The notes under the pieces: generated by a model
Told to the model about the DNA's origin: nothing
Seen by the model: the letters and a program-made list of their open reading frames with translations, nothing else
The model's database searches: none
Shown: positions 1 through 10,306 of the stretch, in pieces
How the letters are laid out: every line of letters begins with the position of its first letter
How positions within the stretch are numbered: the first letter of the stretch is position 1
Made by a program: the position numbers and the translations under genes
Origin: a virus
Lineage: Monodnaviria; Loebvirae; Hofneiviricota; Faserviricetes; Tubulavirales; Inoviridae
Virus record (IMG/VR): IMGVR_UViG_2541047900_000001
DNA length: 10,306 bases
Direction: 5' to 3' (one strand)

Positions 1-14
1 ACATTATGCGCACC
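1..14 (-). other. Partial dif site (XerC arm plus first 3 bases of the central region), truncated by the window edge
   Basis: Bases 1-14 ACATTATGCGCACC are the exact reverse complement of GGTGCGCATAATGT, i.e. the XerC arm GGTGCGCATAA plus TGT of the central region of the E. coli-type 28-bp dif site. The rest of the site would lie left of the window. Confidence 0.75.
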
Positions 15-154
15 AATGGTAAGGATGGCAGAATCTGGCGGGAATCGTTGACACTGGCCGTCAACTGGCTACTATCGACAGTGATTCAAAATCATCCGTT
101 TCTCCAAACGAATCAGAATCAAATGTCTGTCAGCAGTAAGTGAACGGCCTGACC

Positions 155-403
155 TCACCAATCAGGCCTGTTCATCCAGTTAGTTGGTAAATCTGTACCT
201 GATACACGAGAATCAAACACCACTTCTTCAGTGCCATCACCATGATGCCGGATAATCTGGTAACCGGATTGCGGGTTCTGGCTCTCAGCTTCATAAGCAG
301 CCCGGAATGCTGGATCTTTGAGAAGCATCACTTTCAGCTCCTGATGTGTCATGAATTTTTCCATGATAAGCCCCGATGAATGCTGCCGCGCCGAATCAGC
401 CAT
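155..403 (-). CDS. Hypothetical small protein (82 aa) in the cargo position downstream of the secretin; start codon uncertain
   Basis: Intact ORF. No convincing Shine-Dalgarno at the annotated start, and internal Met codons (MEKFM..., MTHQELK...) are alternative starts. No family assigned. Confidence 0.4.
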   Translation of the reverse strand: MADSARQHSSGLIMEKFMTHQELKVMLLKDPAFRAAYEAESQNPQSGYQIIRHHGDGTEEVVFDSRVSGTDLPTNWMNRPDW

Positions 404-548
404 AACGCTGAAAATGGAAACTGTACGGCTTGGCCAACCCCGGACAGCAACAAAACAAGTTTTGTCACTGACCGGCGTTATCTTTCAAAACAGACAGTTA
501 ACGATTTTTTGTCTGGTGTTTATGCGTGAAATTTCGTGCGTACGAAAT

Positions 549-797
549 TCACCACCAATAAACAAACGGACGATGACTGACCGGAAAAGCAATGCCGTCA
601 GCATCATGACCACGCATTACCTGATTGAGAAGCCTTCTGACTTCACGACGCTCAGGCCTGGTCATCATCATATTGCGATACCAGGACGGCGATTTATCAA
701 ACCATCTGGCACAACTGGCAAAATGTGAACCTACACGACGATAAGACTTAAGGCGTCCACCGGGAAGTCGGTCACGCGCCTTATTTTTTACAGACAT
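549..797 (-). CDS. Hypothetical small basic protein (82 aa), cargo gene immediately downstream of the secretin
   Basis: ORF preceded on the minus strand by AGAGGA, 6 nt, ATG (strong Shine-Dalgarno). Arg/Lys-rich translation. No family recognised. Confidence 0.5.
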   Translation of the reverse strand: MSVKNKARDRLPGGRLKSYRRVGSHFASCARWFDKSPSWYRNMMMTRPERREVRRLLNQVMRGHDADGIAFPVSHRPFVYWW

Positions 798-885
798 AAT
801 AAATCCTCTAAGTAACTGAATACCTAGAAGATGTCGTACTGTTCATACCCCATAAAAGTTAACGCCATAATAAAAATCCATACAA

Positions 886-2130
886 TCAGTTCAGGTTGTC
901 CCGGAACAGTTCACCGCTCCTCGCGGCGCTGCGGGGCGTCGCCCTGCTCCGGTCAACCTTTCTGACCTGAAGCATCACCATAATATCAGTCTTGTTGCTT
1001 TCACTGGTACGGGAACCGAAGAAGCTCCAGCCGGAACTGGCCTTACTGTCTTTCTGTTCAGCAAGGCCACCAAGTAAAATAATATCACCATCTGCAAGGC
1101 TGACTTCGGTTGTTACATCACGCTTGATAAGGGTTGGCGAGTTATTGACGCCGGTTTCAGTGGTCACAAAGTTGGAAAGCTGCTGCTGAATCTTGAGATC
1201 CATTGTCCGACTTTTGATTGATGGCGTCACGTTAAACAAAACACCGCTGGAACGATATTCAACGGATTGCGTTGTCGTATTGTTATTCACCGTAACACTG
1301 CCCAGTACTGGCACATCAGAGCCGACTGAAAAAGACGCTGAGGCATTATTTTTTACCCGCAGTCGTGGCGCACTGACAACAGTAAAACGACTGTCGGTTT
1401 TCAGCAGATTGAAAATGGCATCAATGGAGCCGGTTCGAATATTGATAAAATTATCCAGTCCGGCAGCACCAACTGAAATATTGAATTTATCAGACAGAAT
1501 TTTAGCCGCTAAAAGAATGCCGGAGCCGTCAGACTGCGAGGTCTGAACCTCAAAAACATAACCAGAAACAACCACTTCATCACTCATCGTATCCAGCGAA
1601 GTGACCAGTGTTTTCAGGATGGCGATATCCTCTTTCGTACCATAATAAACCAGAATATCACCGGTTCGATTGATGTAGTTGCTTGCCCCTGATGAACCTT
1701 TTAGCGAATCGTCAGAAATCACGGCTCCACTGTTATTGAAGGAGCCTGAAACGTAGCCGCCAAGAATATCAGACAGGTAAGCAACAGAACGGTACTGAGG
1801 CGTATAAGTCCATGTATAACGTGGCTTAACCGGCTCTTTCGGCGTATAGGGCGCGATAAAATCAACACCCTTTTTCGTCCATATTCGAATGTTCATATTG
1901 CCAAGATAACGGGTTACAAATTCCCGTTCATCAATATCAGGTGTTAACCTGAATGTAATCATTCGTTCATCATTAACAAGCTGTGGATCTAGCATATACG
2001 GGACTTTAAGCACCTCACTGTAAATAAGAGAAATAGCCTCCGGTAGCTTGACTTTATTTAATTCAAGCTCTGACCCTGCGAAAGCACATGAAGAAAATAG
2101 TAGCGTTAATGCGAGTAAAATCTTTTTCAT
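886..2130 (-). CDS. Filamentous-phage pIV-type outer-membrane secretin
   Basis: 414 aa with N-terminal signal peptide MKKILLALTLLFSSCAFA. C-terminal half has the secretin-like pattern (VVSAPRL..., SVG..VP..., ILLGGL) resembling Ff gene IV protein. Its ATG overlaps the upstream gene's TAA by 1 nt (2130). Confidence 0.88.
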   Translation of the reverse strand: MKKILLALTLLFSSCAFAGSELELNKVKLPEAISLIYSEVLKVPYMLDPQLVNDERMITFRLTPDIDEREFVTRYLGNMNIRIWTKKGVDFIAPYTPKEPVKPRYTWTYTPQYRSVAYLSDILGGYVSGSFNNSGAVISDDSLKGSSGASNYINRTGDILVYYGTKEDIAILKTLVTSLDTMSDEVVVSGYVFEVQTSQSDGSGILLAAKILSDKFNISVGAAGLDNFINIRTGSIDAIFNLLKTDSRFTVVSAPRLRVKNNASASFSVGSDVPVLGSVTVNNNTTTQSVEYRSSGVLFNVTPSIKSRTMDLKIQQQLSNFVTTETGVNNSPTLIKRDVTTEVSLADGDIILLGGLAEQKDSKASSGWSFFGSRTSESNKTDIMVMLQVRKVDRSRATPRSAARSGELFRDNLN

Positions 2131-3155
2131 TATTTTTTCCCCGTATAAAGCGTCACACGCTCACCATCAATAATTCCGCTCATCAACATCCCTTTGTAAT
2201 TAAAACTGGATGCAGGAACGGCACGCAAAACACCGGCACCGTTAACAAGAATCACAAACGCCCTGCCTTCACTGGTCATTCTCCCTGATATACGCCACTC
2301 GGTTGAAAGTGGCGGTTCAGCTGGTTCTGAGGGAGTATCTGGTGCTGGAGTAGCAGCGGAAGAACGAAACATGGCCGCATCACGTACATCTGTTGTAGTC
2401 AAATCTGGCGAGGGATCGCTTCGGCCAAACGTGCTGAAAAATGAGTAAATCAGCCAGCCTGACCCGATAAACATCAATGGAAAAAGCACAAGAAAGAACC
2501 TGACTTTGCCAGAATTCCAGATGCTCTGGCGTTTATCTGTCTGCTTTTCATTACCGTTATTTCCTTCATAACTTTTGTAAAGTTCAAAAATATCAGGGTT
2601 ATATTTATTGCGATAACTGGTGACGAGGTTGCTTTTATAGATTTTGTGGCCTGAATATACGTCAATGCAATAATGATTATTCAGGCCCAACGCTTTCAGC
2701 TTGCGCATCCGGTAAGTTGTTTCTATTTTGTCTTTCAGAAAGCGAGCAATATTAGAAAGTGACTGATTTACAATAACCAAATCACAGCTAATACCCGTTT
2801 CAGGGTGCGTAAAATGACGATGTTCAGCAATAAATGATTTCTTCTCAGCCGTCATATCCTTATCGCTACCGAAGATTCGCCATGCTTCATCAATAACAAT
2901 TAAATCACCAAACTGGCAAAAGCTCCCTTCCCCACCTTTAAAAGGAAAGAAATCTGCTTTAAGCACATCATCATTATCCACAACAATAATTTCTCCCGTT
3001 GCATCAGGATAACGTTCGGTGATTTTATCTTTTTGTAAACCATAAATGTTCGTCACAACTCTCCGGCCGCTGGTAAATGCCGGAATAATGACATTGTAAA
3101 CGGCTTCATAACTTTTTCCTGAGCCGGGTATGCCAATATATGCAGAAATAGCCAT
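2130..3155 (-). CDS. pI / Zot-family phage assembly ATPase
   Basis: 341 aa; Walker A P-loop GIPGSGKS at residues 8-15; central hydrophobic helix (FFLVLFPLMFIGSGWLIYSFF); Pro/Ser/Thr-rich C-terminal region. Position directly upstream of the secretin as in Ff, CTX-phi (zot). Confidence 0.88.
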   Translation of the reverse strand: MAISAYIGIPGSGKSYEAVYNVIIPAFTSGRRVVTNIYGLQKDKITERYPDATGEIIVVDNDDVLKADFFPFKGGEGSFCQFGDLIVIDEAWRIFGSDKDMTAEKKSFIAEHRHFTHPETGISCDLVIVNQSLSNIARFLKDKIETTYRMRKLKALGLNNHYCIDVYSGHKIYKSNLVTSYRNKYNPDIFELYKSYEGNNGNEKQTDKRQSIWNSGKVRFFLVLFPLMFIGSGWLIYSFFSTFGRSDPSPDLTTTDVRDAAMFRSSAATPAPDTPSEPAEPPLSTEWRISGRMTSEGRAFVILVNGAGVLRAVPASSFNYKGMLMSGIIDGERVTLYTGKK

Positions 3156-3158
3156 AAC

Positions 3159-3446
3159 TCACCCTATAACAGGAATACGTCGAATAATAAAACGAGTAGC
3201 CATTGCGGAGATAATCATACTAATCCCCTGTGGTAATTTACTCAGGTTAATGAAGTACCAGAATCCGTCTGATAAATTGGCAAACAGCGATGAGAGATTG
3301 CTTGAATCTGGCAGTAACTCAACAAGGATTTCAACGAAGCCCTGGACTACAAAATACAGCGCAAAGAATACGACGAATTTAATAATCAATGACCGGAATA
3401 CAAAACCTAACAAAGTATTTAATGCACTAATCAGAATCCCAAACAT
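3159..3446 (-). CDS. pVI-like minor coat / membrane protein
   Basis: 95 aa, strongly hydrophobic; AAGGAG Shine-Dalgarno 7 nt upstream of ATG; lies between the pIII-like and pI genes as gene VI does in Ff phages. Confidence 0.6.
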   Translation of the reverse strand: MFGILISALNTLLGFVFRSLIIKFVVFFALYFVVQGFVEILVELLPDSSNLSSLFANLSDGFWYFINLSKLPQGISMIISAMATRFIIRRIPVIG

Positions 3447-3458
3447 AGTTGCACTCCT

Positions 3459-5171
3459 TTAGGCACTCAGAATAATACGGAGCGCAACAAATCCCCATAT
3501 AATCAGAAATATGGTTTCTACGGCGCTTCTGTTCTGCTCAATTAACGGACAATGGGAGTCAATTCTGTACTGGTGATTAAACACGCTGAATTCAACAACG
3601 GGGCAGGATGCTGAACGAGAGCCGATGTTAAATTCGTTTGTAAAAGGCAACAAGTTAATAATTGGCGTTAAAATATCTCTTGCCGTTGGCGTTTCTTCAA
3701 GCTCAGGCTCTTTTACACCGGGATCTTCTCCCAAATCTATATTGCCATTATTTCCAGTGTCAGATCCTGAGTTGTTATTAATGGTAATATCAATATTGAC
3801 GTCAGCCCCTGCACTGTCAGATACAGGTGAAAGCATATCTAATAACGTTGGAGATAGCCTAAGTTCCGACATCGCAGAAGTTACTTCAGCCGGTGAAACC
3901 TCTTTAAACGGTAAGCCGTTATAATCGGCATTAACGGCAGCTTCAGACCACAGCTCGTTAATCATGTCGGCAAGAAGTGCTGGCGATACACTAACACTAT
4001 CAAGATACTCCAGATAATCAATCATGGACTCAATATTTCCGGCCTCCAGTACTTCCGTCATGGCTTTATATTTGGTATTGGTCCAGATAGTAAGCTCACT
4101 CTTTTCATCAATATCTTTTGCGGTGTAATCCTCTTTTTCAGGAACGGCGCAAATCGTCGAATATCCACCATTTGACTGATTAGTCGTTTTACAAGGCGTG
4201 TTGTGATACTGATATTGCTTTCCTGCTGTTAAATAAGCAACGCTGTAATACATGGGAAGCCCTGCTACATTTTCATACATGGGAATACCTGCGGGAAATG
4301 AAGATGCGGCCGGGTTGCTATACAAGTGTGTAATCTCAGGTATTTCATAAAATGAGGAAGGATAAGTAAACTTATAATTCTGTTCAGTAAAGGATACATC
4401 TCCATTACTGTTGACAACTTTATTCGTCACAGTGCGTTCAAAATTCGTTAGTGTTTCAGTATAAGTACGCGAGTTATAGTCATTAAGATAATTTCTGGCA
4501 ATTTCAGTTGGATTATCACCATAGTAATAAATTAGCTCTTTCGAATCCTGATAATAATAAAGTGCATTATCTGGCGTGGAATATCCTGTTTCAACACCTA
4601 CAACTGGAGAACCCGCATCCACATTATTACGACTAACATGAAGGATTACCGGACTTAATTCCTGTGGTTCAAAATTAACGGTTATCGTCTTACTTTCACC
4701 ACTTTGACCACTGTACGTTACTTCATATAAATTATCGGAAATCTTTTTACCGTTAGTCATTACCATTACCGAGCCGTCAGATGAACTCAAAGAAGACGGA
4801 ACAAAAGATGATACAGCAGCAGCAATACCCGCCCACGTTGCAACACCGCTCATTTTGTATGATGAGGCAGCAGGCAAGTATTCGGCAGCATTAGCCGCAG
4901 CGCGGCCAACAAAAACACGGGTTGCTGTAAGCTGTGATGCCGTATAAATCGCATCATTGGCAGCAAAGCGACGAACAAGCACCCGGCCAACGACTTTAGG
5001 AATAACAGCCCGCGCAGCCACTGCTGCAATTGCTGGTACAAATGAATATGAATATCGGGGAAAGGAAACCCAGAGAAAGGAAAAAATAAAGGAATAAACC
5101 GTCAGCCTCTTAGCCCAAGAATAACGACATAAGCTGAGACGATCCCCCATAAAAGGGAACCCAATTTCCAT
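3459..5171 (-). CDS. pIII-like adsorption (receptor-binding) minor coat protein
   Basis: 570 aa; GGAG Shine-Dalgarno 7 nt upstream of the ATG at 5171; Gly/Ser/Asn-rich linker (NNNSGSDTGNNGN); C-terminal hydrophobic anchor (TIFLIIWGFVALRIIL); position after the major coat gene. The exact N-terminus is uncertain. Confidence 0.65.
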   Translation of the reverse strand: MEIGFPFMGDRLSLCRYSWAKRLTVYSFIFSFLWVSFPRYSYSFVPAIAAVAARAVIPKVVGRVLVRRFAANDAIYTASQLTATRVFVGRAAANAAEYLPAASSYKMSGVATWAGIAAAVSSFVPSSLSSSDGSVMVMTNGKKISDNLYEVTYSGQSGESKTITVNFEPQELSPVILHVSRNNVDAGSPVVGVETGYSTPDNALYYYQDSKELIYYYGDNPTEIARNYLNDYNSRTYTETLTNFERTVTNKVVNSNGDVSFTEQNYKFTYPSSFYEIPEITHLYSNPAASSFPAGIPMYENVAGLPMYYSVAYLTAGKQYQYHNTPCKTTNQSNGGYSTICAVPEKEDYTAKDIDEKSELTIWTNTKYKAMTEVLEAGNIESMIDYLEYLDSVSVSPALLADMINELWSEAAVNADYNGLPFKEVSPAEVTSAMSELRLSPTLLDMLSPVSDSAGADVNIDITINNNSGSDTGNNGNIDLGEDPGVKEPELEETPTARDILTPIINLLPFTNEFNIGSRSASCPVVEFSVFNHQYRIDSHCPLIEQNRSAVETIFLIIWGFVALRIILSA

Positions 5172-5195
5172 AATTCAATCTCCATAATAACCTCA

Positions 5196-5222
5196 AGTAA
5201 AACGGGCGATATTGCATCGCCC
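5196..5222 (-). terminator. Putative rho-independent terminator between the major coat and pIII-like genes
   Basis: Inverted repeat GGGCGAT (5204-5210) / ATCGCCC (5216-5222) with 5-nt loop, followed on the minus strand by GTTTTAC. Ff phages carry a terminator at the same place after gene VIII. Confidence 0.5.
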
Positions 5223-5235
5223 ATGAATAATGAAT

Positions 5236-5469
5236 TTATGCGGATTTAACGGTACGCAATACCCAGCGAACGCCAGCGACACCGGCATAAAGTGTTACCA
5301 GTGAAGCAGCAACGGCCATAATCGCAACCAGAACTGTACTGAAATCAATGCTGTTCGTCAGCGGCGATAAATCAACACCACTTGATGCCGCTCCTTCTGC
5401 AGCGAAAGTCGCGCCAGAAACAGCCATTAATGCAGGTACAGCCAGAAAATTAACGTTTTTTTTAAACAT
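5236..5469 (-). CDS. pVIII-type major coat protein precursor
   Basis: 77 aa; signal peptide MFKKNVNFLAVPALMAVSGATFA then a ~54-aa mature peptide with acidic N-terminus, hydrophobic core and basic C-terminus (RWVLRTVKSA). GGAGA Shine-Dalgarno 7 nt upstream. Confidence 0.85.
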   Translation of the reverse strand: MFKKNVNFLAVPALMAVSGATFAAEGAASSGVDLSPLTNSIDFSTVLVAIMAVAASLVTLYAGVAGVRWVLRTVKSA

Positions 5470-5503
5470 AACTCTATCTCCATTACATTTTAAAGGTTCG
5501 CAT

Positions 5504-5755
5504 TCAAGCAGTACGAACCATCTTTATTACCTGTCCCACACCTACAGAAAAAAGCCAGAGCAGCAGGACAGAGCCAAAACCTAATGTCCAGTAATTTCCC
5601 ATTGCAGAATAATCAATTTGATGAAATGGTTCAGAACGTACCATTATTGCCTGACATTCTTTTGCATTGTTCGCATTACATAAATAACCTTCAATACGGT
5701 AACCATTTTCAGGAATATGATTATCAAACTGAATATCGAAACCTGATGTATCCAT
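5504..5755 (-). CDS. Small protein with C-terminal transmembrane helix; possible minor coat/assembly protein (pVII/pIX analogue)
   Basis: 83 aa; C-terminal hydrophobic segment LGFGSVLLLWLFSVGVGQVI; start 2 nt after the upstream gene's stop (TGATTATG), suggesting translational coupling; sits between the ssDNA-binding and major coat genes. Confidence 0.45.
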   Translation of the reverse strand: MDTSGFDIQFDNHIPENGYRIEGYLCNANNAKECQAIMVRSEPFHQIDYSAMGNYWTLGFGSVLLLWLFSVGVGQVIKMVRTA

Positions 5756-5757
5756 AA

Positions 5758-6075
5758 TCAGCCTTTTATTTCAGTAATGCCGCCATCTGATGAAATGTTA
5801 TAAGTTACTCCTTCCCTCCCCTCCATTGACCAGACGCGAACATATACAGGTATCTGGACTAACTTACCGATAAAATTATTTGCCTGATTCATTACACCGG
5901 CATTAACAAGAGCCTGAGATACACGAATAATAATCTGGTCTTGCTTAGTGCCGCCAAAACCATCAGGAATCTCTAAGCCAACACCAATTTCATTATAGTA
6001 TCCCTGACCATTGACCTTATTACGCTGGCGAGCACCAAGCATTTTACCTTTTACAAAAAGACCATAATTAGACAT
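5758..6075 (-). CDS. Probable ssDNA-binding protein (gene V analogue)
   Basis: 105 aa; AAGGAG Shine-Dalgarno; immediately downstream of the replication gene, where gene V lies in inoviruses. Assigned mainly by synteny and size. Confidence 0.55.
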   Translation of the reverse strand: MSNYGLFVKGKMLGARQRNKVNGQGYYNEIGVGLEIPDGFGGTKQDQIIIRVSQALVNAGVMNQANNFIGKLVQIPVYVRVWSMEGREGVTYNISSDGGITEIKG

Positions 6076-6086
6076 ATCACTCTCCT

Positions 6087-7139
6087 TTAATGCCAGTTAC
6101 TGGCATGTGAAATACGGTTATAATCGAAAATTAAACCTTTCTCATAAACCCATGATGGAATTTTGGCTGGTTTGGCTTCAAGAGTACGAACCAACGGAAC
6201 AACGTTATTAGAATCCGGTGACTCACAATAAAAGTTAATATCTATTCCGAAAGAAAGTAATTCTTTACGGTGTCGGTAGAATGTAGGTTTCGGTAACATC
6301 TCTTTCATGTTCGCGCCCTGCTTCCACAATAAATATGTAGACTGTATTTTTCTTGGGAGATTAATTATTTTTTCATCAGTTAATATAGTATTTTGATTCA
6401 TTTCTATTCTCCCTACATAGTCAGAGAATAATTTATTGGGCGTCTCAATATTCCAGCTATTACCAAGCGTAAGATTCAAATCAATTAATTCAGTTGTTCT
6501 TAATGTTAATTCAATGCGTAATTTATCTTTTGACCAGTCCAGTAAACCAGCTTTAACGAATTCGTCTGCCATCTGGTGCCCTTTTTTGCCAGATGTATGC
6601 TCATCATATTTTGAATAAAATTTCAGGCTCCAACGACGGGAGTTTTTCCCTAAGTAAACAGTGCCACCTTTACCACAGGCGCGACCGTGGCGAGTTTTAG
6701 CTTTAAATTCTGCGGCATATAACCATGCGCGGACATTTTCTAATGTTGACAATGAATACATGTAATTGATATCGATGCGCGAGATCTTAAATTGCCCTTC
6801 CATGACCTGCCGATAGGATGGTAGATCATGAGGAATATGCAGTAATGCCAATATTCTGGCGTAAGCTGTTAACACCAACCCTTGCAAATCGTCGGAACCG
6901 ATAACAGAGTGACCTTGCAAAAACTTTGATGGATTACCGTCAATGTAGAGATGTGTTGCCCGACCTTCACCATCAGATCCAACAGACCTTACTTTCATTG
7001 TGGACTCATGCGAACCGCGAACGGTCAACCGTTTTACTGTTTCCCACTCCACTGCACCGTCAGCATCGACGCTGACGACACTACCAGCCGGTAACGGTCG
7101 GTGTGTGCAAGGCAGGATTCCGGTAAACCAGTCGATCAT
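6087..7139 (-). CDS. Rolling-circle replication initiation protein (gene II / RstA-like)
   Basis: 350 aa; first gene of the minus-strand module, divergent from the HTH repressor as rstA is from rstR in CTX-phi. Size and position typical of inovirus replication initiators. Confidence 0.8.
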   Translation of the reverse strand: MIDWFTGILPCTHRPLPAGSVVSVDADGAVEWETVKRLTVRGSHESTMKVRSVGSDGEGRATHLYIDGNPSKFLQGHSVIGSDDLQGLVLTAYARILALLHIPHDLPSYRQVMEGQFKISRIDINYMYSLSTLENVRAWLYAAEFKAKTRHGRACGKGGTVYLGKNSRRWSLKFYSKYDEHTSGKKGHQMADEFVKAGLLDWSKDKLRIELTLRTTELIDLNLTLGNSWNIETPNKLFSDYVGRIEMNQNTILTDEKIINLPRKIQSTYLLWKQGANMKEMLPKPTFYRHRKELLSFGIDINFYCESPDSNNVVPLVRTLEAKPAKIPSWVYEKGLIFDYNRISHASNWH

Positions 7140-7277
7140 AAGTAGTCACACCCATCAAAATATGTGTCAATAGTCATTTGTGAGCAGATTGAATGGTCAC
7201 AATGTAATATGCTCAGATCTGACAGTCAATACATTTGCAATGTTTAAATTGTCAAAAATGAGCATCAAATCTAACTA
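7140..7277. promoter_or_regulatory. Divergent control region between replication gene and repressor (copy 1); probable promoters, operators and possibly the origin
   Basis: 138-bp AT-rich spacer between divergent genes. Contains a perfect 10-bp palindrome TCAGATCTGA (7213..7222), an inverted repeat TGTGA...TCACA (7180..7200) and three TGTCAA-like motifs (7165-7171, 7224-7230, 7250-7256). Exact -35/-10 elements could not be assigned. Confidence 0.55.
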
Positions 7278-7712
7278 TTGATGAAGTTATGGCGGACAAA
7301 CAGAGAGCAGAACGGTATCAAAAAGGTAATTCTGGAACACTCGACTTATGAAGAACTGGCCGAGAAGACTGGCATTAGCGTGAGTACGCTGGTCAGGATA
7401 GCGTCCGGCAAAACTGAACCTAAATTCAGTGACATCATTCAGATAGCTAAAATTACGGGTGCAGACTTAAACACCTTAGCTTATGGCTATGCTCTTGATG
7501 TTAAAGAAGAAGCTACCGAGCGGAAGCTAATCACTTCTGCGGATGGATATACTGATGAAGAAACCACTAACGCACATAATTTCATCGTGTGGAACATCAG
7601 GACACTGGAAAAACAAGATATTCTGGCACTCGCAAGGCAGGTTTCTGCCTTAAGTTCATACACTTACAGTACTAAAATGTTTATGAAAAAAGCGGTGTCT
7701 GGAGAAGAGTAA
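7278..7712 (+). CDS. HTH (XRE/Cro-C1-type) repressor, copy 1 with altered 5' end; possibly non-functional
   Basis: 144 aa, identical to copy 2 from IKKVILEH onward. Lacks the 46-bp segment carrying copy 2's Shine-Dalgarno and start, begins at TTG/ATG without a recognisable ribosome-binding site, and an extra G changes the first ~12 residues. Confidence 0.45.
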   Translation: MMKLWRTNREQNGIKKVILEHSTYEELAEKTGISVSTLVRIASGKTEPKFSDIIQIAKITGADLNTLAYGYALDVKEEATERKLITSADGYTDEETTNAHNFIVWNIRTLEKQDILALARQVSALSSYTYSTKMFMKKAVSGEE

Positions 7713-7726
7713 AAGGATTAACAGTC

Positions 7727-7879
7727 TCAGGAATGAGACAAACGTGCAGTATTACCGCGAACGGTCAACCGTTTTACTGTTTCCCACTCCACTGCACCGT
7801 CAGCATCGACGCTGACGACACTACCAGCCGGTAACGGTCGGTGTGTGCAAGGCAGGATTCCGGTAAACCAGTCGATCAT
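7727..7879 (-). pseudogene. Truncated duplicate of the replication gene 5' end (42 native codons plus 8 out-of-frame codons)
   Basis: 7754..7879 matches 7014..7139 (rep codons 1-42); reading continues into the reverse complement of the repressor copy 1 3' region and stops after 8 codons. Confidence 0.8.
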
Positions 7880-8050
7880 AAGTAGTCACACCCATCAAAA
7901 TATGTGTCAATAGTCATTTGTGAGCAGATTGAATGGTCACAATGTAATATGCTCAGATCTGACAGTCAATACATTTGCAATGTTTAAATTGTCAAAAATG
8001 AGCATCAAATCTAACTATTGAAAAACCACTGTTAAGATGGAGCCAAGTAG
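7880..8050. promoter_or_regulatory. Divergent control region, copy 2, with extra 46-bp segment providing the repressor ribosome-binding site and start
   Basis: Same motifs as copy 1 (palindrome TCAGATCTGA at 7953..7962), plus 8021..8066 containing GGAG about 9 nt upstream of the ATG at 8051. Confidence 0.55.
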
Positions 8051-8497
8051 ATGGGCAACAATGAGCATGAAGTTATGGCGGACAAACAGAGAGCAGAACG
8101 TATCAAAAAGGTAATTCTGGAACACTCGACTTATGAAGAACTGGCCGAGAAGACTGGCATTAGCGTGAGTACGCTGGTCAGGATAGCGTCCGGCAAAACT
8201 GAACCTAAATTCAGTGACATCATTCAGATAGCTAAAATTACGGGTGCAGACTTAAACACCTTAGCTTATGGCTATGCTCTTGATGTTAAAGAAGAAGCTA
8301 CCGAGCGGAAGCTAATCACTTCTGCGGATGGATATACTGATGAAGAAACCACTAACGCACATAATTTCATCGTGTGGAACATCAGGACACTGGAAAAACA
8401 AGATATTCTGGCACTCGCAAGGCAGGTTTCTGCCTTAAGTTCATACACTTACAGTACTAAAATGTTTATGAAAAAAGCGGTGTCTGGAGAAGAGTAA
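8051..8497 (+). CDS. HTH (XRE/Cro-C1-type) transcriptional repressor, intact copy
   Basis: 148 aa; helix-turn-helix segment STYEELAEKTGISVSTLVRIASGKTEPKFSDIIQIAKITGADL matches the XRE pattern; GGAG Shine-Dalgarno; divergent from the replication gene as rstR is in CTX-phi. Confidence 0.85.
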   Translation: MGNNEHEVMADKQRAERIKKVILEHSTYEELAEKTGISVSTLVRIASGKTEPKFSDIIQIAKITGADLNTLAYGYALDVKEEATERKLITSADGYTDEETTNAHNFIVWNIRTLEKQDILALARQVSALSSYTYSTKMFMKKAVSGEE

Positions 8498-8525
8498 AAG
8501 GATTAACAGTCTCAGGAATGAGACA

Positions 8526-8554
8526 AACGTGCAGTATTACCAACACTGCACGTT
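8526..8554 (+). terminator. Putative rho-independent terminator of the repressor gene
   Basis: Perfect 10-bp inverted repeat AACGTGCAGT (8526-8535) / ACTGCACGTT (8545-8554), 9-nt loop, then CTTTATTGTG. Only the left half is present after copy 1 (7741-7750). Confidence 0.6.
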
Positions 8555-8593
8555 CTTTATTGTGCGAATTTTGAACAATGAAAAAGGATCAAA

Positions 8594-9016
8594 ATGATGA
8601 GTAGAAATAACGAAACAAGCGGCGTTGAATTGGTTGTCGTGGGCGTATTTGCTTTCTGTCTGGCAGTTGTTGCCTGGTTAATGAAAACTTTCGATGTTGA
8701 ATGGCAAACAGCACTGGAAACTGCGCCTGGCCTGATAGTCTGGTTGCTTGTTGTCGGTGCGGGGATCTTTTTCGGGATCAAAATGGAAACAGGTCTTGTT
8801 CGCTGGGGTGCCCCACTGGCGATCGCCCTTCTGATTCCGGTATTCAAACCAATTCTTAAGGAAGCTGCCGGAGTACGTGAAATGGGTGGGTTGGTTTTCG
8901 ATGATATGGTTTCGTGGTACGGAACTGGCTGGGGAATGTCTCTGATGTTTTTTGGAATTCTTATCGTCGGATACGGTCTGCTTTATTGGTGGCACCGAAG
9001 AAATTCATATTATTGA
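8594..9016 (+). CDS. Small integral membrane protein (about 4 predicted transmembrane helices), function unknown
   Basis: 140 aa; AGGA Shine-Dalgarno 5 nt upstream of the ATG; four hydrophobic segments (VVVGVFAFCLAVVAWLM, LIVWLLVVGAGIFFGI, APLAIALLIPVF, MSLMFFGILIVGYGLLYWW). Antisense ORFs 8557..8847 and 8678..8995 judged to be shadows. Confidence 0.7.
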   Translation: MMSRNNETSGVELVVVGVFAFCLAVVAWLMKTFDVEWQTALETAPGLIVWLLVVGAGIFFGIKMETGLVRWGAPLAIALLIPVFKPILKEAAGVREMGGLVFDDMVSWYGTGWGMSLMFFGILIVGYGLLYWWHRRNSYY

Positions 9017-9018
9017 TA

Positions 9019-9049
9019 TAATATTACCCTAGGTTAACTAGGGTAATAT
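9019..9049. promoter_or_regulatory. Near-perfect 31-bp palindrome (13-bp arms, 5-nt spacer): terminator or protein-binding site
   Basis: AATATTACCCTAG (9019-9031), GTTAA, CTAGGGTAATATT (9037-9049); lies 3 nt after the stop of the membrane-protein gene, at the transition into AT-rich DNA. Confidence 0.55.
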
Positions 9050-9117
9050 TCAAATACTAAATTTTTACATTTTATCTGACCATCTTTGATCAGTTAAAAC
9101 ACTGGATTTTAAGTAAA

Positions 9118-10221
9118 ATGAGAAAAAAGATGCCGGACTTGATTACTGATACATTGAAAGTAGTTACTTCTTTTTTTGTGGCATTAGTCCTCAATAAGTT
9201 TTTATCTATATTTAGGAAAAGACAACTTTACTTATCCTGTTGGAACTCCTTGAGTAAAACCTCAATATCTGACAATGCAATAGTAATAAATGCATCAGTA
9301 TTTAATAAAGGTAAGGATAAAGAAAAAAATGTAGAAATAAAAGTCCCAAACGGTATGTCTTGTACTGTAATTGCAAGTGATCATGATGCAACTACCGAAG
9401 GTTCTTTTGTGAAGATAGATAGAATATTAGCAAATAAAAAAATATCCATGGTGCTCTTGATTGAAGGAACAAGAGTTCTTGATAAAAGTACCATGCCTTC
9501 CATAAGATCAGAAGATACTGACGGGAAAACATACCTTTCAAAAGACTCAGTGCCACCGAGTGCAGGTTCTTTTATTTTAGGCGGTGCTATTTTTGCTGCA
9601 TTTTTCAGTTATATGGTCATCAGTATCCAAACAGAAGACAACCCTCTCGCGGGCCCATTGAAAGCATATAACTACATGATTTATAACAATATGTACAATT
9701 CTGGACTTTCGATTAATCCTATAGGTAATGGACTGATAACTGAAAATTACAATCTAAGAGCGAATGAATACCCTATTGAAATAATAGATGCCAAGATAGA
9801 AAAAAATCAAATAATGTTCAAATTTAGAATAATTAATAAAACATCAGAAGCACTGAAAGTTTCAGGCGGATGGAGAATATATAAAAACTTTCAATATATT
9901 TCCGAACATGTTGATACATTTGATTATAAAGATGAAAAGAAAAGAGAAGAAGAAGAAATAAGGGTGTATAAGAAATACAATGTGGAATTTGTTAATGATA
10001 ATGGATATCTTATGGAAAAACCGAAAGAAAGGGTTGAAGTTCCTGCAAATTCAGTTGGCTATATTATAATAAACAGAAAATACTCTCCAAGCATTACTTA
10101 TAATGACCTAAACATCGAGTTTAACTTTAGTGGTGGTTCAGGTGAAATATACCAAGAAGCAGATATGCTTTTTACAGCTAAGAATTCTAATATAAGCAGT
10201 ACTATATTAGACAAGAAATAA
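9118..10221 (+). CDS. AT-rich hypothetical membrane protein with two predicted transmembrane helices and large Lys/Asn/Ile/Tyr-rich domains; function unknown
   Basis: 367 aa uninterrupted ORF in visibly AT-rich DNA, unlike the rest of the window. Hydrophobic helices near the N-terminus (VVTSFFVALVLNKFLSIF) and mid-protein (FILGGAIFAAFFSYMVISI). Weak Shine-Dalgarno; a second in-frame ATG 4 codons downstream is an alternative start. Confidence 0.7.
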   Translation: MRKKMPDLITDTLKVVTSFFVALVLNKFLSIFRKRQLYLSCWNSLSKTSISDNAIVINASVFNKGKDKEKNVEIKVPNGMSCTVIASDHDATTEGSFVKIDRILANKKISMVLLIEGTRVLDKSTMPSIRSEDTDGKTYLSKDSVPPSAGSFILGGAIFAAFFSYMVISIQTEDNPLAGPLKAYNYMIYNNMYNSGLSINPIGNGLITENYNLRANEYPIEIIDAKIEKNQIMFKFRIINKTSEALKVSGGWRIYKNFQYISEHVDTFDYKDEKKREEEEIRVYKKYNVEFVNDNGYLMEKPKERVEVPANSVGYIIINRKYSPSITYNDLNIEFNFSGGSGEIYQEADMLFTAKNSNISSTILDKK

Positions 10222-10227
10222 TTAATT

Positions 10228-10254
10228 GGTTCGCACAATGACGTTATGCTAAAG
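10228..10254 (+). other. Degenerate dif-like sequence (candidate Xer recombination site) with a 5-bp central region
   Basis: GGTTCGCACAA TGACG TTATGCTAAAG versus dif GGTGCGCATAA TGTATA TTATGTTAAAT: 9/11 matches in each arm, central region one base short. Orientation is inverted relative to the dif fragment at 1-14. Confidence 0.4.
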
Positions 10255-10290
10255 AGGCCGCTGCGGAGGCCATTTTCGCAGCGGCCTTTT
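10255..10290 (+). terminator. Putative rho-independent terminator downstream of the AT-rich gene
   Basis: GC-rich inverted repeat AGGCCGCTGCG (10255-10265) / CGCAGCGGCCT (10277-10287) followed by TTT; flanked by a further inverted pair CGTTATG / CATAACG. Confidence 0.55.
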
Positions 10291-10306
10291 CAACATAACG
10301 AGTCGC

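Follow-up and report, generated by a model that had tools for sequence, protein, structure and literature searches.

[quoted passage not shown] Both the phage lineage and the class of integration mechanism are already known. Reports that CUS-1 and Ypf-phi integrate at dif go back to 2002-2007, and the mechanism of CTX-phi is textbook knowledge. The main value of this study is in annotation, as the prophage is delimited to the base and its full attachment region (10228-10306) is identified. Because this family is associated with the fitness and virulence of both ExPEC and Y. pestis, the boundaries, the tandem state and the variable cargo of such prophages are worth recognising when genomes are annotated.

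Window positions 1-14 read ACATTATGCGCACC. The reverse complement, GGTGCGCATAATGT, equals GGTGCGCATAA followed by TGT and agrees at 14 of 14 positions with the canonical dif of E. coli K-12, GGTGCGCATAATGTATATTATGTTAAAT, as listed by Carnoy & Roten (PMC2731167). The original prediction, which was made from this DNA alone, had read these bases as a perfect dif XerC arm plus the start of the central region on the minus strand, and the comparison bears this out. The chance expectation for an exact 14-mer is approximately 6e-5 to 8e-5 over 2 x 10306 positions. When up to three mismatches are allowed, the sole additional matches in the window are 2804-2817 and 10228-10241, and the latter is the XerC arm of an inverted partner site, attP2. 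That the site is truncated at the window edge had also been recognised correctly, and the cut falls exactly where the identity between attP1 and the chromosomal dif stops. Two amendments are required. The arm is an exact dif XerC arm, but it is the phage's own arm, one half of attP1, and not simply the dif of the host; and although the left 14 nt of the attachment site had been noted, the other half at 10228-10306, including the second inverted dif-like site, had been overlooked. The parts of the attachment region are the following.

1..3, minus strand: TGT, central-region nucleotides 1-3 common to attP1 and dif; beyond TGT, attP1 (TGTGCGACTCG) and dif (TGTATA) are no longer identical
4..14, minus strand: XerC-binding arm of the phage attP1, GGTGCGCATAA, an exact match (11/11) to the dif XerC arm
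10228..10254, plus strand: attP2, the inverted partner site, GGTTCGCACAA-TGACG-TTATGCTAAAG, with arms that match dif at 9/11 and 9/11 and a 5-nt spacer
10255..10287, no strand: apical GC-rich stem-loop of 33 nt between attP1 and attP2, with compensatory changes in four pairs across relatives
10288..10298, minus strand: XerD-like arm of attP1, TTATGTTGAAA, which matches dif at 9/11
10299..10306, minus strand: last 8 nt (GCGACTCG) of the spacer of attP1, which has 11 nt in all; these 8 nt mostly form the unpaired bulge of the folded site

On the viral-sense strand, which is the minus strand of the window, attP1 reads GGTGCGCATAA-TGTGCGACTCG-TTATGTTGAAA, that is, an exact XerC arm, an 11-nt spacer and a XerD arm that matches at 9/11. 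The region holds two inverted dif-like sites, 33 nt apart, neither of which has a legal central region of 6-8 bp (11 and 5 nt), and homology of the central region to dif is limited to the bases beside the XerC arm (TGT followed by GCGACTCG in attP1 and by ATA in dif). The partner site attP2 is conserved, and its distance unchanged, in Y. pestis, Brenneria, Photorhabdus and approximately 30 IMG/VR inovirus contigs. The apical stem-loop (10255..10287) may double as a terminator for the cargo genes.

Evidence that the 14 bases mark a site of integration comes from relatives of the phage. E. coli ESBLEC_MG32 (NZ_CM132638.1; locus L001) is 100% identical to the window over 1-7281 and 7754-10306. 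At this locus, the 14 bases that precede window position 1 make up, together with the window's own 14, a perfect 28-bp minus-strand dif, GGTGCGCATAA-TGTATA-TTATGTTAAAT, and the 14-mer ACATTATGCGCACC recurs directly past the equivalent of window position 10306, after which host DNA begins; the 14-mer is a direct repeat at both ends of this prophage. A synthetic empty site, in which the host flanks are joined via a single dif, has matches in no fewer than 211 E. coli genomes; the best of these are uninterrupted and show 100% identity across the full 830 bp. Leftward extension of the sequence and comparison with prophage-free relatives had both been proposed as checks; the first completed the perfect 28-bp dif in relatives that are 100% identical to the window, and the second recovered both junctions and the empty sites. 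The XerC arm at 4..14 adjoins host TGTATA-TTATGTTAAAT at locus L001 and in eight of ten additional places. Among the ten places that encode the cargo protein, the left end of the phage completes a perfect dif in eight, and the remaining two are one internal tandem copy and one truncated remnant. Moreover, many relatives match from exactly the first base of dif onward, across different chromosomal backgrounds. At the right (cargo) end of the prophage lies a hybrid site with an 11-bp spacer, composed of a host XerC arm and the remainder of the phage site.

Judging from relatives identical to the window, the left end of the prophage is a reconstituted intact dif, of which arm 4..14 is, after integration, the XerC arm. 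One end of the prophage accordingly regenerates dif and the other is a hybrid predicted to be non-functional. Because the intact dif is at one end and the hybrid at the other, the chromosome keeps one working dif, a conclusion that is drawn from the junction sequences. In addition, the element is inserted precisely at a target of XerCD, and relatives retain the empty site. At least 80% of window 1-3000 is found in 96 of the 5426 complete E. coli genomes, and the median number of places in such a genome is two.

A free form of the phage also exists. In strain TUM14759, record NZ_CP128883.1 (L002) is a 9565-bp circular episome of the same phage in which window base 10306 is joined directly to base 1. 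Because its last base joins its first base in this episome, the window is exactly one phage unit. The chromosome of the same strain carries at least three head-to-tail copies (dif-phage-attP-phage-attP-phage) in addition to the episome, and tandem pairs also occur on CP088855 and on a Klebsiella plasmid; the window itself is a single unit. In the episome and at tandem junctions, arm 4..14 adjoins the right end of the phage. The window might be a circular replicative or episomal form, in which the 14 bases complete attP1 by wrap-around to position 10306 and do not belong to a chromosomal dif. Joining 10306 to 1 reproduces the attP1 of NZ_CP128883.1 exactly, the window is without any host DNA, and Ypf-phi is often extrachromosomal (PMC4266046). 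We nevertheless consider an episomal origin unlikely. An arbitrary linearisation would hit the exact end of the identity between attP and dif approximately once in 10^4, boundaries of the form 'direct repeat plus insert' are expected when an insertion is delimited against an empty site, and 210 of the 211 places in relatives are chromosomal. The identity of the 14 bases is unchanged if the window is episomal.

The window has the genes of a filamentous prophage, which is how the original prediction had read it: a secretin, a Zot/pI protein, a DUF2523 protein, G5P, a G2P Rep, a coat protein and an HTH repressor were all found. The large minus-strand ORFs of the window are all inovirus genes according to Pfam and PHROG matches, and the features outside the attachment region are as follows.

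155..403, minus strand: small ORF beside the dif end, phrog_6642 (1e-53), annotated by RefSeq as 155-352 (WP_001298440.1)
549..797, minus strand: small ORF annotated by RefSeq (WP_001399975.1), without a Pfam family
886..2130, minus strand: pIV-type secretin, PF00263 (1e-24)
2130..3155, minus strand: pI/Zot assembly ATPase, PF05707 (2e-26)
3159..3446, minus strand: DUF2523 minor coat protein, PF10734 (1e-20)
3459..5171, minus strand: large virion/adsorption protein at the pIII position, phrog_3942 (5e-253)
5236..5469, minus strand: major coat protein, phrog_2186 virion structural protein (6e-29), with a weak PF05356 match
5504..5755, minus strand: small membrane protein, phrog_3679, annotated by RefSeq
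5758..6075, minus strand: ssDNA-binding protein G5P, PF17426 (1e-52)
6087..7139, minus strand: rolling-circle replication initiator G2P (Rep), PF05144 (1e-73) and PF05155 (4e-34)
7014..8541, no strand: internal tandem duplication, copies 7014-7756 and 7754-8541
8051..8497, plus strand: HTH repressor, PF01381, RstR-like by position and orientation (PMC4266046 on YPO2273)
8594..10221, plus strand: variable cargo slot beside attP2, encoding proteins of 140 aa (phrog_4174) and 367 aa (phrog_17621)

The HTH repressor is divergent, on the plus strand, and the two cargo ORFs are on the plus strand as well. By its position, the DUF2523 protein (3159..3446) may be pVI-like, and the product of 3459..5171 is probably the equivalent of PuvA of CUS-1, as the literature on puvA suggests (PMC4266046). 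Rep is 100% identical to the copy of Yersinia pestis NCTC5923, and window 1-7756 shows 99.1% DNA identity (approximately 7.8 kb) with the locus of this strain. Because of these two identities to the Y. pestis copy, we assign the window to the CUS-1/Ypf-phi lineage, a kinship that had been named in advance. Searched by megablast with the whole window, the INPHARED phage collection yielded no match.

The predicted lack of an integrase or transposase holds for the window, in that none of the 20 ORFs scanned against Pfam matched either. An integrase just outside the window had been named as counter-evidence. In the 100%-identical chromosome of locus L001, the 10 kb to the left and the 10 kb to the right of the prophage contain none; an ISNCY pseudogene lies to the right of the prophage there and occurs at empty sites too. 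By these scans, the element carries no recombinase of its own. A Pf-like inovirus prophage, which depends on its own tyrosine or serine integrase and on a tRNA or other att site, was rejected as an assignment, as neither the 20 ORFs nor the 10-kb flanks hold an integrase. The site anatomy, the junctions, the empty sites and the absence of a recombinase together support the Xer-dependent (IMEX) integration that had been predicted, and the anatomy and the junctions point to dependence on XerCD. According to the table of PMC4246890, Ypf-phi and CUS-1 are related members of the CTX-phi-type IMEXs.

According to Das (2014; PMC4246890), the attP1 and attP2 sites of CTX-phi are inverted, have central regions of 12 bp and 5-7 bp and are unusable as duplex DNA. 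In the (+) ssDNA, these sites fold into attP(+), in which the bases beside the XerC arm set the specificity. XerC carries out the sole strand exchange and the junction is resolved by replication; the integration is irreversible, and tandem prophages give rise to phage by rolling-circle replication (PMC4246890). Ypf-phi is described as having an intact dif at the 3' end, arrays of 2-4 copies, an inverted XerC/XerD pair and an episome (PMC4266046). The anatomy of the window, as read from its sequence, matches these descriptions of CTX-phi and Ypf-phi point for point.

The folding of the site on which this type of integration depends is predicted for the window as well. The viral-sense strand folds as a forked hairpin (-35 kcal/mol, z = -6.8) that consists of a XerC-arm stem, an asymmetric bulge, a XerD-arm stem and an apical GC stem, and the XerD-arm stem includes two G-T-type pairs and a terminal mismatch. 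The same architecture occurs in Y. pestis, Brenneria, Photorhabdus and the contig L007, and in approximately 30 of 44 distinct sites from IMG/VR inovirus-sized contigs, a set that was recovered with a search pattern fixing part of attP1. A six-sequence alignment was dropped, as it contained too little variation and all of its compensatory changes came from Brenneria; because of this low variation, it was replaced by an alignment of 31 sequences. In the latter, the 36 consensus pairs are kept in 98.7% of cells, compared with 27-49% when the partners are slid, and compensatory double changes occur in seven pairs, compared with 2.6 +/- 0.8 in shuffles (0/500). Bulge columns 20-26 are hypervariable, and the terminal CG is invariant and paired. 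Two inverted sites that match one Xer consensus will pair partly by construction, even without selection for a hairpin. However, covariation is also found outside the arms and in the apical stem, which runs counter to pairing by construction. These data suggest that attP1 and attP2 pair with each other in single-stranded DNA, giving a forked hairpin in which the XerC and XerD arms are duplex.

We propose the following course of integration. The top strand of attP1 lies on the coding strand of rep and of the morphogenesis genes, and by analogy with Ff and CTX-phi, this gene orientation suggests that the packaged (+) ssDNA is the minus strand of the window. In this strand, attP1 and attP2 would pair into the forked hairpin, with duplex arms for XerC and XerD on either side of an asymmetric bulge. 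The XerCD of the host would bring this hairpin into synapsis with the chromosomal dif, and XerC would exchange a single pair of strands where the XerC arm meets the central region; the shared TGT would stabilise this exchange. Replication would then convert the pseudo-Holliday junction into the prophage. The product, as the junction sequences show, is an intact and functional-looking dif at the secretin-proximal end, in which the XerC arm comes from the phage and both the central region and the XerD arm come from the host; the cargo end carries a hybrid site with an 11-bp spacer, which should be non-recombinogenic. Because neither duplex attP has a legal spacer of 6-8 bp, integration should be irreversible, although an episome and empty sites alone are no demonstration of irreversibility. 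New phage genomes should arise by rolling-circle replication across tandem copies; tandem arrays occur in relatives, and their role as templates for this replication is presumed. Catalysis by XerC only, the use of ssDNA, irreversibility and rolling-circle production from arrays are steps that we infer.

Not all published observations agree with this course. Derbise & Carniel (2014; PMC4266046) call the XerC-dependent ssDNA route 'proposed' for the enterobacterial lineage. According to Chouikha et al., as reported in PMC4266046, superinfecting Ypf-phi inserts between resident copies at the imperfect site. Insertion between resident copies is not predicted by the classical model and counts against the mechanism proposed here.

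A related possibility is that the double-stranded form recombines with dif via attP1 alone, by XerC exchange, as in VGJ-phi, so that attP2 would be irrelevant and integration reversible. VGJ-phi, similar to the window, is an integrase-less user of XerCD. The junction products of such a reaction would equal those observed, a TGT overlap on the XerC side is also typical of VGJ-type sites (PMC4246890), and episomes and empty sites exist. However, VGJ-phi has a single dif-like duplex attP of 29 bp, whereas the arms of the window's attP1 are 11 bp apart, and an extended central region is unsuitable for Xer recombination (PMC4246890). Furthermore, exchange through attP1 alone leaves unexplained the pairing of attP1 with attP2, which has been kept with compensatory changes in 31 phages. 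We therefore regard integration of the duplex as improbable and retain the folded single strand as the proposed substrate.

The position of the crossover can be narrowed by natural sequence markers, which support an exchange on the XerC side in a lineage for which the mechanism is still 'proposed'. Plasmid p1 of Klebsiella pneumoniae 23620 (NZ_CP132684.1) carries a tandem pair of the phage at 99.4% identity. The left flank of this array reads GGTGCGCATAA-TGTACG-TTATGTTAAAT and the right flank reads AGTGCGCTTAA-TGTACGACTCG-TTATGTTGAAA. The uninterrupted site predicted from the two flanks, AGTGCGCTTAA-TGTACG-TTATGTTAAAT, is present in pK2044 (NC_006625.1), with 100% identity over 601 bp, and 328 plasmids match the uninterrupted-site query over at least 80% of its length. 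The plasmid arm AGTGCGCTTAA is found at the hybrid site and the phage arm in the reconstituted site; therefore, the XerC arm of the target goes to the hybrid junction. In loci L074 and L076, which have the attP1 variant of the window, GATGCGCATAA and AATGCGCATAA are the hybrid arms and GGTGCGCATAA is the arm of the reconstituted dif. The markers of these two loci confine the crossover of the top strand to the stretch from arm position 3 to central nucleotide 3, an interval that includes the cleavage point of XerC and excludes that of XerD. In Y. pestis the arms are distributed likewise, GGTGCACATAA being found at the hybrid and GGTGCGCATAA internally. The host origin of the variant arm is demonstrated for the plasmid by its uninterrupted sequence, and a host origin is presumed for L074, L076 and Y. 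pestis. The dif table of Carnoy & Roten (PMC2731167) was considered as a source of the native Y. pestis XerC arm and was uninformative; because CO92 carries Ypf-phi, the Y. pestis dif that is listed is probably the reconstituted site.

The same markers bear on a scheme in which XerD exchanges first, after activation by a phage factor resembling XafT, and XerC completes the reaction, as in TLC-phi. TLC-phi and the window are both IMEXs without an integrase, and the XerD arm of attP1 is imperfect (9/11). However, XerD-first exchange with XafT sets TLC-phi apart from the window: none of the scanned ORFs has a DUF3653/XafT-type Pfam match, homology to dif is on the XerC side only (TGT), the L074 and L076 markers show that the strands crossed over upstream of central nucleotide 4 and not at the position where XerD cleaves, and the lineage is listed under the CTX type (PMC4246890). 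We consider a XerD-first reaction very improbable. It is scarcely credible that the 14-mer is a coincidence, or a host dif beside a prophage integrated by another route (an outside integrase or homologous recombination), for although only 14 bases are visible in the window and secondary array copies could stem from homologous recombination (PMC4266046), the chance is approximately 6e-5, the same arm is found on the free episome, the junctions are precise and empty sites exist at two Xer sites, the arm markers at the plasmid site are reciprocal, and an integrase is absent within 10 kb.

The closest known phages compare with the window as follows. CUS-1 (CUS-phi) is the filamentous prophage of E. 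coli O18:K1:H7, and its core is approximately 99% identical to Ypf-phi over 7.1 kb, according to Gonzalez et al. (2002) as cited in PMC4266046 and PMC7307601. Similar to CUS-1, the window has an E. coli host, a location at dif, the same core and a variable region between the repressor and the att site. The window differs from CUS-1 in a unique internal duplication of 0.74 kb, and its cargo may or may not be the same as the CUS-1 cargo (orf1/orf1a). Ypf-phi of Y. pestis has the same gene order and the same attP1/attP2 pair (spacers 11 and 5) as the window, and it shares with the window lineage the tandem arrays, the intact dif at the 3' end and the episomal forms. The attP1 spacer of Ypf-phi is TGTACGACTCG, in contrast with TGTGCGACTCG in the window, and its overlap with dif is 4 nt, in contrast with 3 nt. 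Because the match to Y. pestis ends at window position 8577, we conclude that YPO2271/2272 are replaced by other cargo in the window.

The likeness to CTX-phi is one of organisation. In both phages, the two dif-like sites are inverted and neither spacer is legal (CTX-phi, 12 and 5-7; window, 11 and 5), the overlap with dif is on the XerC side only, the structural genes read towards the reconstituted dif, the repressor is divergent and tandem arrays occur. The ORF at 155..403 occupies the position that ctxAB holds in CTX-phi (positional comparison, PMC4266046). However, CTX-phi has no detectable DNA similarity to the window (megablast against the phage collection), its attP sites are 90 nt apart rather than 33 nt, and most cargo of the window lies between its att site and its repressor rather than solely at the position of ctxAB. 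The UP-phi901 group (Lineavirus-like, Enterobacterales; PMC7307601) shares with the window its hosts, integration at dif as tandem repeats and a dif repeat of approximately 15 nt. Genes II and V of UP-phi are more than 85% identical to those of Ypf-phi, and the rest is IKe/I2-2-like, with less than 20% identity to Ypf-phi (PMC7307601). Membership of the window in this group was rejected, as UP-phi shares just genes II and V, whereas the core of the window is Ypf-phi-like throughout.

The Klebsiella plasmid insertion hints at a broader target range. It is possible, although we think it less likely than not, that the attP hairpin of the CUS-1/Ypf-phi type is not limited to dif and captured the dimer-resolution-type Xer site of a pK2044/pLVPK-type virulence plasmid of Klebsiella pneumoniae. 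No prior report of the capture of a plasmid Xer site was found in the literature searched, a search that was far from exhaustive. If attP captures a plasmid Xer site, plasmids could carry IMEX phages from one species to another, and accessory or defence genes could be shuttled in the slot beside attP2.

The internal tandem duplication (7014..8541) covers the 5' end of rep, the intergenic region between rep and the HTH gene, and the HTH gene itself, and a 45-bp deletion in the first copy removes the start of the HTH gene. The junction of the duplication was not found in complete E. coli genomes (as one piece), IMG/VR, JGI metagenome contigs, PLSDB or the ten places that encode the cargo protein. 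Beyond the duplication, the GC content of window 9001-10000 is 0.30-0.32. The cargo ORFs and the two small ORFs gave no match in Pfam or PADLOC, apart from a negligible JetB match (E = 0.004). In other genomes, homology resumes only at attP2, past the cargo slot. As a separate observation, a decayed older copy of the phage carries a SIR2/PDC-S25 gene in the cargo slot, abutting attP2.

In the window, the cargo slot, the variable gene segment between the HTH repressor gene and attP2, holds two open reading frames.

8594-10221, cargo ORFs of 140 aa and 367 aa (phrog_4174 and phrog_17621)

Neither ORF matched Pfam or PADLOC, and the GC content is just 0.30-0.32 across 9001-10000, within the slot. 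The 367-aa protein was found in 727 blocks in the assembly collection. Because homology to the window in other genomes restarts no earlier than 5-9 bp ahead of attP2, and because different cargo lies upstream of attP2 in those genomes (e.g., a DUF6953 protein), attP2 is a sharp cargo boundary.

A decayed att region was observed to the right of the prophage on the chromosome of E. coli ESBLEC_MG32 (L001:22873-24290). This region consists of attP2, the GC hairpin and the XerD arm of attP1, and it is truncated after that point. A SIR2-family gene (PADLOC PDC-S25, 2e-82) lies 2 bp before it and occupies the same slot as the gene for the 367-aa cargo protein of the window. [quoted passage not shown]

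In two further assemblies that carry the attP1 variant of the window, L074 and L076, the XerC arms of the hybrid junctions are GATGCGCATAA (L074:11203) and AATGCGCATAA (L076:11203), variants that we infer to be of host origin. The opposite end of the same prophages is a dif with the phage arm GGTGCGCATAA. Given the phage arm in dif and the variant arms at the hybrid junctions, the working host dif would bear a phage-derived XerC arm after integration, and host dif polymorphism would be overwritten by the phage.

Insertion was also observed outside the chromosome. A plasmid-borne Xer site on p1 of K. pneumoniae 23620 (NZ_CP132684.1), a pK2044/pLVPK-type IncFIB/IncHI1B virulence plasmid, carries two copies of this same phage in tandem, at 99.4% identity.

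L011:5987-6014, L011:15425-15518 and L012:3871-3964, plasmid-inserted phage pair (loci on p1)

The occupied site is AGTGCGCTTAA-TGTACG-TTATGTTAAAT, and the XerC arms were reciprocally swapped at the phage insertion. A limited literature search found no published report of phage insertion in this plasmid Xer site, the uninterrupted version of which is found in 328 plasmids.

Plasmids of Escherichia, Salmonella and other genera carry sequence 92-93% identical to a segment of approximately 135 bp of the HTH gene (region 7304-8224); of the 442 PLSDB records with a match, the majority are typed as conjugative. These plasmid matches suggest a repressor module common to these phages and plasmids. The same part of the window is duplicated.

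7014-7756 and 7754-8541, internal tandem duplication of approximately 0.74-0.79 kb, spanning the 5′ end of the rolling-circle initiator gene rep, the HTH repressor gene and the intergenic region between the two genes

The junction of the duplication shows ACC microhomology, and the first copy contains a 45-bp deletion with TGA microhomology, with the repressor start lost. This duplication was found in none of the complete E. coli genomes, IMG/VR, JGI contigs, PLSDB or the 10 places encoding the cargo protein. Either a genuine rearrangement of the control/origin region or an assembly artefact may account for it.

One strain, E. coli TUM14759, carries at least three tandem phage copies in its chromosome (L010) together with a circular episome (L002). 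The episome was deposited as the 9565-bp "plasmid" pMTY14759_untypable1, annotated as an untypable plasmid; this record is the phage replicative form. The many frameshift flags on the chromosomal copies are probably long-read errors within the repeat.

The CUS-1/Ypf-phi lineage became known two decades ago and is carried by approximately 2% of complete E. coli genomes. A megablast search of the whole window against 50,697 deposited phage records returned no match, and the database presence of the lineage appears to be limited to unannotated prophage or "plasmid" sequence.

Enterobacterial-type inovirus genes were also observed on contigs binned as "Aerococcus sp." (L005) and "Candidatus Nanosynbacter" (L007) MAGs. 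The dif on L007 is of the canonical E. coli type, L005 has a dif-like double site, and both contigs are probably mis-binned.

Follow-up and report, generated by a model that had tools for sequence, protein, structure and literature searches.

What are the two small open reading frames (ORFs) that lie between the secretin gene and the attachment site of a CUS-1/Ypf-phi-type filamentous phage, and do they form a pair? The stretch of DNA analyzed here (10,306 nt; hereafter the window) is an inovirus prophage of this type, cut at its own dif-like attP. On its minus strand, the secretin (pIV) gene, the last morphogenesis gene (886..2130; annotated as a GspD-type secretin in UTI89 and in the free circle L002, with Pfam Secretin matches in relatives), is followed by ORF-B (549..797), by a second ORF in a different frame, ORF-A (155..403 as first delimited), and by half of a dif site, an arrangement that an earlier note on this DNA had recognized correctly.

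Judged by sequence, both small ORFs are homologues of published genes, YPO2280a (ORF-B) and YPO2281 (ORF-A), with the labels assigned by gene order. They are the same genes at the same position as those of Ypf-phi and their CUS-1 homologues (Gonzalez 2002; Derbise 2007; Derbise & Carniel 2014), and no sequence difference sets them apart. That literature handles them as a pair of terminal unknowns: the ORFs were described as having "no predictable function", ctxAB was noted at the equivalent place in CTX-phi (PMC4266046), and the 2014 review posed the function of the terminal ORFs as a question, for phages that aid the fitness of Y. pestis and ExPEC. The positional analogy with ctxAB drawn in the earlier note is correct, yet already in print (PMC4266046); papers on CUS-1/Ypf-phi from 2002-2014 onward cover both the ORFs and their ctxAB-like location, so that note as stated adds nothing new. 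Absent from this literature are a corrected start for ORF-A, a leader ORF and hairpin ahead of ORF-B, a wider protein family, and the division of the two genes into backbone and cassette.

The prophage ends at a CTX-type attachment site

Positions 1-900 of the window are 99.3% identical in nucleotide sequence to the Ypf-phi locus of Y. pestis (L061; 100% for ORF-B and 97% for ORF-A), in which dif lies 536 bp past ORF-B and the placement from secretin to dif junction is that of the window. The same genes are carried by the 9,565-bp free circle L002, and the INPHARED phage collection contained no DNA match. Positions 1..14 (minus strand) hold the XerC-arm half and 3 nt of the central region of a dif-like site, identical to the right half of reverse-complemented E. 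coli dif, and form the crossover boundary and prophage end. UTI89 has a complete dif at the corresponding junction (L001 2987-3014), and in the free circle this side runs straight into window positions 10288-10306. The other half of attP (10228..10306, plus strand) consists of an inverted dif-like site (10228-10254), a GC hairpin (10255-10287), and a XerD-like arm with bubble (10288-10306). On the packaged strand, the two inverted dif-like sites form a forked hairpin of -31 kcal/mol, in agreement with the published Ypf-phi attP model. The attP is of the CTX type (that of a CTX-phi-type IMEX), and integration regenerates dif on one side. The proposal that this is a Xer/dif-integrating inovirus is right. 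Between Ypf-phi and CUS-1, the variable end is the genome end opposite the secretin-dif region (PMC4266046).

Both small ORFs are genes under constraint

ORF-B encodes a protein of 82 aa with a pI of 11.5 (22% K+R, 13% aromatic residues), and its Shine-Dalgarno sequence, AGAGGA, lies 7 nt ahead of the ATG. All 34 homologues that we found are about 82 aa long, with dN/dS values of 0.08-0.26 at saturated dS. ORF-A has 33 homologues (dN/dS 0.1-0.5), and constraint on both sets places the two ORFs beyond chance. The extent of ORF-A had to be revised. All 33 homologues start at an internal ATG, position 364 in the window, and in relatives the stretch upstream of it either has no ATG or is not in frame; we therefore rejected the 82-aa version (155..403) and place the gene at 155..364 on the minus strand, encoding an acidic protein of 69 aa (pI 5.15; the PGAP call is 155-352). 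With this start, the gap to ORF-B is 184 bp and not the 145 bp given before. The plus-strand ORF said to overlap both genes (351..728) is spurious: stop codons interrupt the relatives' copies, and it is unannotated. The suggestion that the two ORFs might be one disrupted gene was likewise rejected, because each has its own full-length homologues, which are also found apart.

Scans of both ORFs against Pfam, NCBIfam, PADLOC and PHROGs gave a single profile match, that of ORF-A to phrog_6642 (E = 1e-53), a family of unknown function. ORF-B had no match in any of these collections, nor in PDB or BFVD, and 18 of its homologues scanned against Pfam at E <= 10 had none. Sequence-profile searches of PDB returned nothing significant. 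The AF2 model of ORF-A (pLDDT 70) has two helices and a beta-hairpin and found no fold match in PDB with Foldseek; that of ORF-B is poor (pLDDT 53) and found no match in BFVD. A sigma-70 promoter scan identified no minus-strand promoter for either gene.

A leader ORF and a hairpin precede ORF-B

Between the secretin gene and ORF-B lies a leader ORF of 14 codons (824..868, minus strand; MALTFMGYEQYDIF-TAG), which starts 17 nt past the secretin stop codon, with 26 nt separating its end from the ATG of ORF-B. An ATG-started ORF of 11-14 codons ending in DIF-stop is present at all 15 distinct loci examined. Its codons vary mostly at the third position (3.8, versus 1.0-1.2 at positions 1 and 2), although the D-I-F-stop codons overlap a hairpin arm, so that conservation of that part of the leader is confounded with conservation of the arm. 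The hairpin in question has 12 bp (803..832, minus strand; centroid fold); its 3' arm contains the ORF-B Shine-Dalgarno sequence and its 5' arm the leader stop codon. Over 18 loci, 95.8% of cells are paired, versus 40-57% with slid partners, and two pairs show compensatory changes. The close relatedness of the sequences keeps covariation modest, at two compensatory pairs, both here and in a hairpin described below. Remote members of the ORF-B family have an analogous mini-ORF and start-codon hairpin, with TAGGT in 11 of 23 loci versus a background of 0.8%. From comparative signatures we infer that the leader ORF, ORF-B and ORF-A are translated.

As sequence and predicted fold describe it, the leader is a conserved upstream ORF with its stop codon inside a stem that would sequester the downstream ribosome-binding site, and the two elements together probably constitute a translational-coupling device for ORF-B. 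A short upstream ORF ending in an occluding stem is also found in the translational coupling of MS2 and hok/mok and in the arrest-peptide operons secM-secA, tnaC and the erm leaders, and conservation of the leader peptide at the amino acid level is another shared trait. Unlike those, the ORF-B leader, at 11-14 codons, falls short of the length needed to emerge from the exit tunnel, and in contrast to known leader systems the regulated gene encodes a phage protein without assigned function; ribosomes might stall on the leader. To our knowledge, the sequence of the ORF-B leader resembles no known arrest peptide.

The earlier note overlooked the leader ORF (868..824), its hairpin (832..803), and two hairpins between the genes (552..526 and 480..435).

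ORF-B is a conserved backbone gene of a wider family

Across mosaic Enterobacterales inoviruses, ORF-B retains 59-79% amino acid identity, compared with 24-49% for the secretin; among them are phages in which ORF-B is 67-77% and the secretin 24-47% identical, Zot is about 43% identical or undetectable, and the Rep families differ. A further 17 loci carry ORF-B, the most distant being that of Zobellella, at 59%. By these comparisons, ORF-B is the best conserved protein of the group, and a fixed backbone gene rather than cargo.

Beyond the inoviruses, ORF-B belongs to an unannotated family of small basic proteins: 149 remote relatives share the C-terminal motif TRPxRR...KPHxYYW. Those in tailed phages are encoded upstream of tail-fibre genes. 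Searches of the remote relatives against Pfam and PHROGs returned no annotation, and no source gives any family member a name. Small but genuine advances on what was known of the locus are this wider family, with at least 149 remote members and no annotation for any, and the conserved leader peptide.

Structured elements between the genes and a possible packaging role

Two hairpins separate ORF-B from ORF-A, and the fold of the spacer between the genes has a z of -3.05. Hairpin 1 (526..552, minus strand; centroid structure) is a terminator-like stem without a T-run that overlaps the ORF-B stop codon; a related stem, followed by CTTTTC, begins the cassette that the window has in common with an IKe-like phage (L043) and a mini-element (L044). 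Hairpin 2 (435..480, minus strand) is a 19-bp stem-loop with G.T/G.U pairs that exist on the minus strand only, which is the strand of the mRNA and of the packaged DNA. Its consensus fold over nine copies is -22 kcal/mol, and two pairs stay paired through changes on both sides. Loci that lack ORF-A (L006, L062) still have hairpin 2 behind ORF-B, and L081, a CUS-1 variant, retains it as well. A homologue lies between traT and traD in IncF plasmids, where it folds at -15.9 kcal/mol on the strand antisense to tra versus -9.3 kcal/mol on the other; given the polarity of F transfer, the strand antisense to the tra genes is the transferred strand. In some plasmids the homologue merely precedes small genes. 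An Rfam search of window positions 1-1000 found nothing. A long stem-loop with strand-specific G.T pairs on the packaged strand recalls the ssi sites of filamentous phages and conjugative plasmids and their minus-strand origins; no annotated ssi matches the hairpin 2 sequence.

A hairpin with these properties could be a packaging signal, and ORF-B could be an assembly or packaging factor like PSB15 of the Xanthomonas phage phiLf, which would bind hairpin 2 and hand the ssDNA to the export machine. We know of no packaging signal in integrative enterobacterial inoviruses. ORF-B is a backbone gene placed right after the assembly and secretion genes, a conserved strand-specific hairpin stands behind it in many phages, and it is very basic, as PSB15 is (a pI above 10 is a PSB15 trait, and ORF-B, like PSB15, exceeds 11). 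PSB15 and XafT, the latter of TLC-phi and Vibrio CTX-I inoviruses, are small DUF3653 proteins whose genes close the morphogenesis module and lie near a dif-like site, the position of the genes studied here. Several observations nevertheless make this role quite unlikely. Neither ORF-A nor ORF-B has the DUF3653 domain (no Pfam match at E <= 1 for either, nor at E <= 10 in 18 ORF-B homologues), and the LTG, WAGFXF and TPE DNA-binding motifs of PSB15 are absent from ORF-B and from the alignment of its homologues. In the Xenorhabdus, Morganella and Zobellella phages we detected no hairpin 2 behind ORF-B, and in L043 and L044 the hairpin occurs without ORF-B; ORF-B has relatives in tailed dsDNA phages, which have no ssDNA packaging; and ORF-B is conserved while Zot, coat and secretin diverge, and so does not co-evolve with the assembly proteins.

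ORF-A occupies a moron slot and is inherited independently of ORF-B

ORF-A is part of a cassette of approximately 490 bp, which recurs in L043 and L044 at about 80% nucleotide identity. The most conserved segment of the cassette is its non-coding leader (365..490, minus strand; 83-89% nucleotide identity versus 67-81% for the ORF-A coding sequence), which is present in 177 E. coli genomes. The non-coding 3' flank, which extends to attP (15..154, minus strand), is 74-76% identical in L043 and L044 and 89% identical in L081 but mostly missing in L046, and its fold is not significant (z = -1.2). L081 is otherwise 97% identical and has another gene in place of ORF-A, with ORF-B kept. We considered whether L081 is an integrase-type variant and rejected this, as integrases lie past dif and the ORF-A segment alone is swapped. 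In relatives, the stretch from the last morphogenesis gene to dif is a slot for variable genes, 31 bp to 2.4 kb in length. A variable accessory block before dif is likewise seen in the moron slots of CTX-phi (ctxAB) and of Vibrio (the pHVRs between zot and xafT); here the slot lies between ORF-B and dif, the ORF-A cassette is its sole content, and no defence or toxin gene was recognised in it. With a cassette common to unrelated inoviruses and swapped out of other CUS-1 variants, ORF-A is, on comparative grounds, a true moron-slot gene. The earlier view of the whole stretch from morphogenesis genes to dif as a cargo slot thus holds for ORF-A and fails for ORF-B, which its conservation assigns to the backbone; aligned with CUS-1/Ypf-phi-like prophages, ORF-B is conserved and the ORF-A segment is the part replaced in L081.

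The two genes had also been said to fit a toxin-antitoxin or regulatory moron; in such a two-protein scheme, basic ORF-B would be the toxin and acidic ORF-A the antidote. Their opposite charges (pI 11.5 and 5.15) fit such a scheme, the predicted tight restraint on ORF-B translation is a feature of many toxins, and the equivalent slot in relatives does carry toxin-antitoxin-like genes, including Xre/ParS-antitoxin-like and TacA-like genes. ORF-B followed by ORF-A, or by a weak A-like gene, is found in CUS-1/Ypf-phi, Brenneria, P. odoriferum and several Xenorhabdus phages, about half of inovirus loci in all, and some functional interplay between the two may exist. A toxin-antitoxin pair is highly unlikely all the same. 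No toxin, antitoxin or defence model in Pfam, NCBIfam, PADLOC or PHROGs was matched by either protein; the genes are neither overlapping nor coupled, with 184 bp and two hairpins between them; intact ORF-B occurs without ORF-A in Morganella, P. parvum, Pantoea (as an orphan) and Zobellella; and ORF-A occurs without ORF-B in IKe/UP-phi-like phages and the mini-element (L043-L045), in addition to its replacement beside a retained ORF-B in L081. As far as their sequences and distribution tell, ORF-A and ORF-B are unrelated, independently inherited genes and not a two-gene operon.

Proximity to dif raises the possibility that one of the two encodes a Xer cofactor, an analogue of XafT with the task of activating or directing XerCD at attP. 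The distance to dif is 38-157 bp for ORF-A in every case and 31-125 bp for ORF-B in minimal arrangements; Vibrio CTX-I inoviruses have XafT as their terminal gene, next to dif; and both ORF-A and ORF-B persist beside dif without a phage, although such orphan copies could be passive deletion remnants rather than a sign of host benefit. This role is highly unlikely: a XafT-type attP has a degenerate XerD arm and recombines as a duplex, XerD first, whereas the attP found here is the forked ssDNA hairpin of the CTX type (not the TLC type), which integrates via XerC alone and needs no XerD activator. In addition, neither protein has DUF3653, the ORF-B family reaches tailed phages without dif context, and L081 integrated at dif despite lacking ORF-A.

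For the ORFs, a role as secreted virulence cargo in the manner of ctxAB is scarcely credible: they share the position of ctxAB, and CUS-1 and Ypf-phi do confer a modest fitness gain in animals (PMC4266046), but neither protein has an N-terminal hydrophobic signal or transmembrane segment by inspection, both are hydrophilic overall (GRAVY about -0.8) without toxin-family resemblance, ORF-B is kept in Xenorhabdus, Brenneria, Pantoea and Zobellella (insect, plant and environmental bacteria with no common host niche), and the CUS-1 virulence mutation was mapped to puvA, a virion protein (PMC4266046).

A model for the terminal genes

On balance, and with modest confidence, we favor a model in which ORF-B and ORF-A are unrelated and independently inherited, are accompanied by structured RNA or ssDNA elements, and differ in kind, ORF-B being coupled to its leader and ORF-A being a slot gene. 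Ribosomes exiting the secretin gene would meet the conserved 14-codon leader ORF 17 nt downstream; its stop codon lies in the 5' arm of the 12-bp hairpin whose 3' arm would hide the ORF-B Shine-Dalgarno sequence, such that ORF-B would be translated only while the leader is being read, by translational coupling and possibly with nascent-peptide stalling. Coupling of this kind would keep the ORF-B protein scarce and tie it to expression of the late operon. The product would be a cytoplasmic, very basic, aromatic-rich protein of 82 aa, from a phage family that is widespread and unannotated. Its composition and the logic of its conservation suggest that it may be a dosage-limited effector whose binding target is a conserved host nucleic acid or else a protein associated with nucleic acid, a role to which we give somewhat less than an even chance; that its targets are instead the phage's own DNA or RNA, which it would regulate or help to package, is possible but less probable. 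ORF-A, a 69-aa acidic protein encoded on an attP-side cassette of ~490 bp that moves among unrelated inoviruses, would have an accessory role.

The two ORFs are thus to be studied separately. ORF-A and its hairpin cassette are the mobile part, and ORF-B, as a conserved backbone gene, is likely the one with a part in the biology of the phage or in a conserved interaction with the host; it carries a defined, putative leader-ORF/hairpin switch that is open to mutation. A bolder proposal, which we regard as speculative and rather doubtful, is that ORF-B represents a previously unrecognised, widely mobile phage family gated by a nascent-peptide-sensing leader (GYEQLDIF-stop) and a start-site hairpin and acting on a deeply conserved host target. 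If this were true, the leader would be a new class of ribosome-arrest or termination-sensing peptide, and the terminal ORF of the filamentous phages of plague and ExPEC would be a regulated, host-manipulating effector.

A CUS-1/Ypf-phi-type prophage with a CTX-phi-type attachment site

The window, 10,306 bp long, is an integrated filamentous phage (an inovirus prophage) of CUS-1/Ypf-phi type. Its minus strand, which is the packaged strand by known filamentous phage polarity, carries in order rep, a ssDNA-binding protein gene, small coat-region genes, pIII, pVI, Zot/pI, the secretin gene (886-2130), ORF-B, ORF-A and attP. Bases 1-14 are the XerC-arm half of E. coli dif, and in UTI89 a complete 28-bp dif lies exactly at the junction matching the window start. 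In attP, a GC hairpin is flanked by two dif-like sites in inverted orientation (10228-10254, and 10288-10306 continuing into 1-14); folding of the packaged strand gives a forked hairpin (-31 kcal/mol) whose central bubble stays unpaired. This is a CTX-phi-type attachment site, as was previously proposed for Ypf-phi.

The region 1-1000 is present in 121 of 5,426 complete E. coli genomes, mostly at ≥99% identity. NZ_CP128883.1, annotated as an untypable 9,565-bp circular plasmid of E. coli TUM14759, is the same phage genome in its free, circular (replicative) form, with the attP junction at its positions 338/339; the window is a circular permutation of it, opened at attP, plus a 741-bp internal tandem duplication that the free form lacks. 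The duplication, partial and located in 7014-8541 (7014-7281 equals 7754-8021; 7281-7756 equals 8067-8541), supplies a further HTH repressor gene whose N-terminus is altered (7278-7712; the intact gene is at 8051-8497) and a 50-aa N-terminal fragment of rep (7727-7879).

Two small ORFs follow the secretin gene, and the earlier note likened their position to that of ctxAB in CTX-phi. The observation is real but already published: Ypf-phi and CUS-1 share a 99% identical 7.1-kb segment that includes both terminal ORFs, which are described as having no predictable function, and CTX-phi has ctxAB in their position (Derbise and Carniel 2014, PMC4266046). Identity of this region to its Y. pestis counterpart is 99.3%, and gene order equates ORF-B with YPO2280a and ORF-A with YPO2281. 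The variable end that separates CUS-1 (orf1/orf1a) from Ypf-phi (YPO2271/2272) is the opposite end of the genome. Its window counterpart is a pair of low-GC ORFs (8594-9016 and 9118-10221) on the strand opposite to ORF-A and ORF-B, and the CUS-1-specific orf1/orf1a correspond to these, not to ORF-A and ORF-B. The pair (8594-10221, ~30% GC) encodes a 140-aa membrane-like protein and a 367-aa protein, neither with a Pfam or PADLOC match.

ORF-B is a backbone gene and ORF-A is accessory

Both minus-strand ORFs are real genes with homologue families of their own. ORF-B (549-797, 82 aa) has the strong Shine-Dalgarno sequence noted earlier (AGAGGA, 7 nt before the ATG), and its 34 homologues, nearly all exactly 82 aa long, give a dN/dS of 0.08-0.26 with synonymous divergence saturated. 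ORF-A had been read as an 82-aa gene, but all 33 homologues begin at the internal ATG at 364, and in relatives the extra 5' stretch is either in another frame or has no ATG; ORF-A therefore spans 155-364 (minus strand, 69 aa), and the spacer is corrected to 184 bp. Its match to phrog_6642 (E = 1e-53) covers only residues 14-82 in the 82-aa numbering; the ORF-B family has no Pfam or PHROG relative. A plus-strand ORF overlapping both (351-728) was rejected as a gene, being interrupted by stops in relatives and absent from the PGAP annotation, as was a single disrupted gene spanning both ORFs, since each has a full-length family and each occurs without the other.

Inoviruses of Xenorhabdus, Morganella and Pectobacterium differ in their replication proteins (Phage_GPA, Rep_trans, pII/X) and coat proteins, and always carry the 82-aa ORF-B homologue ~90-200 bp 3' of the secretin gene. 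Identity to the window proteins is 67-77% for ORF-B, 24-47% for the secretin, ~43% or undetectable for Zot and ~50% for pVI. A scan of one genome per species yielded 17 further ORF-B loci, in Y. pestis, Pantoea, Brenneria, ten Xenorhabdus and Zobellella (59% identity). ORF-B is thus a backbone gene, not cargo. Because the distance from its stop codon to dif ranges from 31 bp (Zobellella) through 125 bp (Pantoea) to 2.4 kb, a variable accessory block is inserted between the two; in relatives its genes include one resembling Xre/MbcA/ParS-type antitoxins, accompanied by a 312-aa partner, and one that is TacA-like. Such slot genes in Pectobacterium and Xenorhabdus relatives (L006, 10504-11785; L003, 10984-11952) look like genuine toxin-antitoxin-type cargo. 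In Pantoea, an intact leader (described below), ORF-B and a hairpin (hairpin 2) stand next to chromosomal dif without any phage genes around them; the genes upstream of this orphan are ordinary chromosomal ones (L062, 4001-4402; L077/L078, 9001-9249), and the same protein occurs on 23 contigs.

ORF-A, by contrast with the conserved ORF-B, is swapped among relatives. Its distance to a functional dif is 38-157 bp in every case, and window 1-490, comprising ORF-A and both flanks, has ~80% DNA identity to the dif-proximal end of IKe/UP-phi-like inoviruses (L043, L045) from which ORF-B is absent, and to a ~1.46-kb element (L044). In a CUS-1 variant, the phage of E. coli 90-9280 (L081), identity is 97.5% for everything above window position 411 and 89% over window 1-176; only the ORF-A segment in between has been exchanged, its place being taken by an unrelated 81-aa gene in the opposite orientation (L081 3680-4000), with recombination breakpoints near window 176 and 411. 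Some Xenorhabdus phages have a weak ORF-A-like gene (36-47% identity) 3' of ORF-B. The cassette shared with unrelated elements and the replacement in L081 mark ORF-A, on sequence comparison, as a swappable accessory gene and the sole cargo of the two ORFs. The L044 element (4923-6383 of a Logan ERR14846700 contig), which runs between an attP-left-like sequence and dif, has the ORF-A cassette plus two small ORFs on the opposite strand and lacks genes for replication and morphogenesis; it is a miniature Xer-dependent element or else what remains after a deletion.

The ORF-B family extends to tailed phages

A search of 1.84 billion representative proteins returned 149 ORF-B profile matches at E ≤ 1e-3. 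Members are 50-146 aa long and share a C-terminal motif, approximately [ST]PxWWxN..MTRPxRR...L...G.D.D...FPL..KPHxYYW-end; a large subgroup also has the N-terminus MS[IV]KN.xKDR..NGR in common. Pfam, PHROG and PDB offer no relative for any of them, and no source names one. Remote members in IMG/VR lie on 15-250-kb contigs without inovirus genes. In a lambdoid prophage (L008, 6001-6279) the family gene is flanked by those for tail-assembly protein I and tail fibre J and neighbours a Doc-like toxin, and on at least eight other tailed-phage contigs (L014, L015, L016, L019, L026, L028, L035 and L042, at ~6000-6200) it lies 50-80 bp upstream of a gene for an 840-1,600-aa tail-fibre or minor-tail-like protein.

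A conserved leader ORF and hairpin precede ORF-B

The 60-70 nt 5' of ORF-B are conserved at all inovirus loci and encode a leader that starts with ATG, is 11-14 codons long and terminates in ...G-Y-E-Q-[LY]-D-I-F-stop. In the window the leader (868-824, minus strand; MALTFMGYEQYDIF) starts 17 nt past the secretin stop and ends 26 nt 5' of the ORF-B ATG. Among 15 distinct sequences, variation per pair is 3.8 at third codon positions versus 1.0-1.2 at positions 1 and 2, with 289 synonymous versus 141 non-synonymous codon differences, a pattern indicating that the leader peptide is under selection. A 12-bp hairpin (832-803) places the leader stop codon in its 5' arm and the ORF-B Shine-Dalgarno in its 3' arm; across 18 loci 95.8% of cells are paired, versus 40-57% with slid partners, and two pairs show compensatory changes. 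This arrangement points to translational coupling, in which the stem over the ORF-B start would be opened only by a ribosome reading the leader, and conservation of the peptide suggests that a nascent-chain effect may also be involved. Remote tailed-phage members have a 2-3-codon mini-ORF (AUG ACA UAG) within a 5' arm, GACAUAGG, whose pairing partner, CCUAUGUC, is the start codon of the family gene itself; TAGGT occurs at -40..-15 in 11 of 23 remote loci versus a 0.8% background. These members may use the same control logic in a different form.

Structured DNA between ORF-B and ORF-A

The best-conserved part of the ORF-A cassette is the 126 nt 5' of ORF-A (83-89% identity, versus 67-81% for coding sequence). 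Hairpin 2 (480-435, minus strand) has a 19-bp stem and a consensus fold of -22 kcal/mol, and its G.T/G.U pairs form on the minus strand only, which is the mRNA sense as well as the packaged strand. It is kept alone 3' of ORF-B where ORF-A is missing. A homologue (AACGCCGG..GTGACAAAA..TTTTGTT..CCGGGGTTGG) occurs in ~25 plasmids, 18 of them conjugative: the IncF copies examined sit between traT and traD, on the strand that is antisense to the tra genes (L080, 4001-4050; L084, 2501-2550), and those of Klebsiella and Pantoea plasmids lie upstream of small genes (L082/L083, 2501-2555). A putative role in single-strand initiation or as a minus origin is an attractive reading. A second hairpin, hairpin 1 (552-526, minus strand), overlaps the ORF-B stop codon.

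Possible functions of ORF-A and ORF-B

The biochemical functions of both ORFs are inferred. ORF-B is by composition cytoplasmic (pI 11.5, 22% K+R, 13% aromatic, no hydrophobic segment), and its AF2 model has only a weak three-helix core (pLDDT 53). ORF-A is acidic (pI 5.15) and is predicted to fold as two helices and a beta-hairpin (pLDDT 70), with no structural relative found for the model. Our leading, still tentative, proposal is that ORF-B is a dosage-limited cytoplasmic effector binding a conserved host nucleic acid or nucleic-acid-associated protein; a less likely alternative is that it acts on phage nucleic acid. ORF-B as a functional analogue of PSB15, a packaging-signal-binding basic protein with DUF3653, has modest likelihood, as ORF-B does not co-vary with assembly proteins and its family is present in tailed phages. 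In Vibrio inoviruses the gene next to dif is xafT, but a XafT-like Xer activator is not supported: DUF3653, present in PSB15, is in neither ORF, XerC alone suffices at a CTX-type attP such as this one, and the ORF-B family is also found without dif. Nor is the toxin-antitoxin pair suggested earlier supported, given the absence of a toxin, antitoxin or defence family match for either ORF (Pfam, NCBIfam, PADLOC, PHROGs), the long structured spacer, their independent occurrence and the replacement of ORF-A without loss of ORF-B in L081; ORF-A and ORF-B are not a pair. A secreted toxin is not supported either, since both proteins lack a signal sequence and phages that carry ORF-B have hosts of unrelated ecology.

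The earlier interpretation was therefore half right: the cargo slot exists, but its cargo is ORF-A only, and the genes are not paired. Beyond the published terminal ORFs, three elements are modestly new and testable: a mobile ORF-A/hairpin cassette, an unannotated ORF-B family spanning inoviruses and tailed phages, and a candidate leader-ORF/hairpin switch that may control ORF-B translation.

Follow-up and report, generated by a model that had tools for sequence, protein, structure and literature searches.

YpfΦ is reportedly a filamentous phage of Yersinia pestis that was described by Derbise et al. in 2007, and CUS-1 is said to be a prophage of E. coli O18:K1:H7 that was described by Gonzalez et al. 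in 2002. CTXφ, from Vibrio cholerae, has no pIV and uses a host secretin. YpfΦ forms 1,200-nm filaments with circular single-stranded DNA (ssDNA), and if its replication, morphogenesis, or secretion genes are disrupted, no particles are made (PMC4266046). The gII and gV proteins of the UPΦ phages are reported to be over 85% identical to those of YpfΦ (PMC7307601).

We analyzed a stretch of 10,306 nucleotides ("the window"). Very probably, positions 886–7139 of the window are the replication, structural, and assembly core of an inovirus of the CUS-1/YpfΦ type, and the whole window is a single prophage unit integrated at the chromosomal dif site. The filamentous (M13-like) phage gene set at 886–7139 is complete and intact. 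Eight intact ORFs run along the minus strand from 7139 to 886 in the order of the Ff phages: Rep (gII with an internal gene X), an OB-fold ssDNA-binding protein, an 83-amino-acid membrane protein, and the major coat protein; then, beyond a terminator, a pIII-like protein, pVI, pI/Zot, and the pIV secretin. A first-pass annotation of this DNA had listed the same core functions as present and intact, and all eight ORFs are where it had placed them. It had also said that its reading would fall if homology searches failed for the secretin, the Zot-like ATPase, or Rep; profile searches back all three, as well as the other assignments except the pIII-like and 83-amino-acid proteins, which rest on position and topology. 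The features of the core are as follows.

6087..7139, minus strand: Rep, a rolling-circle initiator of the gII type (PF05144, Phage_CRI, 1e-73; PF05155, G2P_X_C, 4e-34; TIGR01629, rep_II_X, 5e-77)
5758..6075, minus strand: gV-like ssDNA-binding protein (G5P-like; PF17426, 1e-52; 42% identical to gene V of I2-2)
5504..5755, minus strand: 83-amino-acid protein in the gVII/gIX position (phrog_3679, unknown function, 1e-32; C-terminal transmembrane segment)
5236..5469, minus strand: major coat protein (phrog_2186, 5.9e-29; 23-amino-acid signal peptide ending TFA/AEG)
5202..5224, minus strand: Rho-independent terminator 3' of the coat gene (10-bp stem with 5 G-C pairs, T-run)
3459..5171, minus strand: putative pIII-like adsorption protein (PuvA of CUS-1; phrog_3942, 4.5e-253)
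3159..3446, minus strand: pVI-like minor coat protein (DUF2523, 1e-20; phrog_974, 6.6e-30)
2130..3155, minus strand: pI/Zot-family assembly ATPase (PF05707, 1.9e-26; phrog_197, 7e-94)
886..2130, minus strand: pIV-type secretin, the predicted virion export channel (PF00263, 1.3e-24; phrog_1012, "protein IV of M13", 8e-138)

The first-pass annotation had suggested a comparison with CUS-1 and Ypf-phi. The DNA is 99.1% identical to YpfΦ (from Y. pestis NCTC5923) over window positions 1–7756 and 99.5% identical over 7754–8577. The eight core proteins are 97.4–100% identical to those of YpfΦ over their full length, and the range is 97–100% if the repressor and the two dif-proximal ORFs are counted as well. 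Like YpfΦ, the element is integrated at dif, with an intact dif regenerated on the pIV side, and has inverted XerC/XerD-like sites. It differs from YpfΦ at window positions 8578–10214, where ORFs of 140 and 367 amino acids take the place of YPO2271/2272, and by a 741-nt internal duplication that belongs to the window. CUS-1, which we compared via the prophage of strain NU14 (O18:K1:H7) and not via the original CUS-1 sequence, shares the host species, the dif locus, and the core. The core proteins are 99–100% identical to those of the NU14 prophage, the layout is the same, and the 140-amino-acid ORF is 96% identical, whereas the last cargo ORF (367 amino acids) is another allele, only 29% identical to its NU14 counterpart. 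The element is already known, being about 99% identical to characterized YpfΦ (from the plague bacillus) and CUS-1 (from pathogenic E. coli), and is an ordinary find. Copies that cover at least 80% of the window are present in 87 of 5,426 complete E. coli genomes. A megablast search with the whole window against 50,697 phage records gave no match, which means that the family is missing from that collection, not that it is novel. A scan of a genome collection with pI gave matches from Y. pestis only. The element is frequent in ExPEC chromosomes.

Other filamentous phages resemble the element in parts. With I2-2 (Lineavirus) it shares the replication module (gII 58% and gV 42% identical, the start of gene X, and an origin-like hairpin), but the morphogenesis genes of the I2-2/UPΦ phages are unrelated or distant (pIV is about 27–30% identical) and I2-2 does not integrate. 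CTXφ is similar in its divergent HTH repressor and Zot-family pI, in forming tandem prophage arrays, and in having an attP that folds as a single strand for use by XerC at dif; it differs in carrying ctxAB as cargo and in the low identity of pI, for which tblastn against Vibrio phages gave weak matches only (e.g., 25% to VGJφ). The Ff phages (M13, f1, and fd) have the same order, II(X)-V-small-VIII-III-VI-I-IV, the terminator after gVIII, and the pI/pIV junction. However, most of the genes have no detectable sequence similarity to those of Ff, which have neither integration nor a repressor and which encode pVII and pIX. No pVII or pIX homolog was identified among the window's ORFs, and the 83-amino-acid membrane protein occupies that position. 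Inovirus D_HF5_61 has the same gene order, the tight junction between G5P and the next gene, the overlap of pI and pIV, and the terminator after the coat gene, yet its pI is only 46% identical.

For the replication genes, Rep scores 259.6 bits against TIGR01629 (cutoff 29), which places it in the gII/X family. Gene X is nested within rep (ATG at 6401, ending at 6087; 104 amino acids), and its starting methionine aligns with the annotated start of I2-2 gene X. An AlphaFold model of the G5P-like protein (pLDDT 87.7) matched only the OB folds of bacterial SSB proteins within the top 50 PDB matches (E about 2e-5); PDB sequence searches gave no match. Given its family match and this model, the protein is a gV-type protein and a predicted ssDNA binder. 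The 83-amino-acid protein, which has no match in Pfam, NCBIfam, or PDB, has a hydrophobic segment at residues 55–81, and Inovirus D_HF5_61 has an ORF of similar size at the same place.

The major coat protein has the acidic N-terminus, hydrophobic core, and basic C-terminus of a coat protein, and its match to Phage_Coat_B from Pfam (1.6e-3, 18.8 bits) is under the cutoff of 23.5. The first-pass annotation was right about a terminator between the major coat and pIII genes: 5224..5202 is the top terminator-like site on the minus strand. Folded as RNA, it has an energy of -15.5 kcal/mol (z -2.8), and a hairpin with a T-run lies in the same place in a distant relative with about 33–46% protein identity. 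The pIII-like protein has no match in Pfam, NCBIfam, or PDB, and its putative role rests on position, topology, and the literature on PuvA. Two of its parts are also present in the Inovirus D_HF5_61 protein at the pIII position: the N-terminal leader and, at the C-terminus, ~170 residues that include the membrane anchor. We adopted the ATG at 5171, which has GGAG 8 nt upstream, and set aside the RefSeq start (GTG at 5021), because the leader is kept in the distant relative. For the same reason, we rejected a 27-amino-acid hydrophobic ORF after the terminator (5185..5102) as a pVII/pIX analog: it overlaps the conserved pIII leader out of frame. The pVI-like protein also matches the Ace-like phrog_306.

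Some details of gene spacing differ from the first description. Gaps of 1–3 nt or overlaps had been noted, and this is correct for three of the seven junctions (G5P/orf83, 2 nt; pVI/pI, 3 nt; and pI/pIV, a 1-nt overlap); the other four gaps are 11, 34, 64, and 12 nt. The overlap of the pIV start with the pI stop is as described, with one base shared in TAATG (TAA at 2132–2130 and ATG at 2130–2128). Good ribosome-binding sites were also claimed, and there are strong Shine-Dalgarno sequences (AGGAG, GGAG, or AAGGAG) before G5P, coat, pIII, and pVI, but rep, orf83, pI, and pIV have weak ones.

Protein pI scores 93.2 bits against PF05707 (cutoff 20.3 bits) and has a Walker A motif (GIPGSGKS at residue 8), a Walker B motif (LIVIDE at 85), and a single transmembrane segment (218–241); no internal start that would give a pXI analog was located. 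pIV matches the structure of f1 pIV (7ofh) at 1e-10. Public annotations would instead make the locus a small plasmid or a bacterial secretion locus: RefSeq has the labels "plasmid pMTY14759_untypable1" and "type II secretion system protein GspD", and the secretin domain does match GspD structures. However, pIV scores 103.9 bits against the GspD equivalog, far below the cutoff of 351.35, so the GspD name does not apply; the secretin lies within a full inovirus set (major coat, pVI, pI, and gII/X Rep), the element has no further T2SS genes, and the "plasmid" is the phage genome circularized at attP. We consider the plasmid or secretion explanation extremely improbable. The first-pass annotation had also pointed to the Zot-like ATPase and the secretin as virulence-associated functions. 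This is not supported, given the score of the secretin against GspD and the absence from pI, in a motif search of the protein, of FCIGRL, the (C-terminal) active peptide of V. cholerae Zot; by this motif, pI does not qualify as a Zot enterotoxin. Judged by their sequences, pI and pIV are ordinary assembly and export proteins.

Outside the core, the window contains the ends of the prophage and its regulatory and accessory genes.

1..14: end of the prophage at the crossover in dif (ACA and the XerC-binding arm, TTATGCGCACC)
155..352, minus strand: 65-amino-acid accessory ORF adjoining dif (tblastn identity to YpfΦ 98.5%; nothing matched in Pfam or PADLOC)
549..797, minus strand: 82-amino-acid accessory ORF (100% identical to YpfΦ; no credible family match in Pfam or PADLOC)
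8051..8497, plus strand: Cro/CI-type HTH repressor, intact, an RstR analog (HTH_3, 1.6e-9; phrog_3557, 4e-74; 100% identical to the YpfΦ copy)
8594..10221, plus strand: variable cargo, the 140-amino-acid ORF and the low-GC 367-amino-acid ORF (not in YpfΦ)
10229..10306, minus strand: attP region with inverted dif-like sites, which folds with window positions 1–14 into a forked hairpin

Searches with the cargo ORFs against PADLOC, Pfam, and NCBIfam gave nothing credible; we dismissed a match to JetB (E 0.004, 13.8 bits). On the chromosome (L001), the bases to the left of the window complete a perfect dif, ATTTAACATAATATACATTATGCGCACC. The right end is followed by the same 14-mer, giving a hybrid site. 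In other words, the window is cut exactly at the XerC crossover in dif, and integration regenerated one intact dif. hipA lies near the dif insertion. With its inverted dif-like sites and forked hairpin, the attP region belongs to the CTXφ type, in which Xer integration uses a single strand. On the packaged strand, the hairpin folds at -31 kcal/mol (z -7.1) into an XerC-arm stem and an XerD-arm stem with an asymmetric internal loop between them. From the position of the crossover at the XerC arm, we infer that XerC alone would exchange strands, on ssDNA, and that the reaction would be irreversible.

The attP region is contiguous with window position 1 in a circular record of 9,565 bp from E. 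coli TUM14759 (L002), which corresponds to the window minus its internal duplication. The TUM14759 chromosome also carries three tandem copies of the element. The circular record may be an assembler's collapse of a tandem array and not a true replicative form, and the chromosomal copies there are full of frameshift calls. Virion production is reported for YpfΦ; the window's element is known from sequence, including this circular record.

By analogy with the literature on Ff, CTXφ, and YpfΦ, the life cycle might run as follows. Rolling-circle replication would begin with a nick that Rep makes in the plus strand, at a hairpin 3' of the repressor gene, and the HTH repressor would control the divergent rep promoter. 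Gene X and the OB-fold gV-like protein would shift replication toward single strands, which the latter would coat, while the terminator would keep coat transcripts abundant relative to those of the downstream genes. The filament, capped by the pIII-like and pVI proteins, would leave the cell through the joint action of pI (inner membrane) and the pIV secretin (outer membrane). For integration, the packaged strand would fold its two inverted dif-like sites into a hairpin, which XerC would recombine with dif. Since the insertion cannot excise, the source of new genomes would have to be either an episome or prophage copies in tandem. Whether the phage is potentially active, as the first-pass annotation had put it, thus hinges on its surroundings, since an attP of the CTXφ type does not excise: no virions would be expected from a solitary prophage with such an attP, and any second copy would lie beyond the window.

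Could this instead be a cryptic, domesticated remnant, whose genes are kept by the host (e.g., for fitness during infection) and which no longer produces phage? Such a remnant would fit with an attP that implies no excision, with the rearranged regulatory region (a truncated rep' and an altered copy of the repressor), with the frequency in ExPEC chromosomes noted above, and with the only modest fitness effects in the literature (PMC4266046). We nevertheless think it unlikely, since none of the eight core ORFs is truncated and their products are 97–100% identical to those of a phage known to make particles, a circular unit-length record exists, and NU14, Y. pestis, and TUM14759 all have tandem arrays, which is the arrangement that production requires.

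The rearranged regulatory region contains a tandem duplication of 741 nt (7014–7756 and 7754–8541), which is more interesting than the core finding itself.

7014..7756: duplication copy 1 (126 nt from the start of rep, divergent promoter region, and altered repressor gene)
7281..7712, plus strand: repressor copy 1 (wild-type ribosome-binding site and ATG deleted; frame kept from a new ATG)
7754..7879, minus strand: rep', which is rep truncated after its first 126 nt and joined to the 3' half of the origin hairpin
8509..8554, minus strand: candidate plus-strand origin, made up of a hairpin (8526–8554; 13 bp, loop GGT) and then a small second hairpin (8509–8524)

Besides a 46-nt deletion and a 1-nt insertion, copy 1 has zero mismatches to 7754–8541. 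The intact rep adjoins the rearranged regulatory copy, whose repressor gene is damaged. The junction of the duplication is in the 3-nt loop of the origin-like hairpin. In 33 of 33 viral contigs, this hairpin (z -5.4 as folded DNA) goes together with the Rep family seen here. Phage I2-2 has it too, with 34 of 37 bases of the element identical to the I2-2 intergenic region; the second hairpin shows compensatory changes. Comparing the region directly upstream of rep with that upstream of I2-2 gII gave nothing convincing, and the conserved element lies further upstream. Within the coding sequence of rep, a possible pseudo-origin has an exact copy of the left-arm octamer of the origin, GTGCAGTG, followed by G-T.

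In our reading, the duplication arose by illegitimate recombination that Rep mediated, and it marks the plus-strand origin. Specifically, it may be a footprint of the Rep nickase, with rolling-circle replication having run past the origin and closed at the pseudo-origin in rep. The event would have happened repeatedly, at two fixed breakpoints, in four or more elements that belong to two phage lineages, and the junctions would place the nick of the gII/X Rep within G^G^T^A of the loop. We give this account an even chance of being correct. An assembly artifact, or a slip at chance microhomology that has nothing to do with replication, could also produce a duplication that reaches into rep. The microhomology at the junction is only 3 nt, and the window's exact junction was not found in IMG/VR or the JGI metagenomes; 5,426 complete E. 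coli genomes gave a single instance, which belongs to a different phage lineage. But equivalent duplications with the same architecture are present in three other elements (L012, L041, and L042); in all four, one end is in the same 3-nt loop and the other is 105 or 126 nt into rep, and each of the two breakpoints is shared by two lineages with different rep alleles and repressor types. Also, the copies in the window have since diverged by the deletion and insertion described above, unlike an assembly artifact. An artifact or slip seems quite improbable. If the nickase footprint is real, then the rep'-repressor cassette sits between a full origin and a half origin; it could give a second dose of repressor or release a minicircle of ~0.75 kb, a loose parallel to RS1 beside CTXφ.

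The core finding adds little, as it re-identifies a phage family that was described in 2002–2007 and is common in extraintestinal pathogenic E. coli. RefSeq still labels the family's genes as "GspD", "hypothetical protein", or even "plasmid", and a corrected map could be useful, with its pIII start, gene X, terminator, attP, and candidate origin. From sequence alone, the recurrent duplications indicate where the Rep family common to YpfΦ, CUS-1, UPΦ, and I2-2 probably nicks. This location is directly testable, and it bears on how prophages that do not excise generate progeny.

All eight core ORFs are uninterrupted, and their coordinates are exactly those of the first-pass annotation (886-7139, minus strand). 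Spacings at the junctions were read straight from the sequence.

Core genes of the window, each with its junction to the next gene
7139..6087, minus strand, Rep, 350 aa; 11 nt to the gV-like gene, with AGGAG
6075..5758, minus strand, gV-like protein, 105 aa; 2 nt to orf83
5755..5504, minus strand, orf83, 83 aa; 34 nt to the coat gene, with GGAG
5469..5236, minus strand, major coat protein, 77 aa; 64 nt to the pIII-like gene, terminator within
5171..3459, minus strand, pIII-like protein, 570 aa; 12 nt to the pVI-like gene, with AAGGAG
3446..3159, minus strand, pVI-like protein, 95 aa; 3 nt to pI
3155..2130, minus strand, pI, 341 aa; one-base overlap with pIV (TAATG at 2130)
2130..886, minus strand, pIV, 414 aa

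The first-pass annotation had described 1-3 nt gaps or overlaps and good ribosome-binding sites. The spacing holds at three of the seven junctions but not at the other four (11, 34, 64, and 12 nt), and a strong Shine-Dalgarno sequence is found at four of the eight genes but not at the remaining four. The terminator it had placed between the coat and pIII genes is borne out: the site at 5224..5202 (fold of -15.5 kcal/mol, z -2.8) ranks first among terminator-like sites on the minus strand. A distant relative, the uncultured Inovirus D_HF5_61, has the same gene order, the tight junction between gV and the next gene, the pI/pIV overlap, and a hairpin with a T-run after the coat gene. Because they recur there, comparison of the two sequences supports the view that the tight or overlapping junctions and the post-coat hairpin are functional rather than accidental. 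Nested in Rep is a gene X (start at Met247, ATG 6401, with GGGAG 6 nt upstream) that lines up with gene X as annotated in I2-2. The start of pIII is most likely ATG 5171, because the leader that begins there (MEIGFPF...FSFIF) recurs in the protein at the pIII position of D_HF5_61; on the same grounds we rejected GTG 5021, the start used by RefSeq.

To assign the proteins, we used profile searches against Pfam, PHROGs, and NCBIfam. The earlier assignments were upheld for Rep (Phage_CRI, 1e-73; G2P_X_C, 4e-34; TIGR01629 rep_II_X, 5e-77), pI (Zot, 2e-26; phrog_197, 7e-94), and pIV (Secretin, 1e-24; phrog_1012, "protein IV of M13", 8e-138). pI has Walker A and Walker B motifs and one transmembrane segment, and pIV also matched the f1 pIV structure 7ofh. 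The gV-like protein matched PF17426 (1e-52), and the top 50 PDB matches to its AlphaFold model (12 homologues as input; pLDDT 87.7) were all bacterial SSB OB folds (E about 2e-5), which supports its prediction as an ssDNA-binding protein with an SSB-type OB fold. The major coat protein matched phrog_2186 (6e-29), with Pfam's Phage_Coat_B under its cutoff, and pVI matched DUF2523 (1e-20). For the pIII-like protein and orf83, PHROG matches were limited to families of unknown function, and searches of the PDB by sequence gave no match. The pIII-like protein is a putative receptor-binding protein, given its position, its C-terminal membrane anchor and conserved C-terminal ~170 residues, and a review of YpfΦ (the Yersinia pestis filamentous phage) that describes puvA of CUS-1, an E. 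coli O18:K1:H7 prophage, as encoding a receptor-binding virion protein (PMC4266046); we equated puvA with the pIII-like ORF by position.

The suggestion that the Zot-like ATPase and the secretin are of interest for virulence is not supported: pI lacks the FCIGRL motif, and pIV scored 104 bits against the NCBIfam GspD equivalog, whose cutoff is 351, so its RefSeq name "GspD" is unearned. pI and pIV are ordinary assembly proteins. RefSeq records across the CUS-1/YpfΦ family carry both faults, the name "GspD" for the pIV secretin and the GTG 5021 start for pIII.

A DNA-level comparison of the window with phage records gave no matches. The interpretation as CUS-1/YpfΦ was nevertheless right: DNA identity to the tandem YpfΦ prophages of Y. 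pestis is 99.1% (window 1-7756) and 99.5% (7754-8577), and the eight core proteins are all full length and 97.4-100% identical to those of YpfΦ. They are also 99-100% identical to those of the tandem prophages of strain NU14 (O18:K1:H7, the CUS-1 host type). These sequence identities support 886-7139 as the CUS-1/YpfΦ core, which is already known. The window has matches in 657 of 5,426 complete E. coli genomes, covering at least 80% of its length in 87 of them; among species-representative genomes, Y. pestis alone has a close relative of pI. Outside the lineage, pI has its closest deposited relatives in uncultured gut and saliva inoviruses (40-46% identity). The replication module is held in common with I2-2 (gII 58% and gV 42% identical) and with the UPΦ phages (PMC7307601).

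YpfΦ forms 1,200-nm filaments with circular ssDNA inside, its particle production is abolished by knockouts in the replication, morphogenesis, and secretion modules, and it integrates at dif (PMC4266046). In chromosome NZ_CM132638.1, the left flank and the window's start together form an E. coli dif without mismatch (ATTTAACATAATATACA|TTATGCGCACC); at the right end is a hybrid site, after which the same XerC arm appears again. Both ends of the window (1-14; 10229-10306) fall precisely on the XerC crossover in dif, and the window corresponds to precisely one prophage unit. hipA lies near the integrated prophage. When the ends are joined, the packaged (minus) strand forms a forked hairpin (-31 kcal/mol, z -7.1), with an XerC-arm stem, an XerD-arm stem, and an asymmetric internal loop between them. 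This matches the folded single-strand attP of CTXφ, a type that has been proposed for YpfΦ (PMC4266046). By analogy, integration would be XerC-driven and irreversible, and progeny would come from tandem copies or an episome.

In E. coli TUM14759, three copies lie in tandem at chromosomal dif (NZ_CP128877.1), and a 9,565-bp circle (NZ_CP128883.1), labelled "plasmid", is the phage genome; in this circle, the window's end runs straight into its start. These copies fit the tandem/episome model. The circle could also have arisen through collapse of the tandem array during assembly, so we took it as supportive, not conclusive, for activity. For the window's own copy, activity is plausible and hinges on how many copies stand at dif. 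In TUM14759, the chromosomal copies are annotated with many frameshifts, which are probably assembly noise. A further copy of CUS-1 type (88% of the window, 99.4% identity, in two places) is not at chromosomal dif but on a 248-kb Klebsiella pneumoniae plasmid (hit H80, NZ_CP132684.1), where an Xer site of the plasmid was presumably the point of integration.

The difference from YpfΦ is confined to 8578-10214, a slot for variable cargo that earlier work has described (PMC4266046). In the window it holds a 140-aa ORF and a low-GC 367-aa ORF (9118-10221; GC about 30%; 29% identical to the NU14 ORF in the same slot), and neither had a family match. The slot may hold defence genes. In E. coli AB_24_S34 (L042), an "abortive infection family protein" is annotated there, and another hit (H24) has a PD-(D/E)XK nuclease among the genes of this phage.

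Upstream of rep, on the minus strand at 8554..8526, is a hairpin with a 13-bp stem, AACGTGCAGTGTT-GGT-AATACTGCACGTT (z -5.4). It is identical at 34 of 37 bases to an intergenic stretch of I2-2 whose flanks are unrelated. In each of 33 IMG/VR inovirus contigs, the hairpin is single-copy, shares its strand with a Rep homologue (56-100% identity), and lies upstream of it, independently of the morphogenesis module and repressor type. Its distance to Rep is 395-672 nt, with the sole exception of a contig that carries a duplication (L012; 1,417 nt). Compensatory changes (GTCTC/GAGAC versus GTACC/GGTAC) are seen in a second, small hairpin immediately downstream. Because of the conservation in I2-2, the linkage to Rep, and the compensatory changes, we assign the hairpin to the replication module; from these sequence patterns, 8509-8554 (minus strand) is likely the plus-strand origin of the gII/X Rep family of YpfΦ, CUS-1, UPΦ, and I2-2.

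A 741-nt tandem duplication (7014-7756 / 7754-8541), which overlaps the 5' end of rep, had been missed by the first-pass annotation. The duplicated segment spans 126 nt from the start of rep, the divergent promoter region, the repressor gene, and a further 44 nt. At its junction is a 3-nt microhomology, GGT on the phage (minus) strand, which is the loop of the 13-bp hairpin. In the copy adjoining intact rep, a 46-nt deletion has taken away the repressor's Shine-Dalgarno sequence and ATG, and 1 nt has been inserted 33 nt after the deletion (7281-7314 versus 8021-8100). Because the net change is in frame, with a new ATG at 7281, this copy could still encode an HTH protein with an altered N-terminus; it may reflect decay or selection for a variant. 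The distal copy has the wild-type sequence, yet faces no more than a 126-nt rep stub. The duplication's possible consequences are an extra repressor dose, a minicircle, or none. The repressor HTH region (~135 bp; 7304-7440 and 8089-8224) is 92-93% identical to an HTH gene of several hundred conjugative plasmids of E. coli, Salmonella, and Shigella (listed examples mostly ~41 kb).

Such duplications recur at two breakpoints, each of them found in two lineages with different rep alleles and repressor types.

Carriers of the duplication
Breakpoint A (...GTTCGC-GGT-AATACTGCAC, 126 nt of rep): the window; CUS-type, window-type repressor
Breakpoint A: L041, E. coli LSN03-016011/A; structural genes of UPΦ type, with another regulator and another rep allele
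Breakpoint B (...GGGAAAC-AGT-AATACTGCAC, 105 nt of rep): L012, IMG/VR contig; other repressor type, about 40% identical
Breakpoint B: L042, E. coli AB_24_S34; CUS-type, window-type repressor, both copies intact

The junctions are rare: among the 5,426 complete E. coli genomes, each turned up in a single one, and neither IMG/VR nor the JGI metagenomes contained the exact junction of the window. Inside rep, 13-34 nt upstream of both breakpoints, the octamer of the origin's left arm, GTGCAGTG, is repeated exactly. The window has three copies, all on the phage strand (0.28 expected by chance), of which those in rep sequence are at 7050-7057 and 7790-7797 (minus strand); the octamer in rep may be a pseudo-origin or a Rep binding site. 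The microhomologies GGT and GTAA overlap on G-T, so the crossover is at one of three bonds, G^G^T^A. Michel and Ehrlich reportedly described, in 1986, illegitimate recombination at the nick site by the M13 gene II protein, and by analogy the duplication pattern matches it: rolling-circle synthesis would pass the origin and be closed at the pseudo-origin, and the segment from origin to pseudo-site would be added as a tandem repeat. The origin-loop duplications are the sole part of these results of possible interest to specialists, and their mechanism has a known precedent.

Follow-up and report, generated by a model that had tools for sequence, protein, structure and literature searches.

The 10,306-nt window analysed here, the whole stretch of DNA, is a filamentous prophage (inovirus) of the CUS-1/YpfPhi type, XerCD-integrated at dif in Escherichia coli UMEA 3161-1, and it carries a direct tandem duplication with one end in the loop of a stable hairpin behind the repressor gene. 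The same loop position serves as a breakpoint in at least seven independent duplications or rearrangements, the window included. We consider it likely that this hairpin is the plus-strand origin, ori(+), that the replication protein (Rep) linked a pseudo-site ending in GT^ with the nick at the origin and that the duplication is the scar of this rolling-circle error.

Scaffold KE701760.1 (GCA_000460455.1), from a short-read draft assembly, contains the window exactly and without Ns; the window spans the prophage from its XerC arm to just before the next XerC-arm copy. The scaffold reads ATTTAACATAATAT followed by ACATTATGCGCACC at the left end, and the same 14 nt recur directly after the last base of the window, a duplicated XerC-side arm at a chromosomal dif site adjoining hipBA; a perfect 28-nt dif spans the equivalent left end in a related locus (L001). 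The Xer/dif, CTXphi-like setting supposed in a previous sequence-only reading is thereby borne out. A 9565-bp circular record from strain TUM14759 covers the whole window, showing circular replication of the phage in at least one strain; the plasmid collection contains only this circular copy and one integrated copy, both single-unit. Pfam matches (PF05144, PF05155, PF17426, PF05707 and PF00263) and gene order identified the inovirus core of gene II-type Rep, G5P, coat, Zot/pI and secretin. Matches of 99–100% identity occur in UTI89-lineage and other E. coli (ExPEC) genomes, and Y. pestis carries an identical origin and repressor-side flank; the CUS-1/YpfPhi assignment is based on these genomes. 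Searching the phage collection by megablast with the complete window returned no match, and I2-2 was retrieved there only through a tblastn search with Rep. Rep-bearing E. coli genomes hold a median of two rep copies and up to five, so that tandem arrays are the norm in these phages, in agreement with published work on YpfPhi and UPPhi (PMC4266046, PMC7307601).

Repeat search and pairwise alignment resolved two direct tandem units (Table 1) with no mismatches between them, a perfect 740-bp repeat that far exceeds chance; unit 1 differs from unit 2 only in lacking 46 bp and in carrying one extra base. The 46-bp segment, present in unit 2 alone (8022–8067), contains a ribosome-binding site (GGAG) as well as the ATG at 8051, and the extra G of unit 1 lies at 7314–7315 (GG), against a single G at 8100. 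The trinucleotide ACC is common to 7014–7016, 7754–7756 and 8539–8541. These data confirm the duplication and both indels as the sequence-only reading had described them, together with its assignment of an intact repressor with ribosome-binding site and a 50-codon rep stub to unit 2, of a repressor deprived of its start segment with an intact HTH to unit 1, and of the complete hairpin to the distal copy only.

Table 1. Features of the prophage in the window (positions in window coordinates)
Feature	Position	Strand	Remarks
XerC-arm half of dif, ACATTATGCGCACC	1–14		left prophage end
Full rep, 350 aa, gene II/X family initiator	6087–7139	-	PF05144 (1.2e-73), PF05155 (3.6e-34)
Unit 1, 740 bp	7014–7753		rep codons 42–1, control region, altered repressor, putative origin 3' half
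Control region, copy 1	7140–7280		identical to 7880–8020
Repressor allele 1, 143 aa	7281–7712	+	altered 5' end, HTH intact
Putative hybrid half-origin	7724–7753	-	small hairpin 7724–7739, plus nick-hairpin 3' arm and AAT (7741–7753)
Rep stub ORF, 50 codons	7727–7879	-	42 Rep codons and 8 from the junction
Unit 2, 785 bp	7754–8538		rep stub, control region with ribosome-binding site, intact repressor, putative origin 3' half
Intact XRE/HTH_3 repressor, 148 aa	8051–8497	+	Pfam HTH_3 (1.6e-9); divergent from rep
Putative ori(+)	8509–8554	-	small hairpin 8509–8524 and nick hairpin 8526–8554
XerD-arm-like sequence and spacer, TTCAACATAACGAGTCGC	10289–10306		joins position 1 in the circular form, giving a dif-like attP

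Full-length Rep is 57.8% identical to the gene II protein of phage I2-2. In the stub, the tail encoded from the junction onwards reads GNTARLSHS-stop, and the exact stub sequence had no match in a collection of 15 billion proteins. A promoter-like TTGACT-17-TACATT (7229 to 7201, minus strand; a consensus match only) faces rep. The intact repressor is an rstR-like immunity gene whose exact sequence occurs on at least 1000 contigs and whose 90%-identity cluster has 277 member sequences. In allele 1 the 46-bp deletion removed both the ribosome-binding site and the start codon; a new ATG at 7281 opens in another frame, with no Shine–Dalgarno sequence, and the additional G restores the repressor frame at IKKVILEH, which leaves the HTH intact. 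The exact allele 1 protein is known from a single public record, EQX19563.1 of E. coli UMEA 3161-1. Among the listed matches of the region to complete E. coli genomes, 30 of 30 are interrupted by a gap of ~45 bp, the size predicted from the 46-bp segment, indicating that the repressor 5' end of unit 2 is ancestral; 97 of the 100 listed records, complete E. coli genomes, cover at least 80% of the query.

The hairpin lies directly 3' of the repressor gene and has a 10-bp stem (AACGTGCAGT-ATTACCAAC-ACTGCACGTT), reading GTGCAGT GTTGGT^AAT ACTGCAC on the phage plus strand (AACGTGCAGT GTTGGT^AAT ACTGCACGTT). Its predicted DNA fold is very stable (-16.2 kcal/mol, z -5.4). The junction copy retains only the 3' arm and AAT, fused at 7753/7754 to rep codon 42, and forms no strong hairpin (-10.6 kcal/mol, z -2.0). 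We infer from these sequences that the complete hairpin is ori(+) and that Rep would nick its loop on the minus (phage plus) strand between 8539 and 8538, most likely at T^A (GGT^AAT), a position deduced from the one 3-nt interval common to five junction types. The sequence-only reading had raised the possibility of an origin within the duplicated region; the putative nick coincides with the duplication boundary itself. On the plus strand of the window, the hairpin probably also terminates the repressor transcript.

Comparison with related replication modules is consistent with this assignment. All loop variants retain T^AAT, also in divergent phages, the loop being conserved together with the cognate Rep, and the same hairpin (GAACGTGCAGTGTATGTAATACTGCAACGTT) precedes gene II in the I2-2 intergenic region. 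Gene II protein of M13 nicks TT/AA in a hairpin loop (PMC11765958); the M13 nick hairpin reads GAGTCCAC-GTTCTTTAATA-GTGGACTC, and its loop, GTTCTTT^AATA, resembles the GTTGGT^AAT of the window phage. In CTXphi, RstA nicks the apical loop of the Ig-1 hairpin adjoining rstR (PMC4439123, PMC8265649). We found no origin described in the literature for the CUS-1, YpfPhi, UPPhi and I2-2 replication module, a search on the I2-2 origin returned no paper, and the YpfPhi review and UPPhi paper (PMC4266046, PMC7307601) describe no origin, nick site or partial rep-stub duplication.

Further evidence comes from the recurrence of the breakpoint. The rearranged loci reside in E. coli, Yersinia enterocolitica, Klebsiella and a metagenome contig and represent two heteroimmune phage types, and every junction keeps ^AATACTGCACGTTTGTCTCA on the origin side, at the same 3-nt position in the hairpin loop. 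The opposite breakpoint varies among five partner sites: rep codon 42 in the window (...CGCGGT^) and in L004; rep codon 35 in L003 and in the Y. enterocolitica loci L005, L006 and L020; rep codon 30 in L007; coat codon ~30 in L041; and secretin codon 44 in L012. The L004 phage is heteroimmune, its stub bears SNPs of its own, and its junction, identical to that of the window, comes from an independent complete genome. Stub duplications span 754–785 bp; the largest unit, the 2419-bp duplication of L041, carries a complete rep, g5 and an 83-aa ORF in a phage 100% identical in protein to that of the window. Units within each genome differ by 0–2 mismatches, indicating recent events that were formed in place.

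All five partner sites end in GT, a dinucleotide accounting for 5.9% of those on that strand, so that five of five would arise by chance with a probability of ~7e-7; a shared GT is also expected from microhomology annealing. Each junction type shows 2–4 nt of microhomology (GGT, GTAA, GT, GTA and GT). The 3-bp sharing of ACC seen in the sequence-only reading is present; the junction does not represent an arbitrary microhomology event, the breakpoint recurring in at least seven events with five partner sites. Random microhomology would place breakpoints without a specific site across independent events, and seven events share the same origin side. This recurrence points to a site-specific, Rep-mediated step. 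Three junction types were recovered without relying on the origin-side breakpoint, by junction-spanning BLAST and a search for Rep N-terminal stubs, and the other two by a pattern requiring an intact AATACTG..., which breakpoints further 3' would have escaped.

Beyond GT, no convincing likeness between partner sites and origin was detected. The 8-nt GTGCAGTG of the origin 5' arm occurs in rep beside three partner sites and was set aside, because its spacing varies and a single match of 8 nt carries no significance in a sequence of 9.6 kb. Among 57 matches to the left part of the origin, no reciprocal junction (origin 5' arm joined to foreign DNA) was found in a phage context: the native 3' half follows in 55, and the remaining two are chance 15–17-mers in unrelated GC-rich contigs. 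Most loci had been fetched through the 3' half, which makes this lack weak evidence. Several candidates from the stub-protein search that resembled additional origin junctions were discarded on inspection of the DNA, P0004/L008 and P0005 representing internal rep deletions or frameshifts and P0008 a frameshifted full-length rep. A stub count obtained by subtracting internal rep matches from matches to the rep 5' end failed, since the 90-nt queries differ in sensitivity (99 records and 178 places against 111 records and 202 places, respectively); copy numbers agree where a genome is listed in both searches, indicating that most multi-copy cases are full tandem prophages.

A Rep-independent hot spot, arising where replication stalls at the palindrome or where a host hairpin nuclease such as SbcCD cuts it, with rejoining at microhomologies of 2–4 nt through slippage or template switching, would yield tandem duplications beginning at the hairpin. 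It would account for the microhomology at every junction and for the involvement of so stable a hairpin, and microhomology deletions unrelated to the origin also occur in a degraded Klebsiella array. We regard it as rather unlikely, because breakage and resection should scatter ends over stem and loop, whereas the five junction types fall within one 3-nt interval; a 5' arm retained without its 3' half is seen at no junction in a phage context, and the breakpoint matches the position at which M13 gene II protein cuts its loop (PMC11765958). The frequency of tandem arrays in this family gives some weight to the collapse of two head-to-tail copies at dif through a deletion between the origin loop of the first and rep codon 42 of the second, which would remove one genome length minus 785 bp. 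Its product is structurally identical to that of a local duplication, so that the window sequence does not distinguish the two. Such a collapse nevertheless needs a deletion of ~8.8 kb with the same precise origin endpoint each time, and would still require a site-specific step; moreover, the L041 and window prophages each consist of exactly one unit plus the duplication between XerC-arm repeats, which is most simply obtained by integration of an already duplicated circle. Collapse is distinctly unlikely in our assessment.

An assembly artefact, in which the assembler placed in tandem a wild-type variant of the region and one with the 46-bp deletion and +1 insertion, appears highly improbable. 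The UMEA 3161-1 sequence is a draft scaffold, an additional base within a run of Gs is typical of sequencing errors, and the unit 1 allele is absent from every other public record. Against these points, the region contains no Ns, the junction sequence must itself be present in reads, L004 provides the same junction in a complete genome, and analogous junctions exist in other assemblies, including the complete Y. enterocolitica chromosome CP030980.

Under the favoured Rep-mediated explanation, Rep would cleave a look-alike ...GT^ site in displaced single-stranded DNA, at rep codon 42 in the case of the window, and the cleaved end would be joined to the 5' end that nicking of the origin creates. 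This could follow a read-through of the origin with termination 785 nt late, giving a 'maxi' genome that integrates at dif, or an early termination releasing a 785-nt mini-circle that recombines back into the phage. Both routes would yield the order native origin, unit 2, hybrid half-origin, unit 1 and rest of the phage, with junctions of the form N..GT joined to AATACTGCAC, recognisable as AATACTGCACG preceded by something other than the origin 5' arm. The product would be a largely neutral scar: the working repressor of the distal unit would act in trans on both identical control regions, and the redundant copy beside rep has already started to decay, through the 46-bp deletion and the 1-bp insertion. 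The mechanism class is known from M13 nick-site recombination and CTXphi RS1 arrays; the deduction of the nick site for this phage group appears to be new. Michel and Ehrlich (1986) reportedly observed termination at pseudo-sites in M13 and pC194, and rearrangements in f1/M13 (Dotto, Horiuchi and Zinder; Michel and Ehrlich 1986) are said to join a nick end to the end of a weak look-alike site, with two-origin constructs reportedly resolving into two circles. Ff phages also show mini and maxi variants with duplicated origins.

The Rep of the window belongs with that of the Ff phages and I2-2 (gene II family, PF05144/PF05155) and probably differs in this from that of CTXphi, and a hairpin-loop nick with similar sequence would be shared with M13/f1 (PMC11765958); we assume that the Ff rules for initiation and termination sequences carry over. 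Ff phages neither integrate nor encode a repressor, and duplications of the type described here differ from theirs in being natural, fixed in the chromosome and recurrent across genera. CUS-1 (E. coli O18:K1:H7) and YpfPhi (Yersinia pestis) belong to the same group, integrate at dif beside hipBA and commonly form tandem copies (PMC4266046). UPPhi and I2-2 (Lineavirus) share the replication module and differ in structural genes; L004 combines Lineavirus-like structural genes with the Rep, origin and junction of the window, and I2-2 has the homologous hairpin without an intact repressor or integration.

Likeness to CTXphi, drawn from published descriptions, lies in Xer integration at dif, a divergent repressor/rep control region, a hairpin just beyond the repressor gene that is loop-nicked in CTXphi (PMC4439123), the presence next to a complete prophage of partial elements that bring an additional origin, and a replication backbone common to heteroimmune repressor modules (PMC8265649). 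RS1 carries complete rstA, rstB and rstC and replicates, whereas the extra unit of the window retains 42 of 350 rep codons and no complete replication gene; with its complete rep, g5 and 83-aa ORF, the L041 duplication is closer to an RS1-like element. Read along the phage plus strand, the native origin (8538/9) comes first and is followed by unit 2, the hybrid origin (7753/4), rep through secretin and the left end, so that no origin follows the structural genes. The RS1-like role implied in the sequence-only reading is therefore contradicted, as the half-origin lies upstream of the prophage in the rolling-circle direction and offers no downstream origin for full-length phage DNA from a solitary prophage; an extra origin in this position is non-productive for CTXphi (PMC8265649). 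By CTXphi rules, the solitary window prophage should yield no full-length phage DNA. The 740-bp mini-circle suggested in the same reading also requires correction: a circle between the two origins would correspond to unit 2, of 785 nt.

A more speculative and quite doubtful extension treats the native and hybrid half-origins as a two-origin cassette, from which derepressed Rep would release and amplify a 785-nt circle with the intact repressor and promoter. Immunity-gene dose would then rise exactly as replication starts, which would amount to self-limiting feedback or to a minimal satellite for immunity; repeated selection for such a cassette could explain the recurrence and persistence of the stubs, and RS1-like satellites in enterobacteria would have a natural precursor in the larger L041-type unit with its complete rep.

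The outcome for the window prophage is modest: of the two repressor copies in this solitary prophage, one works and the other is altered. Phages of the CUS-1, YpfPhi, UPPhi and I2-2 type are common in extraintestinal pathogenic E. coli, Yersinia, Salmonella and Klebsiella, and for their shared module the Rep-mediated explanation, if correct, would provide a testable prediction of ori(+) and of the Rep nick (GGT^AAT) at nucleotide level. Rep errors would leave recognisable scars in chromosomes, from 754–785-bp stubs up to a 2.4-kb unit that may be replication-capable, and would constitute a plausible origin of satellite or RS1-like elements and of truncated prophages. 'Partial replication protein' pseudogenes beside a second repressor at dif would accordingly call for caution in annotation, as products of Rep error rather than independent remnants.

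The tandem repeat described in the sequence-only reading is real and has the anatomy given there: a repeat search of the window and pairwise alignment recovered units of 740 bp (unit 1) and 785 bp (unit 2), with perfect direct repeats at 7014-7281 = 7754-8021 and 7315-7614 = 8100-8399, no substitutions between the units and ACC common to 7014, 7754 and 8539. Alignment also confirmed the indels, the sole differences being 46 bp that unit 2 alone has (8022-8067) and a single G added in unit 1 at 7314/7315. The unit 1 repressor ORF opens in another frame at a new ATG, and the extra G returns it to the repressor frame. The hairpin is complete in the distal copy alone.

Features of the duplicated region and its surroundings (window positions)
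Feature	Position	Strand	Unit or location
Unit 1	7014-7753
Unit 2	7754-8538
Full rep gene	6087-7139	minus	adjoins unit 1
Altered repressor ORF, 143 aa	starts at new ATG 7281		unit 1
Hybrid (half) origin	7753/7754		junction of the units
Rep stub, 50 codons	7727-7879	minus	unit 2
Intact HTH repressor, 148 aa	8051-8497		unit 2
24-nt direct repeat	7985-8008 and 8048-8071 (copy 1: 7245-7268)		repressor 5' end
HTH-coding repressor stretch, ~135 nt	about 7304-7440 and 8090-8224		both units
Complete hairpin (putative native origin)	8526-8554		distal copy
Cargo slot	9118-10221 (and 8594-9016)		between origin and right end
Imperfect 24-nt inverted repeat	10242-10300

The window encodes an inovirus gene set comprising a gene II/X-family Rep (PF05144, PF05155), G5P, Zot and a secretin, and is an exact, N-free substring of the E. 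coli UMEA 3161-1 scaffold. It begins with the XerC-arm repeat ACATTATGCGCACC and stops just short of the next copy of that repeat, which marks it as a solitary prophage of CUS-1/YpfPhi type, integrated at dif (cf. PMC4266046). At least 80% of its length was matched in 87 complete E. coli genomes, where the matching region measures ~9566 bp, one unit shorter than the window. One relative, L001, has a perfect dif across the left end and hipBA on the right. Strain TUM14759 (NZ_CP128883.1 and NZ_CP128877.1) also has the phage as a 9565-bp circular record covering the whole window and annotated 'untypable plasmid', besides three chromosomal places that match rep probes, which suggests active replication.

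Joining 10242-10306 to 1-14, as in the circular form, yields a dif-like site (TTCAACATAA-CGAGTCGCACA-TTATGCGCACC) whose spacer is 11 nt long rather than 6, and the inverted repeat, which includes the XerD-like arm, may represent a folded single-stranded attP, a terminator or both. A rep-repressor-origin copy, 99.6% identical, occurs at 72028-73801 of a 248-kb Klebsiella pneumoniae plasmid (NZ_CP132684.1; matches at two places); dimer-resolution sites of plasmids may be a further integration target of the phage. The cargo slot seems to be a place where defence or accessory genes vary: in the window it contains a 367-aa ORF without a Pfam match, within a stretch of 29-35% GC, and its equivalents are an 'abortive infection family protein' in L003, a PD-(D/E)XK nuclease in genome H24 and a short ORF in L004.

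This rep was found in about 100-110 of 5426 complete E. coli genomes at a median of two copies, in agreement with published tandem arrays (PMC4266046, PMC7307601), and at least two of those genomes have stub duplications by a junction query that does not recognise T3-type junctions. The exact window junction was absent from the complete E. coli genomes searched with this query; the like structures are those of L003 and L004. L003 shares the window's immunity type and has a 763-bp unit whose junction lies 22 bp deeper into rep. L004 combines Lineavirus-like structural genes with a repressor and control region unrelated to the window's, which makes it heteroimmune; its junction is that of the window, and its stub has L004's own SNPs. 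Further Rep N-terminal fusions came from a protein search with the 50-aa stub; their contigs, together with a scan of three collections for the conserved 20-mer that flanks the hairpin towards the repressor, supplied the remaining junctions tabulated here.

Junctions on the phage + strand (window minus strand), each written as the sequence 5' of ^AATACTGCAC..., with ^ the inferred Rep nick
Junction	Partner site	Sequence	Found in
Native origin		AACGTGCAGTGTTGGT	single-copy relatives; distal copy of each duplication
T1	rep codon 42	CCGTTCGCGGT	window; L004
T2	rep codon 35	GGGAAACAGT	L003; Y. enterocolitica L005/L006/L020 (other immunity type)
T3	rep codon 30	GACGGTGCAGT	L007
T4	secretin codon 44	AAAGTCCCGT	L012, degraded array, Klebsiella spallanzanii
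T5	coat codon ~30	GCATCAAGT	L041

Across seven independent events and five partner sites, the origin-side breakpoint is one and the same within the 3-nt microhomology ambiguity, and all five partner sites end in GT (chance ~7e-7 at a GT frequency of 5.9%). The units are identical or nearly so inside each genome, which indicates that the duplications are recent and were formed in place. L041 is a dif-integrated metagenome contig (OLQZ01000428.1) with proteins 100% identical to the window's; its 2419-bp origin-anchored duplication (1823-4242) comprises a complete repressor, rep, g5, an 83-aa ORF and 30 coat codons, an RS1-like partial element that may be able to replicate alone.

The degraded K. 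spallanzanii prophage array (L012, 5250-5420 and 7800-8000, with L016; NZ_CABGGS010000034.1) contains, besides its secretin-codon-44/origin junction, further deletions at microhomologies, from g3 into secretin and from coat into secretin, and two native hairpins 225 nt apart flanking a masked stretch. At 12040-12060 of L004, duplicated at T1, the T2 partner site ACAGT^AAAA reads ACACT, with no GT; this single case fits the GT^ rule.

The hairpin is read as a putative plus-strand origin, ori(+), because of its fold, the conservation of its loop, a counterpart in phage I2-2 and its likeness to the M13 and CTXphi elements. As DNA it is strong (-16.2 kcal/mol, z -5.4), which the junction copy is not. 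T^AAT in the loop is kept among divergent relatives, whose loops read GTTGGT, GTAGGT, GTATGT, GAATGT, GTAGT, ATTAGT or ATTATT, each followed by AAT. The same element (GAACGTGCAGTGTATGTAATACTGCAACGTT) recurs ~400 nt upstream of gene II in the intergenic region of non-integrating I2-2, and no named relative is closer to the window Rep than the I2-2 gene II protein (57.8% identity). The M13 gene II protein nicks TT/AA within a hairpin loop (PMC11765958); this hairpin reads GAGTCCAC-GTTCTTTAATA-GTGGACTC, with a loop much like the window-phage GTTGGTAAT. RstA, the CTXphi Rep, nicks the apical loop of the Ig-1 hairpin directly beside the repressor gene rstR (PMC4439123, PMC8265649), the same position relative to the repressor gene as in the window. 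Between hairpin and gene II of I2-2 (L009, 2720-2918, minus), the interval that carries the repressor in integrating relatives holds two short overlapping reverse ORFs of 44 and 46 aa, which may be a regulator gene remnant.

We propose that nicking would displace the 5' end AATAC... and that in a normal round Rep would cut the regenerated GGT^AAT and seal a unit circle. Were Rep in error to cut a ...GT^ site 785 nt beyond the origin and join it to the original 5' end, the product would be a circle with the native origin, a hybrid site (the partner site fused to the origin 3' half) and a tandem duplication of everything between the two sites; this predicted product is the structure observed in the window. 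The same product would arise if early termination gave a mini-circle that recombined homologously into the phage. Nick-site rearrangement of rolling-circle origins was reportedly described for M13 and pC194 by Michel and Ehrlich in 1986. Collapse of a tandem array would leave the same structure, indistinguishable from that of a Rep error, though it would still require a site-specific end. A Rep-independent break in the hairpin could also place an end there, but such breaks should leave scattered ends, unlike those seen, and this route is therefore less likely.

The sequence-only reading had left two candidate ancestral 5' ends for the repressor, and related prophages point to that of unit 2: among the matches listed, 30/30 complete E. 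coli genomes had their match to unit 1 broken by a ~45-bp gap, as expected for the absent 46-bp segment (97/100 records matching unit 1 reached at least 80% query coverage). Unit 2 is thus the ancestral form. An exact look-up of the unit 1 repressor returned a single public record, E. coli UMEA 3161-1. The 46-bp deletion and the extra G lie at most 34 nt apart in otherwise identical units and together leave a long ORF open; they could be a compensating pair or a coincidence. Expression of the unit 1 allele is doubtful, since it has no Shine-Dalgarno sequence. The control regions of both units are identical, and the distal repressor can therefore be expected to act on each. The 24-nt direct repeats (TAAATTGTCAAAAATGAGCATCAA / TAGATGGGCAACAATGAGCATGAA; 79% identical, 63 nt apart) span the repressor 5' end and are possible operator sites; the unit 1 deletion takes out most of the second copy. 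The HTH-coding stretch is 92-97% identical to HTH genes of conjugative plasmids of ~41-46 kb from E. coli, Salmonella and Shigella.

Rolling-circle synthesis leaves the origin, passes through the repressor gene in antisense and then reaches rep; in the prophage it therefore meets, in this order, the native origin, unit 2, the hybrid origin, unit 1 and the remaining phage as far as the left end. Beyond the structural genes the window prophage has no origin; the duplication therefore cannot play the role of a downstream RS1, the CTXphi satellite, and by CTXphi rules (PMC8265649) the solitary prophage should be non-productive. The 740-bp mini-circle suggested in the sequence-only reading needs revision, as a circle between the two origins would measure 785 nt; if the hybrid site can terminate, this circle would be released with the intact repressor. 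By f1 rules, a site without the 5' arm would be expected to initiate only, in which case free-circle replication would reduce the two units to one, bearing the altered repressor of unit 1. Neither the YpfPhi review nor the UPPhi paper speaks of an origin, a nick site or duplications with a rep stub. The window duplication is a new natural example of a kind of event already known, and its main value lies in a predicted nick site and a catalogue of recurring scars.

Follow-up and report, generated by a model that had tools for sequence, protein, structure and literature searches.

In modern pandemic Y. pestis, virulence has been linked to the filamentous phage YpfΦ, of which CUS-1, from extra-intestinal E. 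coli, is a near-twin. Phage 434, to which the repressor described below is compared, has 14-bp operators (ACAA-N6-TTGT), and the repressor residues that contact them are known. In CTXφ, Kimsey and Waldor reportedly described, in 2004, three RstR operators in Ig-2. The CTXφ nick lies in Ig-1, beside rstR, and not in Ig-2 (PMC8265649, PMC4439123), and rstA of this phage is under SOS control (PMC4439123). The YpfΦ repressor, YPO2273, has been described as a homologue of RstR located at the corresponding position, and attP of YpfΦ as a pair of inverted dif-like sites; in the same review, published in 2014, the role of the repressor 'awaits experimental demonstration' (PMC4266046). A replication module formed by genes II and V is common to the CUS-1/YpfΦ and UPΦ phages (PMC7307601). 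In the literature searched, we found no description of the operators, the rep promoter, the correspondence between recognition helix and operator half-sites or the origin candidate presented here.

The DNA analysed in this study (10,306 nt; hereafter, the window) is a complete phage genome, circular, and matches a 9565-bp circular 'plasmid' of E. coli TUM14759, a replicative form, with 99.97% identity. Compared with that plasmid, the window is rotated (by 338 nt) and longer by about 741 bases, the result of a duplication (see below). The gene set on the minus strand comprises a secretin, Zot/pI, pVI, pIII, pVIII, a single-stranded DNA-binding protein and a Rep of the gene II/X family. Between the window and Y. 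pestis YpfΦ, identity is 100% for Rep and about 99.5% for the control region. The window ends within a dif-like site (10293..14), and a second, inverted dif-like site is found at 10228-10255, a pair that matches the arrangement of YpfΦ attP (PMC4266046). Given this gene set, the identity of Rep and of the control region to those of YpfΦ, and the attP-like pair of sites, the window is, as judged from its sequence, a CUS-1/YpfΦ-type integrative inovirus. Tandem arrays of the same phage occur at dif/hipA in E. coli chromosomes. The relatives used for comparison were drawn from E. coli genomes and plasmid records; a megablast search of a phage collection with the control region returned no match.

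The rep gene, coding for a rolling-circle initiator of the gene II/X family (Phage_CRI/G2P family), occupies 6087..7139 on the minus strand, and a gene for a helix-turn-helix (HTH) protein diverges from it. The 138 bases between the two (7140..7277) form the first copy of the divergent control region, which adjoins the full-length rep gene. The second copy (7880..8050) has the wild-type length of 171 nt, and the right side of the first is 46 bp shorter owing to a deletion. A first-pass annotation of the window had noted that the region is present twice, and indeed 7014-7281 and 7754-8021 (+740) are 100% identical. It had also singled out a perfect palindrome, an inverted repeat TGTGA...TCACA and three TGTCAA-like motifs, and had proposed these as operators for the HTH repressor, as Rep recognition and nick sites, or as both. 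All of these motifs are found: the palindrome, TCAGATCTGA, is exactly at 7213-7222; TGTGA (7179-7183) and TCACA (7197-7201) extend to TTGTGA (7178-7183) and TCACAA (7197-7202); and the three related motifs are TGTCAA at 7165-7170 and 7250-7255 and AGTCAA at 7224-7229.

The motifs were evaluated against 1000 dinucleotide shuffles of 7140-7277. One perfect 10-bp palindrome is expected often enough (p = 0.19), as are inverted repeats of 5 or 6 bp within 20 nt (p = 0.35 and 0.65, respectively); values were lower for two occurrences of TGTCAA (p = 0.07), three of GTCAA (p = 0.04) and, as the one result that stands out, six of GTCA, where 2.2 were expected (p = 0.005). Neither the 10-bp palindrome nor the TGTGA/TCACA pair, taken by itself, exceeds what chance would produce. 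The latter pair, although present, is also not conserved, L016 having TCTGA instead. The spacing in the CRP consensus is N6, and a CRP site was rejected because TGTGA and TCACA are separated by N13, besides being insignificant and not conserved.

A longer unit accounts for the repetition better than these motifs do. A 25-nt element is present three times, as A (7162-7186, plus strand), B (7210-7234, minus strand) and C (7240-7264, plus strand); the three are identical to one another at 17-18 of 25 positions, and the best triple of 25-mers scores 53, a value that none of 300 shuffles reached (highest, 46). Each element has as its core a 14-bp pseudo-palindrome, nGTCA-N4-TGAGC, and the centres of the three cores are exactly 39 bp apart, a distance that does not correspond to an integral number of helical turns. 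The pattern GTCANNNNTGAGC has six matches in the 10.3-kb window, all of them in the two copies of the control region, as compared to 0.06 expected; since the pattern was built from these same sites, only its absence elsewhere in the window counts as independent evidence. One could argue that 7140-7277 is a promoter region only, in which AT-rich DNA has by chance produced palindromes and repeats that bind nothing specifically, and the insignificance of the single motifs and the G+C content of the region (33%) agree with this. We nonetheless consider it improbable, because the three-fold repeat scores above all shuffles, the pattern is exclusive to the control regions and the palindromes of the homologues hold their position while their halves change together and track the recognition helix of the repressor (see below).

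The three cores are hereafter referred to as the predicted operators O_A (AGTCA-TTTG-TGAGC, 7172..7185), O_B (GCTCA-GATC-TGACA, 7211..7224) and O_C (TGTCA-AAAA-TGAGC, 7250..7263); in the second copy of the control region they are at 7912-7925, 7951-7964 and 7990-8003, respectively. All three are imperfect in the window, in that one half reads nGTCA instead of GCTCA. The proposal that the region holds operators for the HTH repressor is thus supported by the sequence, and the palindrome at 7213-7222 is the core of O_B, but the unit is a 14-bp site present three times and not the motifs first listed. Of the 'TGTCAA' motifs, two are -35-type hexamers, TTGAC(A/T), on the other strand, invariant in all relatives whatever their repressor type, and only the third is operator sequence, being the left half of O_C. 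The hexamer at 7165-7170 is part of a block, TGTCAATAG (CTATTGACA on the rep-sense strand), at 7165..7173, which abuts O_A and is likewise invariant in all relatives. B and C also form an imperfect inverted repeat of 27 nt (arms 7209-7235 and 7239-7265; 74% complementary; 3-nt loop) which contains TTGACT and which the minimum-energy fold makes use of, so that the pair could be imagined to fold in the viral single strand as a minus-strand origin resembling the hairpins of Ff phages that mimic promoters. This we regard as very unlikely: the folding energy is not out of the ordinary (z = -1.5; 13 of 200 shuffles do equally well), and the long hairpin is not conserved in seven homologues, whose consensus structure retains only the 14-bp O_C palindrome.

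In a scan with a simple weight matrix of the σ70 type, the top match in the window is a leftward promoter for rep, with a score of 12.9 as against 10.3 or less for any alternative. The predicted -35 (TTGACT, 7224..7229, minus strand), part of a conserved GTCAAT block, is separated by a 17-nt spacer from the predicted -10 (TACATT, 7201..7206, minus strand), from which transcription is inferred to start near 7194; the counterparts in the second copy are at 7969-7964 and 7946-7941. The equivalent promoter, on the conserved GTCAAT block, ranks first in six of six homologous modules scanned and also in the heteroimmune module of L003, and across modules promoters of this type score 12-14, as compared to at most 10.7 for any other candidate. 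The invariant TTGACA (7170-7165) was also considered as the -35 of another leftward promoter and rejected, as no usable -10 follows it in any homologue. Relative to the predicted rep promoter, O_B is in the spacer, O_A at about +10 to +23 of the transcript and O_C upstream, at about -56 to -69. For the repressor gene, a candidate promoter on the plus strand consists of an extended -10-like element, TGT-TAAGAT (8030..8038), just before GGAG (8039-8042) and the ATG at 8051. At the same distance from the start codon, TAnnAT is found in six of eight modules and TAAACT in the other two, and TG precedes the element in seven of the eight; no convincing -35 hexamer was found for it, and, the GGAG being conserved as well, the repressor promoter could instead lie further upstream.

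The intact repressor gene (8051..8497, plus strand) codes for a 148-residue protein (WP_000527682) with an XRE/Cro-C1-type HTH, which matches Pfam HTH_3 (E = 1.6e-9) and Phage_CI_repr (E = 4e-4). In a structural model, the five-helix fold matches 434 Cro, SinR and P22 c2, with 434 Cro as the closest (rmsd 1.4 Å over 63 residues of the HTH domain; 32% identity), and helix 3, the predicted recognition helix, comprises residues 39-46. The C-terminal part is modelled, with low confidence, as two long helices; an S24 peptidase domain is absent, and RecA-type self-cleavage is therefore not expected. A protein search with the repressor gave homologues 55-85% identical to it. Seven of them, six in the comparison and L022, were retrieved with their flanking DNA and are divergent beside a rep gene, and the upstream regions align nearly gap-free when anchored on the repressor start codon. 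In all eight homologous modules a 5-4-5 palindrome is found at the position of O_C; its inner CA-N4-TG is constant, while the outer bases vary symmetrically, with three pairs changed on both sides.

The outer bases follow residues 38 and 40 of the repressor, at the start of the predicted recognition helix, with four helix classes corresponding to three half-site types in the eight modules. Half-sites GCTCA..TGAGC go with helices beginning GISVS or GISIS (the window, L016, L019 and L021; in the window itself, nGTCA..TGAGC), GGACA..TGTCC with GINVR (L013 and L017) and GIGVR (L029), and TGCCA..TGGCA with GISVR (L028). In L019 and L021, GCTCA..TGAGC at the O_C position is perfect. The right half of O_A obeys the same code, and the O_A block TGTCAATAGnCA..TGAGCA is invariant in the four modules of the same helix type. 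O_B is operator-like only in the lineage of the window, its equivalent in L016 being a perfect palindrome, GGTCAGATCTGACC; L013, L017 and L028 carry a conserved TTGAGATC there. Homologues with the same recognition helix are also encoded by conjugative plasmids, but in L012 no operator-like site was found in the 5 kb around the gene, so that these homologues are no independent check of the code. Concerted, symmetric change at two sites, matched to change in the protein, supports the view that these are operators for a dimeric HTH protein, as strong circumstantial evidence short of proof; part of the correlation could reflect shared ancestry, as the repressor gene and the sites are physically linked and there are only four helix classes. 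On this comparison, the 14-bp sites are very probably operators for the adjacent HTH repressor.

The same comparison bears on whether the sites serve mainly host regulators, such as RovA/SlyA, Dam (at the GATC at 7216), CRP or LexA, rather than the phage repressor. In YpfΦ, RovA reportedly binds in the promoter region of rep (YPO2274) and represses YPO2274-2279 (PMC4266046, citing Cathelyn 2006), and a GATC is found in the promoter spacer of six of the eight modules, including some that lack an operator there. Host sites would not, however, be expected to vary with the recognition helix of the repressor; TGTGA-N13-TCACA is, as noted above, wrongly spaced for CRP, and no LexA box was found in the control region, either as a match to the 20-mer with up to three mismatches or as CTGT-N8-ACAG with at most one. 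We therefore think it unlikely that the sites belong mainly to the host. Host control is compatible with repressor operators and no replacement for them.

The limits of the region became apparent from phages that have nearly the same Rep and unrelated repressors. In L003, L006 and L007 (Rep 93-100% identical), similarity to the window is lost precisely at the start codon of rep (7139) and returns at 7723, 11 nt beyond the repressor stop codon; L008 and L009 (Rep 86-87% identical) show the same breaks, at 7139/7140 and 7722/7723. To judge from these exchanges, the spacer and the repressor gene (7140-7722) together are a swappable immunity cassette. The heteroimmune cassette of L003 has three repeats of its own around the equivalent promoter. 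These phages also argue against the second part of the original proposal, in which the spacer would be the recognition and nick site of Rep (that is, the plus-strand origin), with the palindrome or the TGTCAA repeats as iterons. Some rolling-circle replicons do carry their origin beside or inside rep, GTCA is enriched in the spacer, and TGTCAATAG is invariant in all relatives. A shared Rep, however, needs a shared site, and in L003, L006 and L007 there is no nucleotide similarity to 7140-7722; the spacer is replaced wholesale, and the Rep site would therefore not be in it. What these phages do share is a double hairpin after the repressor gene, to the loop of which rearrangement junctions map (see below), and in CTXφ the nick is in Ig-1 rather than Ig-2 (PMC8265649, PMC4439123). 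A Rep site in the spacer is thus highly improbable, and the double hairpin is the better candidate.

The conserved double-hairpin element is about 47 nt long (approximately 8508-8555) and directly follows the cassette. On the viral strand it reads AACGTGCAGT-GT(T/A)GGTAAT-ACTGCACGTT, then T, then GTCTCA-ttcc-TGAGAC. Hairpin 1 (GTCTCA-ggaa-TGAGAC, 8509..8524, minus strand) shows two compensatory pairs, in L008 and L009, and hairpin 2 (8526..8554, minus strand; AACGTGCAGT-GTTGGTAAT-ACTGCACGTT on the viral strand) is the candidate plus-strand origin. The element is kept in every phage that shares this Rep, whatever flanks it, and folds as single-stranded DNA with z = -5.85. All three of the rearrangement junctions described below are compatible with a break at GG^T in the loop of hairpin 2, and on this basis we infer that hairpin 2 is most likely the plus-strand origin, nicked at GG^T within GTTGG^TAAT, between 8540 and 8539 on the minus strand.

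The first of these junctions is that of the duplication in the window. Unit 1 (7014..7753) is 740 nt long; unit 2 (7754-8541) is 46 - 1 nt longer, and the ends overlap by 3 nt (ACC). At the junction (7741..7770), AACGTGCAGTATTACC is followed by GCGAACGGTCAACC, so that the left half of hairpin 2 is fused to rep nucleotide 126; the junction can also be written as AACGTGCAGTATTACC followed by GCGAACGG, with the loop of hairpin 2 joined to the same nucleotide. Exactly the same junction is present in L003 (E. coli LSN03-016011/A), a phage with another immunity cassette and a rep gene 93% identical. The two units of L003 are 100% identical to each other, and its truncated rep copy (rep') differs by 5.6% from the rep' of the window; the simplest reading is that the two duplications would be independent events. 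In L006 (Klebsiella spallanzanii), a third rearrangement joins a different partner sequence at the same loop, directly after GTATTAC. That the junction is shared with another phage lineage suggests aberrant rolling-circle termination: synthesis would have continued past the origin and been brought to a close at a pseudo-site within rep (CGCGG^TTCG, beside the palindrome AACGGTTGACCGTT), which has only GG^T in common with the hairpin loop. Of 5426 complete E. coli genomes, one has the junction, and no match to the junction sequence was found in viral or metagenome contig sets. A dif/XerCD site at the junction was considered and rejected, as no dif match is found near it and the dif-like pair is at the ends of the window. 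An assembly artefact is unlikely as the source of the duplication, because the identical architecture is found in a finished E. coli chromosome, although some chance of it persists for this particular contig.

The duplicated genes are not equivalent. The first copy of the repressor gene (7281..7712, plus strand) lacks the 46 bp that hold the promoter -10, the GGAG and the ATG, and has an extra G at 7314/7315 (GG in place of G), which could be a read error. The resulting ORF is open only from the ATG at 7281, has no ribosome-binding site and has its conserved N-terminal arm replaced. Given these lesions, the first copy is probably silent, and repression of the intact rep gene would depend on the second copy, in trans. 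The lesions are absent from all complete E. coli genomes searched. Protein P0002 was examined as a possible recurrence of the +G variant and rejected, being an unrelated prophage remnant left by a deletion. The second rep promoter reads only a 50-residue ORF (7727..7879, minus strand), in which the first 42 codons of rep (rep') are continued across the junction, and then runs antisense into the first repressor copy.

As anticipated by the first-pass annotation, then, this sequence does carry two operator sets, by way of a rare partial duplication, and with them two rep promoters, along with what is probably a single working repressor gene. Titration of the repressor, which the annotation had also raised, does not follow: a cell with tandem prophages or multicopy replicative forms has many operator sets in any case, so that titration by one more set adds nothing special. 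A suggestion of two origins would concern the hairpin junction and not 7140-7277.

Taken as a whole, the explanation that we favour, and consider likely, is that 7140-7277 holds the operators and the promoter of a swappable immunity cassette whose repressor would shut off rep, with the nick site elsewhere and the duplication a product of rolling-circle replication. Dimers of the adjacent XRE-family repressor would bind the three 14-bp sites and shut off the rep promoter, with binding at O_B occluding the core promoter and O_A and O_C flanking it. The repressor itself would be expressed from the conserved extended -10 element just before its own start codon; as O_C precedes the predicted start of the repressor transcript (near 8045 in the intact copy) by about 48 nt, the repressor may autoregulate, with either sign. 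Systems of this kind are textbook, and the gain is therefore one of annotation and testability, with no new principle: three 14-bp sites, a rep promoter, a swappable specificity code and a candidate nick site elsewhere. More tentatively, and with somewhat more doubt than belief, we propose that the GG^T junctions locate, to a single nucleotide, the plus-strand origin of the replication module that CUS-1/YpfΦ and UPΦ phages share, that the recurrent duplication (rep', operators and repressor) is made by Rep when synthesis runs past the origin and the strand is transferred at a pseudo-origin 126 nt into rep, and that a two-residue code (helix residues 38 and 40, paired with half-site positions 2 and 3) generates new immunity types. 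If this were so, these phages would have a built-in route to duplication of their immunity cassette, in effect like RS1 and the truncated prophages of CTXφ.

Among described phages, the window differs from the CUS-1/YpfΦ type by the 740-nt partial duplication and the damaged first repressor gene, and has its replication module in common with UPΦ phages, such as L003 and L013. The likeness to CTXφ is one of organization, the control region of the window corresponding to Ig-2. In both, repressor and rep diverge from a short spacer that holds the rep promoter, and spacer and repressor form a hypervariable cassette that sets the immunity type among otherwise near-identical phages, exchanged as a unit; the three RstR operators reportedly described for Ig-2 have their counterpart in the three predicted sites of the window, which differ as compact 14-bp pseudo-palindromes. 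Control by SOS/LexA, known for rstA, sets CTXφ apart from the window, whose control region has no LexA box. The candidate plus-strand origin resembles CTXφ ori(+) in its place beside the 3' end of the repressor gene, in its several hairpins and in being served by a Rep of the Phage_CRI/G2P family; the two have no sequence similarity, the element of the window is about 47 nt as compared to 167 bp, and its nick is placed from junctions only. The predicted switch also has traits of Cro/C1-type control, with an HTH_3/Cro-C1 domain, several dyad sites at or next to the promoter and co-variation of these sites with the helix. As for the 434 repressor and Cro, the operator is 14 bp long, with conserved outer bases and a non-conserved centre, and specificity would come from the start of helix 3; unlike those of 434, the sites of the window have 5-bp half-sites and a 4-bp centre, and are 39 bp apart instead of adjacent.

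The two copies of the repressor gene are not equivalent. Relative to the second copy (8051-8497), copy 1 (7281-7712) carries a deletion of 46 bp, corresponding to 8022-8067, which takes away the ATG together with the GGAG and a conserved -10-like element before it, and it has an extra G at 7314/7315 (GG vs G). Together, the deletion and the extra G leave a frame that is open from an ATG at 7281 and has a new N-terminus, MKLWRTNREQNG... This variant was absent from every complete E. coli genome; copy 1 is either a decaying copy or, as regards the GG, in part a sequencing error. The duplication also provides a second rep promoter (7941-7969), aimed into the 50-aa rep' ORF (7727-7879), which is formed by the first 42 codons of rep fused across the duplication junction. 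Downstream of this ORF, the duplicated promoter reads antisense across repressor copy 1 and toward the first control region.

Within the rep promoter spacer, a GATC (Dam site; 7216-7219) lies inside O_B, one of the predicted repressor operators. The Dam site is kept in six of the eight homologous modules, among them L013, L017 and L028 (TTGAGATC), even though these three have no repressor site at that position. Because the GATC is conserved even where no repressor site is found, expression of rep might respond to whether the DNA is methylated, the replicon being one that passes through an ssDNA stage. A second element, TGTCAATAG (rep strand: CTATTGACA), abuts the predicted operator O_A at 7165-7173 and 7905-7913, and is the same in all of the homologous control regions (8/8), irrespective of the specificity of the repressor. 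It corresponds to a perfect -35 hexamer, for which there is no conserved -10, and is located within the predicted rep leader; it might act in translation or at the RNA level, or serve as a site for a host factor or for gpV.

Hairpin 1 of the conserved double hairpin (GTCTCA-ggaa-TGAGAC; 8509-8524 and 7724-7739) matches CTCA-N4-TGAG, the relaxed operator pattern of the window's repressor type. This match may be a coincidence, since hairpin 1 is also found in phages with other repressor types. The attP pair consists of two dif-like XerC/XerD sites in inverted orientation, one at 10228-10255 and the other made up of 10293-10306 plus 1-14, with a G+C-rich stem between them; the window is linearised within the second site, so that its end joins its start.

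The phage repressor P0014 (L022, 2001-2396) has an N-terminus and HTH of the window type, and its control region is almost identical, while its C-terminal half corresponds to the one in homologues from conjugative plasmids about 41 kb in size (as at L012, 2486-2854). Across 135 nt of the HTH part, the plasmid homologues are 93% identical to the window at the nucleotide level. The arrangement looks like the outcome of domain exchange between regulators of phage and plasmid.

Reduced elements were also found. Logan contigs near hipA (L024-L027) hold a heavily deleted remnant of the window's prophage, at dif, in which the control region is missing and the repressor gene is fused in frame with part of rep, yielding a 163-aa protein (P0002). 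In Klebsiella spallanzanii (L006, 525-4574), the genes rep, ssb, coat and pIII run directly into a new immunity cassette, which comes with a second rep and is joined at the hairpin-2 loop, immediately after GTATTAC. This truncated element recalls the truncated CTXφ prophage carried by classical V. cholerae.

Follow-up and report, generated by a model that had tools for sequence, protein, structure and literature searches.

An interchangeable, AT-rich membrane-protein gene at the attachment site of E. coli filamentous prophages as a candidate defence gene

We find that orf367, an AT-rich gene near the right end of the window (the whole stretch of 10,306 nucleotides analysed here), is one of many interchangeable cargo genes at the attachment site of E. 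coli filamentous prophages, and its association with defence-type genes makes it a good candidate for a new membrane-bound defence protein. The gene next to it, orf140, is a fixed and strongly conserved phage gene of CUS-phi/UP-phi-type dif-integrating phages and is neither cargo nor a partner of orf367. The window is a CUS-phi/Ypf-phi-type filamentous prophage with dif as its integration site, in which the repressor, orf140, a single variable cassette and attP follow one another on the strand opposite the replication and morphogenesis genes.

A replaceable cassette between orf140 and attP

The leftward-facing repressor-side (lysogeny) module starts with an RstR-like HTH repressor of 148 aa (8051..8497, + strand) that matches Pfam HTH_3 (1.6e-9) and the transcriptional regulators of phrog_3557 (4e-74), and these matches together with the RefSeq annotation bear out the filamentous-prophage context with a repressor that a first-pass annotation had proposed from the letters alone. 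Where that annotation placed a repressor terminator, between the repressor and orf140, there is indeed a terminator-like hairpin with a T-rich tract (8526..8554, + strand; inverted repeat I3 with 13-nt arms that are 92% complementary) but a consensus terminator scan did not flag it.

The next gene of the module, orf140 (8594..9016, + strand), matches phrog_4174 (1e-84) and encodes a conserved inner-membrane protein of 140 aa from 8594, or of 139 aa from its likely start at the second Met (8597) according to the RefSeq annotation and homologue alignment. The ORF is as first described and its four helices are predicted by hydropathy and by an AlphaFold2 model of low confidence (pLDDT 65). Homologues form 49 clusters, found in Enterobacterales only at 63-99% identity, with a mean column identity of 84% across genera (alignment A2). 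Of 5,426 complete E. coli genomes 128 carry the gene, which is retained beside every cassette type and where the slot is empty, and likewise among UP-phi-type phages and in an inovirus relative that is 38% identical. The orf140 protein has no match in Pfam, NCBIfam or, at E <= 1, PADLOC-DB 2.0.0 (2023), and a Foldseek comparison of its model with viral structures returned nothing at E <= 0.001.

Homology between the window and other phage variants ends at 9018, 2 nt past the orf140 stop codon, and restarts at 10219-10225, at the orf367 stop codon. The DNA between these breakpoints (9019..10220) is a replaceable cargo cassette of 1,202 bp and 31% GC that is swapped as one unit; a mobile unit of 9019..10254 had been proposed earlier, and its right end has been corrected as the dif-like sequence is part of the flank that stays conserved. 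At least 14 unrelated cassette types, AT-rich and 0.7-1.2 kb in length, occupy the slot, which is empty (4 bp) in two phages (L037 and L038). The sharp breakpoints, the alternative cassettes and the empty slots uphold the view of orf367 as horizontally exchanged cargo, with exchange most probably proceeding by homologous recombination in the conserved flanks when phages are co-resident or in tandem. Both orf140 and orf367 lie inside the phage genome in a 9,565-bp circular record. Neither protein was matched among 50,697 deposited phage genomes using megablast and tblastn, and the PHROG matches of both are therefore probably derived from prophage sequences.

The slot is bounded by conserved phage sequence, is filled by unrelated replacements and has recognised defence genes among its occupants, as expected of cargo in a phage hotspot or hypervariable region. 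These occupants include a protein with AbiJ_NTD4 and DUF7014 (9e-27, also matching PADLOC PDC-S32), a DpnII/MboI-type REase (7e-59, also matching PADLOC Aga_Helical-REase at 1e-34) and a CAP12/Pycsar TIR protein (2e-19), while a Serratia remnant carries in series an orf367 homologue, an attP arm and a Shedu SduA gene (7e-109) with an attP arm of its own. Since most of the cassettes hold genes without an assigned function, the case for enrichment is carried by 3-4 defence-type cassette types. The 155-aa cargo of another cassette (L034) was considered as a miniature relative of orf367 given a common NKGK..KNV motif and was rejected at an hhalign probability of 13%.

In base composition orf367 (31.7% GC, GC3 26.4%) is, as first observed, more AT-rich than the phage core genes (37-47%) and orf140 (46.8%). 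This had been taken as a mark of recent arrival, a reading we do not retain because low GC is common to all slot cassettes (31-37%) and to all orf367 family members, which lie 8-21 points under their surroundings in every case, Pseudomonas included.

Accessory regions at this position vary in CUS-phi, Ypf-phi and UP-phi (PMC4266046, PMC7307601). Their ORFs (orf1/orf1a in CUS-phi, YPO2271/YPO2272 in Ypf-phi) belong to the same phage group and occupy the same place past the repressor beside the attachment site, and they differ between otherwise near-identical phages, as in the group of the window. Both accessory ORFs differ between Ypf-phi and CUS-1 (PMC4266046), and in a UP-phi tandem array the later extra ORFs are swapped and the first one is retained (PMC7307601), a pattern in agreement with a fixed orf140 and a variable cassette. 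These papers give no function, boundaries or inventory for the region (PMC4266046, PMC7307601), whereas the present analysis defines the cassette limits, at least 14 cassette types, the empty slots and the defence-type occupants.

The orf367 protein and its family

The longest ORF of orf367 runs from 9118 to 10221 on the + strand (367 aa), with a probable start at the second Met (9130..10221, 363 aa) according to the RefSeq annotation and homologue alignment. Hydropathy and an AlphaFold2 model with a pLDDT of 85 confirm the two transmembrane helices noticed at first pass and add two beta-rich domains. Helix 1 (9157..9210, + strand) contains the conserved polar residues N22 and S26 and is followed by an invariant juxtamembrane FRxRQLY motif, as judged from alignment, hydropathy and model. 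It leads into a beta-sandwich (9226..9534, + strand; model strands 33-135) with a mean pairwise identity of 48% and the invariant loops NKGKDKEK, IDR and KSED..GK, then into helix 2 (9562..9630, + strand; hydropathy and model) and finally into a cysteine-free, fast-evolving C-terminal alpha/beta domain (9649..10212, + strand) with a mean pairwise identity of 23%. Using the positive-inside rule the beta-sandwich is predicted to be cytoplasmic in 27 of 27 family members, and the C-terminal domain is predicted to be periplasmic. No catalytic or pore-forming signature was found in the protein and both beta-sandwich domains are generic.

Compared with a 76% allele, orf367 has a pN of 0.05-0.18 and a pS of 0.78, which is saturated; as synonymous sites are saturated we give pN and pS in place of per-domain dN/dS. 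Between domains pN is 0.176 for the C-terminal domain versus 0.110 for the N-domain (JC-corrected dN 0.20 versus 0.12). Judged from these sequence comparisons orf367 is under purifying selection, and orf140 and orf367 are real genes and not chance ORFs, given the column identity of 84% in the former and a pN below the saturated pS in the latter.

The match of orf367 to phrog_17621 (7.5e-212) spans residues 5-367. We counted 206 representatives of its family among 1.84 billion proteins, and the homologues fall into 35 clusters in which full-length relatives reach down to 25% identity with the invariant motifs kept. An alignment of the family (A1) has 20 invariant columns, and the order of helix, beta-sandwich, helix and C-domain is common to its members, each of which is a single gene. 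Ten remote or longer members were searched for an extra Pfam domain hinting at function and none was found. Within E. coli orf367 is found in 17 genomes, and a 29%-identical allele occupies the same slot in the CUS-1 prophage of UTI89.

Database searches with orf367 gave no match in Pfam or NCBIfam and none at E <= 1 in PADLOC-DB 2.0.0 (2023), nor did the UTI89 allele match PADLOC-DB 2.0.0 at E <= 0.01. Profile searches against PDB sequences found nothing, the query TM-score against viral structures in Foldseek was at most 0.23, and a literature search found no mention of the protein accessions or PHROG ids. As the first-pass annotation had it, neither protein falls into a recognised Pfam, NCBIfam or PADLOC family, and neither is a member of a PADLOC-DB 2.0.0 family. 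Its suggestion of an undescribed system is not borne out in full, as both proteins already sit in PHROGs as families of unknown function (phrog_17621 and phrog_4174) and variable accessory regions at this place have been published. An equation of orf367 with puvA was rejected, as puvA is described as a receptor-binding virion protein (PMC4266046).

Attachment site and Xer-linked contexts

The right flank of the slot (10225..10306) is 94% conserved in all cassette variants and comprises part of the attP forked hairpin, namely one arm together with its apical stem, with a XerC-like arm at 10228-10238, a XerD-like arm at 10244-10254 and a stem at 10242-10300. The dif-like sequence (10228-10254) and hairpin reported earlier are thus present and represent one arm of attP, whose structure is cut by the window end so that the window holds this arm only. 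In the circular form, attP on the packaged strand (L005:245-400(-)) has a predicted fold of -33.1 kcal/mol (z = -5.3) that 0 of 200 shuffles equal, with one arm formed by GGTGCGCATAA..TTATGTTGAAA and the other by GGTTCGCACAA..TTATGCTAAAG. As modelled this corresponds to a CTX-phi-type attP, with two inverted dif-like sites and a forked hairpin on the packaged strand, the Xer sites themselves being predicted.

At the 5' end of the cassette lies a perfect 13-5-13 palindrome (9020..9050), found in an inverted-repeat search where the first-pass annotation had placed a 31-bp palindrome, with arms at 9020-9032 and 9038-9050 of 13 nt each, 100% complementary around a 5-nt spacer. It was seen only in loci with the orf367 cassette, and other cassettes open with unrelated sequence. 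We therefore rejected it as a shared recombination or boundary site, and its earlier description as a bracketing element fails since it lies within this one cassette; it may act as an RNA hairpin or an operator.

Relatives of orf367 that abut attP are found in three other inovirus lineages, CUS-1 of UTI89 among them, and in Providencia and Morganella inoviruses with different replication proteins the homologues end at the attP hairpin. In seven loci (the window, UTI89, L048, L006, L008, L043 and L009) the stop codon abuts the XerC-like attP arm, and in L007 and L009 the distance from the gene to a canonical dif is under 1 kb. One of these, L048 with the 76% allele, was considered as a plain chromosomal context and this was rejected, as the attP arm common to the window directly follows the gene; on this sequence evidence the locus is what remains of a Xer-dependent element. 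Other surroundings in which family members occur are the interval separating the PADLOC candidates PDC-S06 and PDC-S31, a position flanked by toxin-antitoxin modules, the end of a P2-like prophage, and conjugative plasmids, and the family extends to Pseudomonas, plant-associated Enterobacterales and environmental metagenomes. Altogether 9 of 13 contexts are Xer-linked, the 13 being those that could be retrieved and not a random sample.

Small cargo units bounded by XerC/XerD-type sites and present in different replicons are known as pdif modules, and those of Acinetobacter plasmids were reportedly treated by Blackwell and Hall in 2017. The closest likeness is in Serratia (L009), where dif, an orf367-family gene and an attP-like arm stand in series and two successive units of gene and attP arm lie beside dif, an arrangement that is suggestive only of a pdif-type module. 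Plasmids of Enterobacter and E. coli likewise carry units of gene and arm. The window differs in that its Xer-like site is on the right flank only (10228-10254), none being found at the left cassette boundary where a pdif-type module would have one, and Xer-driven movement there is putative.

Candidate function of orf367

The orf367 gene is transcribed like the repressor and opposite to the virion genes, an orientation that in CTX-phi-type phages fits expression in the lysogen; a promoter scan upstream found none convincing. Our best explanation, which we give an even chance from its genomic associations, is that orf367 works on its own as an anti-phage or anti-mobile-element protein of the inner membrane, by exclusion or abortive infection. 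The lysogen would make the protein and anchor it in the inner membrane, its variable C-terminal domain facing the periplasm and able there to meet parts of an incoming phage or DNA-entry machine. On the cytoplasmic side the conserved beta-sandwich and the two helices would then either keep the DNA from entering, as in superinfection exclusion, or harm the membrane and thereby kill the infected cell, as in abortive infection. A slot rich in defence-type genes makes defence or exclusion the best guess and agrees with the role first proposed from the position beside the repressor, while we infer the function itself.

HK97 gp15, P22 SieA and T4 Imm are inner-membrane superinfection-exclusion proteins, and RexB and CBASS Cap15 are abortive-infection membrane effectors, all with the inner membrane as their site of action. 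Like them orf367 is encoded by a prophage (it is part of the circular phage genome), is predicted to be anchored in the inner membrane by its two helices, and is a single small-to-medium protein without an enzymatic domain, but it has no sequence or specific fold similarity to any of them, and to our knowledge its architecture of helix, beta-sandwich, helix and alpha/beta domain is not known from these proteins. No homology of orf367 to characterised defence, exclusion or toxin proteins was found.

Two groups of phages offer parallels to the slot. In P2-like phages and P4-like satellites, defence hotspots carry systems that are experimentally protective, and as in the window conserved phage genes flank many alternative AT-rich, mostly one- or two-gene systems (PMC9122126); one orf367 homologue lies at the end of a P2/HP1-like prophage. 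Those are tailed phages with integrases in which protection has been shown, whereas the slot of the window is known from sequence. According to the available part of PMC12715192, Vibrio dif-integrating inoviruses and double jelly-roll phages have hypervariable regions read as defence cargo, and the Vibrio phages share with the window Xer dependence, a repressor and attP, together with 1-2 kb of variable sequence that holds proposed phage-defence genes. They differ in host order, phage lineage and terminal genes, the window being without xafT and orf140 being specific to enterobacterial phages, and that part of the paper does not mention the orf367 family.

The cargo of CTX-phi (ctxAB) likewise lies beside attP, and since it includes toxin genes (PMC4266046 and the available part of PMC12715192) orf367 could instead be a lysogenic-conversion or fitness factor whose periplasmic domain modifies the properties of the envelope, the tolerance of stress or the interaction with the host. 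A role directed at the host is possible because CUS-phi and Ypf-phi are reported to affect host fitness during infection, the causal gene among the accessory ORFs not having been identified (PMC4266046), and in the O18:K1:H7 lineage (UTI89, NU14) the slot of the classic CUS-1 prophage carries a family member. We consider it unlikely that orf367 is such a factor, and equally unlikely that it adds to the modest in vivo fitness effects of these two phages: the family's range takes in Pseudomonas, plant-associated Enterobacterales and environmental metagenomes, the other identifiable slot occupants are nucleases, Abi or TIR proteins and no virulence factors, and orf367 is without a secretion signal for export past the inner membrane. 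The Xer-linked majority of contexts, the seven loci in which the stop codon abuts attP and the two with dif nearby would also fit a dif-linked function, by which orf367 helps Xer-dependent elements to compete, excluding rival filamentous phages or Xer-exploiting elements, or stabilises integration. This appears rather improbable, as two Pseudomonas loci, the P2-like prophage and a plasmid-like defence island yielded no Xer-like site in the vicinity of the gene, and as a slot that can be empty or hold nucleases means that the phage integrates without need for orf367; moreover, the exclusion of rival inoviruses would itself be a form of the membrane defence proposed above.

The genes orf140 and orf367 are neighbours on one strand and both encode membrane proteins, and they had been regarded as a pair, which could be a two-gene membrane system or a toxin-antitoxin pair. 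The comparative data contradict this and leave it very improbable: orf140 accompanies at least 14 different cassettes and the empty slot, its 128 E. coli genomes stand against the 17 with orf367, and it is not found beside the orf367 homologues of Providencia, Morganella, Serratia, Pseudomonas and plasmids. The two genes are inherited independently and orf367 homologues have no conserved neighbour, which is not the behaviour of a type II toxin-antitoxin system. Hardly credible, finally, is a decaying or non-functional AT-rich ORF, for although the gene is AT-rich and has neither recognised domains nor a clear promoter, 363 codons stay open in 31% GC DNA, full-length homologues persist to 25% identity with invariant motifs, pN is far under pS and the fold is predicted with confidence.

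Taking the membrane defence protein as the preferred reading, we tentatively put forward, as a possibility below even likelihood, that the orf367 proteins make up a new family of single-gene, inner-membrane defence against phages or mobile elements in which the variable periplasmic domain sets the target and the conserved cytoplasmic beta-sandwich and the helices form the effector, and which travels mainly as a unit of gene and attP arm between Xer-exploiting filamentous phages, chromosomal dif regions and plasmids. If orf367 does not protect, it would be ordinary phage cargo in an already noticed variable region. Units of gene and attP arm recur next to dif and on plasmids, which prompts the question of whether Xer sites in Enterobacterales move small cargo as pdif modules do in Acinetobacter. 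If orf367 does protect, it would add to the defence families one whose architecture resembles none yet described, provide a candidate where accessory ORFs are so far unexplained in prophages linked to E. coli K1 and pandemic Y. pestis, and give a simple search rule, namely to inspect the interval from orf140 to attP in CUS-phi/UP-phi-type prophages, which occur in approximately 2% of complete E. coli genomes and frequently in tandem. The attP-adjacent slot of enterobacterial inoviruses would then be an unexplored reservoir of defence genes.

The phage and its two repressor-side genes

The window encodes a filamentous phage of the CUS-phi/Ypf-phi group of Xer-dependent phages (PMC4266046). Its secretin, Zot-type assembly ATPase, pIII-like protein, coat protein, single-strand DNA-binding protein and gene-II-type replication protein (Phage_CRI 1e-73) are on the minus strand, with an HTH repressor transcribed divergently on the plus strand. 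Positions 8500-10306 are 100% identical to E. coli SCU-101, where a tandem prophage adjoins hipBA, i.e. the location of dif. The same genes occur in strain TUM14759 on a circular record of 9,565 bp (NZ_CP128883.1), labelled an untypable plasmid but actually a filamentous phage genome, complete and circular, and presumably the replicative form that was assembled in addition to the integrated copies. As this record holds both orf140 and orf367, the two genes belong to the phage genome rather than to flanking host DNA.

A partial duplication at 7014-8497 (7014-7281 equals 7754-8021; 7315-7614 equals 8100-8399) yields a second repressor copy with a different N-terminus (7278-7712) and a 50-aa replication-protein fragment (7727-7879), and resembles what recombination between copies of a tandem prophage would produce. 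In the SCU-101 locus the Zot gene is annotated longer (6260-7396, 378 aa), the secretin gene lacks annotation and the hipA beside the prophage is truncated (13863-14183), a sign that the tandem prophage and its surroundings have undergone deletions. Past the secretin lie two small minus-strand ORFs, one at 155-403 that matches the 82-aa hypothetical protein WP_001399975 and one at 549-797 that overlaps the site of the 65-aa WP_001298440. They are conserved in every E. coli variant examined and represent the phage's opposite accessory end, equivalent to YPO2280a/YPO2281 in Ypf-phi.

Both orf140 (8594-9016, plus strand, 140 aa) and orf367 (9118-10221, plus strand, 367 aa) were found where the first-pass annotation had placed them, with annotation and homologue alignments favouring the second methionine as the start of each (8597 and 9130). 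It had also described orf367 as AT-rich, and we measured 31.7% GC (GC3 26%) against 46.8% for orf140 and 37-47% for core genes. The two transmembrane helices of orf367 and the four helices of orf140 were recovered by hydropathy and in AlphaFold2 models (pLDDT 85 and 65 respectively), every structural and topological statement on these proteins being a prediction. Both are real genes, given a mean column identity of 84% among orf140 homologues across genera and, for orf367 against its 76% identical allele, a pN of 0.05-0.18 with a pS of 0.78.

A variable slot between orf140 and attP

Alignment of the window with other E. coli prophages located the homology breaks. Homology covers the repressor and orf140, ends at 9018, two bases past the orf140 stop codon, and restarts at 10219-10225, at the stop codon of orf367. 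The content between these limits varies by phage. The 35 loci compared, drawn from E. coli genomes, IMG/VR contigs and other genera, hold at least 14 unrelated cassettes, all of them AT-rich (31-37% GC) and 0.7-1.2 kb in length; in two loci the slot is empty, with just 4 bp between orf140 and the right flank. These empty slots are on IMG/VR contigs of the same phage family (L037 and L038, position ~4422), where GCCT alone separates the stop codon of orf140 from the attP arm. In a set of 5,426 complete E. coli genomes, orf140, marking the phage family, was present in 128, the Zn-ribbon (ECs_2282) cassette in 28, the REase and DUF6953 cassette in 24, the STM4504 cassette in 18, the orf367 cassette in 17, the UTI89-type cassette in 10 and the TIR cassette in one.

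The horizontal acquisition proposed for orf367 is borne out by these breaks, the gene being horizontally exchanged cargo in a variable slot adjacent to attP. Its description as one half of a pair with orf140 does not hold, as orf140 stays while the slot holds any of these cassettes or none (128 genomes versus 17), and a two-gene system is likewise contradicted by the comparative data. orf140 is retained in UP-phi-type phages despite different structural genes and a different regulator, and a 38% identical relative occupies the same position in a more distant inovirus. Because it is kept while the slot content changes, orf140 is, on comparative sequence evidence, a fixed gene of the repressor-side module and orf367 replaceable cargo. 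Conservation and position hint that orf140 serves the phage and is expressed alongside the repressor; conceivably it confers immunity against related phages. Two records require care: a contig in a Candidatus Nanosynbacter MAG, which has a 99% identical orf140 and the Zn-ribbon cassette of E. coli type, is almost certainly enterobacterial and placed in the wrong bin, and a predicted 166-aa protein (P0069), in which a DpnII-MboI domain follows the first half of orf140 (93% identity), probably reflects a frameshift or assembly join over the orf140-cassette boundary.

Accessory regions that vary at this position are already on record for CUS-phi, Ypf-phi and UP-phi, with no function assigned, as is a tandem array in which the first extra ORF is kept and later ones differ; a fixed orf140 with a variable cassette fits both patterns (PMC4266046, PMC7307601). 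Comparison of cassette starts found no shared site at the left boundary, which makes exchange through the homologous flanks the simplest mechanism. The 13-5-13 palindrome at 9020-9050, thought to bracket orf367, is real; it is however confined to the orf367 cassette and marks no shared boundary, other cassettes beginning with unrelated sequence and some having small hairpins of their own.

On the right, the 86 bp past the orf367 stop codon are ~94% conserved in all variants, and the packaged strand of the circular form adopts a long forked hairpin (-33 kcal/mol, z = -5.3; 0 of 200 shuffles as stable). In one arm, GGTGCGCATAA...TTATGTTGAAA, the XerC arm matches that of E. coli perfectly and the XerD arm nearly so; the other arm, GGTTCGCACAA...TTATGCTAAAG, lies at 10228-10254. 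By these features the right flank is identified as an attP of CTX-phi type, inside which the window ends. The hairpin at 10242-10300 is real, and the previously noted dif-like sequence at 10228-10254 is one attP arm.

The 71-bp attP arm (10227-10297) has 462 matches on E. coli plasmids, for the most part large ones of avian and human origin. In plasmid A (NZ_CP010232.1), the single plasmid examined, it lies directly 3' of an STM4504/AbiJ-like gene, adjoining IS remnants, so plasmids have received a phage cargo-plus-attP unit. The allele on the plasmid differs from that of the chromosomal STM4504 cassette, for which megablast found no plasmid copy.

Several other slot occupants resemble defence genes. 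STM4504-family cargo combines an AbiJ N-terminal domain (9e-27) with DUF7014 and corresponds to PADLOC candidate PDC-S32. A restriction endonuclease domain of DpnII/MboI type (7e-59; PADLOC Aga_Helical-REase 1e-34) is present in a 264-aa cargo, and a CAP12/Pycsar TIR effector domain (2e-19) in one of 368 aa; the remaining cassettes gave no informative match, the PADLOC-DB version dating from 2023. The cassettes of three loci (L014, L040 and L030) are built alike, with a small soluble protein of 89-101 aa ahead of one of 216-262 aa that ends in a multi-helix membrane region, and represent a further uncharacterised cargo type of two genes in this slot.

The orf367 family

orf367 encodes a membrane protein, by its predicted helices, of an uncharacterised family. 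A word-indexed search returned 35 homologue clusters in Enterobacterales and Pseudomonas (25-76% identity), none of the 35 with a Pfam domain, and no extra Pfam domain turned up in ten remote or longer members. When 1.84 billion representatives were searched exhaustively with a profile, just 206 proteins reached E <= 1e-3, 38 of them close, with a second tier of 300-330-aa proteins sharing the first two thirds of orf367. The N-terminal half is strongly conserved, with a helix 1 bearing polar N22 and S26, an invariant FRxRQLY motif and a beta-sandwich with invariant NKGKDKEK, IDR and KSED..GK loops; helix 2 and a variable, cysteine-free C-terminal domain follow (mean pairwise identity 48% for the N-domain versus 23% for the C-domain). 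Lys/Arg residues beside the helices are more numerous on the conserved-domain side in 27 of 27 members, a bias that puts the conserved domain in the predicted cytoplasm and the variable domain in the predicted periplasm.

Within the same slot, the CUS-1 prophage of UTI89 and NU14 has a 369-aa full-length homologue (29% identity, E = 4e-44) with the same motifs. In Providencia and Morganella the gene is the last ahead of the attP hairpin, in inoviruses with other replication proteins (Phage_GPA, Rep_trans), and the same attP arm directly follows both the 76% allele and a copy on an Enterobacter conjugative plasmid, seven Enterobacter plasmids carrying a family gene. In the retrievable contexts, which are not a random sample, the gene was always single, had no conserved neighbour and was always 8-21 GC points below its surroundings.

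A candidate defence function

By its genomic associations, orf367 is a candidate for protecting the lysogen from other phages or mobile elements. One family locus lies between PADLOC candidates PDC-S06 (3e-160) and PDC-S31 (4e-40), a Pseudomonas member between HicAB and an MqsA-like module, and another at the end of a P2/HP1-like prophage beside smpB; elsewhere the gene stands alone among housekeeping genes. A host-directed fitness factor is a rival reading. A role specific to competition at dif is another; in Proteus and Serratia a canonical chromosomal dif, with 1 and 0 mismatches to that of E. coli, lies <1 kb away from the gene, and the Serratia order is orf367 homologue, attP-like arm, Shedu SduA gene (PADLOC 7e-109) and another attP arm. 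That Serratia stretch (L009, 9055-12680; arms at 11148 and 12654) has no phage structural genes nearby and is either a remnant array or a series of small Xer-borne modules. A dead ORF is contradicted, orf367 being under purifying selection.

For a defence role, the predicted topology would make the variable periplasmic domain the part that meets the incoming element, with the conserved cytoplasmic domain and helices carrying out the block, which may be exclusion or abortive infection. Hypervariable regions are established carriers of defence cargo in P2/P4 (PMC9122126) and are proposed to be so in Vibrio inoviruses (PMC12715192). New here are the exact cassette limits, an inventory that extends to empty slots, the identification of several occupants as defence-type genes, the recurrent gene-plus-attP-arm arrangement and the recognition of the CUS-1 accessory ORF and orf367 as one widespread family, for which there is a moderate chance that it is a new defence family.

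Follow-up and report, generated by a model that had tools for sequence, protein, structure and literature searches.

The window, by which we mean the whole 10,306-nt stretch of DNA analysed, has the gene layout of a filamentous phage (Table 1). It is a filamentous prophage situated at the dif site of E. coli, beside hipBA, and it represents an inovirus of the Ypfφ/CUS-1 group without a recognised integrase gene, the group being assigned from the near-identity of its replication, structural and assembly genes to those of Ypfφ. When compared with the Ypfφ prophage loci of Yersinia pestis NCTC5923 (L011 and L019), positions 1-8577 are 98.3-99.6% identical and positions 10215-10305 match again at 93%; the intervening segment, 8578-10214, has no Ypfφ counterpart and is the sole part not shared with that phage. 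We recovered no recombinase among the 13 annotated coding sequences of the circular form of the element or among the Pfam matches of the ORFs tested. A megablast search of the whole window against a phage collection from which the CUS-1 sequence is absent gave no match. The circular form is a 9,565-bp 'plasmid' deposited from strain TUM14759 (L002), which carries the same genome and which we take as the replicative form. The element is found in a tandem array adjoining hipA/hipB in E. coli TW10590, and in single copy in E. coli ESBLEC_MG32; tandem prophage arrays are seen in L001. The window carries an internal 740-bp duplication, and rearrangement junctions fall directly after GTATTAC (compare the ori-like stem-loop in Table 1), at window 7755/7756 and near position 4211 of L001 (~4211).

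Table 1. Features of the 10,306-nt window, with positions in window coordinates
Feature	Position	Strand	Remark
Site B, second part: ACA + TTATGCGCACC	1..14	-	perfect XerC arm plus TGT of the central region; completes site B in the circular phage
pII-family replication protein		-	Phage_CRI + G2P_X_C (Pfam), E = 1e-73
Small DNA-binding protein; coat proteins; DUF2523 protein; Zot; GspD-type secretin		-	
570-aa ORF		-	in the position of the attachment protein (pIII); no family match
HTH repressor and two ORFs without assigned function		+	
Ori-like stem-loop ACGTGCAGT-attaccaac-ACTGCACGT	8527..8556		probable nick site of the pII-family replication protein, by inferred function
Variable cargo region	8578..10214	+	between the ori-like hairpin and attP
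ORF, 140 aa	8594-9016	+	phrog_4174, function unassigned
ORF, 367 aa	9118-10221	+	phrog_17621, function unassigned
Site A, GGTTCGCACAA TGACG TTATGCTAAAG	10228..10254	+	dif-like; putative attP2-like half-site
GC stem AGGCCGCTGCG (10255-10265) pairing with CGCAGCGGCCT (10277-10287), 11-nt loop gaggccatttt	10255..10287		tip of the predicted attP hairpin
Site B, first part	10288..10306	-	XerD-like arm (TTATGTTGAAA, - strand) and 8 nt of the 11-nt central region

The two ORFs of the cargo region gave no match in Pfam, PADLOC or NCBIfam, and in PHROGs they fall in families of unknown function only. In two related loci (L026 and L038), a homologue of the 140-aa ORF stops 10 nt short of site A, and a third (L054) matches the window up to 9018 and again from 10226; since all three lack it, the segment ~9017-10222 with the 367-aa gene is an insert. 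A reading of this DNA made earlier from the sequence alone had raised the possibility of a separate Xer-mobilised cassette bearing this AT-rich gene: the separate acquisition is upheld by the above loci, whereas no sign of movement by Xer was seen. As to whether 9019..10254 occurs independently of the prophage, a question also raised there, a phage with an unrelated backbone (L043) encodes a 364-aa homologue of the 367-aa protein just upstream of site A, and the full stretch 9000-10306 is present in 17 complete E. coli genomes and in the circular form, the phage backbone being present in 121 of 5,426 such genomes. More generally, the ORFs ending 1-20 nt before site A belong to about 20 unrelated clusters (55 loci), examples of which are an AbiJ_NTD4/DUF7014 protein (PDC-S32), Shedu SduA, a SIR2-like protein (PDC-S25) and a CAP12/Pycsar-type TIR protein (PDC-S35). 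The ORFs at this end of the Ypfφ and CUS-1φ prophages are known to be variable (PMC4266046), and the cargo of the window is unrelated to that of Ypfφ. Hypervariable, defence-rich regions have been described in the CTX-type inoviruses of Vibrio (PMC12715192); hence, the cargo slot of the Enterobacterales phages extends a known pattern.

Downstream of the cargo lies site A, the XerC-like arm of which (GGTTCGCACAA, 10228-10238) agrees with the dif arm GGTGCGCATAA at 9 of 11 positions, followed by a 5-nt spacer (TGACG, 10239-10243) and a XerD-like arm (TTATGCTAAAG, 10244-10254) that agrees with the dif arm TTATGTTAAAT, again at 9/11. Site A runs from XerC to XerD on the + strand; the first 14 nt of the window (ACATTATGCGCACC) are the reverse complement of GGTGCGCATAATGT, and the two are thus inverted with respect to each other. 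Both the composition of the site and this inversion, which is incompatible with a simple attL/attR pair, had been noted in the sequence-only reading and are read directly from the DNA, as is the GC-rich stem-loop flanked by CGTTATG (10242-10248) and CATAACG (10294-10300). We scanned both strands for pairs of arms with at most two mismatches each and a spacer of 5-12 nt. Site A is the sole match in the linear window, and joining the end of the window to its start adds a single partner on the - strand, site B, the two being the only such sites. In 1000 Markov-1 random windows, 0.006 such sites are expected per window by chance; the resemblance of site A to dif is confirmed as real and above chance. 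It is conserved in hundreds of genomes and in 54 fetched loci.

The window boundary cuts inside the partner. Positions 10288-10306 followed by 1-14 read TTTCAACATAA-CGAGTCGCACA-TTATGCGCACC, and this sequence is contiguous both in the circular form (L002, 310-342) and at the chromosomal right junction, where it ends at L001 13321. Read on the other strand, site B consists of a perfect XerC arm (GGTGCGCATAA), an 11-nt central region starting with TGT (TGTGCGACTCG) and a XerD arm matching at 9/11 (TTATGTTGAAA); its homology with the central region of dif, TGTATA, is limited to the TGT next to the XerC cleavage site. The circular form accordingly displays the order GGTTCGCACAA TGACG TTATGCTAAAG, then AGGCCGCTGCG gaggccatttt CGCAGCGGCCT, then TTTCAACATAA CGAGTCGCACA TTATGCGCACC, and in the circularised window sites A and B are inverted and 33 nt apart. 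At the left junction of the prophage, a perfect dif (ATTTAACATAA TATACA TTATGCGCACC/AATGGTAAGG), of which window 1-14 is a part and which is a regenerated site, gives way to phage DNA. The right junction comprises site A, the hairpin and site B, ending TTTCAACATAA CGAGTCGCACA TTATGCGCACC/AACATAAACC, beyond which lies the hipA flank of the host. The corresponding attB, flank-ATTTAACATAA TATACA TTATGCGCACC-AACATAAACC, is uninterrupted in E. coli genomes (143/143 nt, 98.6%). The prophage boundary passes through the A-B structure, the site A of which is conserved across genera.

Comparison of the att junctions shows that attP and dif have the 14 nt ACATTATGCGCACC in common; therefore, the crossover is confined to this stretch, which includes the XerC cleavage position, and integration neither gained nor lost any nucleotides. 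As the prophage is split in B and not in A, and XerC cuts between the XerC arm and the central region (5'-XerC arm^central region), the exchanged strand is the - strand of the window. This is the sense strand of the replication, coat, zot and secretin genes, as expected for the (+) strand, and judging from the biology of Ff and CTXφ it would be the one that is packaged.

An in silico fold of the A/B region predicts that the two sites pair with each other. On the - strand, a hairpin of ~96 nt is predicted with a free energy of -30.9 kcal/mol (shuffled sequences, -13.3 ± 2.4; z = -7.4), and none of 200 shuffles was as stable. In the predicted structure the duplex of the XerC arms contains one mismatch and one wobble and that of the XerD arms two wobbles and one mismatch, the central region of 11 nt over 5 nt adopts TG/CA, a bulge of ~7 nt opposite one unpaired T, and CG/CG, and the tip consists of an 11-bp GC stem capped by an 11-nt loop. 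The + strand folds about equally well (-29.0 against -30.9 kcal/mol); therefore, energy does not identify the strand, and it is the junctions that do so. A permissive Rfam search gave only matches far below the gathering scores, indicative of no known RNA family.

Natural variation was surveyed with an exact 22-nt pattern inside site A, which retrieved 14 genome loci and 34 viral contigs, including genomes of Yersinia, Photorhabdus, Kluyvera, Lelliottia, Phytobacter, Serratia, Cedecea, Scandinavium, Enterobacter and Buttiauxella. Of the 32 distinct complete sites found, 22 were aligned; the invariance of site A in this alignment is by construction, the loci having been picked by an exact match within it, and the columns forced by the search pattern were left out when the placement of variation was tested. 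Variable columns account for 15 of 19 positions predicted to be unpaired and for 9 of 53 that are paired or in an arm (Fisher p = 2e-6 over the 22 sites). None of the 22 variants departs from the TGT beside the XerC arm or the CG beside the XerD arm, and the bulge between them exists in 12 versions; the central region of site B is nevertheless 10-11 nt in every variant, and the distance from A to B is fixed at 33-34 nt. Ten of the 11 pairs of the GC stem never vary and the remaining one shows a wobble change, with a variable loop of 11-12 nt. The XerC-like arm of site A changes from GAACC to GCATC, GCATT or GCACC, and from TTG to TTA, and every one of these natural changes keeps or betters the predicted pairing with B. 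A test for covariation over the 22 distinct complete sites gave no support, as 29 of 40 pairs are constant and the signal did not rise above shuffle controls; it is uninformative because the stems are almost invariant.

This architecture recalls the attachment site of CTXφ. As recounted in PMC3089051 and PMC3442271 from Val et al. 2005, attP(+) of CTXφ is a forked hairpin formed by attP1 and attP2, which are inverted and anneal in the (+) ssDNA (PMC3089051). In the El Tor phage, attP1 (AGTGCGTATTA TGTGGCGCGGCA TTATGTTGAGG) has a 12-nt central region starting with TGT and attP2 (AATGCGTATTA TACGCCA TTATGTTACGG) a 7-nt one (PMC3089051, Table II). Site B matches attP1 in the long, TGT-starting central region of the cleaved site (11 nt here), and site A matches attP2 in the short central region of the partner (5 nt here). 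Thus, the 5-nt spacer of the site that had been termed degenerate fits the short-versus-long asymmetry of attP2 and attP1 (PMC3089051, Table II). Common to both systems are, in addition, two inverted dif-like sites on one strand with imperfectly paired arms, the apparent want of a phage integrase, a regenerated dif at one end of the prophage with the inverted attP2-attP1 pair at the other, and tandem prophage arrays. They differ in the connector, which is ~90 nt within a 150-nt forked hairpin in CTXφ and a 33-nt segment with an 11-bp GC stem-loop in a hairpin of about 96-100 nt here; in the arms, which are those of V. cholerae dif1 there and of E. coli/Yersinia dif here; and in host and phage backbone, the present site being known from its sequence. 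A near relative is Ypfφ of Y. pestis, with an attP of the same architecture and 93% identity, and Ypfφ and CUS-1φ (E. coli O18:K1:H7) likewise integrate at dif and form tandem copies.

We posit, with a probability of roughly 0.87, that site A is the attP2-like half of a CTXφ-type phage attP that folds in single-stranded DNA. The anatomy of the site, its junctions, the pattern of its conservation and the tandem arrays are direct observations to which this proposal adds a mechanism. The feature is real and, for phages of the Ypfφ/CUS-1 group, an ordinary and already known one: CUS-1φ and Ypfφ have been classed as CTXφ-type (PMC4246890, PMC3089051, PMC3442271), being related members of that class (PMC4246890), and the two phages have been described as enterobacterial IMEXs akin to CTXφ (PMC3442271). 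This published placement of the CUS-1/Ypfφ attachment sites is itself drawn from sequence comparison. The earlier suggestion of a remnant of a phage attP was therefore right as to attP and wrong as to remnant, as the window holds an intact attP2-like half, the partner of which is split by the window boundary.

By analogy with CTXφ, integration would proceed as follows. In the (+) strand, site B (5'-GGTGCGCATAA TGTGCGACTCG TTATGTTGAAA) would anneal to site A (5'-CTTTAGCATAA CGTCA TTGTGCGAACC), which would supply the bottom strand of the folded attP, so that the XerC and XerD arms become duplex on either side of an asymmetric central region, with the GC stem-loop holding A and B in register. Host XerC and XerD might then bind this folded mimic of dif, XerC would cleave the top strand after GGTGCGCATAA and swap it with the top strand of the chromosomal dif, and catalysis on this ssDNA substrate would, as in CTXφ, be by XerC only. 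The TGT common to attP and dif would stabilise the strand exchange, and the resulting pseudo-Holliday junction would probably be resolved by replication, yielding a functional dif on the side of window 1-14 and an inverted A - GC hairpin - B at the other end. As duplex DNA the A/B pair would be inactive owing to its 5- and 11-bp spacers, so that Xer could not excise the prophage, and new phage DNA would come from rolling-circle replication across tandem copies. [quoted passage not shown]

A different view of the same junctions is that duplex site B alone constitutes the attP and recombines with dif as dsDNA in the manner of VGJφ, site A being a bystander. The junctions fit a XerC-side crossover in duplex site B, with its perfect XerC arm, equally well, and their sequences would look identical had such a crossover taken place. 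Known duplex Xer sites have central regions of 6-8 bp (dif 6, psi 6 and cer 8), and the 10-11 bp of site B in all variants lie outside this range, so that site B is not a single duplex site with the near-canonical central region of a VGJφ-type attP. Moreover, site A stands at a fixed 33-34 nt from B, is complementary to it and is conserved across genera, and variation avoids the pairing positions of the A/B hairpin; we accordingly consider a duplex attP highly improbable. TLCφ, which is without a proper XerD arm, uses a XerD-first exchange. The VGJφ- and TLCφ-type IMEXs exploit XerCD and dif while encoding no integrase, as proposed for the present phage, but they do so reversibly through a single duplex site, a 29-bp one in the case of VGJφ attP (PMC4246890), unlike the two inverted sites with spacers of 5 and 11 nt described here.

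The variability of the gene directly upstream of site A, the presence of the 367-aa gene as an extra insert relative to L026, L038 and L054, and the recurrence of the same site after different genes on plasmids could also suggest that site A bounds a small Xer-mobilised cassette carrying the AT-rich gene, akin to the pdif modules of Acinetobacter. Such modules do resemble this locus in having dif-like sites beside accessory genes; however, their cargo is enclosed between two duplex XerC/D sites with 6-bp spacers, whereas both sites here are on the same side of the cargo, where A and B, 33 nt apart, make up one folded site downstream of it. The two-arm scan of the window found no second Xer-like site upstream of the cargo, which together with the spacers of 5 and 11 nt speaks against the analogy with pdif modules drawn in the sequence-only reading, and a 5-nt spacer is incompatible with duplex Xer recombination. 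The plasmid copies lie inside transporter insertion sequences (IS) of the IS1202 family with their own inverted repeats, which explains their mobility without Xer, and in many relatives the cargo slot has conserved DNA on both sides, as befits homologous exchange. A boundary of this kind thus appears very unlikely, marginally more so than a duplex attP. Least credible of all is an ordinary rho-independent terminator of the cargo gene with a chance likeness to dif, for which one might point to the 11-bp GC stem followed by TTTT, 34 nt past the stop codon of the 367-aa ORF, and to the constant ending of cargo ORFs 1-20 nt before site A. Against it stand the rarity of a two-arm match by chance (0.006 per window), the conservation of the arms beyond the GC stem and their pairing with a perfect XerC arm, and the passage of the prophage boundary through the structure. 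A consensus terminator scan of L002 1-700 called none, the loop being 11 nt and only four T following; the hairpin is the attachment site itself and not, as had been entertained, a plain terminator. It is plausible that the GC stem has a secondary, weak role as a terminator for the cargo gene.

The folded attP proposed here has implications for annotation, as the true right boundary of the prophage passes through the folded site, and recognising the A/B pair would give base-exact boundaries for CUS-1/Ypfφ-like prophages. The 5-bp spacer and the inverted orientation would be diagnostic of CTXφ-type single-strand integration rather than of decay. A further prediction is that single-copy lysogens are unable to excise by Xer recombination.

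Beyond the phages, matches to the final ~90 nt of the window were obtained in 616 of 5,426 E. coli genomes (811 places, 460 of them on plasmids) and in 492 plasmid records, 431 of which are conjugative. In these (class 2) copies, site A is retained together with the GC hairpin and TTTCAACATA, after which the sequence changes to TGGACATTTCTAACGAGCC...GAGCTTTGACA, the right end of an IS1202-family element. In one complete example (L006), the sequence TAAAT separates a dif-like site (GGTTAACATAA TCCACG TTATGCGCACT) from the left end TGTAGAGGCTCAAT... of a 3,014-bp element. Its parts are, in order, a transposase ORF (479 aa; annotated with 465 aa), three passenger ORFs, site A, the hairpin and the right end, after which TAAAT recurs. 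In another (L018), a true dif is followed by AAGGT and a left end identical to that of L006, and the 2,437-bp element ends ...TTTGACA before AAAGT. The ends are thus 5'-TGT...ACA-3', with inverted repeats matching at 18-19 of 26 positions, and the 5-bp flanking repeat is exact in L006 and 4/5 in L018, these being the two complete examples. Transporter IS of the tISKpn21 type are known to target dif-like sites, inserting 5 bp away on the XerC side, and to carry unrelated passenger genes (PMC10132070; bioRxiv 10.1101/2022.12.17.520857). The class 2 copies share with the tISKpn21/tISKpn65 type (IS1202 family, ISAba32/ISAjo2 subgroup) the ends, repeats, dif target and passengers; the copy in the window differs in being a complete phage site and not a truncated, IS-borne one.

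In every comparison of an IS-borne with a phage copy, the nucleotide homology breaks off at +70/71, counted from the start of site A; this is the final base of the XerD-like arm and the point at which XerD would cleave. The two element types have three cargo families in common (L004 with L020; L017 with L024, L025, L028 and L042; L006 with L032 and L039). An element of ~50 nt upstream of the cargo is seen in 18 phage loci and 4 IS loci and is absent from the lineage of the window. In many prophages, an IS1202-family left end lies 5 bp beyond site B.

We offer as a tentative proposal, which we hold to be possible but somewhat doubtful, that the module of site A, GC hairpin and XerD-like arm is a conserved 3' boundary of a cargo slot common to the CTXφ-type inoviruses of Enterobacterales and to dif-hunting, tISKpn21-like transporter IS of the IS1202 family on chromosomes and hundreds of mostly conjugative plasmids, the IS passenger being a captured 'ori-side-to-attP' piece of a phage. 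On this proposal, the module in the IS would have been truncated precisely where XerD cleaves and joined to the inner transposase-binding repeat of the right end. Since both element types accumulate side by side at dif, phages and IS could exchange defence genes, whether through homologous recombination at the two conserved flanks or through rolling-circle read-through. If this were true, the attP-proximal slot would be a shared marketplace of single-gene anti-phage systems (AbiJ-like, Shedu, SIR2, TIR) and would give defence genes a new way of passing between phages and conjugative plasmids.

PMC10132070 and bioRxiv 10.1101/2022.12.17.520857 mention neither an internal hairpin nor, where searched, a phage link of the passenger segment, and our literature searches returned no report of a module common to phages and IS; this commonality may be a new observation. 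Various routes by which the IS could have acquired the module were considered. Neither IS insertion 5 bp from the XerC arm, nor CTX-type integration into an IS, nor a single homologous exchange reproduces the observed arrangement, and on testing the XerD-like arm proved not to be part of a symmetric IS end. Within the fetched loci, we found no convincing plain IS1202-family right end beside class 1 prophages. A K. pneumoniae plasmid locus, checked against canonical ISKpn21 (2,278 bp), has the module together with the right IS end, but its genes are arranged differently. In one phage (L023), which has the same cargo as L030 and L035, the IS right end replaces the central region and the XerC arm of site B; this locus looks like a recombinant, as homologous exchange between adjacent hairpins would give exactly its arrangement.

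Across 55 loci, the slot next to attP holds about 20 unrelated clusters of cargo proteins, as defined by the ORF ending 1-20 nt upstream of the dif-like half-site of attP (site A). Its proteins include AbiJ-like, Shedu SduA, SIR2-like (PDC-S25) and TIR (PDC-S35) representatives, and three of the clusters are common to the phages and the transporter IS, that is, IS1202-family insertion sequences with passenger genes. Many phages share with the transporter IS a conserved element of about 50 nt, GGAAACCGAGGTAAAATTCGGGTGTCACAGAACCCCGAACCGCTTCGCGGTG, enclosing a small hairpin and situated 0.4-1.5 kb upstream of site A; it is present in L004, L017, L018 and L012, together with 18 phage loci. The element gives the cargo slot another conserved boundary, and may function as an origin of the phage or in packaging. 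It is absent from the lineage of the window. That lineage alone among the fetched loci possesses a near-perfect palindrome, ATATTACCCTAGGTTAACTAGGGTAATAT, lying directly 3' of the stop codon of the 140-aa ORF, where the inserted module with the 367-aa gene has its left edge.

Coordinates of the features discussed (L001-L056, fetched loci)
Feature	Locus	Position	Remark
ORF in the attP-adjacent slot	window	9118-10221	
Palindrome ATATTACCCTAGGTTAACTAGGGTAATAT	window	9021-9050	30 nt; two central bases unpaired
Conserved element GGAAACCGAGGTAAAATTCGGGTGTCACAGAACCCCGAACCGCTTCGCGGTG	L004	1946-2008	~50 nt
Conserved element GGAAACCGAGGTAAAATTCGGGTGTCACAGAACCCCGAACCGCTTCGCGGTG	L043 (example)	7219-7268	~50 nt
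IS-borne attP module	L004	3002-3121	
IS-borne attP module	L006	3006-3125	
IS-borne attP module	L018 (oriented)	4352-4471	
IS left end 5 bp after site B XerC arm	L003	~6110	
IS left end 5 bp after site B XerC arm	L010, L015, L022, L024, L030, L033, L045, L047, L052		
Recombinant-like junction	L023	6032-6160	viral contig
Internal direct duplication	window	7016-7755 and 7756-8541	~740 nt
Junction of shortened prophage copy	L001	~4200-4215	
Two attP-like modules	L049	7743-7825 and 12686-12772	viral contig; ~5 kb apart

The copies of the attP module borne by IS comprise site A, the GC hairpin and an XerD-like arm, and are cut off at the XerD cleavage position, where the truncated module is joined to the right inverted repeat of a tISKpn21-like transporter IS of the IS1202 family. 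Beyond the tabulated copies, the module was found in L009, L012, L017 and L056. The transporter IS that bear it lie at a distance of 5 bp from a dif or dif-like site, and the 5-bp repeat on either side of them is exact in L006 and matches at 4/5 positions in L018; they occur on chromosomes as well as in ~490 plasmid records. Neither of two papers on IS1202 transporter IS (PMC10132070; bioRxiv 10.1101/2022.12.17.520857) mentions the truncated site A-hairpin module.

At many loci the left ends of IS1202-family elements (TGTAGTAGCTAAAT..., TATAGAGGCTCAAT...) begin 5 bp past the right-junction XerC arm of site B, the inverted partner of site A; hence, the hybrid site created by phage integration is also a target of dif-hunting IS, which accumulate beside the prophage. 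On the viral contig L023, site B has an IS right end instead of its central region and XerC arm, with the hipA flank next, while the cargo is the same as that of L030 and L035, phages with the class 1 (phage-type) attP. L023 looks like the product of recombination between a prophage and a transporter IS next to it; integration by the CTXφ-type route, via a folded single-stranded attP, should be impossible for it.

An internal duplication accounts for the length of the window, 10,306 bp where the circular form has 9,565 bp. It spans the 5' end of rep, the intergenic region and the repressor gene, and its first copy differs by a deletion of ~47 nt and by an indel of 1 nt in the repressor ORF. 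The duplication junction falls right after the GTATTAC of the ori-like hairpin. In the tandem array of E. coli TW10590 (L001), cargo and attP are missing from the upstream prophage copy, as are the ~465 nt at the start of the phage. The junction of this copy, gtgcagtattac followed by tgaccggcg, again lies immediately past GTATTAC, suggesting that rolling-circle replication initiated or terminated aberrantly at the origin.

The whole window had no megablast match in a phage collection of 50,697 records. Complete E. coli genomes that contain the phage nevertheless number 121, and it has a single deposit under the label 'untypable plasmid', NZ_CP128883.1. A contig of a 'Candidatus Nanosynbacter' MAG (L013, JARKOR010000214.1) carries an Enterobacterales-type prophage attP and an E. 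coli-like dif/hipA flank, and is almost certainly mis-binned. The paired attP-like modules of L049 suggest that two distinct elements, a phage and either a satellite or a second phage, are integrated at dif in tandem.
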